From Patescibacteria group bacterium (GTDB lineage Bacteria > Patescibacteriota > Minisyncoccia > Phycocordibacterales > JBAYGS01): DNA of 40,955 nt. Under the pieces are notes generated by a model. The model saw only the letters and a list, made by a program, of their open reading frames with translations. It made no database searches and was not told the DNA's origin. Made by a program: the position numbers and the translations under genes. Shown piece by piece: positions 1-40,955 of the stretch. Each line of letters opens with the position of its first letter. The first letter of the stretch is position 1. The stretch is taken from positions 1 through 40,955 of the forward strand of contig JBBTSQ010000018.1 in assembly GCA_038078755.1 (NCBI GenBank), written 5' to 3'.

Positions 1-703
1 CTATATTGCGATACAAAGTGTTAAGGTCAATATAGGTGTCATTGTCTAAATCAATGATCACTCTGTATGATCCGTGTTCTACACAAAAACACTCAAAAGT
101 CGCGGAATGTTCACTGTGTTGAATCAGCTTTGTGTGTATTGCATCACGCTCAGAATAATGACATTTGGAACATGGTATACGCACTTGTAAAAACCCCGAT
201 GATGGAGCTGTACACCAGCGAATTGTATCTGCATGGGTTAGGGTCTTTAAAAAGTGTCTACGAAAATCTTGCGTCGCTTGTTTATCACTGTAAATCTCTA
301 CCGCATAAGAAACCCCTGTGGATTTTTTAAGTCCCTCAAAGTAAGAGGAGTAATACGCACCAATCAGCCCTTTGACTTTATTGCTACCGATTGCATGATG
401 GTAGGTACGATGAAAAATACGCCCATCAGAATCCTCTTTCGAATCATAAGAAATATTGTCGTGTATTCCCATTACGATATCTACAGGAAGATGAAACTTG
501 TCTCGAATTTTACGCGCTATCACGAATGAAAGCGCTTGAATCAAATATGTCCCGATATGCGGTGCTCCGTTTATATTCGTACCGACATAAAATGAAATTC
601 TTTTCGGTCTGTTAATTTTAAGTCGAGGTTGAATTACATCGATTACATCTTTGAGGTACTTTGCCAGTACTGTATTTGGTGAGTGAATTAAGTTATTTGT
701 CAT
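1..703 (-). CDS. Class I aminoacyl-tRNA-synthetase-like (LysRS1-like, HIGH-motif nucleotidyltransferase fold) protein, 3' end outside window
   Basis: Not in ORF track because it runs off the edge. Hand translation from ATG at 703 (ATGA overlap with upstream stop) is open to base 1: MTNNLIHSPNTVLAKYL...VGTNINGAPHIGTYLIQ...QVRIPCSKCHYSE...FECFCVEHGSY...IDLNTLYRNI. Has HIGH-like PHIGT, CxxC and CxxH. Confidence 0.65.
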   Translation of the reverse strand, partial: MTNNLIHSPNTVLAKYLKDVIDVIQPRLKINRPKRISFYVGTNINGAPHIGTYLIQALSFVIARKIRDKFHLPVDIVMGIHDNISYDSKEDSDGRIFHRTYHHAIGSNKVKGLIGAYYSSYFEGLKKSTGVSYAVEIYSDKQATQDFRRHFLKTLTHADTIRWCTAPSSGFLQVRIPCSKCHYSERDAIHTKLIQHSEHSATFECFCVEHGSYRVIIDLDNDTYIDLNTLYRNI

Positions 704-1743
704 AATTGATAATTATAACAGAAATGATCTATTCGAGCCTTAACTTTCCTTTGTTGTAATATCTCAATAGCTGGTTTTAGATCAGAAAAAGAATAATCAT
801 CTTTAAAAACAGCGAGAACAATCGACCACAGCCATATTATCTCGGTAACGGTACCAAGCAGTTTTTTCTCCGTGTCAGAAAGTTTGAAATCTGAAATACA
901 TCTTTCTAAGATAGATTTGAATAAAACTGTTTCCGGATTTATTTGAATAGGAAGTTTAAGGTTGGTTGTCGGAGCAATATAATTTAAAAGTGTTGCAGAT
1001 ACCAAAAACTCAGCTATGTCGTGAATGCGAGGCAGGACTTTTACATTATCAAAATCATTGATAGCAACAACGACAGATTCGTCCAGAATCAAGTTAAAGA
1101 GAATAAAATCACTATGTGCCATAGTATATTTTTCTTTTGCGAATGCTGCATACTCAGAACACAAATTTTTGTATAATGAGATTATTTCTTGAAAAATCAA
1201 ATTATCATTCTCGGTTTCTATTTTTTTCTGAAGATCAATAATGCCGGATGCAACATCTGGGGATTCATGGCGGGTCAATTCTTCTTGCCTCGAATCTTTG
1301 TATATATCTAAATAGTCGGTACCAATTTTTTGAAAAGCATTTAGACCGTCAATCATTGCACTGATGTCTTTTAATGAACCGTTGTAATGTCGGCCTCTTT
1401 TATAATCGGCGAGGAAATAATATCTTCCACTCCAATGTATATAATAATCTTTGGTTCTCGTACTTAATATCTTTGGTACTATTTCCATTTGGGAACTAAC
1501 ATAATCTTGAAAATGAACTGATCTTTTTAGGGCTAACTCATTACTGCAATACTGCGGTTTTTCTTTTAAGAAAAAATCACCTTTTGATGTATGTAAAATT
1601 AATTTTTTTGAGGTGAAAGAGACTATCTCTGGTAAAGACGTATCCTTGATGTCGAGATCATAATTCTGCTCAATCTTTTCTCTGAAACCTCTAAAATCCG
1701 GTGAATCTAAGAAAAGTAAGTCATGTGAGTTTAAATTTGCCAT
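700..1743 (-). CDS. APH/homoserine kinase type II-like phosphotransferase
   Basis: Brenner motif HSDFILFN, metal-binding INDFD, N-lobe FFLKE, downstream IHDIA. Confidence 0.85.
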   Translation of the reverse strand: MANLNSHDLLFLDSPDFRGFREKIEQNYDLDIKDTSLPEIVSFTSKKLILHTSKGDFFLKEKPQYCSNELALKRSVHFQDYVSSQMEIVPKILSTRTKDYYIHWSGRYYFLADYKRGRHYNGSLKDISAMIDGLNAFQKIGTDYLDIYKDSRQEELTRHESPDVASGIIDLQKKIETENDNLIFQEIISLYKNLCSEYAAFAKEKYTMAHSDFILFNLILDESVVVAINDFDNVKVLPRIHDIAEFLVSATLLNYIAPTTNLKLPIQINPETVLFKSILERCISDFKLSDTEKKLLGTVTEIIWLWSIVLAVFKDDYSFSDLKPAIEILQQRKVKARIDHFCYNYQL

Positions 1744-1784
1744 ATATTAAGTAATTTTGATTGACATATTTTATTTTCAAAAAT

Positions 1785-2438
1785 TTATCCTAAATGTGCA
1801 TGGTCATTATAAATCCATAGGTGCCATCTATATTTTCCTTCAGGTTCTTTGCGGTATTTTAGGACTGTTAGTCCCGTGTTCTCTGTTGTCGTTGTCTTGT
1901 GAATATGCGAAAATGTTTTATCAGAGAGTAAATACCCCAGTAGTACCCGTGCAACAATAGTTCGTAGAAAATATCCGTGCGTAACGACAACCAAAGATTG
2001 CTCGGTTCTATTGCGCAGAAAATCAAGAGCTTTATCTGCTCGGGCGGTAATATCATCAAAATTTTCACCATCTTTCACCCGCATTCGCGGAGTATGCAAA
2101 CTTTTTTCCCATTTTTTACAAAGAGTAACAGCTTTTTCGTCAGTATAAGGCTTGCTGTTCATATATTTTGGTTTAACTCGTTCTATGAATAGCTCGGAAT
2201 ACTCGACTTCTCTATCGGTGACTTCAGCAATAGCTTTTGCTGTTTGCTTTGCTCGCTTAAGAGGACTAGTAATCAATGTTTGAAAATTGAGCTTAGAAAT
2301 CCTTTTAGCAATACTTTTTGCTTGCAGTTTCCCTTTTTTGCTAAGTGGAGAGTCTGGCGACTGAAACACAGGTTTAACATTATCCTCACTTTGTCCATGT
2401 CGCACAAAATATATGGTTTTTTCTGTTTTATTAACCAT
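1785..2438 (-). CDS. Histidine phosphatase (phosphoglycerate mutase family)
   Basis: RHGQS, SPLKRAKQTA, GE and VVTHG motifs. Confidence 0.93.
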   Translation of the reverse strand: MVNKTEKTIYFVRHGQSEDNVKPVFQSPDSPLSKKGKLQAKSIAKRISKLNFQTLITSPLKRAKQTAKAIAEVTDREVEYSELFIERVKPKYMNSKPYTDEKAVTLCKKWEKSLHTPRMRVKDGENFDDITARADKALDFLRNRTEQSLVVVTHGYFLRTIVARVLLGYLLSDKTFSHIHKTTTTENTGLTVLKYRKEPEGKYRWHLWIYNDHAHLG

Positions 2439-2443
2439 AATAA

Positions 2444-3481
2444 TTATTTTAGCCAGGGTTCTACTAATTTTATTTTTTTATTTTTACAATCGATCTCTGC
2501 TTTCACGCCAAGGGGTAGGACCACTTGCGGGTCAGTATGCCCGATGTCAAAATTAGCGACTATAGGTAAATCTGGTTTACCAAATTCTTTTGAAATAATG
2601 GAGATTATTTTCTCCTCCAACTCTTTCTTTTCCTCGTCCGAATAATCTCGAGCGCGAGAGAAAATGAAACCACTTATTTGGCCGAATACATTGAGCATCC
2701 CGTAATTTCTCAATACATGGTCAATGTATTGGATTGAAGGTTTTTCCTCTGAAGTTTCGAGAAAAAATATTTTGCCTTTCCAAAAGTCTCGAGGGGGCCA
2801 AAAATCAGTTCCCTTCATCATTTCCAAAACTTCTATACAACCGCCAAACAGCTCACCTTGAACCTTGCCATTACCCTGTAACCAATGCCATCCGTTATTC
2901 GGCTTTAATGTATTAACCTTTCCGATATTTTCGTTATTTGCCCAATCGGGATAACCATCGCAGTATTCTTGATACGATTTGTAATCATAGCTTTCTTTTG
3001 GCTCAAAAAGCATTTCTCTCACATGACTTTTAAAACTTTTTGGTAAACTACCCATCTGCGAAAACCCAGCCATTATTGAAGGTCCATAAAAAGTTATAAG
3101 TCCTTGCAGATTTGCAAATATATGAAGTGTAGAAGTGTCAGAATAACCCATCAAGATTTTTGGATTTTCTGCGATAACTTTTTTATCTAGAAAAGGCAAA
3201 ATCCGAATTGAATCATCACCGCCAATTGAAGTGAAAATCGCCTGAACTTCAGAGTCAGCAAAAGCATCATTGATGTCACTTGCTCTGATTTGCGGGTTTG
3301 CTCGCGTAAAAGCTGCTTCCATTCTTGCGGTTGGAAACTCCTTGATTTTCAAACCCCATTCTTCCAAGACATTAAGGCCGTTTTTGTAGATATGCGGAAA
3401 CACACTTGGTCCTCCCCAAGATGGGGATACTATCGCCACAGTATCGCCCCGCTTCAATTTTTGTGGTTTTCTGTAAATCAT
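2444..3481 (-). CDS. Peptidase S66 (LD-carboxypeptidase/MccF family)
   Basis: GDTVAIVSPS, IGGDDS, catalytic GYSD, FLETSE, GHT. Confidence 0.93.
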   Translation of the reverse strand: MIYRKPQKLKRGDTVAIVSPSWGGPSVFPHIYKNGLNVLEEWGLKIKEFPTARMEAAFTRANPQIRASDINDAFADSEVQAIFTSIGGDDSIRILPFLDKKVIAENPKILMGYSDTSTLHIFANLQGLITFYGPSIMAGFSQMGSLPKSFKSHVREMLFEPKESYDYKSYQEYCDGYPDWANNENIGKVNTLKPNNGWHWLQGNGKVQGELFGGCIEVLEMMKGTDFWPPRDFWKGKIFFLETSEEKPSIQYIDHVLRNYGMLNVFGQISGFIFSRARDYSDEEKKELEEKIISIISKEFGKPDLPIVANFDIGHTDPQVVLPLGVKAEIDCKNKKIKLVEPWLK

Positions 3482-3686
3482 GGTTATCTTAAAAGTTCAG
3501 TAATAAAAACATCCTTTTTTAGCTTCCGGCATATTATGCTAAATCCGACCTCATATTAGTCATAATAACAAAATAAAAACGGGACGGAAAGTTTAATCAG
3601 ATTGGCAGTGATCAATTATGAAACTATTACTCTTTTACATAAATCATACAAAATGCTATTTTGATAATAAAAGAGAGACCATTTCC

Positions 3687-4178
3687 ATGGACAAATCACA
3701 AATTAATCAAAAACTTGGTGGGATATTGGAAAAAGATCAGAAAATGATCCGGCAATTTCGAGCTGGCAAAATTACTCGTGAGGAGATTGTTGCTAATAAT
3801 GAGGAAAATTTAAGGTACATAAAAACGGTTTTGACTCAAATTACATTTCCTTTCTTGGATTCGTTTTCATTGGAAGCCTATCAAGCTACAGTACTGGTAA
3901 CTCTGCACTCGGGAGATATTCCATTGATGCAAAATGTGGTGGATGTTCTCTCCAAAGCTGATTCAAAACAAGTGGTTAAAAAGGATATTGCATACCTCAT
4001 TGATAAAATGCGTGTGTTACAAAACCAACCGCAATTATATGGAACTCAATTTAAGAAGTCAGAGACTGGTAAGATTGTTTTCTTTGAAATAGAAGATATT
4101 GAAAATATAGACAAGAGACGGAGTGAAATTAATATGGAGACTTTTGAGGAATACAAAAAGAAAATTAAAAACTACTGA
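3687..4178 (+). CDS. DUF6624-like protein
   Basis: AYLIDKMRVLQNQPQLYGTQF and IDKRR motifs; start moved to ATG 3687 (ORF track start 3618). Confidence 0.7.
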   Translation: MDKSQINQKLGGILEKDQKMIRQFRAGKITREEIVANNEENLRYIKTVLTQITFPFLDSFSLEAYQATVLVTLHSGDIPLMQNVVDVLSKADSKQVVKKDIAYLIDKMRVLQNQPQLYGTQFKKSETGKIVFFEIEDIENIDKRRSEINMETFEEYKKKIKNY

Positions 4179-4768
4179 ACACAAACCCATCTTAATATAG
4201 ACCGAAGTTGCTTAAGATAATGTACATTCCCAATATTGTGATTGGCGTGTAGGATAACAAAAAGCTCTTTGGTACCTTTCCATAAATCAAGCGACCTCTG
4301 TGCGCGACTGATACACATTGCTCCCTCTTTTGACCCGACGAGGAATACCACCGGTTGCTCAGTGGGTATAGGAAAAGACTCTTTCATAAGACTCTGTGCA
4401 AATCGATCGCCTCGAAAGTATTTTCTAGTTTCTTTGGCTTCTTTCTCTGGCCACAACGACATATCTTCCTTAAAATAAGGCGAAATCGAGCAGAAAATAG
4501 CCTTTTTAAAACTCACTTTTTTCAAAAGCAACGCTAAAATACAGGCACCAAAAGAGAAGCCGAGAATTGTTGATTGCTCGGTGCTTCCATAATGCTTAAT
4601 TTGTTTTTCAGTGACTCGTACACATTCTTGAATTGATTTATTTCCTTCCCAGTCAACTGAGATAACCACTGGAGTATAGTCCAGCTTTTTCGCAAGTGAT
4701 TTTATTTTTTGGTACTTTCGCATTTTCTCAGTCTCTCCGTGTCCTGGGATAATATATAGATATTTCAT
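4172..4768 (-). CDS. Alpha/beta hydrolase
   Basis: IIPG, nucleophile elbow GFSFG, C-terminal His (ANHNI). Confidence 0.8.
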   Translation of the reverse strand: MKYLYIIPGHGETEKMRKYQKIKSLAKKLDYTPVVISVDWEGNKSIQECVRVTEKQIKHYGSTEQSTILGFSFGACILALLLKKVSFKKAIFCSISPYFKEDMSLWPEKEAKETRKYFRGDRFAQSLMKESFPIPTEQPVVFLVGSKEGAMCISRAQRSLDLWKGTKELFVILHANHNIGNVHYLKQLRSILRWVCVQ

Positions 4769-4769
4769 A

Positions 4770-5273
4770 TTATTTAGTGTATTTCTTTTTCAACTCAAGA
4801 GCTCGTTCCATAAGTCGTGAGCCAATACTACCCCAATCAAAATATTTCTTGTAATCAGCGGGGTCGATAAGCTTTATTTCGGTAATATCATCATCAGGAT
4901 CAGCCACAAAATCACCAATCGGCTCGACGATACAAAAAGAGCGGACCTGGCGCACGATGCGATTTGGCTCATAGACGTCCTGATAGCCTATCAGCTCCTG
5001 GTGCAACACTTTCATATTGGTCTCTTCAGCTACTTCCCGGACTACCGCTTGCTCATATGTTTCGCCCGGCTCAATCCCCCCACCCGGTGGCACCCAATAT
5101 TTTTTATTTTCTGCATAGACAATTACCAATTTGTCGCCACAAAAACAAAAGGCATGCACACTGGTCAATATTTTTCCTTCAAGATTCAGAAGAGGGTCTG
5201 CCTCGCAATAGACAACATTCACCTCACCCGAGAGACGAGTGTGTATTCTTTGCTTGATTTCAAATGGAGACAT
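4770..5273 (-). CDS. NUDIX hydrolase
   Basis: Nudix box GGGIEPGETYEQAVVREVAEETN. Confidence 0.93.
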   Translation of the reverse strand: MSPFEIKQRIHTRLSGEVNVVYCEADPLLNLEGKILTSVHAFCFCGDKLVIVYAENKKYWVPPGGGIEPGETYEQAVVREVAEETNMKVLHQELIGYQDVYEPNRIVRQVRSFCIVEPIGDFVADPDDDITEIKLIDPADYKKYFDWGSIGSRLMERALELKKKYTK

Positions 5274-5276
5274 AGA

Positions 5277-6005
5277 CTAGTTGTGACACTCCAATACCTC
5301 AGAAACTTTTTGCATGACAAAAGCAGCGCCGGATTTGTAGTCGTCTACGGTGGGGTGTGGCTGTGGGACAGTGGTTAGGTGTTCGAGCGGGACGCCAAAA
5401 TGAATGGTTACTTTTCGACGGAAAAGCAGTAAATCAATAGCGCGGAGGTTGACCAATCCGCAGATAGCTACGGGGACAATTGGTGCATGTGTCGCATGGG
5501 TGAGGTAGGCTACACCGCCATGAATTCTACCCAGAGTCCCATCTTTTGTCCGTTCGCCTTCTGGGAAAATACAAAGTGTGCCACCACCTTTTACAATTGC
5601 AATGTGATTTTGCAGTGAAAAGGCATAATCACGGTGACCAGAATAGACCGGGTATGCACCAAGTATATTAAAGAGATGTCCACCGTAGAGAATTTTGCGC
5701 CAGCCAGAGTCGGTATAAAACTTCTTTTCCATTGCCACATAGTACATGGGTGATGACCTCCACAAGAAAGGTAATGCTACTCGAACCAACGGCCCATCCC
5801 ATTCACTCGAATGATTGGCAGCAAAGATGATTCCTCGCGAAGTGTCCAAGTTTTGAAGATTTTCTAGACCAGTAAATTTGATTCGGCCAAATATTTTGAA
5901 TAATACCAATGAGAATAGGTAAATCACCGACTGGAAGATGATCGGCAACACACGGTGAATATTGTGGATTTTGTGGATCTCTTTGGGGTTGTATTCGGCA
6001 GACAT
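5277..6005 (-). CDS. Lysophospholipid acyltransferase (PlsC family)
   Basis: NHSSEWD (HX4D), FPEGER, PIVPV; start at ATG 6005, 7 nt after TATACT. Confidence 0.9.
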   Translation of the reverse strand: MSAEYNPKEIHKIHNIHRVLPIIFQSVIYLFSLVLFKIFGRIKFTGLENLQNLDTSRGIIFAANHSSEWDGPLVRVALPFLWRSSPMYYVAMEKKFYTDSGWRKILYGGHLFNILGAYPVYSGHRDYAFSLQNHIAIVKGGGTLCIFPEGERTKDGTLGRIHGGVAYLTHATHAPIVPVAICGLVNLRAIDLLLFRRKVTIHFGVPLEHLTTVPQPHPTVDDYKSGAAFVMQKVSEVLECHN

Positions 6006-6011
6006 AAAGGG

Positions 6012-6143
6012 AAGTATAACGTAAAAAGTATGAAGTATAAAGGGTCTTATTCCTCCTTTTGGAAAAGGGAGAATCAAAGAGGCGAAGGCTAAAGCCTTCG
6101 TCTCTTTTCCCCGCTTTATACGTTTTACTTAATACTTTATACC
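6012..6143. repeat. Oppositely oriented heptamer arrays (AAGTATA-like 6012-6041; TTTATAC-like 6116-6143) flanking two hairpins
   Basis: aagtataacgtaaaaagtatgaagtataaa and tttatacgttttacttaatactttatac; hairpin aaagaggcgaaggct-aa-agccttcgtctcttt at 6076-6107 (likely dnaJ terminator). Confidence 0.7.
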
Positions 6144-6152
6144 TCTCTTCCC

Positions 6153-7238
6153 CTAAATTCCCTCCTTCTTCAGCTCCTCAACCGCCTTTTTTGCTGTTTT
6201 AGACAGTTTTCGGGGTATTTCGATCACTACTCGCATCAGCAAATCCCCCCGCCTGCCACGTTCGTTTGGCACGCCACGCCCCTTTACCCGAAGCACCTCC
6301 CCGTAAGCAACACCCTCAGGAATCTTGAGTAGAATCTCACCATCAAGCGTTTGAAGTGCGTACTCAGTGCCGAGTAATGCATCACTCAACTTTACCTTCA
6401 AATCCCCTACCAAATTTACACCTTCTTTTCTAAAGAGTGGGTGTGCTTGCACATGAATTTTGATATACAAATCTCCCGTTTGGCCAGAAGCTACCGCTTC
6501 GCCTCGAGAAGTCACTCGCAAAGTCTCACCAGATTCGATGCCCGCAGGAATACTGACCGTGATCTGATCTTGTTTCTGTCGAATCCCAGCCCCGCGACAA
6601 TCGGAACATTTTTCTTTCGGCATCTTGCCTTTACCATTGCACTCTGGGCAAGTGCGAGTGGTAGCGAAAGTACCCATCAGTGACCGCACAGCTTCTTGTA
6701 CTTTTCCTTGTCCACCACAGGTCCCGCAGGTCTTCATCTCAGTTCCCGCCTTTGCTCCAGAACCGTGACAAGAGTCACAGGTGCTATTTTTATTCAAATT
6801 GATCGCTCGTTCAACACCAAACACTGAATCCTTAAATGAAATCTCAATATCAACGGAAATATCTCGCCCACGTTTTGTGCGCTCCTGTCGCCCACCAAAG
6901 AAATCTCCGAAAATATCGCCGATATCAAATTCAAATCCCTGCCCACCCTGTTGGAAGCCAGAAAAATCAAAACCGCCAAATCCCCCACCTCCAAATGGAT
7001 TACCTCCACCCGCATTGCCCCCGCCGGTCGGTCCAGCTGAGCCAAAACGGTCGTACTGAGCGCGTTTGGTGTCGTCCGAGAGTACTGAGTAGGCCTCGTT
7101 GGCCTCTTTAAACTTAGCCTCATTACCACCTTTTTTGTCAGGGTGGTGTTCGTGGGCGAGCTTTCGAAACGCCTGCTTAATCTCGTCTTTGTTGGCGCTT
7201 TTATTGACTCCGAGAATATTGTAATAGTCTTTGGACAT
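6153..7238 (-). CDS. dnaJ: Chaperone DnaJ
   Basis: J domain with HPD, G/F-rich region, four CxxCxGxG repeats. Confidence 0.98.
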   Translation of the reverse strand: MSKDYYNILGVNKSANKDEIKQAFRKLAHEHHPDKKGGNEAKFKEANEAYSVLSDDTKRAQYDRFGSAGPTGGGNAGGGNPFGGGGFGGFDFSGFQQGGQGFEFDIGDIFGDFFGGRQERTKRGRDISVDIEISFKDSVFGVERAINLNKNSTCDSCHGSGAKAGTEMKTCGTCGGQGKVQEAVRSLMGTFATTRTCPECNGKGKMPKEKCSDCRGAGIRQKQDQITVSIPAGIESGETLRVTSRGEAVASGQTGDLYIKIHVQAHPLFRKEGVNLVGDLKVKLSDALLGTEYALQTLDGEILLKIPEGVAYGEVLRVKGRGVPNERGRRGDLLMRVVIEIPRKLSKTAKKAVEELKKEGI

Positions 7239-7299
7239 ATATGTATGACACCATGATAAGCCCCAGCATATGCCGGAGCCTACATAGCGTCATTGATAG

Positions 7300-9192
7300 T
7301 TATTTCTTGTCTCCTTCCTTGAATTCTGCATCTCGTACTGGACCTTCACCATCCTTCTTTTCATCAGCGCCGGTTGCACCAGCGGTTTGTGAAGCTTTAT
7401 TCATCGCCTCGCCAATCTTTGAGAGCTCGGTCGAGAGTGCTTCGGTCGCCGATTTGATTTTAGCCAGATCGCTCCCATCCTTCACCTGCTTCAAATCAGC
7501 AATTTTATCTTCAACACTTTTGCGAATGTCAGCAGATACCTTGTCGCCCGCATCTTTGAGCGCTTTTTCGCTGGTATAAATCATCTGCTCGGCAATATTT
7601 TTTGCTTCTACTGCTTCGCGTTTCTTTTGGTCATCGGCACTATTTACTTCTGCATCTTTTTGCATCTTTGCTACCTCCTCTTTTGAAAGCCCCGAACTTG
7701 CCGTAATTTTAATTGAATTTGTTTTACCACTCGCCTTATCTTTTGCGGTGACATTCAGGATACCGTTGGCATCAATATCGAAAGTCACTTCGATTTGTGG
7801 AGTACCTCGAGATGCTGGCGGGATGCCACCGAGATTGAATTGACCGAGGGATTTGTTGTCAGATGCCATCGCGCGTTCACCTTGCACCACATGGATAGTC
7901 ACTTCAGTCTGATTGTCTGCCGCAGTCGAAAACACCTGCGATTTCTGAGTCGGAATGGTCGTATTCTTTTCGATAAGTTTTGTCGCAACACCGCCCATGG
8001 TCTCGATACCAAACGAAAGCGGAATCACATCGAGCAAGAGAATATCCTTTACATCTCCCGCAAGAATGCCTCCTTGAATGGCTGCGCCGATCGCCACCAC
8101 TTCATCTGGATTTACACCCATATGGAGCTCCTTACCAAAAAATGCTTTGACCGCTGCTTGCATTGCCGGCATACGAGTTTGGCCTCCTACCATCACCACT
8201 TCACTAATATCAGCCACCTTGAAAGGCGACGCTGCCATAGCGCGCTTGGTGATAGCCATTGCTTGGTCGATAAATTCACGACAAAGGTCTTCAAGGGTCG
8301 AACGAGTCATCGTCTTCACAAGGTGCTTTGGGCCGTCGCTACCAGATGAGATGAACGGAATGTTGATCTCGGTCTGCACGGCGGTCGAGAGCTCGATCTT
8401 TGCTTTTTCTGCAGCTTCATCGAGACGTTGTACGGCCAATGGATCCTTCATTAGGTCGATGCCATTTTCTTTTTTGAAATCATCCGCGAGCCATTTGATA
8501 ATCTTCTGATCAATATCCTTTCCGCCCAAGTGTGCGTCACCGTCGGTAGACTTTACTTCTACCAAATCAGCTCCCACTTCGAGCACAGAAATATCAAATG
8601 TACCGCCTCCGAAGTCGAAGACGACAATTTTTTCATCTTTCTTTTTATTGAAGCCGTAGGCGAGGGCGGCTGCGGTCGGCTCGTTGATGATACGCATCAC
8701 TTCAAGCCCTGCGATTTTGCCGGCATCCTTGGTCGCCTGTCGTTGCGCATCGTTGAAGTATGCAGGGACGGTGATCACCGCCTGAGTAACTTTTTCTCCA
8801 AGGCGTGCTTCAGCGTCATTTTTAAGCTTGGTGAGAATCATGGCTGAAATCTCTTCCGGTCGGAGCCATTTGTCTGCCATCTTTACCTCGACTCCGCCAT
8901 TGGCTGACTTTTGCACCTCAAAAGGCACAGATGCTTTATCTTTCTGCACTGCTTCTTCTTCGAATGTGTGTCCAATGAAGCGTTTGATTTGAAAGACAGT
9001 GTTTTTTGGATTGGTCACTGCTTGTCTACGCGCAAGGAGGCCGACCAATCGGTCGCCTGTCTTTGATTGTGCCACGATCGATGGAGTGGTTCGTGCACCT
9101 TCTGCGTTTTCAAGAATTTTAGGTGAGCCGGCTTCCATCACTGCGACGGCTGAATTGGTGGTACCGAGGTCGATACCGATAATTTTTGACAT
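7300..9192 (-). CDS. dnaK: Chaperone DnaK
   Basis: [32 protein letters not shown]. Confidence 0.99.
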
Positions 9193-9249
9193 AGATTAGA
9201 TTAATTAAGAGTTGTAATATTTGGAATAAATCAGATACGTTCTTTCGTT

Positions 9250-9477
9250 ATGAATTCAGAAACAATACCTCACACCACGTTTAAGATTGGAGACCAAGTA
9301 ATGTTTTTATCTATCCACAAAGACTGTGCTTTAGATCTCTACACTGCAAGAATTATTGAGTGGTGCAAAAACACTGAACCGAATCACCCACGAGATATTT
9401 GTGTCTGTATCCAATTTGATATAGAACAGAATTTCGGGACTACTTGGTGTCGAATCGATGAATTGATTCACATCTAA
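9250..9477 (+). CDS. Small hypothetical protein
   Basis: 75-aa ORF followed by a terminator hairpin; FKIGDQV start suggests a small beta-barrel (weak). Confidence 0.55.
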   Translation: MNSETIPHTTFKIGDQVMFLSIHKDCALDLYTARIIEWCKNTEPNHPRDICVCIQFDIEQNFGTTWCRIDELIHI

Positions 9478-9483
9478 TCACCC

Positions 9484-9512
9484 ATCTCTACCTTTTTGGT
9501 GGAGATTTTTAT
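9484..9512 (+). terminator. Intrinsic terminator
   Basis: atctctacc-ttttt-ggtggagat followed by T run. Confidence 0.7.
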
Positions 9513-9818
9513 TTAAAAAGATGGCGCGCGAGTAGGTTGGCTCGTGAAAAAAGAAAAATCAGTAAAAGTGGAGACAATGACTTCGCCGTGTTCGAGAACG
9601 CGTTCAAAGGTGGTGAGTGAGACTGGAAGTGGAAGTGCCTGTGGAATTGGGGCTGAGAAAGCCTGCGCCTCTTGCTCAGAAATCGCCTCAGCGGAGATGA
9701 GTTTTACATGAATTCGCCCCTGATATTCGGTCAGCAAAAATTGGGCGCGCACAAAGGCTCCCGTCTTGGTCTGCAAGATTTTCTCAACGATTTTCTGCTG
9801 TGGTCGCAAGCTTAACAT
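9513..9818 (-). CDS. Hypothetical protein between grpE and dnaK, ends QPTRAPSF
   Basis: 101-aa ORF; extended -10 (TGT-TATATT) 6 nt before ATG. Confidence 0.75.
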   Translation of the reverse strand: MLSLRPQQKIVEKILQTKTGAFVRAQFLLTEYQGRIHVKLISAEAISEQEAQAFSAPIPQALPLPVSLTTFERVLEHGEVIVSTFTDFSFFTSQPTRAPSF

Positions 9819-9862
9819 ACAGGGAATATAACATACTTATTGAGCTCTCTGCAACAATCTTG

Positions 9863-9972
9863 AATTCTCCCTTTTCCAAAAGGGAGCACTGCATTCTGAT
9901 GCAGGAGGGATTTTTTGACTCAAAATCCTCCGCTTCGGCAACCTCAACACCTCCTTTAGTAAAGAAGGAATA
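9863..9972. repeat. Inverted pair of ~50-bp REP-like units (TTCTCCCTTT..AAAGGGAG..GAGGGATTTT family)
   Basis: 9863-9914 nearly matches the reverse complement of 15574-15623; 9921-9972 is a degenerate inverted copy. Confidence 0.8.
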
Positions 9973-10056
9973 AGAAGATGCCATTTCAATTTCGTATTCT
10001 AAATTTCGCTAAAATAGCCTTATTTATAGGCCTATTTTGCCGTACCCTGAAAGTAC

Positions 10057-10110
10057 TTGACAAACAGGTATCTAATATGCTATACTATACACAGTAGAGT
10101 TCTTTAAAAA
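10057..10110 (+). promoter_or_regulatory. Sigma70 promoter plus boxA-like element
   Basis: TTGACA-18-TATACT with TG extension; GTTCTTTAAAAA at 10099-10110. Confidence 0.75.
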
Positions 10111-10209
10111 GGAGTGCCTTGAGTGTGGAAGAAAGGCCGTAATTGACTTGTGTAGCGCTATGCGACACGGATTATGGACTTTCGACCACATTCAACTGTC
10201 AATATCACC

Positions 10210-10518
10210 ATGAATATCAAAGAACTCATTCAAAAGATTACTCCTGTCGCCAAAAGCAATCCAGACGAAAACGTTCACCAACTGATTACACAGGAGTGTG
10301 GCGAGAACGCAGCGATTCTACTCCTTGCGATGTTCGAGGGAATCCGTGTCCACGGTGGTGAAGTCTGTCGTATCAACGGATACGGAGACGTGCCCATTAA
10401 TGCAAAGGGGGTTCTCAGCATCTTATGTCTCCTCGATAATTTAGGGGTCACCTCAATTGAAACATTGGGCGAGCGGACTGCTAACTACCCCTTCGTCCGT
10501 CCTCGTGACCGCCGATAA
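10210..10518 (+). CDS. Hypothetical protein
   Basis: ORF (alternative start 10174) with own promoter and downstream hairpin/T run at ~10558-10597. Confidence 0.65.
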   Translation: MNIKELIQKITPVAKSNPDENVHQLITQECGENAAILLLAMFEGIRVHGGEVCRINGYGDVPINAKGVLSILCLLDNLGVTSIETLGERTANYPFVRPRDRR

Positions 10519-10626
10519 GGAACTTGCGAGGTTCAATCTCTCGTAAAACCTTCAAACAGAACGCACGACTTTCGGGTACGGCGTTCTTTTCTTTTTCCCG
10601 TCTAAATACCAACTACTAACATCTAA

Positions 10627-11256
10627 CTACTTTTTCATTTCTCCCACCTTCACCTTTGGCGGACGGATGACGCGGTCGCCGAGCTTGTAGCCTTTGTTTA
10701 TTACGAGAACGATCTTGCCGTCCTGTGCCCTGCCAGCGGCATCATCCGCGAGTGGCACCATCTCGATCGCTTCCTGCTCGAGTGGGCTGTAGTCAGCACC
10801 AATAGGATTGAGCTCGGTCAGGCCATTCTTCTGCAAGATCCCGAGAATCTGGGACTGGATATGTTCAATACCCATGCGCCAATTCTTATCTACTTTTTCC
10901 CACGCTTCGGTATTTGCTTTCGCCATTTCAAAACTATCGAGTACCGGGAGTAAGTCCAAAATCAACTCTTCATTTGCATACTTCACGAGCTCTTTTTGTC
11001 GCTCCTGATCTCTCTTGCGAGCATTGACGAACTCCGCCTTATCACGTTGCCAGCCCGTCAGATATTCAAGCTTTTGTGCGTCACTCTTTTTGAGTTTTTC
11101 TCGCAAATCTTTAAGTTTGGCCAAAGCACCCTTTTCCATCCCCTCCTCGTCGGTGTCTACCATATCATCCGTTGACCCTGTGGTGGCCACTTCTGATTCT
11201 ACCACAGTCTCATCAGTATCAGTAGCTATTTTTTTGTTTTTAGTATCATCAGTCAT
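10627..11256 (-). CDS. grpE: Nucleotide exchange factor GrpE
   Basis: WQRDKAEFVNARKR, LLPVLDSFE, KGYKLGDRVIRPPKVKV; start at ATG 11256, 8 nt after TATACT. Confidence 0.96.
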   Translation of the reverse strand: MTDDTKNKKIATDTDETVVESEVATTGSTDDMVDTDEEGMEKGALAKLKDLREKLKKSDAQKLEYLTGWQRDKAEFVNARKRDQERQKELVKYANEELILDLLPVLDSFEMAKANTEAWEKVDKNWRMGIEHIQSQILGILQKNGLTELNPIGADYSPLEQEAIEMVPLADDAAGRAQDGKIVLVINKGYKLGDRVIRPPKVKVGEMKK

Positions 11257-11341
11257 AGGGCTATAGTATATCGATTTTTTAGACGAAAGCAAATTTATCA
11301 ATAACTACACACGTTCTAGATACGTAATTCGATCAAAATCG

Positions 11342-11363
11342 CTATCTACGCTATAGCTGAGAT
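11342..11363. repeat. Left 22-bp inverted repeat flanking the Cas2/PaaX-like gene
   Basis: ctatctacgctatagctgagat is the exact reverse complement of 11786-11807. Confidence 0.92.
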
Positions 11364-11391
11364 AGTGAAAGTATATTAATATATAGTCAAT

Positions 11392-11772
11392 ATGAATCGA
11401 AAAAGAAGAATACATCGCTACAAGGGCATAGCCGTGAACTTACTCGGCATACCTGTAGACCTTTCTAGAGACAACAAAGAATGTCCCCCGAACAACATCC
11501 GATCCAGGTATCTCCGATCATTTATACCCATTAATACAAAAGGTTTACCTAAGAACCTACTGGTACTATATGATATTCCGGAGGACAAAAAGAAGGAGCG
11601 GGATTGGTTTCGTCGCCAACTACGAAGCTTTGACTTTGATATGATTCAAAGAAGTGTGTGGGTGGGACCATCGCCTTTGCCAAAGGACTTTCTGGCGTAT
11701 GTGAAGACAATAGGGCTACAAAATGAGTTTAAGATTTTTAAGCTAGCTCGCCCATACAAAAAAATAGTCTAA
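11392..11772 (+). CDS. PaaX-central-domain/Cas2-like ferredoxin-fold protein
   Basis: LVLYDIPEDKKKERDWFRRQL..F..IQRSVWVGP pattern; no recognisable wHTH; no cas1 or array nearby. Confidence 0.8.
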   Translation: MNRKRRIHRYKGIAVNLLGIPVDLSRDNKECPPNNIRSRYLRSFIPINTKGLPKNLLVLYDIPEDKKKERDWFRRQLRSFDFDMIQRSVWVGPSPLPKDFLAYVKTIGLQNEFKIFKLARPYKKIV

Positions 11773-11785
11773 GGTGTCTACACTC

Positions 11786-11807
11786 ATCTCAGCTATAGCG
11801 TAGATAG
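11786..11807. repeat. Right 22-bp inverted repeat flanking the Cas2/PaaX-like gene
   Basis: atctcagctatagcgtagatag. Confidence 0.92.
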
Positions 11808-11931
11808 TACAATATATTTATATAAAATAAATAGTACAACCCGGGAATGATCTGTGGGATTACGGATACTGATTGACAGAGTCACAAAACTGACTATTCT
11901 GGATAGAGAACTGTTTTTTGAAAGGAAACAT

Positions 11932-12858
11932 ATGACTACAATCCCAGCTATTCCTGACGGTCTCTTGCCTATCTCAAAAAGTCGGGCGATTCGCCTACTC
12001 CTTCTTGGTCTGAGAGACCACGATGACAGAGTCACCAAGTCATTACTCAGACTATCTGAAAATATTCAATTGCCTGATGACGTCTCTCGAATGTGGGGAG
12101 CGTGCCGATTTTGGCACGGGCAGAAGAATATACATGTCGGTGAGTCTGCTACCGTGCTTCGCTTTTTGTGGTGGTTCAACCAAGTCCAAAAAGCCGGTAA
12201 GAATTTTGTCAGAAAGAAGACTCTTCTTGATAGAGAGATCACCCTCGATCCTGAAATGCTGTCGTGGACAATCTTTGACCTTTTGGACAAATCGAAAGTT
12301 CCCGAAGGCACCAGTCAGCTTGCGAGCGCGGCGAGCCTCTGTACACCATGGCAGTATGTACGTGTGACAACCAAGTGCCCACATCAATTACAGATTACCT
12401 ACCAGGTGCTGGATGAGTGGAATGTGTATTTGAAAACGGGAAAACTTCCCGAAGCAGGGATTGATCCTACTATCGAAGCTCAAGCGAAGGCCTTTATACG
12501 TGTGAATACGGGTGGCGAATGGCAATTTGAAATGGCTCAACAAGAAGACTTCCCGTTTGCGTATATCATGCTCGGGGAGTGGGCTCTGACCGAAGCGAAA
12601 AAACAATGGCCTAGTCTCGCTAATCACGAAAGCAATCGATTCACTGAGGTGGAGCAAGCAAAAAATGAGTGGCTCACTATGAATACCGTGAGTAGCCGTG
12701 ACCACCGAGTCATCCAAGCTGTCGCTCTGTTCGCGCTCCTCAAAGGGTATAAGCCGAAAAAAATTAAGGCTGGAATAAAATATCCAGAGGCTGTGGCCAA
12801 GAGTTGGCCAGCATTTTACCACTTTCTCGATTGGGCGTATGAAAATAGCCGAAAGTAG
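11932..12858 (+). CDS. Divergent, shortened EPSP synthase (AroA)-like enolpyruvyl transferase
   Basis: Motifs in AroA order: SKSRAIR, VGESATVLRF, TSQLASA, HESNR, DHRV, VAKSWPAF; GAAAGG RBS before ATG 11932; TTGACA-16-TATTCT upstream. Confidence 0.72.
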   Translation: MTTIPAIPDGLLPISKSRAIRLLLLGLRDHDDRVTKSLLRLSENIQLPDDVSRMWGACRFWHGQKNIHVGESATVLRFLWWFNQVQKAGKNFVRKKTLLDREITLDPEMLSWTIFDLLDKSKVPEGTSQLASAASLCTPWQYVRVTTKCPHQLQITYQVLDEWNVYLKTGKLPEAGIDPTIEAQAKAFIRVNTGGEWQFEMAQQEDFPFAYIMLGEWALTEAKKQWPSLANHESNRFTEVEQAKNEWLTMNTVSSRDHRVIQAVALFALLKGYKPKKIKAGIKYPEAVAKSWPAFYHFLDWAYENSRK

Positions 12859-12866
12859 TTTTCACA

Positions 12867-12893
12867 GCCACTGACGAAAGTCGGTGGTTTTTT
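12867..12893 (+). terminator. Intrinsic terminator
   Basis: gccactgac-gaaa-gtcggtggt followed by T run. Confidence 0.85.
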
Positions 12894-12973
12894 GTTTGTA
12901 GAAGATACTTGACAAACATACTTTTCCAAGTAATGTAAGTTGTAGAAACAGCACCTTGAACATTCAAACACGT

Positions 12974-13420
12974 ATGCAACCAACAAAAACCATACTCCTT
13001 TGCACGACAATCAGTCAGGTTCGTCACAAAGAAGCTAACGCTCTTTTGGGGGAATTATACCTGGAGATGGCCAAAGCAGGTTTTGATATTGCAGGAACGG
13101 GCCTTGGTGGCTTCTCAGAAGTCTATTCAATCACCCCGAAGCCTTGGCGCGATGGTATCATCCTGCTGTATGCCAAATTGCCCGATGAGCCTCACGACAT
13201 TCCCATCGTGACCCCAAAAGGAAGTAAACTCATTCCGGTAATTTGCATCGCCCCACTTGACCACCGTCCTGCACACGAGCGTGCAAGTAAGCGACTATGT
13301 CTTGGACTTTCTCCGGGACAGAGGTATGTCTTTGTTCCCCTAGAATCTGGCCTATCGCCAGTCGAGTATCAGCAAGTGGCTGAATCAATATGTAAAACAC
13401 TTACTGAGCTGACTGCATAG
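12974..13420 (+). CDS. Hypothetical protein
   Basis: ORF with TTGACA at 12909, leader GCACCTTGAACA and terminator at ~13442-13480. Confidence 0.7.
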   Translation: MQPTKTILLCTTISQVRHKEANALLGELYLEMAKAGFDIAGTGLGGFSEVYSITPKPWRDGIILLYAKLPDEPHDIPIVTPKGSKLIPVICIAPLDHRPAHERASKRLCLGLSPGQRYVFVPLESGLSPVEYQQVAESICKTLTELTA

Positions 13421-13494
13421 TTATTGCCAAAGACTTCACGCAACCACCTACTACCCGAAAGGTTTGGGTGGTTTTTTATTTGAGCAAAAAGAAA

Positions 13495-13527
13495 AAGCAT
13501 CAATTTTGCGGAGCAAAATTGATGCTT
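13495..13527 (-). terminator. 15-bp perfect hairpin, terminator of the 14085 gene
   Basis: aagcatcaattttgc-gga-gcaaaattgatgctt with A run on the left. Confidence 0.75.
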
Positions 13528-13533
13528 GATTAA

Positions 13534-14085
13534 TTAAGTGGTCGACTTCTCCCGACCAAATAGAAAGAGAAGTACCTGACCACTTTCCTTCTCCGAACGC
13601 CTGAAATCGCATTCGGTGCGAATCCTACCTCTTTGGAGCCACAAGTCGTCGTGTCGATTACAGAGCTCTCTGTATCGCAGGTGAGTGTTTTCCACAAACA
13701 GAGCCCATTGGTACACACTAAGAAAGCCGGCATTGTCCTCCTTTGCAGCAACAAGCTCGGCGTGCACACGATCCCTTTCCACCCTTACCTCAGTGATCTG
13801 AACCTCAAGACAAAGTGAGGCAAAATGGGCTAAGTCGTTCATTGAGTAGCCTATTTCGGCTTCAGTGAAGCTAAACTTCGCGACCCATGCCTTGAGTGTA
13901 TTGAGGCACTGTAGTGGATCAGTGTTTTTGACTGACAGCAAGCTCGGAATCAAATTTTCTTTGATCATCCGAAGTGTCCGAATCCGAAGACGGGTGAGGT
14001 GCTGTTTGGGCTTCCAGAAGAGGAAATACCAGCCAAACGGTACCGCAAAACACAGGAAAACCACCAACCAATGTTTGAATTGCAT
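13534..14085 (-). CDS. Hypothetical protein with N-terminal membrane anchor
   Basis: GAAAGG RBS before ATG 14085; TTGCCA-17-TATTTT promoter at 14146-14118; hydrophobic N-terminus. Confidence 0.7.
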   Translation of the reverse strand: MQFKHWLVVFLCFAVPFGWYFLFWKPKQHLTRLRIRTLRMIKENLIPSLLSVKNTDPLQCLNTLKAWVAKFSFTEAEIGYSMNDLAHFASLCLEVQITEVRVERDRVHAELVAAKEDNAGFLSVYQWALFVENTHLRYRELCNRHDDLWLQRGRIRTECDFRRSEKESGQVLLFLFGREKSTT

Positions 14086-14187
14086 AAGAAGACCTTTCAA
14101 ATTACTGTTCCATAGTGAAAATAGCACGGTGAGTCCAAATTGGCAAGAAAAAAACCACCCCTCGAACAAATCGAGAGATGGCTTGAA

Positions 14188-14769
14188 TTATTTTACCTCC
14201 ACCGGCAACATCGCTGGCTTCCTGCAAGTAAGCACGGTTAATGCGACGCAGAGTCCGATGCAAACCATCGGGTAAAAACGCTCTTCAATCGTCCAGCTTT
14301 TGCCGCCGAGAAACGAAAGAATATTTGCAACAGTATACCCGCCCCAAATGTAGGGACTGCCAGCAGTTTCAGGCTTCTTCCATGCGGCTACCAGTTGAGG
14401 GATTGTCGCAATGGCCATGGCCGTTGAGCTCGCGACGGTGGCTGCTCGATCACCGCTTACTGACCAGATGATAAGACAAACCACCACCAATGCCGAGATT
14501 ACTGTCTCGAGCCATGTCCAACTGAATTGCTTTTTATAGAGCAGGATGCCGGTAATCAGCGCTCCGAAGAATGTGTAAAAGAGAGCGAGCTGATAGTTAC
14601 CTCCCTTAAACAACATACTCAAGGCCGCGATGAGATCAAGCAGTGCCCATAAAAACCACGTAGCAAAGCTCTGCTCAATCTCTTTGAACAACCCTTTGAT
14701 CAAAAAGACGTATGTGAGCATGGCCACCGCAAGACTTGAAAAGACAAAAAACTGTTCGGGTGAATCCAT
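14188..14769 (-). CDS. Multi-pass membrane protein (PQ-loop-like)
   Basis: About 7 hydrophobic segments, TIPQL motif; TTGTAT-17-TATGAT promoter, GTTCTTTAAAC leader, GAAAGG RBS, terminator at ~14148-14184. Confidence 0.75.
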   Translation of the reverse strand: MDSPEQFFVFSSLAVAMLTYVFLIKGLFKEIEQSFATWFLWALLDLIAALSMLFKGGNYQLALFYTFFGALITGILLYKKQFSWTWLETVISALVVVCLIIWSVSGDRAATVASSTAMAIATIPQLVAAWKKPETAGSPYIWGGYTVANILSFLGGKSWTIEERFYPMVCIGLCVALTVLTCRKPAMLPVEVK

Positions 14770-14865
14770 ATCACGCCTTTCTTTCGGGAGTTTAAAGAAC
14801 GGTTACTATCTGCACTAATCATAGCATAAATAGACGGAAAATACAAGTATTTTGTGGTAAGAAAA

Positions 14866-14893
14866 AAACTGCGACCAGTGATGGTCGCAGTTT
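14866..14893 (-). terminator. Intrinsic terminator
   Basis: aaactgcgacca-gtga-tggtcgcagttt with A run on the left. Confidence 0.8.
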
Positions 14894-14911
14894 GCGAAAG
14901 AACTTCTTGAC

Positions 14912-15286
14912 CTACTTTGTTACACTCGCAACCGCAGGAGTCGGGGTCTTATCCCGAAAGGTGACAAAGTAGCCGACGCAGCCGCCCCAGTCGGAATCAA
15001 AGGGTACGGGATTATCTTGTGACAATATTTTGTTACCCATCATCCTGACAATGTCTGGAGTCATTGCAGTGACTTCTTTTTCAGGGTGCAACTCCAAAAA
15101 CTGACTGAGCTGTTTTCCAAACTCAGTACGAGTGTAGGGGAAATAAAAGACGTTGGATCCATAGGAGAGGACTTTTTCCCCACGCTGCTCGCTTGAACTG
15201 ACTGTTTTTTTAACCGAAGCGGGATCGCATCCAGACACGATGAACGTGAGAGCGAGCACAGAAGCCAACAAGAGACATTTTTTCAT
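14912..15286 (-). CDS. Putative lipoprotein
   Basis: MKK + hydrophobic stretch + lipobox VSGC; TTGCAT-17-TATAAT promoter (15375-15347); GAAAGG RBS. Confidence 0.75.
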   Translation of the reverse strand: MKKCLLLASVLALTFIVSGCDPASVKKTVSSSEQRGEKVLSYGSNVFYFPYTRTEFGKQLSQFLELHPEKEVTAMTPDIVRMMGNKILSQDNPVPFDSDWGGCVGYFVTFRDKTPTPAVASVTK

Positions 15287-15432
15287 ATAACCTTTCAGTT
15301 GTTTTTTGAGGAACGTAGGGTACTATTTAGTACCCTTTCTATTTTCATTATAGCATACTATACTATAAAATGCAAGCTTTTGGGGTGATTACAGAGTTTT
15401 TCGTTAAAATATGGCTCTATATAGGCTCAGAA

Positions 15433-15471
15433 AAAAGAATGGCTCACGGGTTACCAGTGAGCCATTCTTTT
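15433..15471. repeat. GGCTCAC/GTGAGCC hairpin family, copy 1
   Basis: aaaagaatggctcac-9nt-gtgagccattctttt. Confidence 0.85.
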
Positions 15472-15573
15472 AGTTTTTAACGCTTAGACCACTTGTGTCG
15501 CTCTCGCTCTTTGGAAACCTCGTCTACAGATGCACATCATCTACCGATGTGCCAAGGTTTTCCAATTCAAGAT

Positions 15574-15623
15574 AAAATCCCTCCTGCATCAGAATGCAGT
15601 GCTCCCTTTAAAAAGGGAGAATT
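15574..15623. repeat. ~50-bp REP-like unit (copy of 9863-9914, inverted)
   Basis: aaaatccctcctgcatcagaatgcagtgctcccttt..aaagggagaatt. Confidence 0.85.
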
Positions 15624-15633
15624 AAAATCTAGT

Positions 15634-15662
15634 AAAAAAGTCCGCATAAGGCGGACTTTTTT
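15634..15662 (-). terminator. Bidirectional-type terminator after rpsI
   Basis: aaaaaagtccgc-ataag-gcggactttttt. Confidence 0.85.
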
Positions 15663-15666
15663 GAAA

Positions 15667-16071
15667 CTAACGTTTCGACCATTGCGGAGATTTGCGTGCT
15701 TTCTTCAAACCGAACTTGCGGCGCTCTTTGGCTCGGGGATCGCGCTTGAGGAAGCCGAGCTTCTTCAATTTGCCACGGAGAGAGAGGTCAAACTCAAGGA
15801 GGGCTCGAGAGATGCCGTGTCGCACTGCTTCTGCTTGACCATTAATTCCCCCACCGTTTACTTTTGCAGATACACTAAAAAATTCTGTCGGCTTTGATTT
15901 TACCAAAGGATCAGTGACCGCCATCTGGTGTTCTTTTATTGGAAAATACTGTTCGAGCTTTCGATCATTTACTACCACCGAGTTCTTGTCAGACTTGGTG
16001 ATACGCACCCGAGCCACCGCCGTCTTTCGACGACCGACTGCTTCAAAATATGTGTGTGTTGCGGTGGTCAT
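15667..16071 (-). CDS. rpsI: 30S ribosomal protein S9
   Basis: GRRKTAVARV, GGGINGQAEA, KARKSPQWSKR. Confidence 0.98.
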   Translation of the reverse strand: MTTATHTYFEAVGRRKTAVARVRITKSDKNSVVVNDRKLEQYFPIKEHQMAVTDPLVKSKPTEFFSVSAKVNGGGINGQAEAVRHGISRALLEFDLSLRGKLKKLGFLKRDPRAKERRKFGLKKARKSPQWSKR

Positions 16072-16072
16072 A

Positions 16073-16417
16073 TTATTCAGTAACGGTTAAGTGCTTCATC
16101 ATAGTCTTGGTCAGTTTATTGTGTGGAATCATTCGGTAGACCGCTTTACGGAAAAGCTCGGCAAAACCATGCTTTTCGATAACACTGTCCATGGTCTCCT
16201 TTACAATACCTCCCGGGTAGCCCGAATAGCGAGTATATAGCTTTTGCTCACGCTTCTTTTCGGTAATATCAGCTTTTGACGCATTAACAATAGTCACCTC
16301 GACGTTCGGCACTGCATTTTTAACAAACGAGGTAGTATTTTTTCCCATAAGAATAGTAGCCGCTTCAGAAGCGATTCGGCCAAGTTTCTTATTTTTTGCG
16401 TCAAGTGTGTATTTCAT
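16073..16417 (-). CDS. rplM: 50S ribosomal protein L13 (short form)
   Basis: LDA...LGRIAS, YTRYSGYPGG, AVYRMIP. Confidence 0.96.
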   Translation of the reverse strand: MKYTLDAKNKKLGRIASEAATILMGKNTTSFVKNAVPNVEVTIVNASKADITEKKREQKLYTRYSGYPGGIVKETMDSVIEKHGFAELFRKAVYRMIPHNKLTKTMMKHLTVTE

Positions 16418-16455
16418 ATTTGAAGTTGTATCCTATATCAAAACGTATGGTTTGT

Positions 16456-16809
16456 CTATCCAACGAACTCAATCTGTGCCATCTTTGCACCGTCTGACAA
16501 TCGACGACCGAGCTTTATGATTCGTGTATAGCCCCCTGCTCGAGTCTTGTACTTTGGCGCGATCACGGTCATGAGTTTTTCGGTTGGACTACCATCACCC
16601 ACTCGAGAGGCGATCACTCGGCGAGAAGCAATTGTTCCATCTTTTGCCTTAGTAACAAGCTTTTCGACGATTGGACGAATTTCTTTCGCCTTGGCTTCGG
16701 TCGTCTTGATTTTCTCTTTCAACACAAGAGAGCGCGCGAGCGATTTTAGCATCGCGGTACGCACGCCCACCTCTCGTCCAAATACTCGGTTTTTCTTGTG
16801 TTTTCGCAT
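16456..16809 (-). CDS. rplQ: 50S ribosomal protein L17
   Basis: IKTTEAKAKE, RAGGYTRIIK. Confidence 0.97.
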   Translation of the reverse strand: MRKHKKNRVFGREVGVRTAMLKSLARSLVLKEKIKTTEAKAKEIRPIVEKLVTKAKDGTIASRRVIASRVGDGSPTEKLMTVIAPKYKTRAGGYTRIIKLGRRLSDGAKMAQIEFVG

Positions 16810-16813
16810 ATAA

Positions 16814-17782
16814 TTATTTTAATGTAATACCGTAATTCGACAACGCCTTTTTGATTTCCTGAATACCTTTTGCACCAAGACCGTCGATGTCGAGCAAGTC
16901 CACTTCTTTCTTTCGCGACAACCCGCCGATTGTGCGGATGTTTGCTGTCGCGAGCGCATTGGCAGTACGTGCAGAAAAATCAAGCGTCTCAATACGAGTC
17001 TTCAAAAATTCAGTGTCAATTGGCTTCTTCTCTGTCGCGCCTTTTTCTGTTTTAGCACCTTCACTCTCAAGATCAGCGACTGGCTCCTCTTCTTTAAAGC
17101 CGACAATCGCTTTGAGTTGTGCAATCATAATCGAGATCGCTTCCTCGAGCGCCTCCTTTGGAGTGATAGTGCCATCAGTTTCAATACACATACGGACGCG
17201 GTTGAAATCGGTACGGTCACCAACACGCATATTTTCAACCTCATAATTCACTCGCCGAATCGGGGTGAAGATCGCATCGAGGGCGATTGAGCCGATATCA
17301 ACTCGGTCCTTCATCAACACTTCTTTCGATACAAAACCCAAACCTTTTTCAACACGCATCTCAATGGTAAGGTCGGCGTTCTTTTCAGTCAAATGCGCAA
17401 TCACGAGATCAGGATTAAGAATCTCAATTTGACCCGGAGCTTTGATATCAGAAGCTTTTACTTCTTTGACTCCCTTGACCTTGATGGTCAATTCTTGTGG
17501 CTCATCGGTGAGCATCTTGATGCGCACTTTCTTGAGATGAAGCAGGAGGGTGATAACATCCTCTTTGACACCCGGAATAGCTGAAAATTCATGACTAACG
17601 CCATTAATTTTCACTTGAGTAATCGCAGCTCCCGGCAGAGACGAGAGGATAATGCGACGAAGTGAATTGCCCAGAGTATGACCGTAGCCCGGATACAATG
17701 AGTCAATTTCGTAGATTCCAGTGAAGTCTTCTTCACGAACAATCTTCGGCTTTGATGGCAACACGACGTTGTGTAAAGGCAT
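16814..17782 (-). CDS. rpoA: RNA polymerase alpha subunit
   Basis: GYGHTLGNSLRRIILSS, HEFSAIPGVKED, alpha-CTD. Confidence 0.99.
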   Translation of the reverse strand: MPLHNVVLPSKPKIVREEDFTGIYEIDSLYPGYGHTLGNSLRRIILSSLPGAAITQVKINGVSHEFSAIPGVKEDVITLLLHLKKVRIKMLTDEPQELTIKVKGVKEVKASDIKAPGQIEILNPDLVIAHLTEKNADLTIEMRVEKGLGFVSKEVLMKDRVDIGSIALDAIFTPIRRVNYEVENMRVGDRTDFNRVRMCIETDGTITPKEALEEAISIMIAQLKAIVGFKEEEPVADLESEGAKTEKGATEKKPIDTEFLKTRIETLDFSARTANALATANIRTIGGLSRKKEVDLLDIDGLGAKGIQEIKKALSNYGITLK

Positions 17783-17850
17783 AAAAAATGCGTAAATACT
17801 TAGTTAATAACGGTTTTAAATTATACACCAACCCATACTTTTGTGCAAGA

Positions 17851-18468
17851 CTATCGACTATAGAACTCGATAACTGATGATAAATCGAATACCGAACTGG
17901 TGGAATTGTATGTCGGTACGCCGACAATCTCCCATTCGCGCTTTGTGGCATCAAATTTGATCCACGTTGGTACGCCCGCTTTTTTGATCATTTCATCGAC
18001 ATCTTTAAAGAGCGGTTTCTTGGCACTACCATCACGGATGCGAATCTTGTCTCCAATAGACACCTGAAATGACGGGATGTCAGTCTTGGTACCATTGATC
18101 ATCAGGTGACCGTGATTAACCATCTGTCGTGCCGCTTGTCGTGAACGGACAAGGCCGAGACGGTAAATAACATTGTCTAATCGGCATTCAAGTCGCTCAT
18201 AGAGATGGCTAGCTGGACTTACTTTTCTCTGTGAAAGCGCCGTCTTCGCATAGCCCTTGAACTGACGTTCACCGACCCCGTAGGTGTAACGCGCCTTCTG
18301 CTTCTCAAGCATCTGAACAGCAAATTGAGTGCCAGTACCTGGACGCTTACTCTTTTTCCCCCCTTCTTCTTTTCGAGATTGAGACACCGCAAATTTTTGA
18401 GTCTGTGTCTTATCAAAAATGCCGGGACCTAAACGGCGAGCTATTTTGTATCGTGGACCAATGCGCAT
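17851..18468 (-). CDS. rpsD: 30S ribosomal protein S4
   Basis: EKQKAR, RLDNVIYRLG, ARQMVNHGH, VIEFYSR. Confidence 0.98.
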   Translation of the reverse strand: MRIGPRYKIARRLGPGIFDKTQTQKFAVSQSRKEEGGKKSKRPGTGTQFAVQMLEKQKARYTYGVGERQFKGYAKTALSQRKVSPASHLYERLECRLDNVIYRLGLVRSRQAARQMVNHGHLMINGTKTDIPSFQVSIGDKIRIRDGSAKKPLFKDVDEMIKKAGVPTWIKFDATKREWEIVGVPTYNSTSSVFDLSSVIEFYSR

Positions 18469-18491
18469 AGTAGTAAATTAAATATAAAAGA

Positions 18492-18923
18492 TTATACTCG
18501 GCGGGGCTTTTTCGGTTTTGGACCGTTGTGTGGGACCGGAGTCACGTCTTTGATTGATGAAATACTGATACCGCGAGCCACAAAGCTTCGAACGGCTGAT
18601 TCTCGACCAGAGCCGACACCATTGATGACCACCGCAATTTCTTTAAGCCCCAGAGCGATGCCCTTTTCAGCGAGCACCTCGCCTACTTTTGCTGCAGCAA
18701 AAGGCGTACCCTTCTTTGCACCTTTAAATCCGAGTGCGCCAGCAGAAGACGCTGCAATCGCATTGCCTTTTGGATCTGCCAAAAGTACCTTGGTGTTATT
18801 GTAGGTAGACTGCACAAAAAGCATCCCCGTATCAAGACGCTTCTTAGCAGAAACTTTTGGAGCGGATGCTCCTTTTTCACCCTCCTTCACTTCTCCGGTT
18901 GTAACAATTCTTTTTTTACCCAT
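18492..18923 (-). CDS. rpsK: 30S ribosomal protein S11
   Basis: STYNNT, KKGTPFAA, DVTPVPHNG. Confidence 0.98.
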   Translation of the reverse strand: MGKKRIVTTGEVKEGEKGASAPKVSAKKRLDTGMLFVQSTYNNTKVLLADPKGNAIAASSAGALGFKGAKKGTPFAAAKVGEVLAEKGIALGLKEIAVVINGVGSGRESAVRSFVARGISISSIKDVTPVPHNGPKPKKPRRV

Positions 18924-18931
18924 AAAATTAA

Positions 18932-19312
18932 TTATTTCTTTTCAGCCTTCTTACGACCAGTACCCATAGTCTTTCGAGTGTTGCCCCGAAGCGTTCGGGA
19001 ATTGGTCTTGGTGCGTTGACCACGAGACGGCAAACGCTTCATGTGTCGAACACCACGATACGCCTTAATATCTTTCAGGCGTTTGATGTTGCCAGCAACC
19101 TCTCGCTTTAGGTCACCTTCAACACTAATGGTTTCAACAATTTTTCGGATTTCGTTCTCTTCTTCCATAGAAAGCTCCTTGCCTTTTTTGCTATAGGAGA
19201 CCTTTGCCTTATCGAGAATATGCTGGGCACGAGCACGACCAATACCATAGAGGGTGGTCAGACCAATCTCGATTCGTTTTTCATCTGGGATAGTGATACC
19301 TAGGATACGCAT
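18932..19312 (-). CDS. rpsM: 30S ribosomal protein S13
   Basis: LYGIG, YRGVRH, RGQRTKTNSRT. Confidence 0.98.
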   Translation of the reverse strand: MRILGITIPDEKRIEIGLTTLYGIGRARAQHILDKAKVSYSKKGKELSMEEENEIRKIVETISVEGDLKREVAGNIKRLKDIKAYRGVRHMKRLPSRGQRTKTNSRTLRGNTRKTMGTGRKKAEKK

Positions 19313-19329
19313 GGATATATAAAATAAAT

Positions 19330-19446
19330 TTAACCTTGTCGCTGTTTATGGCGCGGATTGCCGTCACAAATAACGTAGATATAGCCCTTTCGACGGACTG
19401 TTTTACATTTCGGACAAATTTTCTTAACAGATGCTTTTACTTTCAT
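19330..19446 (-). CDS. rpmJ: 50S ribosomal protein L36 (Zn-binding form)
   Basis: Too short for ORF track; hand translation [38 protein letters not shown]. Confidence 0.97.
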
Positions 19447-19541
19447 TGTGTGAGCAAAAAAAATTCTGTCCAGAGTGTACATCCAAACAGATGACCATAC
19501 TACACCAAAGCGGTTTTTTTGTCTACTGGTGGTGTGGGAAA

Positions 19542-19787
19542 CTATCCTCTTTGGACAATTCTTCCTTTGCCACCATACGGATCAATCTCTACTCGTACCG
19601 TGTCCCCGATCAATACGCGGATACGATTGAGCTTCATTTTTCCAGACAAATACGCAAGAGTATCCACCTCATCGCCTTCCAGCCGTACCCGAAAAAGCGT
19701 GTCAGGCAAGGCCTCGGTCACCACGCCTTTCCGTGATTCTTTCAGTTTATTATTTTGGTTACCAACCGGAGCTGTAGGAATATTCAT
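19542..19787 (-). CDS. infA: Translation initiation factor IF-1
   Basis: [32 protein letters not shown]; start uncertain (19787 or 19799). Confidence 0.96.
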
Positions 19788-19920
19788 TGATACGGACAAT
19801 GATAGCAGAAAAGTAAGAAACTAACAACTCACACTGATGACTTACAATCAGAAAGATAAAAAAACTGACAACGTACAAATAACAACTTACAATAAGACAA
19901 GGGAAGAAAGATTTAGTTCC

Positions 19921-19959
19921 AACGGCTCACTCCGACGTAGCTCGTCGGAGTGAGCCGTT
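19921..19959. repeat. GGCTCAC/GTGAGCC hairpin family, copy 2
   Basis: aacggctcactccgacg-tagct-cgtcggagtgagccgtt (17-bp arms). Confidence 0.88.
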
Positions 19960-20020
19960 CACCATTTTTGCGTCAAAAGCGATTTAGAGATACGAACATA
20001 ATGCGATATTCTCATTTGTA

Positions 20021-20064
20021 GAGACAAATACTTCTATATTTAGAAGTATAGAAGTATTTGTCTC
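20021..20064. repeat. 18-bp perfect inverted repeat (ACTTCTATA..TAGAAGT family)
   Basis: gagacaaatacttctata-8nt-tatagaagtatttgtctc; core shared with 34261-34292. Confidence 0.85.
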
Positions 20065-20147
20065 ATTGAGATGAGATATTACTTGCTCTGTCTTTAGGGT
20101 TGTGGTAGATTGGATTTAGAAACGAACATTCAAAAGAAAGGTGAACT

Positions 20148-20633
20148 ATGACTCCGGCAGAAGCGCATATGGAGGGAATTCAACGCAAAACTGATGCCAT
20201 GTTGGCACAGATTCAGCAGATGACCAATCTGGTCGAAGGCACTCTGGAAGTGGCTCTCGATTACTCCACGGAATCGGAAATTTTCAGGGCGAAAATCAGG
20301 GATATTCGTTGGGGAAAAGGATTACCCATTTTCACGATTGAGAATCCAATTGAATGGGATCAAAAAATTGGGATATGGAAGCCCGCGCAATTGTCTCCCG
20401 AGGAGCTAGTCTCTCACACGGTAGTCGATATCTCCGATGGCCGTATGTGGATGGTCACTCCGTTTATCAACCACGAAGATAACGTCGTAGTCTTTTTGCT
20501 CTGTCATATGAGCTCACCTCGAGTACCTTCTCGCTTCCTGATTTCGCCAGCGGGTAGTCTCCCACGGAAAGAGCCCTGGTTTGGACGAACCGATAATCTG
20601 GACAAGGATAGTCCGGAATTGGTAGGTATTTAG
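20148..20633 (+). CDS. Hypothetical protein
   Basis: TTGCTC-17-TAGATT promoter (20083-20111), GAAAGG RBS, terminator at 20641-20678. Confidence 0.75.
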   Translation: MTPAEAHMEGIQRKTDAMLAQIQQMTNLVEGTLEVALDYSTESEIFRAKIRDIRWGKGLPIFTIENPIEWDQKIGIWKPAQLSPEELVSHTVVDISDGRMWMVTPFINHEDNVVVFLLCHMSSPRVPSRFLISPAGSLPRKEPWFGRTDNLDKDSPELVGI

Positions 20634-20745
20634 CTTTCGCAAAACCGCCCCGAGTGAGCTCGGCGCGGTTTTTTCTTTCCATTAATCTTCCCCCATCTTA
20701 CTTTCTTGCTTCTTGTCTATCTTGCTTCTGCTCTGCCTTACCCCT

Positions 20746-22041
20746 CTACTTCTCCGGCACCGTAATTACTACTTTTATTTTCTCTGGTTCTAAAGGAACC
20801 GTCTTTGCCCAAAATGGTCGGGGGATGGTCTCAATATGTTCAATGTGCGGATATTTTTTAAGTAACGATGGAAGAGTGCTCACTTCTATACCCGCAACAT
20901 CTCGTATAAATGAGGCATCGTCGAGACGGTAAACAATTCTCATCTGACCAGCAAGATGAAAAGTAATTTGCTTGTCGGTATCGAGACGCACTTTATTGCG
21001 ATCAAGGAAAAAATTGAGTTGCGACAAGTCGGGGCTATATACGGGTTCATCGCCGTACCCCCGGACTGATTGTTGTGCGATGGTAGTAGCTAATTGAGCG
21101 CCGTCAAATATGACCGCCGATAGTGTGGCGCGAACACCGAGTACTGCTTTGCCGTCAACCACCGAATCGGGCAACGTGGTGAATGTGACAAATTTTGCCT
21201 GATCATACAACACAAAGCCATCGGGCTTTTCTGCGGTGGCTTCGGCATCAATCTCTTTTGATAATTTTTCTTTCAGTTCAGCGATAGTCGTCTCTCGCAC
21301 CATTTGATCAACCCTTTTTACCGTCCCAACAAATCCTCCGGTAAACACCTCTTTTGATCGAGCGTAAAATGCGGTATATCGCGGGTCCCCCTTAAATCCG
21401 GGTATCGTGAAATCAGAAAGTGATATGTTGTATCTATCACCTGGTTGGTCAGCGTACACCACCGCTTCAACACTGCCCGGCACCAATTCCCCATTCACTT
21501 TTTTTGCGCCTGGTACAGTGATCGGATCTTTGATTCTAAATATCAATCCGTCTGGCGATTCAAACCGAGTGTTTTTGATTAGTCGCTGACCAGCGGTGCT
21601 ATATTTGTTGTAGATAATAATCTTTCCTGAAGCCACTCTCGAAACCGCTTCTTCTCCCGTAGCTTCAACTGAACGAGTCGCTTCACGGACGACCGTCATC
21701 ACGGTATAGACAAGGCTCACGGCAGGATCTTTGACCTCTCGATAGGCCATAATATCTTGATCAAACGAGACAGTCTCTACTTTTGGAGTGACTTCGAATG
21801 TGGTCGAGGCAAATACCGCCGAAAGAGCAGTGATTAATATCACGAGTGATACAAATGCGATCCCCCAGAGCACCGCTCGCGATGTTTCCTTGCCACCTGC
21901 CGAGGTACCAGACGCGCTTCCATTTCCTCGAGCTGATACATCGGATACACGCGGAGAAAATACTCGTCGCGAATTCGAGATCGGGATATTCCGAATACTT
22001 CTTTTTTCAGGAGGAGTGATGTCTTGAATTTGTTTAGCCAT
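20746..22041 (-). CDS. Membrane-anchored protein with baseplate J/gp47-like domain (CPR-typical)
   Basis: Single TM, then ASGKIIIYN..TRF...G.IF, VPGA...PGS.EA.VYA..PG..YNI, TGG..G pattern. Confidence 0.65.
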   Translation of the reverse strand: MAKQIQDITPPEKRSIRNIPISNSRRVFSPRVSDVSARGNGSASGTSAGGKETSRAVLWGIAFVSLVILITALSAVFASTTFEVTPKVETVSFDQDIMAYREVKDPAVSLVYTVMTVVREATRSVEATGEEAVSRVASGKIIIYNKYSTAGQRLIKNTRFESPDGLIFRIKDPITVPGAKKVNGELVPGSVEAVVYADQPGDRYNISLSDFTIPGFKGDPRYTAFYARSKEVFTGGFVGTVKRVDQMVRETTIAELKEKLSKEIDAEATAEKPDGFVLYDQAKFVTFTTLPDSVVDGKAVLGVRATLSAVIFDGAQLATTIAQQSVRGYGDEPVYSPDLSQLNFFLDRNKVRLDTDKQITFHLAGQMRIVYRLDDASFIRDVAGIEVSTLPSLLKKYPHIEHIETIPRPFWAKTVPLEPEKIKVVITVPEK

Positions 22042-22145
22042 AAATATATATAAAAACATTCCACCGGCACTCGACGCAGGACACTACATACCCGTCAGTA
22101 TATCACGAAACCATAGCCACCCTTAATGCCATATTCTGGGGAAAA

Positions 22146-23366
22146 CTACCGAGAGTTTCGTGATTGGTGCAGTTCTCGTATAAACAGTGTATTAATCGCC
22201 GAAAAAATATCAGACTCTGTTCCTGATGATGTGTGTACGTGTCTTGCGGTATCAGCGAGAGTCAGTGGGGTACATACCGGAGTCCAGTGAGTACCGGCGG
22301 CGGTCGACCGCATCGATGAGCAGTACAAAAGCAAAAGTGGCAGTATATCGGCATCGGCGGTAAGAAATACCTTTTCGGGCAATGTGGCAGTTTTTTCAAA
22401 CAGATCCAACGCCACCGAAAGATGCGCCAACCATTCTTCTTTTATTTCCGACAGAGCGTGTGCAACCCGAGTGTCGGTCGATGAGTCTCCGGTATGTGTG
22501 ACATGCAAGCGGATGTGTGAAAGCGCCACCGACTCTTCGACCGACATATCATTCGCCACCATTCGTACAAACGAGTGTTTACCGCACGGCACCGATACGC
22601 TATCGACTAATGCGCCCTGTTTGACTAAAAATAATTCAGACACTTCTGAACCGACATCTAGGAATAAAAAATTGTCCGCGTGAGGGAACAGTGCTCGTAC
22701 CGCGGTAAAAGCCGCCAACCCAAACGTATGAAAATGTATTGACGGAGGGTAGAGGACGCTTCGCACTGCAGTATCAATCAATTCGGCGATGCGTTCAGGC
22801 ATCAAGCTCACGTAGGAAGTTAGGCATAGTTCTTTAGCTCGTTTGCCGTAGGGTTGACTGGTCTCGTACCCATTGAGCAGAAGCCTCACCACGCTGTGCT
22901 CCACCGGACGCACCCCCTCTTGGAATTGACCTTCACGTGCGGGAAGCGAATCAATCAGTGCTTGCTGTTCTTCAAGAATGTATTTGTCCAAGACTTCGGG
23001 GGTAATCACTATCGGCAATTCTTTGGTGATCAATTTTGATGTGGTGTGTGAGATATACCACGGAGAGGCGAGTACAACGTGCACGGCATCAATAATCTGT
23101 CTTTTTGGTCGTACAAAGCGCGTGTGTTTTACTCCGTCTTTCATCACCGATTCGAGCAGTGTCCCCAATGCCCGAGTGAGCAATAGGGGTAGGCGCTTTG
23201 GATCAGTTTGTTTTTGAAAAGCGATATCGGTGCGGGTGGTATAGAGTATGCGTGGTTGTTTCTTTGGAGCAAAACAAACAAGCGCCGCACCCACACTACC
23301 ACTGCCGATATCAAGCAAAAGACTAACTTCTTGGTTACCGTGAGTAAAAAAAGAAAGAAAGGACAT
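22146..23366 (-). CDS. FtsA/PilM-like actin-fold protein
   Basis: LLLDIGSGSVG and FLFLDVGSEVSE phosphate loops, LNGYET; start at ATG 23366, 6 nt after TATACT. Confidence 0.7.
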   Translation of the reverse strand: MSFLSFFTHGNQEVSLLLDIGSGSVGAALVCFAPKKQPRILYTTRTDIAFQKQTDPKRLPLLLTRALGTLLESVMKDGVKHTRFVRPKRQIIDAVHVVLASPWYISHTTSKLITKELPIVITPEVLDKYILEEQQALIDSLPAREGQFQEGVRPVEHSVVRLLLNGYETSQPYGKRAKELCLTSYVSLMPERIAELIDTAVRSVLYPPSIHFHTFGLAAFTAVRALFPHADNFLFLDVGSEVSELFLVKQGALVDSVSVPCGKHSFVRMVANDMSVEESVALSHIRLHVTHTGDSSTDTRVAHALSEIKEEWLAHLSVALDLFEKTATLPEKVFLTADADILPLLLLYCSSMRSTAAGTHWTPVCTPLTLADTARHVHTSSGTESDIFSAINTLFIRELHQSRNSR

Positions 23367-23371
23367 GGGGA

Positions 23372-23420
23372 AAGTATAACGTATAATGTAAAAAGTATAA
23401 AGTATAAGGTATAAGGTATG
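23372..23420. repeat. Tandem heptamer array (AAGTATA-like)
   Basis: aagtata acgtata atgtaaa aagtata aagtata aggtata aggtatg. Confidence 0.9.
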
Positions 23421-23522
23421 AGAAAAGCCCAAAAATGTCTGACATTTTTGGGCTTTTCTCTAGAGTTGCTTTTTTTTAATATTAACGTTATCTTAATTAC
23501 GGAGCAAAAAGAAAGGACACGT

Positions 23523-23759
23523 ATGACTCGTCAAAAATTTAAAGAATGGGTCGATGAGACCCATGGCAAATCAGTTAGGCGCGCCTGCTTGAGGCAAATT
23601 GGTAATCAAAAAACCGTTACCTTTCTCAGGGCGCAAAAAATTCTCAATAACGTTCTCACTCGAAGACCTCCTTCTGAAATATCCCGAATTAAACCTTTTG
23701 GGCCCGGAGGAGGGATAATAGTGAAAATTACTGATGGCCCACGAAATCCACTCATTTGA
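23523..23759 (+). CDS. Small basic hypothetical protein
   Basis: TTGCTT-17-TATCTT promoter, GAAAGG RBS, terminator at 23770-23795. Confidence 0.65.
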   Translation: MTRQKFKEWVDETHGKSVRRACLRQIGNQKTVTFLRAQKILNNVLTRRPPSEISRIKPFGPGGGIIVKITDGPRNPLI

Positions 23760-23769
23760 ATACACCAAT

Positions 23770-23795
23770 CTCCCCGAAAGTCGGGGAGTTTTTTT
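23770..23795 (+). terminator. Intrinsic terminator
   Basis: ctccccga-aag-tcggggag followed by T7. Confidence 0.85.
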
Positions 23796-25632
23796 ACGCC
23801 AACACCGCTTTAATGCGTCGCACTCCCGCAGACACGGCTTCTTCTTTCGCGATTTTGAATTTCCAGTCACCGGCAGGTCCCGCGAGCTCCTTTGTGTTCT
23901 TGACATGTGGTCCTCCGCAAAATTCTTTCGAATACGCCGTCTGCACAGAATCGCCGATATAATAGACAGTCACCTTCTCGCCATACTTATCGCCGAAAAA
24001 GTGTAAGGCACCCACTTTTTCGGCTTCACTTTTGTCGAGCTCTACCACTTGCATTGGCAAGCCAGCAGAGATTTTCTCATTGACTATATTCTCAACCTTC
24101 TTTTTTTCCTCATCAGTCATTTTTGCAGTGTGAGCAAAATCGAAACGAAGACGCTCGGCAGTGATGTTGCTTCCCTTTTGCTGTACGTGTGTACCAAGCA
24201 CATCTCGAAGTGCCTGATGAAGCAAGTGCGTAGCAGTGTGATATTTCAGCGACATCTCATCGGTATCAGCCAAACCGCCTTTAAACTTTTTTTCCGCACC
24301 AGAGCGAGAACGCATCTGATGAGCTTCTATTCGATTCTGAAACTGATCTTTATCAACGGTCAGACCACGCGCACGTGCCTCTTCAACGATAAGTTCAAAG
24401 GGAAAACCGTAAGTTGTAAACAACTCAAATGCAATTGAGGGTGGAAGCTCTTTTTCCACTAAAGTCCCGTTCACATATGTTTGAGTATGCCAATTAAATT
24501 CTTTCAAACCCCGCTCAAGTGTCTTCCTGAATCGTTGTTCTTCGGTATCAATCTCTTTTTTAATAAATTCTACTTGTTCCAGTATATTTTTGTACACGGG
24601 GCCGAATTTTTCGATCACCGCTCCGGCTAGCCAAAAGAGTGAACCGTGTTTCATCCCAAGCACATCAGCAAAACGCACCGCGCGACGAAGAATACGCCGC
24701 AAAATGTACCCTTGGTCAGTATTTGAAGGCAACACGCCGTCCCCAATTAAAAACACGGCGGTACGAATATGGTCTGCAACAATCCGTTTTGCGCGAGTGT
24801 CTGCACTGGTTGAAAATTCATCAATCTTTCCCAAAATCGTATCAAACAAATCCGTATCAAACACACTGGTTGCTTTTTGAAGCACCATACACAATCGTTC
24901 AAGACCTGCACCTGTATCCACATTTTTCTGCGCGAGCTTACCAACAATCTTTCCCTCCTTCTTTTCAAATTCCATAAACACATCGTTCCAGATTTCCACC
25001 ACCTGCTGTGTTTCGTCGGCGTGGTTGTACTGCTCAATAGTCAAATCGCCGAGTCCCTTTTCAGTAACATCATAGAACATCTCCGAACATGGGCCAGTCG
25101 GGCCCGTCCAGGTATCTTTGCCATTCTTTACCGCCGGCCACCAGTTGGAATCTGCGCCTTTGAAATAGATACGATGTTCCGGCACGCCGACTTTTTTCCA
25201 CATCTGGAACGCTTCAGTATCTTTTGGAATACCGGCCTTTTCGTCTCCTTCAAACACTGTGACATAGAGTCGTGCAGGATCGAGTCCGAGTCCTTCGGTT
25301 TTACTGGTCAGAAATTCGTAGCTCCATTGTATCGCTTCCTCTTTAAAATATGATCCGAGTGACCAGTTGCCGAGCATTTCAAAAAAAGTGAGATGGGTGT
25401 TGTCGCCAACTTCGTCAATATCAATCGTGCGCACACATTTCTGCGAGTCTGCCAAACGATTGCCTGCAGGATGTTTGCCTCCCATCAAGTACGGTACCAA
25501 GGGTTGCATACCGGCAGTATTAAAAAGCACTGTGGGATCATTTTCAGGCACGAGCGAAGCCGAGGGAATGATGGCGTGTCCCCGCTTTTCAAAAAACTGC
25601 AAAAATCGTGAGCGAATTTCGTAAGATTGCAT
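23794..25632 (-). CDS. alaS: Alanine--tRNA ligase (short form without C-Ala domain)
   Basis: LFNTAGMQP, TFFEMLGNWS, DTGAGLER, editing motifs HTATH and CGGPH; ends just after GVRRI. Confidence 0.98.
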   Translation of the reverse strand: MQSYEIRSRFLQFFEKRGHAIIPSASLVPENDPTVLFNTAGMQPLVPYLMGGKHPAGNRLADSQKCVRTIDIDEVGDNTHLTFFEMLGNWSLGSYFKEEAIQWSYEFLTSKTEGLGLDPARLYVTVFEGDEKAGIPKDTEAFQMWKKVGVPEHRIYFKGADSNWWPAVKNGKDTWTGPTGPCSEMFYDVTEKGLGDLTIEQYNHADETQQVVEIWNDVFMEFEKKEGKIVGKLAQKNVDTGAGLERLCMVLQKATSVFDTDLFDTILGKIDEFSTSADTRAKRIVADHIRTAVFLIGDGVLPSNTDQGYILRRILRRAVRFADVLGMKHGSLFWLAGAVIEKFGPVYKNILEQVEFIKKEIDTEEQRFRKTLERGLKEFNWHTQTYVNGTLVEKELPPSIAFELFTTYGFPFELIVEEARARGLTVDKDQFQNRIEAHQMRSRSGAEKKFKGGLADTDEMSLKYHTATHLLHQALRDVLGTHVQQKGSNITAERLRFDFAHTAKMTDEEKKKVENIVNEKISAGLPMQVVELDKSEAEKVGALHFFGDKYGEKVTVYYIGDSVQTAYSKEFCGGPHVKNTKELAGPAGDWKFKIAKEEAVSAGVRRIKAVLA

Positions 25633-25742
25633 ATGAATCATTCCATCGTATCAAAAAAACAGAGAATTGAACAACCGACTTGCATTTATAACACCTACCC
25701 GTACTATGGTGTACAGATTTGCACCTTCACAGAAAGAACAGT

Positions 25743-26639
25743 ATGAAAACTGCACTACTTGACCAAAATGTCATCTTGCGGGGACGAGGCTTTTTCGGCA
25801 GATCCGGAACACTTCTGTTTTCGCCCAATCCCGATAGTCACGAGTGGACACTGTGTGTCACAGACGATGACCGCCGACCGATACGGCCGGCGATGGCAGG
25901 GACAGAGTCTCGGAGAATGGTACTGCGCGCGGAAGGTGTCGTGCTCAATGTCCCCGAACATATCCTCGCTGCTCGATTTGCAGGTATCATTGGTTTGTCG
26001 ATCGGTTCGGCCAAACCATGGCCTCCATACCACGGCAGGGCTCTTGAAGTCTTGTCAGCACTAAATCAGGCTCGAAAGATAAATCTCTTCAGCAATTTCC
26101 CAACATACACCGTATCAGAAGCCGTCTTTTTCGAATACGAAAAGCGGCGGCAGGGCAATCGAGCCTTCACCAGCATCGCTCCGGCACGACCGCTTCCGGA
26201 AAGCGCGACAGAAGGCAATCGAATGAAATACGATGAACGTCTGACTCTCAAAATCGTGTGTAATTATCCTGGTCTCGGTGAGTGGGAACGGATATACACC
26301 CTACCCGATGATGCCGTGCTTGCAAAAATCTGTTCAGCACATGCGCCGGGCTGGCCACCGTGGCTCTACTATCCATCAAAGATGTGTAGCTATGTTTTTT
26401 GGCCGCACCACCGACACATCACATGGATTCAGGAGCACAGTCTTCACGAAGCACGCGAGCTGTTTGCGCTCCATCGAGCACAAGACCTGCTTGGGGCGCT
26501 CGCGCTCCTCTGTCGAGACGGCACCTTTGCTGGCACCGTCTGCTCACACTACTCGGGACACAAGGCTGACGTGATCGCTGTGAAGCGTGCAGACAAGCAC
26601 TTGGTCCCACTGTCTCACATGCAACCCGCTCGAAGGTAA
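25743..26639 (+). CDS. Divergent LpxC-like (UDP-3-O-acyl-GlcNAc deacetylase fold) Zn deacetylase
   Basis: Motifs in LpxC order: GRGFFGR, VPEHILAA, PPYHGRA, ICSAHAPG, HRAQDLLG, SGH. Confidence 0.72.
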   Translation: MKTALLDQNVILRGRGFFGRSGTLLFSPNPDSHEWTLCVTDDDRRPIRPAMAGTESRRMVLRAEGVVLNVPEHILAARFAGIIGLSIGSAKPWPPYHGRALEVLSALNQARKINLFSNFPTYTVSEAVFFEYEKRRQGNRAFTSIAPARPLPESATEGNRMKYDERLTLKIVCNYPGLGEWERIYTLPDDAVLAKICSAHAPGWPPWLYYPSKMCSYVFWPHHRHITWIQEHSLHEARELFALHRAQDLLGALALLCRDGTFAGTVCSHYSGHKADVIAVKRADKHLVPLSHMQPARR

Positions 26640-26659
26640 CTTCGGGTGGTTTTTTGTTT
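26624..26659 (+). terminator. Intrinsic terminator
   Basis: ccgctcgaag-gtaa-cttcgggtgg followed by T run. Confidence 0.8.
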
Positions 26660-26699
26660 CTGGCTCACTGAAAAAATAAATACATCACCTGTGTCTACA

Positions 26700-26739
26700 C
26701 ATACATTGATTATACGCACGTGCGTATAATCAATGTATG
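26700..26739. repeat. 40-bp perfect palindrome
   Basis: catacattgattatacgcac|gtgcgtataatcaatgtatg. Confidence 0.95.
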
Positions 26740-26806
26740 CGCTCTAGAGAGTAGTATTTTGTTTTGTAAAGAAAAAACCGCCCGAAAAACGAGCGGCTCG
26801 CAAAAA

Positions 26807-27244
26807 TTATTCCTGTCCCACCAGCACATTCGCCAATTCCGCCGGAACATTCCGAAGCGGATGAATCGGCCAACAGCTCGAATCAAACTGATGGTAACAC
26901 ATCGGGCACACAGTATATTGGTAGTGCCTTTGATGATCTGAATGCCCAGATCGAGTACCGTCCATCGAAAAAATTTGATTGCATTTGGGGCAATTCGATA
27001 CCACCTTGCGCGCGGTGAATCCGAGCACCTCCTCAACCACCAGCGCCTCGTTGTAGAGTGCTGCACTGCGGATAATGAGATCAATCAATTTCGGATTGCT
27101 ATTGCGACTGTTTATTTTGAGCAACATGGTTTCCAACATCCGCAAAGAGGCCGGTGTTCCAAACGTCACCAAACCTTGAATCGACAGTTGCAAAAGCACG
27201 GCAAACGCAGAATGAGATAGTTTTTCATACGTAGACAGGGTCAA
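26807..27244 (-). CDS. Hypothetical protein with CPKC...CPMC zinc ribbon; 5' end uncertain, possibly pseudogenised
   Basis: Two CxxC pairs; terminator at 26772-26799; frame continues to ATGs at 27301/27310 across a TAG at 27269-27271. Confidence 0.55.
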   Translation of the reverse strand: MTLSTYEKLSHSAFAVLLQLSIQGLVTFGTPASLRMLETMLLKINSRNSNPKLIDLIIRSAALYNEALVVEEVLGFTARKVVSNCPKCNQIFSMDGTRSGHSDHQRHYQYTVCPMCYHQFDSSCWPIHPLRNVPAELANVLVGQE

Positions 27245-27318
27245 GGAACGGTATTCTCTAACATCATCCTACCTCCCAACTTCTTCAGACGCAACTACCA
27301 TCGAGGACATCCTGCCAA

Positions 27319-27361
27319 ATTACCTAGGCCAGACCTAGGACCTAGGTCTGGCCTAGGTAAT
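27319..27361. repeat. 21-bp-arm palindrome with four CCTAGG
   Basis: attacctaggccagacctagg-a-cctaggtctggcctaggtaat. Confidence 0.95.
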
Positions 27362-27436
27362 GAGCCTCCAGTAGTTAAAATGGCTCAATATATAGCTTTT
27401 TTCAGCTTTTCGCCGTAGCGTGGCTCTGTGTAGGCT

Positions 27437-27497
27437 TAAAAGTGCTGAACGGCTCACTATTTTTGAGTAAAAAGTAGTGAGCCGTTCAGCACTTTTA
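27437..27497. repeat. GGCTCAC/GTGAGCC hairpin family, copy 3
   Basis: taaaagtgctgaacggctcacta / tagtgagccgttcagcactttta (23-bp perfect arms). Confidence 0.92.
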
Positions 27498-27538
27498 TGG
27501 CTCTACAGAAAGCTCATTTGGGAAATTATTTTCAAAAA

Positions 27539-27880
27539 TTAGCGTATCGTATAAAACACCGAATGGCCGGTTTTTCCAATTTGTCGCAACTGCTTCTCAT
27601 CCTCAAGCGCCTGCAAATATCGCGTGGCGGTGGCATCTGACACAAGGCACAGGAGCTCGACGATGTTGTTGGTCACTATCCCGTCGTGCAAAAAAGCATA
27701 ATGCATAATCTCTTTCTTATGCTTGGCCATCGTGTGATCAAAAAACCAATGTTTCTTTCGATAAGCTCGATGGCGGTGGTCCAAGTGTCCGAGCAGTGTC
27801 ATCAAAACTGTCCCTGAAAATCCAGCGACAAATATCAAGATCCAAAATTCAAGTGGTAGATTTTCAAAAAGAGTGACCAT
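27539..27880 (-). CDS. Membrane-anchored winged-helix protein (DUF977/DeoR-type HTH)
   Basis: N-terminal TM; VTNNIVELLCLVSDATATRYLQALE...QIGKTG..VFY. Confidence 0.75.
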   Translation of the reverse strand: MVTLFENLPLEFWILIFVAGFSGTVLMTLLGHLDHRHRAYRKKHWFFDHTMAKHKKEIMHYAFLHDGIVTNNIVELLCLVSDATATRYLQALEDEKQLRQIGKTGHSVFYTIR

Positions 27881-29721
27881 TATTTTTTAGATGAACTCTT
27901 GTAGAGACTTTCAAGAGTAAGTATATCATCTTCAATGGCACGCAAGCCATCAATAAAGAACTGCGGATCAGTAATATCAATCCCCGCCTCCGCCCAAATG
28001 TCTTTCGGACTCTTGCTTCCACCTGCCGACAAGAAACTTTTGACCACAGACAAGTACTTCGGATCAGCGATGTATTTTCGATAGAGTGCCTTGCTGACGA
28101 GCTCGCCGTAGGCATAGGAGTAGACATAGAAAAACCGTCGGATATGTCCCCACGACACGAAAAAGTAGCCGTCATCGGGAGTGAGTGTTACTTGTGGTCC
28201 CAAATAGGCAGACATATGGGTATTGAGCAATTTCGCAATATCCTCTTTCGCCAACTCCCCTTTCTCGCGAATACCCATATGAAGCGCGTGTTCAAAATTG
28301 AAGCAGGCGATCTGTCTGAAAATGGTTGAGACGCTGTCATTGATTCTATCGTGAAGCGCAACCAGTTGCTCTTTTTTTGAAAGCGTTTTAAACACTGCAT
28401 CAAAAGCGAAGTTTTCAAAAAAGGTGCTGGCCACTTCGGCATTTGGCGTGGTGTAGCCGTCATAGAACGGGGTTTGTTTTTTTGACAGCTCGGTGTGGAT
28501 GGCGTGCCCCATCTCGTGCGCAAAAGTCAGTAATGAATTTTCAGTATCAATGTGATTCAAAAAGACCATGGTCGGCACACCGGTCGAGCCCGAACAAAAT
28601 GCTCCGCCCTCTTTACCTTTTTTCGGATAGACATCGATCTGGCCATTCGCCAGAAACCGATCGAGGATTGCCTTAAATTCAGGATCAAGATCGCCAAACG
28701 CTTTTCGCAAAATCTGCACACTATCCGCAAAAGTAAATTTTTTGGACACGGTGCCGAGCGGCGCCGCGCGATCCGCCCAGGTGAGCTTTTTCAAACCTAA
28801 TAATTTTGCTTTGATCGCGTAAAATCGCTGACTGATGTCAAAATGTTTCGTCACATTACTGACCAATGTTTCAACCATCGCCTCATCGTTTTGATGCCCC
28901 AGTACCACACCGCTGTATGGCTTGCTAAAGCCTCGCAGTAAATCATTAATTTTGTGGTTGATCACAATGGCATTGAGCTCGGCTTCGGCAGCAGGAGCGA
29001 TCCGTTTGTAGACGGTATTTAATTTTTTCTGGAGAAGCGCCCGATCGCGCGTCGCCAAGCTGCTCAACATAAACTGCGCCTCGCCGAGCGGGATCGATTT
29101 CCCTTTCCATTCGATTTCTTCGACAGAGAGCAATTTTTCAACACTCGATACCCAGAGGTCGTAGGCGGGTTGTGATTTGAGGTTCAAAATCTTTTCTTCA
29201 GGAAGGGTGAGTTGGTGCTTGCTCGCTTCAAATAGTCGAAAAAGAAAATAATGAAAATGTGAAAGACTTTTGTCGGCAAGCAACGTGTCTTTGTCTTTTT
29301 GTGATAGGGCGCCTAAAGCAAGGTCAAAGAATAAAATCTGGTTGTGAGCAAAGGTCACTCGTTCGGTCAGGCGGTTGATCATCGCGGAGACGACCCGATT
29401 GGTGCCATCGAGCGTTTTACAATAGTAGAGATACATCAATGGCTTGGTGCCGGAAATGTCAGCGCACAAGGCTTCATATTCTCCGAGTGCGGTTTTAAGA
29501 AAGACCGGGTCTGACAGCTTTTTGATCGAAGTCGAATACTTTTTGGCAAAATCCGCACAGAGCTTTTCGAGCGCCACGATATCCGTCTCAATCCTCGGAT
29601 CATTTGTTGAAGCATAAAAAAGGCTTAAATCCCAAGCTGTTTTTACCGCCATCTTTGACGACCCCGTCGTCAAAGATGCCTTTGTGCGGGCATTCTTTTT
29701 GTGTGTATTCACCATAGACAT
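27880..29721 (-). CDS. Oligoendopeptidase F (peptidase M3B)
   Basis: WDLS, KEGGAFC, HEMGH, AEVASTFFE, FYVYSYAYG; start may be 29715. Confidence 0.95.
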   Translation of the reverse strand: MSMVNTHKKNARTKASLTTGSSKMAVKTAWDLSLFYASTNDPRIETDIVALEKLCADFAKKYSTSIKKLSDPVFLKTALGEYEALCADISGTKPLMYLYYCKTLDGTNRVVSAMINRLTERVTFAHNQILFFDLALGALSQKDKDTLLADKSLSHFHYFLFRLFEASKHQLTLPEEKILNLKSQPAYDLWVSSVEKLLSVEEIEWKGKSIPLGEAQFMLSSLATRDRALLQKKLNTVYKRIAPAAEAELNAIVINHKINDLLRGFSKPYSGVVLGHQNDEAMVETLVSNVTKHFDISQRFYAIKAKLLGLKKLTWADRAAPLGTVSKKFTFADSVQILRKAFGDLDPEFKAILDRFLANGQIDVYPKKGKEGGAFCSGSTGVPTMVFLNHIDTENSLLTFAHEMGHAIHTELSKKQTPFYDGYTTPNAEVASTFFENFAFDAVFKTLSKKEQLVALHDRINDSVSTIFRQIACFNFEHALHMGIREKGELAKEDIAKLLNTHMSAYLGPQVTLTPDDGYFFVSWGHIRRFFYVYSYAYGELVSKALYRKYIADPKYLSVVKSFLSAGGSKSPKDIWAEAGIDITDPQFFIDGLRAIEDDILTLESLYKSSSKK

Positions 29722-29740
29722 ATAGTATCAGAGAGAAAAG

Positions 29741-29788
29741 AAAAAACCCAACAGATCGGCACAATGAAGTGCTTCCCTATTGGGTTTG
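29741..29788 (-). terminator. Terminator of the HTH-GHKL operon
   Basis: Minus strand aaacccaatag...ctgttgggtttttt. Confidence 0.65.
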
Positions 29789-29794
29789 CGTCTC

Positions 29795-31498
29795 TTACTC
29801 AGTGTTTTTCTTGCGACCGGGCTTCTTGCCGGTAATCGTGTGCCCAGACACGATCATGGCTTCAATAATCGGCCCCATCTGTTCATCAAAGGCCAATTGA
29901 TTCCATTCGCGAGTTTCGGCAGGCAACGTCTCGAGAGTCAGCGCTTGAATCGCGCAGAACAACTCGAGCCTAGCAAGATGTTCATCCTTGCCCGCGCAGA
30001 GTTGCCAATGAGGGTGCCGATCGTTGAAATCAAGGATACCGGTCTGGACATCCAATTCATACAACCTCGGACTGCCCGCCATCATGCTGGTCCGGAACAT
30101 CAGTCCCAGACTGCCGTGCTTCACCAATTTGCGCTCCGAACCTTTCGGTCCAGCCACCACAAACGGATGATGTCCATCCTTTTCGGTCTTGGGATCTGGG
30201 CGATCTCCACCACCCTCTTTACGATCACCCCGAGGAGTTCCCGGTTGACCAGTGAGCGAAGTGGCGGTAGTCGTGTCACCCGCAACATTGCGTTTGGAAG
30301 GAGGCACGTGACCGGGACCAACATTCCCCAAGCTGAAGCTATTGATGACCCTCATCAGGCCAGCGAAGCGTTCATTATTCTTGAGGAGGCTAGCCAGCTT
30401 TTGGATAGTGCGCAGACCGATATCTTGGTAACGCTCGTCTTGCCGGTCTGCTTGGATTTGAGCAAAATACTCTCTCCCGACAGTGGCATACCACTCATTG
30501 AGTGTGTCACACCATTCGCACAAGGTCTCGTTTTCAACGAACTGCTTGCGACTGACGTGAAGCTGGATATTGCGACCCAGAATCTCGCCCTCGAACAATC
30601 CGCTGGTCAACACCTCGACTGCTTCTGGCATAATCCACCCCGAGGGGATAGATTTAAGACACTGCTTGAGTGTGAAGCGATAGGGATTACCAATCACTCC
30701 CACCTGCACAGTGCCCTTCCGTCCACGCTCACTCTTGGGAGCGATGAACATCCGGAACAGGGTGTCACCAGACTTCTCGCGAGAAATACTGACCTCGCGA
30801 AGCTTTTCACCGAAAAACTTTCTTCCGGTAAACTTCCGTTCCTCAACGTGGCCGTCGGCGTCAGAGAACTTAATCTCCACCCACACCGGCCGTTCGAGCA
30901 ACATCACATTGAACCGATCAATGATGTTCTCCACAAGACTCTCCAGAGACAATCGGCCTTTGACACCATCAGTGGTGGTATCGATCAGGCGGACTTCGGT
31001 GTTCCACGGAACAGCCTCATCGCCCCGAACAACCTTGTTGGGCACAATGACCTGTTCACGCATCTGTTCGATATCTGCAGTGACAAATGTCCACCGAGTA
31101 AACGGTTTACCACTGTCGCGTTTGCGCGAGGTAAACGTGTTTTGCCCACACTTGCGAAGCGGACTGATCAACCCTTGGCCAAATTGGCCATAGGCAGTGT
31201 CATTTTCACTCTTGAGCGTCATGCACACAGACTGAAGTGCTCTATCAAAATCTTCCTTGTCAGTGCCGCAACCGTTGTCACGGATGATCACCAGATGGGA
31301 TTTTTGATAGACCTCAATCCATATCCTAGTCGCTTGAGCATCAATCGCATTTTGGCCTTGCTCATAAATGACTTCTGCCAAGGTAGCGTAATCATCTGCC
31401 AAACGACAGAGTGCCATACCGGCGTGAAATTGCACCAAACTCCTGTTGGGAGGCGTGGGCAACTGAAACCGACGAGAACGAGGCAACATGGTAGTCAT
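29795..31498 (-). CDS. GHKL-family ATPase (HSP90/MORC-like N-terminal domain)
   Basis: EQGQNAIDA (N box), IRDNGCG (G1), GQFGQG (G2), NTEVRL; C-terminal FNDRHPHW. Confidence 0.85.
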   Translation of the reverse strand: MTTMLPRSRRFQLPTPPNRSLVQFHAGMALCRLADDYATLAEVIYEQGQNAIDAQATRIWIEVYQKSHLVIIRDNGCGTDKEDFDRALQSVCMTLKSENDTAYGQFGQGLISPLRKCGQNTFTSRKRDSGKPFTRWTFVTADIEQMREQVIVPNKVVRGDEAVPWNTEVRLIDTTTDGVKGRLSLESLVENIIDRFNVMLLERPVWVEIKFSDADGHVEERKFTGRKFFGEKLREVSISREKSGDTLFRMFIAPKSERGRKGTVQVGVIGNPYRFTLKQCLKSIPSGWIMPEAVEVLTSGLFEGEILGRNIQLHVSRKQFVENETLCEWCDTLNEWYATVGREYFAQIQADRQDERYQDIGLRTIQKLASLLKNNERFAGLMRVINSFSLGNVGPGHVPPSKRNVAGDTTTATSLTGQPGTPRGDRKEGGGDRPDPKTEKDGHHPFVVAGPKGSERKLVKHGSLGLMFRTSMMAGSPRLYELDVQTGILDFNDRHPHWQLCAGKDEHLARLELFCAIQALTLETLPAETREWNQLAFDEQMGPIIEAMIVSGHTITGKKPGRKKNTE

Positions 31499-31532
31499 AC
31501 TTCTTGTTCTTTCTGTTTGTTGTTTATCGCGA

Positions 31533-32294
31533 TTACTTTAGGCCCAAGAAATGACGCTTCCGAGCATCATCGCTACAGAGCCAGTTCATCAGGTTTGCTG
31601 TGTCAAACATTTCCTTTGCACTACCTACCAATCTGCGGAATTCTTCCCGCTCTTTGTCGGTAAATGCTTGAGAATTGACCATTGTTGCTAACGGCTTTAC
31701 CGCTCGCATCAAATGCGCCAACGATTGAAGAACCAAAGCGTGTTCGTCTTGAGAACTACTGGTCGAGTGGCTTGGCGACGGTTGTGGCAACACCGGCAGA
31801 GGCTTTTCAGGTGCATGAGTTGCACCATCAATCACTTGATCGCGACCGTGCTTGATACCGACCTCTGCTTCCAAACGCTTTTTGATCAGCGTATCCCGAT
31901 GGGTAGCCAAATATTCGCGGAGCTTCCCTAGGGATTCTTCCATTGGCTTGGTCCTGCCAAACACCACGCGAAAGACGCCTTTGGTATTTGTATAGCCGAG
32001 ACCGGCAATTGCTTCATCCATCGTAATGATTCGGTGCGCAAGAAGCGCGCCGAAATCACGAATTTCTTGATCAAGCTTGTCGTGGGCCGGAATCTTGTAT
32101 CCCTTGAGAGACAAGAAGTTTCGGACCGCAAGTAACGAGAAGCCGATAGGATAATTTTCTCCCGATTTCCAGCGTCGCACCGTCGCTTCACTGACCCGCG
32201 TAAAGAAAGCGAGTAGTTGCACTTCCTGCGGATGCCTGTCAAAGAAGTCTTTGAGACCCTCTTCGGTTCCAGGATCCTTTACGATTGCTTGCAT
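31533..32294 (-). CDS. XRE-like helix-turn-helix protein
   Basis: LAFFTRVSEATVRRWKSGENYP; possible second HTH AGLGYTNTKGVFRVVFGRTKP; GAAAGG RBS. Confidence 0.7.
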   Translation of the reverse strand: MQAIVKDPGTEEGLKDFFDRHPQEVQLLAFFTRVSEATVRRWKSGENYPIGFSLLAVRNFLSLKGYKIPAHDKLDQEIRDFGALLAHRIITMDEAIAGLGYTNTKGVFRVVFGRTKPMEESLGKLREYLATHRDTLIKKRLEAEVGIKHGRDQVIDGATHAPEKPLPVLPQPSPSHSTSSSQDEHALVLQSLAHLMRAVKPLATMVNSQAFTDKEREEFRRLVGSAKEMFDTANLMNWLCSDDARKRHFLGLK

Positions 32295-32384
32295 TTTAGT
32301 GTCCTTTCCTTTCGATTTTTTCTGAATTAACGTAGTAGATGCGAAGCATCACCAATCCAGACAAAATCACCTCGAAAACACTGA

Positions 32385-32438
32385 GTTTTCAAAGATCATT
32401 CCATCGACAAGTATAGCAAAATAGTCAATTTATGTCAA
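32385..32438 (-). promoter_or_regulatory. Consensus sigma70 promoter plus boxA-like element
   Basis: TTGACA-17-TATACT with TG extension; TGATCTTTGAAAAC at 32398-32385. Confidence 0.85.
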
Positions 32439-32513
32439 TATTGTTATTCGAGATATATTGATTTCTAATACAAATCGGCTTTTCACCTCAAAATGTGTTA
32501 AAATAGAACCGCT

Positions 32514-33080
32514 ATGGCTCGAAAATTATTCATCGGCCTGTCGATAGAATTTGGACCGATTGTGGTGTTCTTTCTGACCGCCAAACGGCTCGGGTTTATT
32601 GAATCGACCGCCCTTTTTGTGGCGCTCACCGGAGTCTCCCTCATCTACGCCTTTTTCAAAGAGCGCAGAATTGCCTATTTTCCACTAGTTGCCGGCGCTT
32701 CGGTCATTATTTCGGGGGTTGCTACACTGGTTTACAATGAGCCCTTGTATTTAATTGTGAAAGATAGTGTCTATAACGGCGTGTTTGCATTGGTGCTGAT
32801 TTCGGGACTAATCCAAGGCCGCGGTAGGCTGAAAAAAATGTTCGGCTATTTATTTTCAATGACCGACACCGGCTGGAAGATTTTGTCTTTACGGTGGGCA
32901 CTGTTTTTTATTATCCTGACTATCGGCAACGAAATTGTATGGCGAAATTTTGATGAAATCGCATGGGTGGCATACAAAGGCTACTCGACCTTCGCCACTA
33001 TTATTTTCGCGCTCTACCAATTCACCCTCGCTCGAAAATATCGTCTGCCAGAAGCGAGCTCATGGGGGATGAAAAAGTAG
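32514..33080 (+). CDS. YciB/IspZ family inner-membrane protein
   Basis: EFGPIVVFF, GWKILSLRWALFF, NEIVWR, WVAYK. Confidence 0.88.
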   Translation: MARKLFIGLSIEFGPIVVFFLTAKRLGFIESTALFVALTGVSLIYAFFKERRIAYFPLVAGASVIISGVATLVYNEPLYLIVKDSVYNGVFALVLISGLIQGRGRLKKMFGYLFSMTDTGWKILSLRWALFFIILTIGNEIVWRNFDEIAWVAYKGYSTFATIIFALYQFTLARKYRLPEASSWGMKK

Positions 33081-33093
33081 TCACAACAAAAAC

Positions 33094-33134
33094 AGCTGAA
33101 ACTTTCGTCGGCACGAGAGTTGTTTCAGCTTTTT
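33094..33134. terminator. Hairpin between convergent genes
   Basis: agctgaaac...gtttcagct with A/T flanks. Confidence 0.65.
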
Positions 33135-33387
33135 ACTTAATCGCACCTTCTTTTTTAAGGAGCGTGCGCTTTTTTGATGCACCACGATTGTACTCACCAA
33201 GACTGCCATCACTTCGAATGACGCGGTGACACGGAATCTTCGGATCGAAATTGGTTTTGAGAATCGCTCCAACTGCTCGAGCGGCTTTTGGTTTGCCCGC
33301 TTGTTTTGCCACATAGCCGTAGGTCGCCACCGACCCTTTGGGAATAGTCGAAACATACGCAAGCACTTTTTGACGGAAAGTTAGCAT
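33133..33387 (-). CDS. MGMT family O6-alkylguanine alkyltransferase (C-terminal domain only)
   Basis: IPKGSVATYG, AARAVG, active-site IPCHRV. Confidence 0.92.
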   Translation of the reverse strand: MLTFRQKVLAYVSTIPKGSVATYGYVAKQAGKPKAARAVGAILKTNFDPKIPCHRVIRSDGSLGEYNRGASKKRTLLKKEGAIK

Positions 33388-34199
33388 ACCAACTTTATCT
33401 CCTCCAAAATTCCCGGGATCTTCTCTGCACGGATACCCGCCGTTTTCAAAGCGCTTTCAGTGTTGATCGATCGGCACAGCACTTTTCCGGAAGCGAGTAA
33501 ATCTCTTTTTTCAACATTCGAAAGTCCGCTAATCGCAGTCACTGGATGCAGACCTGCCCCTTCAATCATATGATGTAAATTACCTTTTGCAGGATAATTC
33601 CATCCGATCATCGAAAGTCCCGCGCAAACACCGTAATCAATAGCGGTTGAAGTAAATTTAGTATTAGTAACGAGCAGTGCATGGGAAAGCTTTCGGGTCT
33701 TACCACCAAACTCATACTCCCGCCCCCTTAGATCATCGAACCGTGCCTTCACATAGAGTGCCACTTTTAAATCAGATTTTAAATCAAACTCATTATGAAA
33801 TTTGGCTTCAATAAAAATGAGCTCATCGCCTTTCCATGCCACCACATCCATCTCATGCGGGACACATTTACCTTGCACAATCACCCCCGTCACCGTCTCA
33901 TACCCAGAGGCTTTGTAGAGCTCTGCAACAAATTTTTCGAACGGAAAGCCAGATGGACCAAGCTCAGCGATAGCGTGACGGAGTGAGTATGAGATCGCGA
34001 CTGGTTTAGTCTGCCTACGGAGCAATTCAAAGGCGTGGCGATAAATATGCGAAGTGGGCATTTCATCTTTCAGCTCCCCTTCAATATGAGTGGCAATATC
34101 GGCCGCCGCTTCTGGTGCCGCTCCCGACCGCACCAAAGACGCCATCAATTTTTCTGGATTAAAGGGCTCGAGACTTCCGTCAGACTTTTTGATACGCAT
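33381..34199 (-). CDS. ATP-cone plus Mrr-like PD-(D/E)xK nuclease domain protein
   Basis: IKKSDGSLEPFNPEKL (ATP cone); GFPFEKFVA, EMDVVA, IEAK, LVTNTKFT. Confidence 0.85.
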   Translation of the reverse strand: MRIKKSDGSLEPFNPEKLMASLVRSGAAPEAAADIATHIEGELKDEMPTSHIYRHAFELLRRQTKPVAISYSLRHAIAELGPSGFPFEKFVAELYKASGYETVTGVIVQGKCVPHEMDVVAWKGDELIFIEAKFHNEFDLKSDLKVALYVKARFDDLRGREYEFGGKTRKLSHALLVTNTKFTSTAIDYGVCAGLSMIGWNYPAKGNLHHMIEGAGLHPVTAISGLSNVEKRDLLASGKVLCRSINTESALKTAGIRAEKIPGILEEIKLVC

Positions 34200-34260
34200 A
34201 GGAAACAGTATAACAAACAACTTACAACTTACAATCAACAATCAGAAAAAGATAAAAGAC

Positions 34261-34292
34261 GTCACTTCTATACTTAGAAGTACAGAAGTGAC
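34261..34292. repeat. Second copy of the ACTTCTATA..TAGAAGT hairpin
   Basis: gtcacttctatacttagaagtacagaagtgac. Confidence 0.75.
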
Positions 34293-34308
34293 AGGTGCGC
34301 TTGGAGAA

Positions 34309-35550
34309 TTAAGAAATGACACCGCCGCCGATACAAGTGTCGTTGAGATAAAATACCGCGGACTGACCAGAGGTGATAGTGCTTTGGGGACGCGCGAAAT
34401 GAAATACCGCCTTTTGTGCTGTAATGGAGACTACTGTTACCGGTTCAAGCGTCTGGCGATAGCGAGTACGAACAAAAAACGAATCTCCCGCTTTTGGCGT
34501 CTCACCGATCCAATTCATTTTTATACACGTCATTTCAGACACTGCTCCGGAAAGACCGCCGTCAGGCTTTTTGTGAGAAACGGTTATGGTATTTTTCTTC
34601 ACATCTTTCGCCACCACATAGTACGGTGTATCGAGAGTGGTCTTTTGGGTAATAGTGAATCCATGTCGTTCGCCGATAGTGAGAAACGTCGCTCCGTCGT
34701 GTGAGCCGATTTCTTTTCCCTCAACAGAAAGTACTTTTCCTTTTTTTGTCGGTATTGATCGCTTGAGGAAATCTTTAATATCAATCTTGCCAATAAAGCA
34801 CAGGCCCTGACTGTCTTTTTTGTCGGCGGTAATTAAACCAAATTTTTTCGCCAGCCTTCGCACCTCCGGTTTTTCGATATTCCCCACGGGAAAAAGAGTG
34901 TGAGCGAGTTGTTCTTGTGAGAGCGTCCAGAGGAAATACGATTGGTCTTTGTTTTTATCCAAACCAGTTAATAGTTGATATTCTTTAATTTTTATCTTTA
35001 AATTATTTTTTTTTGATTGCGAGTTGTTTGCTCCGACGTTTCGTAAAAGTCGGAGTTCCGACCGGAGCGTCGGAATTGTGAGTTGTTTGTTTGGCATCAC
35101 CTGAGCATAATGACCGGTAGCAACAAAATCAGCTCCTTGATTCATCGCCCATTTGTAGAACCCCCCAAATTTCACCGACCGATTGCACGCCACATCTGGG
35201 TTTGGCGTTCGCCCCGCTTTGTATTCAGCAATCATATAATCCACCACTTCTTTTTTATACTCTTTTTCAAGATCGAGCGTCACAAACGGAATACCGAGCT
35301 TTGCCGCCACCCGCATGGCATCGAGGCGGTCTTCTCGCCAAGTGCACGGTAGCCAATCTGGCGACCAAACTTTGATAAATACACCAGTCACGTCATAGCC
35401 CCTAAACCCCTTCGGGGTCGGGCGACCAAATAATTTTTCAAAATTATTTGGTGTAGCCAGCTTGAGTAGTGCGGCAGAGACGGAGCTATCAACCCCGCCG
35501 GACAGACCCACATATACCTTCTTCCGCTGTTTACTATCTTGACGATTCAT
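34309..35550 (-). CDS. mnmA: tRNA-specific 2-thiouridylase MnmA (with two insertions)
   Basis: SGGVDS, TPNPDVACN, ATGHYA, KDQSYFL, DSQGLCF, GQSAVFY; start at ATG 35550, 7 nt after TAGCAT. Confidence 0.97.
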   Translation of the reverse strand: MNRQDSKQRKKVYVGLSGGVDSSVSAALLKLATPNNFEKLFGRPTPKGFRGYDVTGVFIKVWSPDWLPCTWREDRLDAMRVAAKLGIPFVTLDLEKEYKKEVVDYMIAEYKAGRTPNPDVACNRSVKFGGFYKWAMNQGADFVATGHYAQVMPNKQLTIPTLRSELRLLRNVGANNSQSKKNNLKIKIKEYQLLTGLDKNKDQSYFLWTLSQEQLAHTLFPVGNIEKPEVRRLAKKFGLITADKKDSQGLCFIGKIDIKDFLKRSIPTKKGKVLSVEGKEIGSHDGATFLTIGERHGFTITQKTTLDTPYYVVAKDVKKNTITVSHKKPDGGLSGAVSEMTCIKMNWIGETPKAGDSFFVRTRYRQTLEPVTVVSITAQKAVFHFARPQSTITSGQSAVFYLNDTCIGGGVIS

Positions 35551-35601
35551 TTTTGCTATGCTATCACTATAGATGGAAAAACTCAACAGAAAGGTAGTTC
35601 T

Positions 35602-36048
35602 ATGAAAAAGACGATAACAGCAAAACCTTCACTTCGTGGTTGGAAAATGCAGCTTCGCGCACATCTTAAAAAGATGACTATCTCATCGAAATTTAAGAAG
35701 CTTGACCCAGATTGGAGAGAGGGTGCATTCGATGGAATTGTCGCCGGAGTGACATTTTGTATCCAAAAAGACCTCCCGATAATCCCCTCGACATTGGCAC
35801 GAGATTTCGATATGGGAAGTGAAAATCGGTGTCTTCTTGCAAAAGCAGGTCAAACTACCCTAAAGCAGGTCTGCTCGCGCTTCAAACTAAATCTCGCAGA
35901 TCTTGAGGAAATGGAATGCACGTGGTGCCGCGCTTCACCCAGCGACTCTTCCTACACCACCTACTGGACATGGGAGGAAATTGCAAACTTCCTTTGGCGC
36001 GCCACCGGCCGGTTCTTCAAGGCTCATCCCGAATTTGGGGTGAATTAA
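35602..36048 (+). CDS. Hypothetical protein
   Basis: GAAAGG RBS; TTGACG at 35539 overlapping the mnmA start; hairpin gtctcgcttatt/aataagcgagac at 36055-36095. Confidence 0.7.
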   Translation: MKKTITAKPSLRGWKMQLRAHLKKMTISSKFKKLDPDWREGAFDGIVAGVTFCIQKDLPIIPSTLARDFDMGSENRCLLAKAGQTTLKQVCSRFKLNLADLEEMECTWCRASPSDSSYTTYWTWEEIANFLWRATGRFFKAHPEFGVN

Positions 36049-36167
36049 AGTCTAGTCTCGCTTATTCCCTCGCAGACTCGAGAATAAGCGAGACACCGGG
36101 GTAGACTTTTTTGTAGAAGAATCGGCCTCCGCCGATACTGAGTCAGTTACAATATGTTCTTTTTCGC

Positions 36168-36198
36168 AAGGGCGAGCGGTACTCCGCTCGCCTTTTTT
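36168..36198. terminator. Terminator-like hairpin between convergent genes
   Basis: agggcgagcgg-tact-ccgctcgcctt followed by T run. Confidence 0.7.
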
Positions 36199-36243
36199 CT
36201 ATTTTCTCATTGTTAGTTGTTGGTTGTAAGTTGTGGGTTTGCT

Positions 36244-37239
36244 TCACAAATACCTCTCCTTATTCCTCACGTGCTCCTCAAACGTCTTGGCGTAATGCAT
36301 TTCCCCATCTTTGTCAGACAAATAAAATAAGTACGGGCTGGCAATCGGGGTCAGCACCGCCTTGAGTGAATCAAGTCCTGGGCTTGAAATCGGTCCTTTC
36401 GGTAGACCTTTGTACTTGTAGGTATTGTATGGGGAGTCAATCGCCAAATCTTCGGTAGTCAATTGATAGGTATTTTTGCCATTAATATACGGGAACACCG
36501 CATCAACTTGAAGTGGCATACCAATCGACAACCGCTTCCACAAAATTCCTGCCACAATTCGTCGAGTTTCAGTGGTGCGAGCTTCTTCTTCAACCAATGA
36601 GGCCATAATCACCACATCTTTGAGTGTTTTTTTAAATCGAGTGATATCGTTTTGTATCACCGTGGTTGCTTTCACAAAATTCTTCTCCATCGCAGACACC
36701 ACGGTAGTCGCAGTCTCGTTGGGTAAAAAATTATAGGTGTCTGGAAACAAAAATCCCTCTTTTGCTTCGGCAAGTTTTAAAAAATCTTTGGTATTGAACA
36801 ATGGCAGTGCCTCGTCAAACAACTCTGCCATTTCTTTTACCGATGTCCCTTCGGGGATAGTAACCTTGATCGGCTCCAGTCGGCTATCGCCTGAAGTCAA
36901 TCTGCCAGCAATTGAAAACACATTTTCTCGAGTCGGAAAGGCATACTCTCCGGCCAATAGCCCCTTTGTCCCACCGAGAAGCACCACGAATGTTTTTAAC
37001 CAAAATGGCGAGATAATCAGATTCTTTTTATATAATTCCTCCGCAACGCTCGAAAGTCCTCGCCCAGAAGCGATGCGTATAAATGTTTGTTGCGGAAATG
37101 ATGTCGGCGCGCGCCATACCAGCCCATAGAAAATTGCTGAAACTGTCGCTCCGCAAAAAAGTAGAAAGAAAAATAATCGCACGAGAGATACCTCCTTCCA
37201 AAAGAGCTTGAAATCAGCAATGCGTCTTTGAAAACCCAT
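36244..37239 (-). CDS. mltG: Endolytic transglycosylase MltG
   Basis: N-terminal TM, VTIPEG, EGFLFPDTY, ASLVEEE, SPYNTY..GLP.GPI. Confidence 0.95.
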   Translation of the reverse strand: MGFQRRIADFKLFWKEVSLVRLFFFLLFCGATVSAIFYGLVWRAPTSFPQQTFIRIASGRGLSSVAEELYKKNLIISPFWLKTFVVLLGGTKGLLAGEYAFPTRENVFSIAGRLTSGDSRLEPIKVTIPEGTSVKEMAELFDEALPLFNTKDFLKLAEAKEGFLFPDTYNFLPNETATTVVSAMEKNFVKATTVIQNDITRFKKTLKDVVIMASLVEEEARTTETRRIVAGILWKRLSIGMPLQVDAVFPYINGKNTYQLTTEDLAIDSPYNTYKYKGLPKGPISSPGLDSLKAVLTPIASPYLFYLSDKDGEMHYAKTFEEHVRNKERYL

Positions 37240-37266
37240 AAAATAAAGATCGAGATATCAACAACA

Positions 37267-38502
37267 TTAAATCGGCAAGTTTGCTGGGGCCTCTGATTTT
37301 TTCGACATAATACGATTGAACGAAGGTGTCCCCGACACTTGCCCTGGAAAATGGTACATTGTTGCCAATTCTTCAGTGCTCAAATGGATATGTTTATTAA
37401 AATTGTATGGTGGCCAGAAAAACGAACGACGACGATAGGCGTCCAAAACTTCTGCTCGCGTCTTATTTTGGCGAATCTCTTTGTAATCTTGCCACGGGTA
37501 ATTAAAATTGGTCATCCACGCAGAGGGCTTAAATCCATTCATGTTGGCTGACCCATATTGCTTAAATGTACCGATTAATCCGGGGATATTGGTCCCCACA
37601 AAACTCTCTTTTGGCGCCACATAAATCACCCTGATACCAACATCAAAATTATGTTTTGCCATATGTCGCTCGATAGCGGTAATCACCTCCTGCTGAACTT
37701 TTGACAATTTTTGGGAGGCGGCCGTCTTCTCTTCGTCTTCTTTTTTGATCAACGCCTTATCGACAATCGCTTTGATTTCTTTTTTAGATAATTTATCAAG
37801 CGGATCGTCTTTTTCCCCCGGTTCTTTTTTATGCGCCCGCACCACAAATTGAATCCAAATCTGATTGTCAGGTTTTAACGCACCCAAAAATTCAAGCTGC
37901 GGGGTAATCGGGTCGACCTTGTATTCTTCTTTTGGATCTTTATCGAGACCAAAATCTGTGTAGGTCTTGATCGGATACGGATCGGGCTTGGTAAAGACAA
38001 AATCACATCCCCAAAGCGAGTGCGTGCGTGGACTATAACTAAGCTTTTTGGCATAGTCGGGAGCTTCGTGAATTTCGATGCCGGGATATTGTGAGTAGAG
38101 TTGCGTCTCGACGACGGTACGAAGTGCTTCGCGTGTCCAAATGAAAAAATGGAGCTCTCCGCCAAACGACGCGATTTCAAGCGAAAACCATGCGCGGACT
38201 TTGCCCAATACTTGTCGATCATACCAAGTAGCCTCTCCTCCCGTCTGATGTAAGCCGTTTAAAAAAAGCTCCATCGCGAGCGGCGACTTAAACACATCTT
38301 TTGGCACCTTTATTTCAAGTAATACGTGCTTTAGGTTTGCAATAAATTTGGTCCGAGTGTAGACCGTAAAAAAATGCCAAAATATCAAAAAAGCGATAAT
38401 TGGTAACCAAATTACATAGGTCTTTTCAAGAACAGTCAGAACATTCTGTACGAGTGCGAGTTCGAGAAAGCGACTGAGATTGTCACTAAATGTCTGGTAC
38501 AT
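37267..38502 (-). CDS. Conserved CPR membrane-anchored hypothetical protein (resembles the N-terminal region of CPR VirD4-like proteins)
   Basis: TM, LLEIKVP..P.AME, FSLEIAS, YSQYP, PIKTY, LSTEELATMYHFP; start at ATG 38502, 7 nt after TATACT. Confidence 0.7.
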   Translation of the reverse strand: MYQTFSDNLSRFLELALVQNVLTVLEKTYVIWLPIIAFLIFWHFFTVYTRTKFIANLKHVLLEIKVPKDVFKSPLAMELFLNGLHQTGGEATWYDRQVLGKVRAWFSLEIASFGGELHFFIWTREALRTVVETQLYSQYPGIEIHEAPDYAKKLSYSPRTHSLWGCDFVFTKPDPYPIKTYTDFGLDKDPKEEYKVDPITPQLEFLGALKPDNQIWIQFVVRAHKKEPGEKDDPLDKLSKKEIKAIVDKALIKKEDEEKTAASQKLSKVQQEVITAIERHMAKHNFDVGIRVIYVAPKESFVGTNIPGLIGTFKQYGSANMNGFKPSAWMTNFNYPWQDYKEIRQNKTRAEVLDAYRRRSFFWPPYNFNKHIHLSTEELATMYHFPGQVSGTPSFNRIMSKKSEAPANLPI

Positions 38503-38508
38503 ACAGAG

Positions 38509-38587
38509 AAGTATAACGTATAAAATGAAAAGTATAAAGTATAGGAAAGAGAAAACAGACAACTTACAGCTAACAACGCACAATCAG
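38509..38587. repeat. Adjacent heptamer arrays (AAGTATA-like, then ACAACTT-like)
   Basis: aagtataacgtataaaatgaaaagtataaagtata; acaacttacagctaacaacgcacaatcag. Confidence 0.8.
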
Positions 38588-38612
38588 AGAAGAACCGACC
38601 TACCAAGAGACC

Positions 38613-38722
38613 TTCAACGGCTTACCTGTAAGTGAGCCGTTGAAATGGCTTAGTTGAGGCACGCTAAAAAACGGCTAAAAACGAACGGCTCACTGGTTTT
38701 TCATTAAAACCAGTGAGCCGTT
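38613..38722. repeat. GGCTCAC/GTGAGCC hairpin family, copies 4 and 5
   Basis: ttcaacggcttac-6nt-gtgagccgttgaa (38613-38644); aacggctcactggtttt-5nt-aaaaccagtgagccgtt (38684-38722). Confidence 0.88.
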
Positions 38723-38727
38723 AAATA

Positions 38728-38764
38728 AAAAGCCTCGAAATTGCGAAGCAATTTCGAGGCTTTT
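38728..38764 (-). terminator. 17-bp perfect hairpin terminator
   Basis: aaaagcctcgaaattgc-gaa-gcaatttcgaggctttt. Confidence 0.8.
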
Positions 38765-38809
38765 CAGATCTCTGGTCTGGTATCTGTGCTCTGTTGTCTA
38801 ATCTCCCTT

Positions 38810-39838
38810 TTACGCCACTGAATACTTCCCTTCCTTGTCTTTTTTGAAATATTTTGGATTTTGGAGATTGACCAAAATGGTGTTTTCTTTGACATAGCGT
38901 TCTTTGAGCACCTTGTCGATCACCTGCTCTTTGGTAAGTGCTCCTTCTTTTTCAATAATCTTTTTGATCACATCCTTGACCACGCCAGTCATATAGCCCC
39001 ACTCCGAAAGCGCATAGAGTCCTCGACCGACAAGCACAAACCGAGAATCTTTGATCAATTCATTATGGGTCGTCGCCACGTGTGCTTCCTTATTAAATAA
39101 TTCTGAAATTCGCTTTGCCACCTCGCGGAAATGGATCGGTGAGCCATGTTTTCTGATGACTAGATATGCGTAGTCTCGCACACCCTTGGCTTTGATATTT
39201 GATGAAGATGACTTACCCCATTCGCCGAGCGGATTCTTGCCGATCATCTTTGACATCGATAACCATCGCTTCATCACCTCTTCACTTTTGTACTTTTCAG
39301 ACACATCTTTCAAATGCTCCAAGAAATTGGAGATCAAATCGCTTTCCGGAATAATATCGTCATCCGCCAAAGATTTATAGAGCTTGTGGAGAGAATCATG
39401 AATCTTGTTCGACAGATCTTTGTCAACATGCCATCGGTGTTTAAACGTATCGTCTTCTTTTTCCTTGCGGAACGCATCACCGAGCACGAGCATAAAATGC
39501 ACATGATTTTGGAGAGATTTATCTTTTGATGCGTGCCTCAAGAGATCTTCTTCAGCCACCACTGCTCCGAGCGAGTGTACATATGCTTCAAGGTCATCAA
39601 ACGCCGGCTTTTGATCTTTGTACTGTTTCGATTTCTTGATATGGTTGATCGCGTAATTCTCGATCTGGCGCACTCGCTCTCGAGTGATGCCGTACTTCTT
39701 GCCGATCGATTCCAAGGTCATTTTCTTGGTCTCTTTACCAAGGCCATAGCGACTCTGGACAACATCTCGAGCGCGTTCAGGAAGCGCGAGGATCAGCTGT
39801 TTAACGACTTGTTTTGGTTTAAAAGTTATCTCTGCCAT
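38810..39838 (-). CDS. Sigma70 region 4 plus HARE-HTH (RNAP delta-like) protein, CPR-typical
   Basis: RYGL...TLESIGKKYGITRERVRQIE; PIHFREVA...TTHNELIKDSRFVLVGRGLYALSEWG. Confidence 0.85.
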   Translation of the reverse strand: MAEITFKPKQVVKQLILALPERARDVVQSRYGLGKETKKMTLESIGKKYGITRERVRQIENYAINHIKKSKQYKDQKPAFDDLEAYVHSLGAVVAEEDLLRHASKDKSLQNHVHFMLVLGDAFRKEKEDDTFKHRWHVDKDLSNKIHDSLHKLYKSLADDDIIPESDLISNFLEHLKDVSEKYKSEEVMKRWLSMSKMIGKNPLGEWGKSSSSNIKAKGVRDYAYLVIRKHGSPIHFREVAKRISELFNKEAHVATTHNELIKDSRFVLVGRGLYALSEWGYMTGVVKDVIKKIIEKEGALTKEQVIDKVLKERYVKENTILVNLQNPKYFKKDKEGKYSVA

Positions 39839-39912
39839 ATAAGTTTTCGAAACGTTATTAAATGATTAATACTTAACACATATACTACAGTGGTGACTGT
39901 ATTTGTATTACC

Positions 39913-39941
39913 ACACTATCACTTCACCCAGTCTAAGTCAA
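39913..39941 (-). promoter_or_regulatory. Putative promoter of the sigma-r4/HARE-HTH gene
   Basis: TTGACT-17-TAGTGT with TG extension. Confidence 0.55.
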
Positions 39942-40111
39942 GCGACCCCATCTTGTCAAGAGGGTCGCTCAAGTTGCCTCTAGTGTACGCGGATAAAGCC
40001 AGCCAGCGCTGGCTTTTCCTACGCTCGTTTCGCCACTGTCAAGATTATGCGCAGACGCATCTCTTGACAGACCATGCTGGCGAAACTCCGCGACATACAC
40101 TAGAAGCAACT
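39938..40111 (-). ncRNA. Candidate structured non-coding RNA (unassigned family)
   Basis: Seven complementary segments forming a ~140-nt rod with a 3-way junction, plus an adjacent hairpin; mismatches become G-U on the minus strand. Confidence 0.6.
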
Positions 40112-40244
40112 CTCGCTCCCTAAGATTCGTTACGGGTATTTAGATTTTTACGGCTAAATTAAATTTAGTAAAAATACTTGACATTATTATCATAGTATGT
40201 AAACCTGTATTTCAGAACAACTGCACCTTGAACAGCACAAGACT

Positions 40245-40868
40245 ATGAACACCTGCAAACCCATTATCCTCGGTATTGATTTTGGAGACACCATTGCGAT
40301 TGCACGCAATCAAAATGAGGGTGACACTCGGGCACTAAGGATGTCAGAGGACCCTGACTTTCTCAATCGGCAAGCTTTACCTGGAGCTTTTATCTCTATC
40401 AACCAACTGGTCACCCTACTCGGTCCGAGAAACCTCTTTATCGTTTCCCGATGCAGTATCCCGGGAGAAGAGAAGATCATGGCGTGGCTCGAACACCACA
40501 AATTCTGGGAACAAACCGGAATGAAGCGAGAGAATATTCGCTTCTGCCGTGAACGCAACCAGAAAGGCACTATCTGCGCCGAGCTCGGTATCACTCACTT
40601 TGTGGATGATCGATTCGAATGTTTGGTAGCAATGAAAACGGTCACTCGCAAATATCGGTTAAGTGGAAAACTGCCGGACATAGCGGTTCAAAGAGTGTAT
40701 ACTCACTCAGTCCCTAATCGTGGCGCGGTTGTTGTCTACAAAGCAGAGTATAACCCTGCGACCACAGTCCAGTTTCAGGATTGGGACATGGATACAGATT
40801 TGGTTCAGTTTCCAGATTGGGGTCTGGTTACAGACACCATTCTCGGACGATTCAAACCCATTCCGTAG
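40245..40868 (+). CDS. HAD-superfamily-like protein
   Basis: LGIDFGDTI (atypical motif I), IVSR, conserved K, HFVDDR; leader TGCACCTTGAACA. Confidence 0.7.
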   Translation: MNTCKPIILGIDFGDTIAIARNQNEGDTRALRMSEDPDFLNRQALPGAFISINQLVTLLGPRNLFIVSRCSIPGEEKIMAWLEHHKFWEQTGMKRENIRFCRERNQKGTICAELGITHFVDDRFECLVAMKTVTRKYRLSGKLPDIAVQRVYTHSVPNRGAVVVYKAEYNPATTVQFQDWDMDTDLVQFPDWGLVTDTILGRFKPIP

Positions 40869-40874
40869 TTACCG

Positions 40875-40915
40875 ACCTCTTTTTGATAAGAAAGTTATCA
40901 AAAAGAGGTTTTTTC
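40875..40915 (+). terminator. Intrinsic terminator
   Basis: acctctttttgataa-gaaag-ttatcaaaaagaggt followed by T run. Confidence 0.85.
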
Positions 40916-40955
40916 TTTAATTAATTCAGATAAATACAAGAGGGGGGGGCAAAAG

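Follow-up and report, generated by a model that had tools for sequence, protein, structure and literature searches.

A short Cas2/PaaX-like gene of Patescibacteria bracketed by two palindromes that co-vary with the encoded protein: a candidate self-regulating DNA binder

In a 40,955-nt stretch of DNA from an ultra-small groundwater bacterium of the Patescibacteria (contig JBBTSQ010000018.1 of assembly GCA_038078755.1, hereafter the window), a single gene for a 126-amino-acid protein stands between two copies of one palindromic motif. This bracket is conserved among the homologs of the gene, the upstream copy keeps a fixed position relative to the start codon and a -10-like hexamer, and residues of the protein co-vary with bases of the flanking sites. 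The explanation that we favor, and that we consider reasonably likely, is that the protein, with its Cas2 fold, binds a specific DNA sequence as a dimer and thereby represses its own promoter, the repeats being its two recognition sites.

Architecture of the locus

Two minus-strand genes precede the gene in the window, dnaK (7300-9192) and a grpE-like gene (10627-11301), and an unknown ORF of 334 aa comes after it. The features of the locus are the following.

11342-11365, unstranded: upstream palindrome of 24 nt, centered 38 nt 5' of the ATG; its first 22 nt (11342-11363) are the left arm of the inverted repeat
11372-11377 (TATATT) and 11382-11387 (TATAGT), plus strand: candidate -10 hexamers, proposed from the sequence; no Shine-Dalgarno motif before the ATG
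11392-11772, plus strand: gene of the 126-aa protein, with an N-terminal part of about 55 aa followed by a Cas2-like domain (residues 54-122)
11491-11517, plus strand: codons 34-42, N-terminal helix, with residues that co-vary with half-site bases 8-9 (Y40 with T9)
11569-11583, plus strand: codons 60-64, YDIPE, the Cas2 signature with the conserved Asp61; Glu64 predicts the TATA center
11774-11783, plus strand: 10-mer GTGTCTACAC, half-site-like (it includes TCTAC) and able to pair with the right arm of the downstream palindrome
11784-11807, unstranded: downstream palindrome, centered 23 nt past the stop codon; right arm of the inverted repeat at 11786-11807

A preliminary description of the locus, made from the sequence alone, had reported an exact 22-bp inverted repeat around one gene. 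The two arms are indeed 22 nt each, 100% complementary as an inverted repeat and spaced by 422 nt, with a single ORF between them. Allowing up to three mismatches, the 22-mer occurs in the window at these two positions only, and none of 100 dinucleotide-preserving shuffles gave a match. On the inside of the arms, AGTG on one side faces G+AGTG on the other, which corresponds to the reported 4-bp extension with a 1-nt indel. Taken to 24 nt, each arm forms a near-palindrome about CTATAG, as had also been proposed, with 4 of 24 positions mismatched and the general form AT-N-T-NN-GC-YATR-GC-NN-A-N-AT. Each copy thus reads almost the same on either strand, so that the inversion of one arm relative to the other is worth only about one bit. 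What stands out is that one palindromic motif is present twice.

The remaining observations of that description held as well. No direct repeat or target-site duplication abuts the arms at the edges of 11342-11807, the genome (100% estimated completeness) gave no match to Cas1, and a simple script scan of it revealed no CRISPR-like array. Within the window, the 10-mer GTGTCTACAC is found at 11774 and 26691 and nowhere else (shuffle mean 0.03), and it also adjoins the downstream palindrome of a paralog on contig C32. Furthermore, the genome encodes one tyrosine recombinase, and a paa operon is absent from the neighborhood of the gene.

Protein family and predicted fold

At E-values up to 10, Pfam searches with the 126-aa protein returned only PaaX_M (PF20803; 51.5 bits against a cut-off of 24, residues 57-118) and Cas2 (PF09827; 28.7 bits against 23.8), with no winged helix, PaaX C-terminal domain or recognized DNA-binding domain. 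The model TIGR01573 was also matched above its cut-off (26.2 bits against 24.5), and the PaaX equivalog TIGR02277 scored 14.6 bits, far below its cut-off of 264.55. Neither Pfam nor NCBIfam matched an HUH/Y1 (IS200-like) or other transposase domain in the protein. PADLOC returned weak Cas2 models only, and a PDB sequence search gave marginal Cas2 matches only, the best being 3exc (E 0.036).

An AF2 model of the protein (pLDDT 74.6) contains a beta-hairpin (residues 8-15), a helix (34-41) and a beta-alpha-beta-beta-alpha-beta domain (54-122), and the chain terminates four residues past this Cas2-like domain. The top Foldseek matches of the model in the PDB were Cas2, VapD and PaaX chains at weak E-values of 0.02-0.15, led by 5xvo, 5zyf and 5g4d and including PaaX 8a39. 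The Cas2 signature YDI...QxSV with its conserved Asp is present. The earlier assignment of YDIP...QxSV to the Cas2/VapD/PaaX fold is thus supported by the two Pfam models above their cut-offs and by fold matches to the same three groups. Prediction of a homodimer gave a score of 0.41 against a mark of 0.42.

The family comprises 1073 clusters at E-values up to 0.001, among 1109 candidates. Most of these are 112-136 aa long and 55-66% identical, and they carry the labels Cas2, PaaX or hypothetical. Although the database labels read Cas2 or PaaX, the protein of the window sits in neither a CRISPR system nor a paa operon. It shares with CRISPR Cas2 and VapD the signature, the conserved Asp and the fold, but its gene is flanked by palindromes rather than by cas genes, cas1 and an array are missing, and the short family has an additional conserved N-terminal part of about 55 aa that sets it apart from Cas2. 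In contrast to VapD toxins, no antitoxin-like partner is conserved across the loci. PaaX, a repressor that responds to phenylacetyl-CoA, binds an operator. The E. coli W protein (8a39; PF20803) shares the central Cas2-like domain, PaaX_M being the best Pfam match, and both proteins would be palindrome-associated regulators, a role that is predicted for the 126-aa protein. However, the PaaX chain in 8a39 has 305 residues, and its winged helix and C-terminal domain have no equivalent in the 126-aa protein. The titles and opening parts of abstracts retrieved in a literature search contained nothing on a self-bracketed PaaX_M/Cas2-like family.

Flanking palindromes and promoter geometry across homologs

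We found 321 homologous loci in a species-level genome collection and at least 527 in metagenome contigs. The genome sample consisted of the best 80 of the 321 loci together with the window, 76 of them with both flanks available, and the metagenome sample of 80 loci, 72 with both flanks. One check suggested for this locus was whether homologs are flanked by cognate repeats of their own. Of 75 homolog loci, 64 had a palindrome of the same family on both sides (with the window counted, 65 of 76), 10 had it on the upstream side only, and one had it on neither. The metagenome sample gave the same picture, with both palindromes at 65 of 72 loci. The two copies of one locus belong to the same arm variant, and the variants differ between loci and between paralogs. 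One genome (G052) carries perfect sites on each side of the gene.

The position of the upstream palindrome is narrowly defined, its center lying at -34 to -39 nt from the ATG in 57 of 67 loci. A TATAAT-like hexamer is found 3' of it in 59 of 67 loci and, in 43 of these, lies 6-7 nt before the ATG. Given a -10-like hexamer this close to the start codon, the mRNAs of the short-family genes are probably leaderless, which would place the palindrome in the -35 region. A consensus promoter scan called neither of the two candidate -10 hexamers of the gene in the window. The center of the downstream copy varies more widely, from 19 nt inside the ORF to 64 nt past the stop codon (9-64 nt past it in 61 of 67 loci), and this copy is retained regardless of the orientation of the next gene.

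Asymmetric copies match better as direct repeats in 17 loci and as inverted repeats in 17, with 33 loci tied. There is thus no rule of terminal inverted repeats. An insertion sequence or MITE was considered and found unsupported, given this 17:17 ratio, the missing duplication and the age of the paralogs within one assembly, 12 of 13 pairs of which share 58-78% amino acid identity.

Co-variation between protein residues and palindrome bases

To relate the protein to its sites, 67 proteins were aligned and each column was scored against the bases of the flanking palindromes. The residue directly after YDIP (Glu64 here) separates two types of site. Loci with E or D at this position have a TATA center in 31 of 31 cases, and loci with H, S, Y, Q or K have a CATG center in 31 of 31, which amounts to agreement at 62 of 62 loci and a mutual information of 1.00 bit (95% permutation level, 0.38). 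In the metagenome loci, E was accompanied by TATA at 76 of 87 sites (2 CATG, 9 mixed) and H, S, Y or F by CATG at 53 of 55. When restricted to the 60 metagenome loci less than 90% identical to any protein of the first set, the association persisted (E with TATA, 60 of 67; H/S/Y/F with CATG, 43 of 44).

A second set of associations involves the N-terminal helix. Y40 occurs with T at position 9 of the half-site in 57 of 57 loci, and F, Q or H with A in 8 of 8. Residues 35, 38, 39 and 42 are associated with position 8 (mutual information 1.04-1.23; 95% of the null, 0.77).

The number of independent changes was counted on a quick tree of these short proteins, from which the co-varying columns were left out. 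The center type changed at least nine times, a count that rests on unsupported branches; on well-supported branches only three independent switches were seen, all three concordant (sign test, p 0.25). A single residue per subunit that tracks the two-fold symmetric change from TATA to CATG fits a homodimer placed on the dyad of duplex DNA.

A model of self-regulation

Based on these observations, we propose that a homodimer of the 126-aa protein recognizes the palindrome through the consensus half-site AT-N-T-(AC/CA)-GC-Y-A, the dyad falling within YATR. The dyad would be occupied by the Cas2-like domains, with Glu64 beside YDIP reading the central TATA, while residues 34-42 of the N-terminal helix would read bases 8-9 of each half-site. 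The gene probably has a leaderless promoter of its own, and the upstream site appears to cover the -35 region of this promoter, so that a bound dimer would repress transcription of the gene. As a second operator, the downstream copy may form a loop with the upstream one or stop transcription at the border of the cassette, and the solo sites elsewhere in the genome (see below) would be further targets of the protein. Two features expected of an autoregulated repressor, a fixed site position over its own promoter and residue-base co-variation, were found. The model also differs from what is seen in PaaX in that the Cas2-like domain itself, judged from the sequence associations, appears to read the center of the site.

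Several points speak against this model. Pfam recognizes no DNA-binding domain in the protein, and an operator directly past the stop codon is unusual for a repressor, yet this copy is kept whatever the orientation of the next gene. The placement of the solo sites looks like that of a 3'-end element and not like a set of promoters, and G432, G002 and G006 have such sites although no gene was detected in them. Moreover, the outer arms of the sites pair despite their low conservation, a hint that hairpins, or some form of copying, play a part as well. The retained second site, the solo sites at gene ends and hairpin tips, and the sites without a gene keep two other readings alive, a REP/RAYT-like system and a recombinase cassette, which are weighed below together with the distribution of the sites.

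Patescibacteria genomes contain few recognized regulators. If the model is correct, a Cas2-fold protein of about 120 aa reads a palindrome of 20-30 bp, with Glu specifying TATA and His or Ser specifying CATG. In that case the Cas2 fold would have a novel role, the protein would be a programmable DNA binder of very small size, and Patescibacteria would possess a widespread regulatory layer that is so far unannotated.

Solo sites

The repeats are dispersed, as the preliminary description had suggested checking. Allowing up to two mismatches, the genome of the window contains nine sites of the motif, the two flanking copies and seven solo sites, and none of a reversed control pattern. Five other gene-bearing genomes of 0.5-0.7 Mb contain 8-21 sites each, compared with 0-2 for the control, and solo copies number 5-13 per genome. 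Among 121 genomes of the order sampled for exact sites, eight carried them: all three genomes with a full-length gene (15, 3 and 1 sites) and five of the 118 genomes without one (6, 2, 1, 1 and 1). Genomes with sites in which the gene was not found include G432 with six, G002 with two and G006 with one. Due to the tendency of assembled contigs to stop at palindromes, a gene missing from a MAG is weak evidence of its absence.

The placement of 46 solo sites was assessed with crude ORF calls. Ten lie between convergent genes, 18 between tandem genes and one between divergent genes; 16 fell inside over-extended ORFs and one was left undetermined. Many solo sites begin 4-15 nt past a stop codon and occupy the entire spacer, and some are flanked by runs of A and T. 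A recurrent 497-aa gene that seemed to accompany solo sites turned out to be an artefact of ORFs cut at the edges of 1.5-kb windows.

Many of the solo sites sit at the apex of a perfect palindrome that is longer than the motif and whose outer arms are private; a 36-nt version is common to two loci of one genome. Positions 11-15 from the center pair in 54-75% of gene-flanking and 39-63% of solo sites, while the sequence of these positions is barely conserved (0.14-0.72 bits). At positions 5-6, tandem A.G/C.U mismatches are found in many sites. The solo sites of other genomes combine half-site variants freely.

Since the solo sites lie at gene ends and co-occur with the gene in one of two congeneric genomes, it becomes possible to test directly how intergenic palindromes arise and spread in minimal genomes. 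One can imagine the Cas2 fold as a base-reading module in a self-propagating system of protein and palindromes, in which, once the cassette had entered this lineage, sites were written into the tips of terminator hairpins already present across the genome, in a protein-dependent manner. We regard this as unlikely, though not fanciful. If it were true, the system would be a Cas2-based analogue of REP/RAYT and could provide an evolutionary link between palindrome-binding regulators and Cas2 acting at palindromic CRISPR repeats.

Close to this idea is a REP/RAYT-like reading, in which the palindromes are mobile or copied elements that the Cas2-fold protein nicks or mobilizes in trans with the Asp of YDIP. 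RAYT (TnpA-REP) genes are flanked by REPs. The likeness includes a small single-copy gene within cognate palindromes, dispersed extragenic copies at 3' ends and palindromes specific to each subfamily. That solo copies outnumber flanking ones (seven against two here), that the five other genomes reach 8-21 sites, and that solo sites sit at gene 3' ends within longer perfect palindromes, with a 36-nt version at two loci, would all be expected. However, the fold is unrelated to that of RAYT, and transposase domains, HUH/Y1 included, are missing; a REP family would have more than the 5-13 solo copies seen per genome, and the upstream copy is locked to the promoter. Near-identical copies amount to one pair only. 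Junctions such as UvrD-KsgA and UvrC-SpoU carry a site in different genomes, which suggests a maintained function. That one residue changes in step with a two-fold symmetric change at the central base pair points to a dimer on duplex DNA rather than to a hairpin loop, and with dozens of other hairpin families in the genome that have no linked gene, turnover of palindromes may be general. Taken together, we see the REP/RAYT-like reading as improbable, although changes of the locus over time, described next, bear on it as well.

Gain, loss and movement of the cassette

In a genome of the same genus (G001), the gene is absent from the junction between grpE and the downstream ORF, which spans about 141 nt compared with about 630-670 nt here, depending on the start assigned to grpE. 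The empty locus contains no palindrome of this type, and its intergenic DNA is too diverged to place the borders of an insertion. No site of this type was found in G001 at any of the five examined syntenic positions of the solo sites of our genome. At the 3' end of rpsT, both genomes share the outer stem AAAAAAC/GTTTTTT, while the apex differs and is formed by the palindrome here. Solo sites and gene appear together in one of these two congeneric genomes.

The surroundings of the cassette are diverse. GatC lies downstream in 10 loci, rpsG upstream in eight and SMC upstream in five; GrpE is upstream, as here, in one homolog locus, and the cassette is also found between rpsG and fusA. Several positions are syntenic within lineages. 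Site-gene-site-gene-site chains occur. One paralog pair is recent (96% amino acid identity), and its identity tract begins near codon 6 and runs through the downstream palindrome as far as the outer edge.

These comparisons indicate that the cassette and its sites come and go over evolutionary time. The gene and sites missing from G001, the replaced apex of the rpsT terminator and the many unrelated contexts, including rpsG-fusA, would agree with a REP/RAYT-like element. The cassette may well have relocated in the past, and solo sites may well have spread; a catalytic role of the 126-aa protein in either would be speculative. The preliminary description had viewed the locus as a minimal mobile or self-regulating unit. 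The unit itself is real, and self-regulation fits both the promoter overlap and the residue-base co-variation. The mobile part of the proposal was not supported: no terminal-repeat rule applies, no target duplication was seen, the paralogs are mostly old, and several positions are syntenic within lineages.

A recombination cassette provides a further explanation, which we judge very unlikely. Here the palindromes would be core sites of a tyrosine recombinase of the host, comparable to dif modules and integron cassettes, and the protein would be cargo; a circular unit of promoter, gene and site would enter a solo site and leave the gene between two hybrid sites. The sites have the size of a recombinase core, with arms of about 11 nt and a short center, and the genome has a single tyrosine recombinase. 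The chains of sites and genes, as well as the identity tract of the recent paralog pair that stops at the outer edge of the downstream palindrome, would fit such a scheme. More specifically, the genome carries two perfect parental palindromes elsewhere, and the gene is flanked by two hybrids (half-sites AC|CA' and CA|AC'). We dropped these hybrids as a special recombination signal in view of the free mixing of half-site variants at the solo sites of other genomes. The empty G001 locus, moreover, lacks such a palindrome, sites lie between core genes (RpoC-DnaG, PurL-PurQ) where recombination would be harmful, and a cargo residue that predicts the center of the site is left unexplained. The contigs of X4, X6, X10 and X13 pass over 10900-12300 without joints of excision or inversion, although contigs cannot show rare forms.

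The least likely explanation, to which we attach hardly any weight, is an element acting at the RNA level, in which transcript hairpins with a role in termination, processing or stability would be bound or cut by a Cas2/VapD-like protein: relatives in the Cas2 and VapD groups include endoribonucleases, according to the titles of PDB entries, solo sites lie at 3' ends, some with A and T runs, the outer arms co-vary, and the upstream copy folds well in computation (-12.7 kcal/mol, z -4.0), but this copy lies 5' of the -10 box and hence outside its own transcript, the downstream copy folds poorly (-7.4 kcal/mol, z -0.6), many sites contain the mismatches at positions 5-6, the symmetric TATA to CATG change would fall in the loop, and Rfam gave no match over 10500-12500 at E-values up to 1.

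Longer winged-helix relatives and the orphan palindrome

The arrangement that underlies our preferred reading, a regulator gene between its own sites, extends to longer proteins. Three paralogs in the genome are longer, at about 190-200 aa, and combine a winged helix with a Cas2-like domain. Each of them is bracketed by its own palindrome of 34-40 nt, with the -10 box within the upstream copy. We examined 29 loci of long paralogs from relatives, two of which were set aside for lying at contig ends. A private palindrome pair with a score that reached at least the 99th percentile of 511 permuted upstream/downstream pairs was present in 20 of the other 27, and the median score of flank pairs was 22, compared with 8 for controls. 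The palindromes measure 19-42 nt, mostly 30-42 nt. Many contain the half-site A-T/A-T-T-A/T-CGC with a 4-nt center, which is the geometry of the site of the short family, and one long paralog has a TATA-centered site.

These 'mini-PaaX' paralogs of Patescibacteria (146-300 aa, mostly 170-235 aa) thus share the cassette of the short form, consisting of palindrome, -10 box, putatively leaderless gene and palindrome. They differ in carrying the winged helix and locus-private palindromes of 30-42 nt, whereas the short form appears to have lost the winged helix and has the conserved YKG...GLP N-terminus instead. On the best reading of these sequences, the 126-aa protein would be a truncated, winged-helix-less member of a superfamily of self-bracketed PaaX-like proteins across Patescibacteria.

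The long paralogs also bear on a 40-nt orphan palindrome at 26700-26739 of the window, for which the unit of the 126-aa gene had been put forward as a candidate source. This origin was not supported. The orphan is of another class, belonging to a family of four copies, and resembles the palindromes of the long paralogs.

Possibly mosaic gene copies and replacement of palindromes

Two copies of the short gene, which in the window encodes the 126-aa PaaX_M/Cas2-like protein, lie in different contexts on two contigs of one Nomurabacteria MAG (loci L102 and L109). Between roughly codon 6 and the outer end of the downstream palindrome, their DNA is 94% identical; the promoters, the initial codons and the upstream palindromes differ. 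This pattern suggests gene conversion or partial cassette exchange. A 432-nt contig of sequencing run X10 (record 3) aligns to window 11505-11805 with 1 difference, the match comprising the 3' 300 nt of the short gene and the downstream palindrome, while the remaining 131 nt are dissimilar to the window. With its matching 300 nt and dissimilar 131 nt, this record would represent a related gene that is mosaic in the manner of L102 and L109.

Palindromes also differ between genomes at a syntenic position. The genome containing the window (G000) carries a solo site, i.e., a short-family site away from the gene, at C17:11533. The corresponding spot in G001, a same-genus genome without the short gene, lacks a short-family site and instead carries a near-palindrome of another kind, the TATATACGAC type (C27, approximately 1150-1298), indicating that palindrome classes swap at one position.

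Palindrome families in the genome

Palindromes whose arms measure at least 10 nt number 689 in G000 (0.79 Mb), and many of them group into repeated families of 31, 20, 11 and fewer copies. These families are mostly terminator-like hairpins flanked by A/T runs and have no linked gene. One family has four copies:

Window 26700-26739, perfect 40-nt palindrome between convergent genes
G000 C1:9651, C28:63797 and C33:19488, the other members

This family resembles the palindromes around the long winged-helix paralogs, with which it has the outer CATACA..TGATT in common. The G000 assembly showed no gene belonging to this palindrome family. The 10-mer GTGTCTACAC, which includes the half-site core TCTAC, lies just outside three different palindromes:

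Window 11774-11783, adjoining the downstream site of the short gene
Window 26691-26700, adjoining the 40-nt orphan palindrome
G000 C32, about 6190, adjoining the downstream site of the C32 paralog

Near a contig end (G000 C24:37302-37380), a 22-nt short-family site with a CATG centre lies 24 nt from a 34-nt palindrome of the long family.

Surroundings of the solo sites

Solo sites at L141 (G359), L146 (G358) and L162 (G362) lie inside or adjoin ORFs with a reverse-transcriptase domain (RVT_1), which may be genes of the group II intron or retron type. Those at L153, L164, L166 and L171 are located directly 3' of large genes without a Pfam match, whose products have a zinc-ribbon-like C-terminal peptide in common (..YCEKCYQQEVY); the L149 site fits this pattern more loosely. 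At L166 (G361 C15:1939-1983), a tandem pair of short-family sites, separated by 5 nt and differing in arm type, lies between two large genes.
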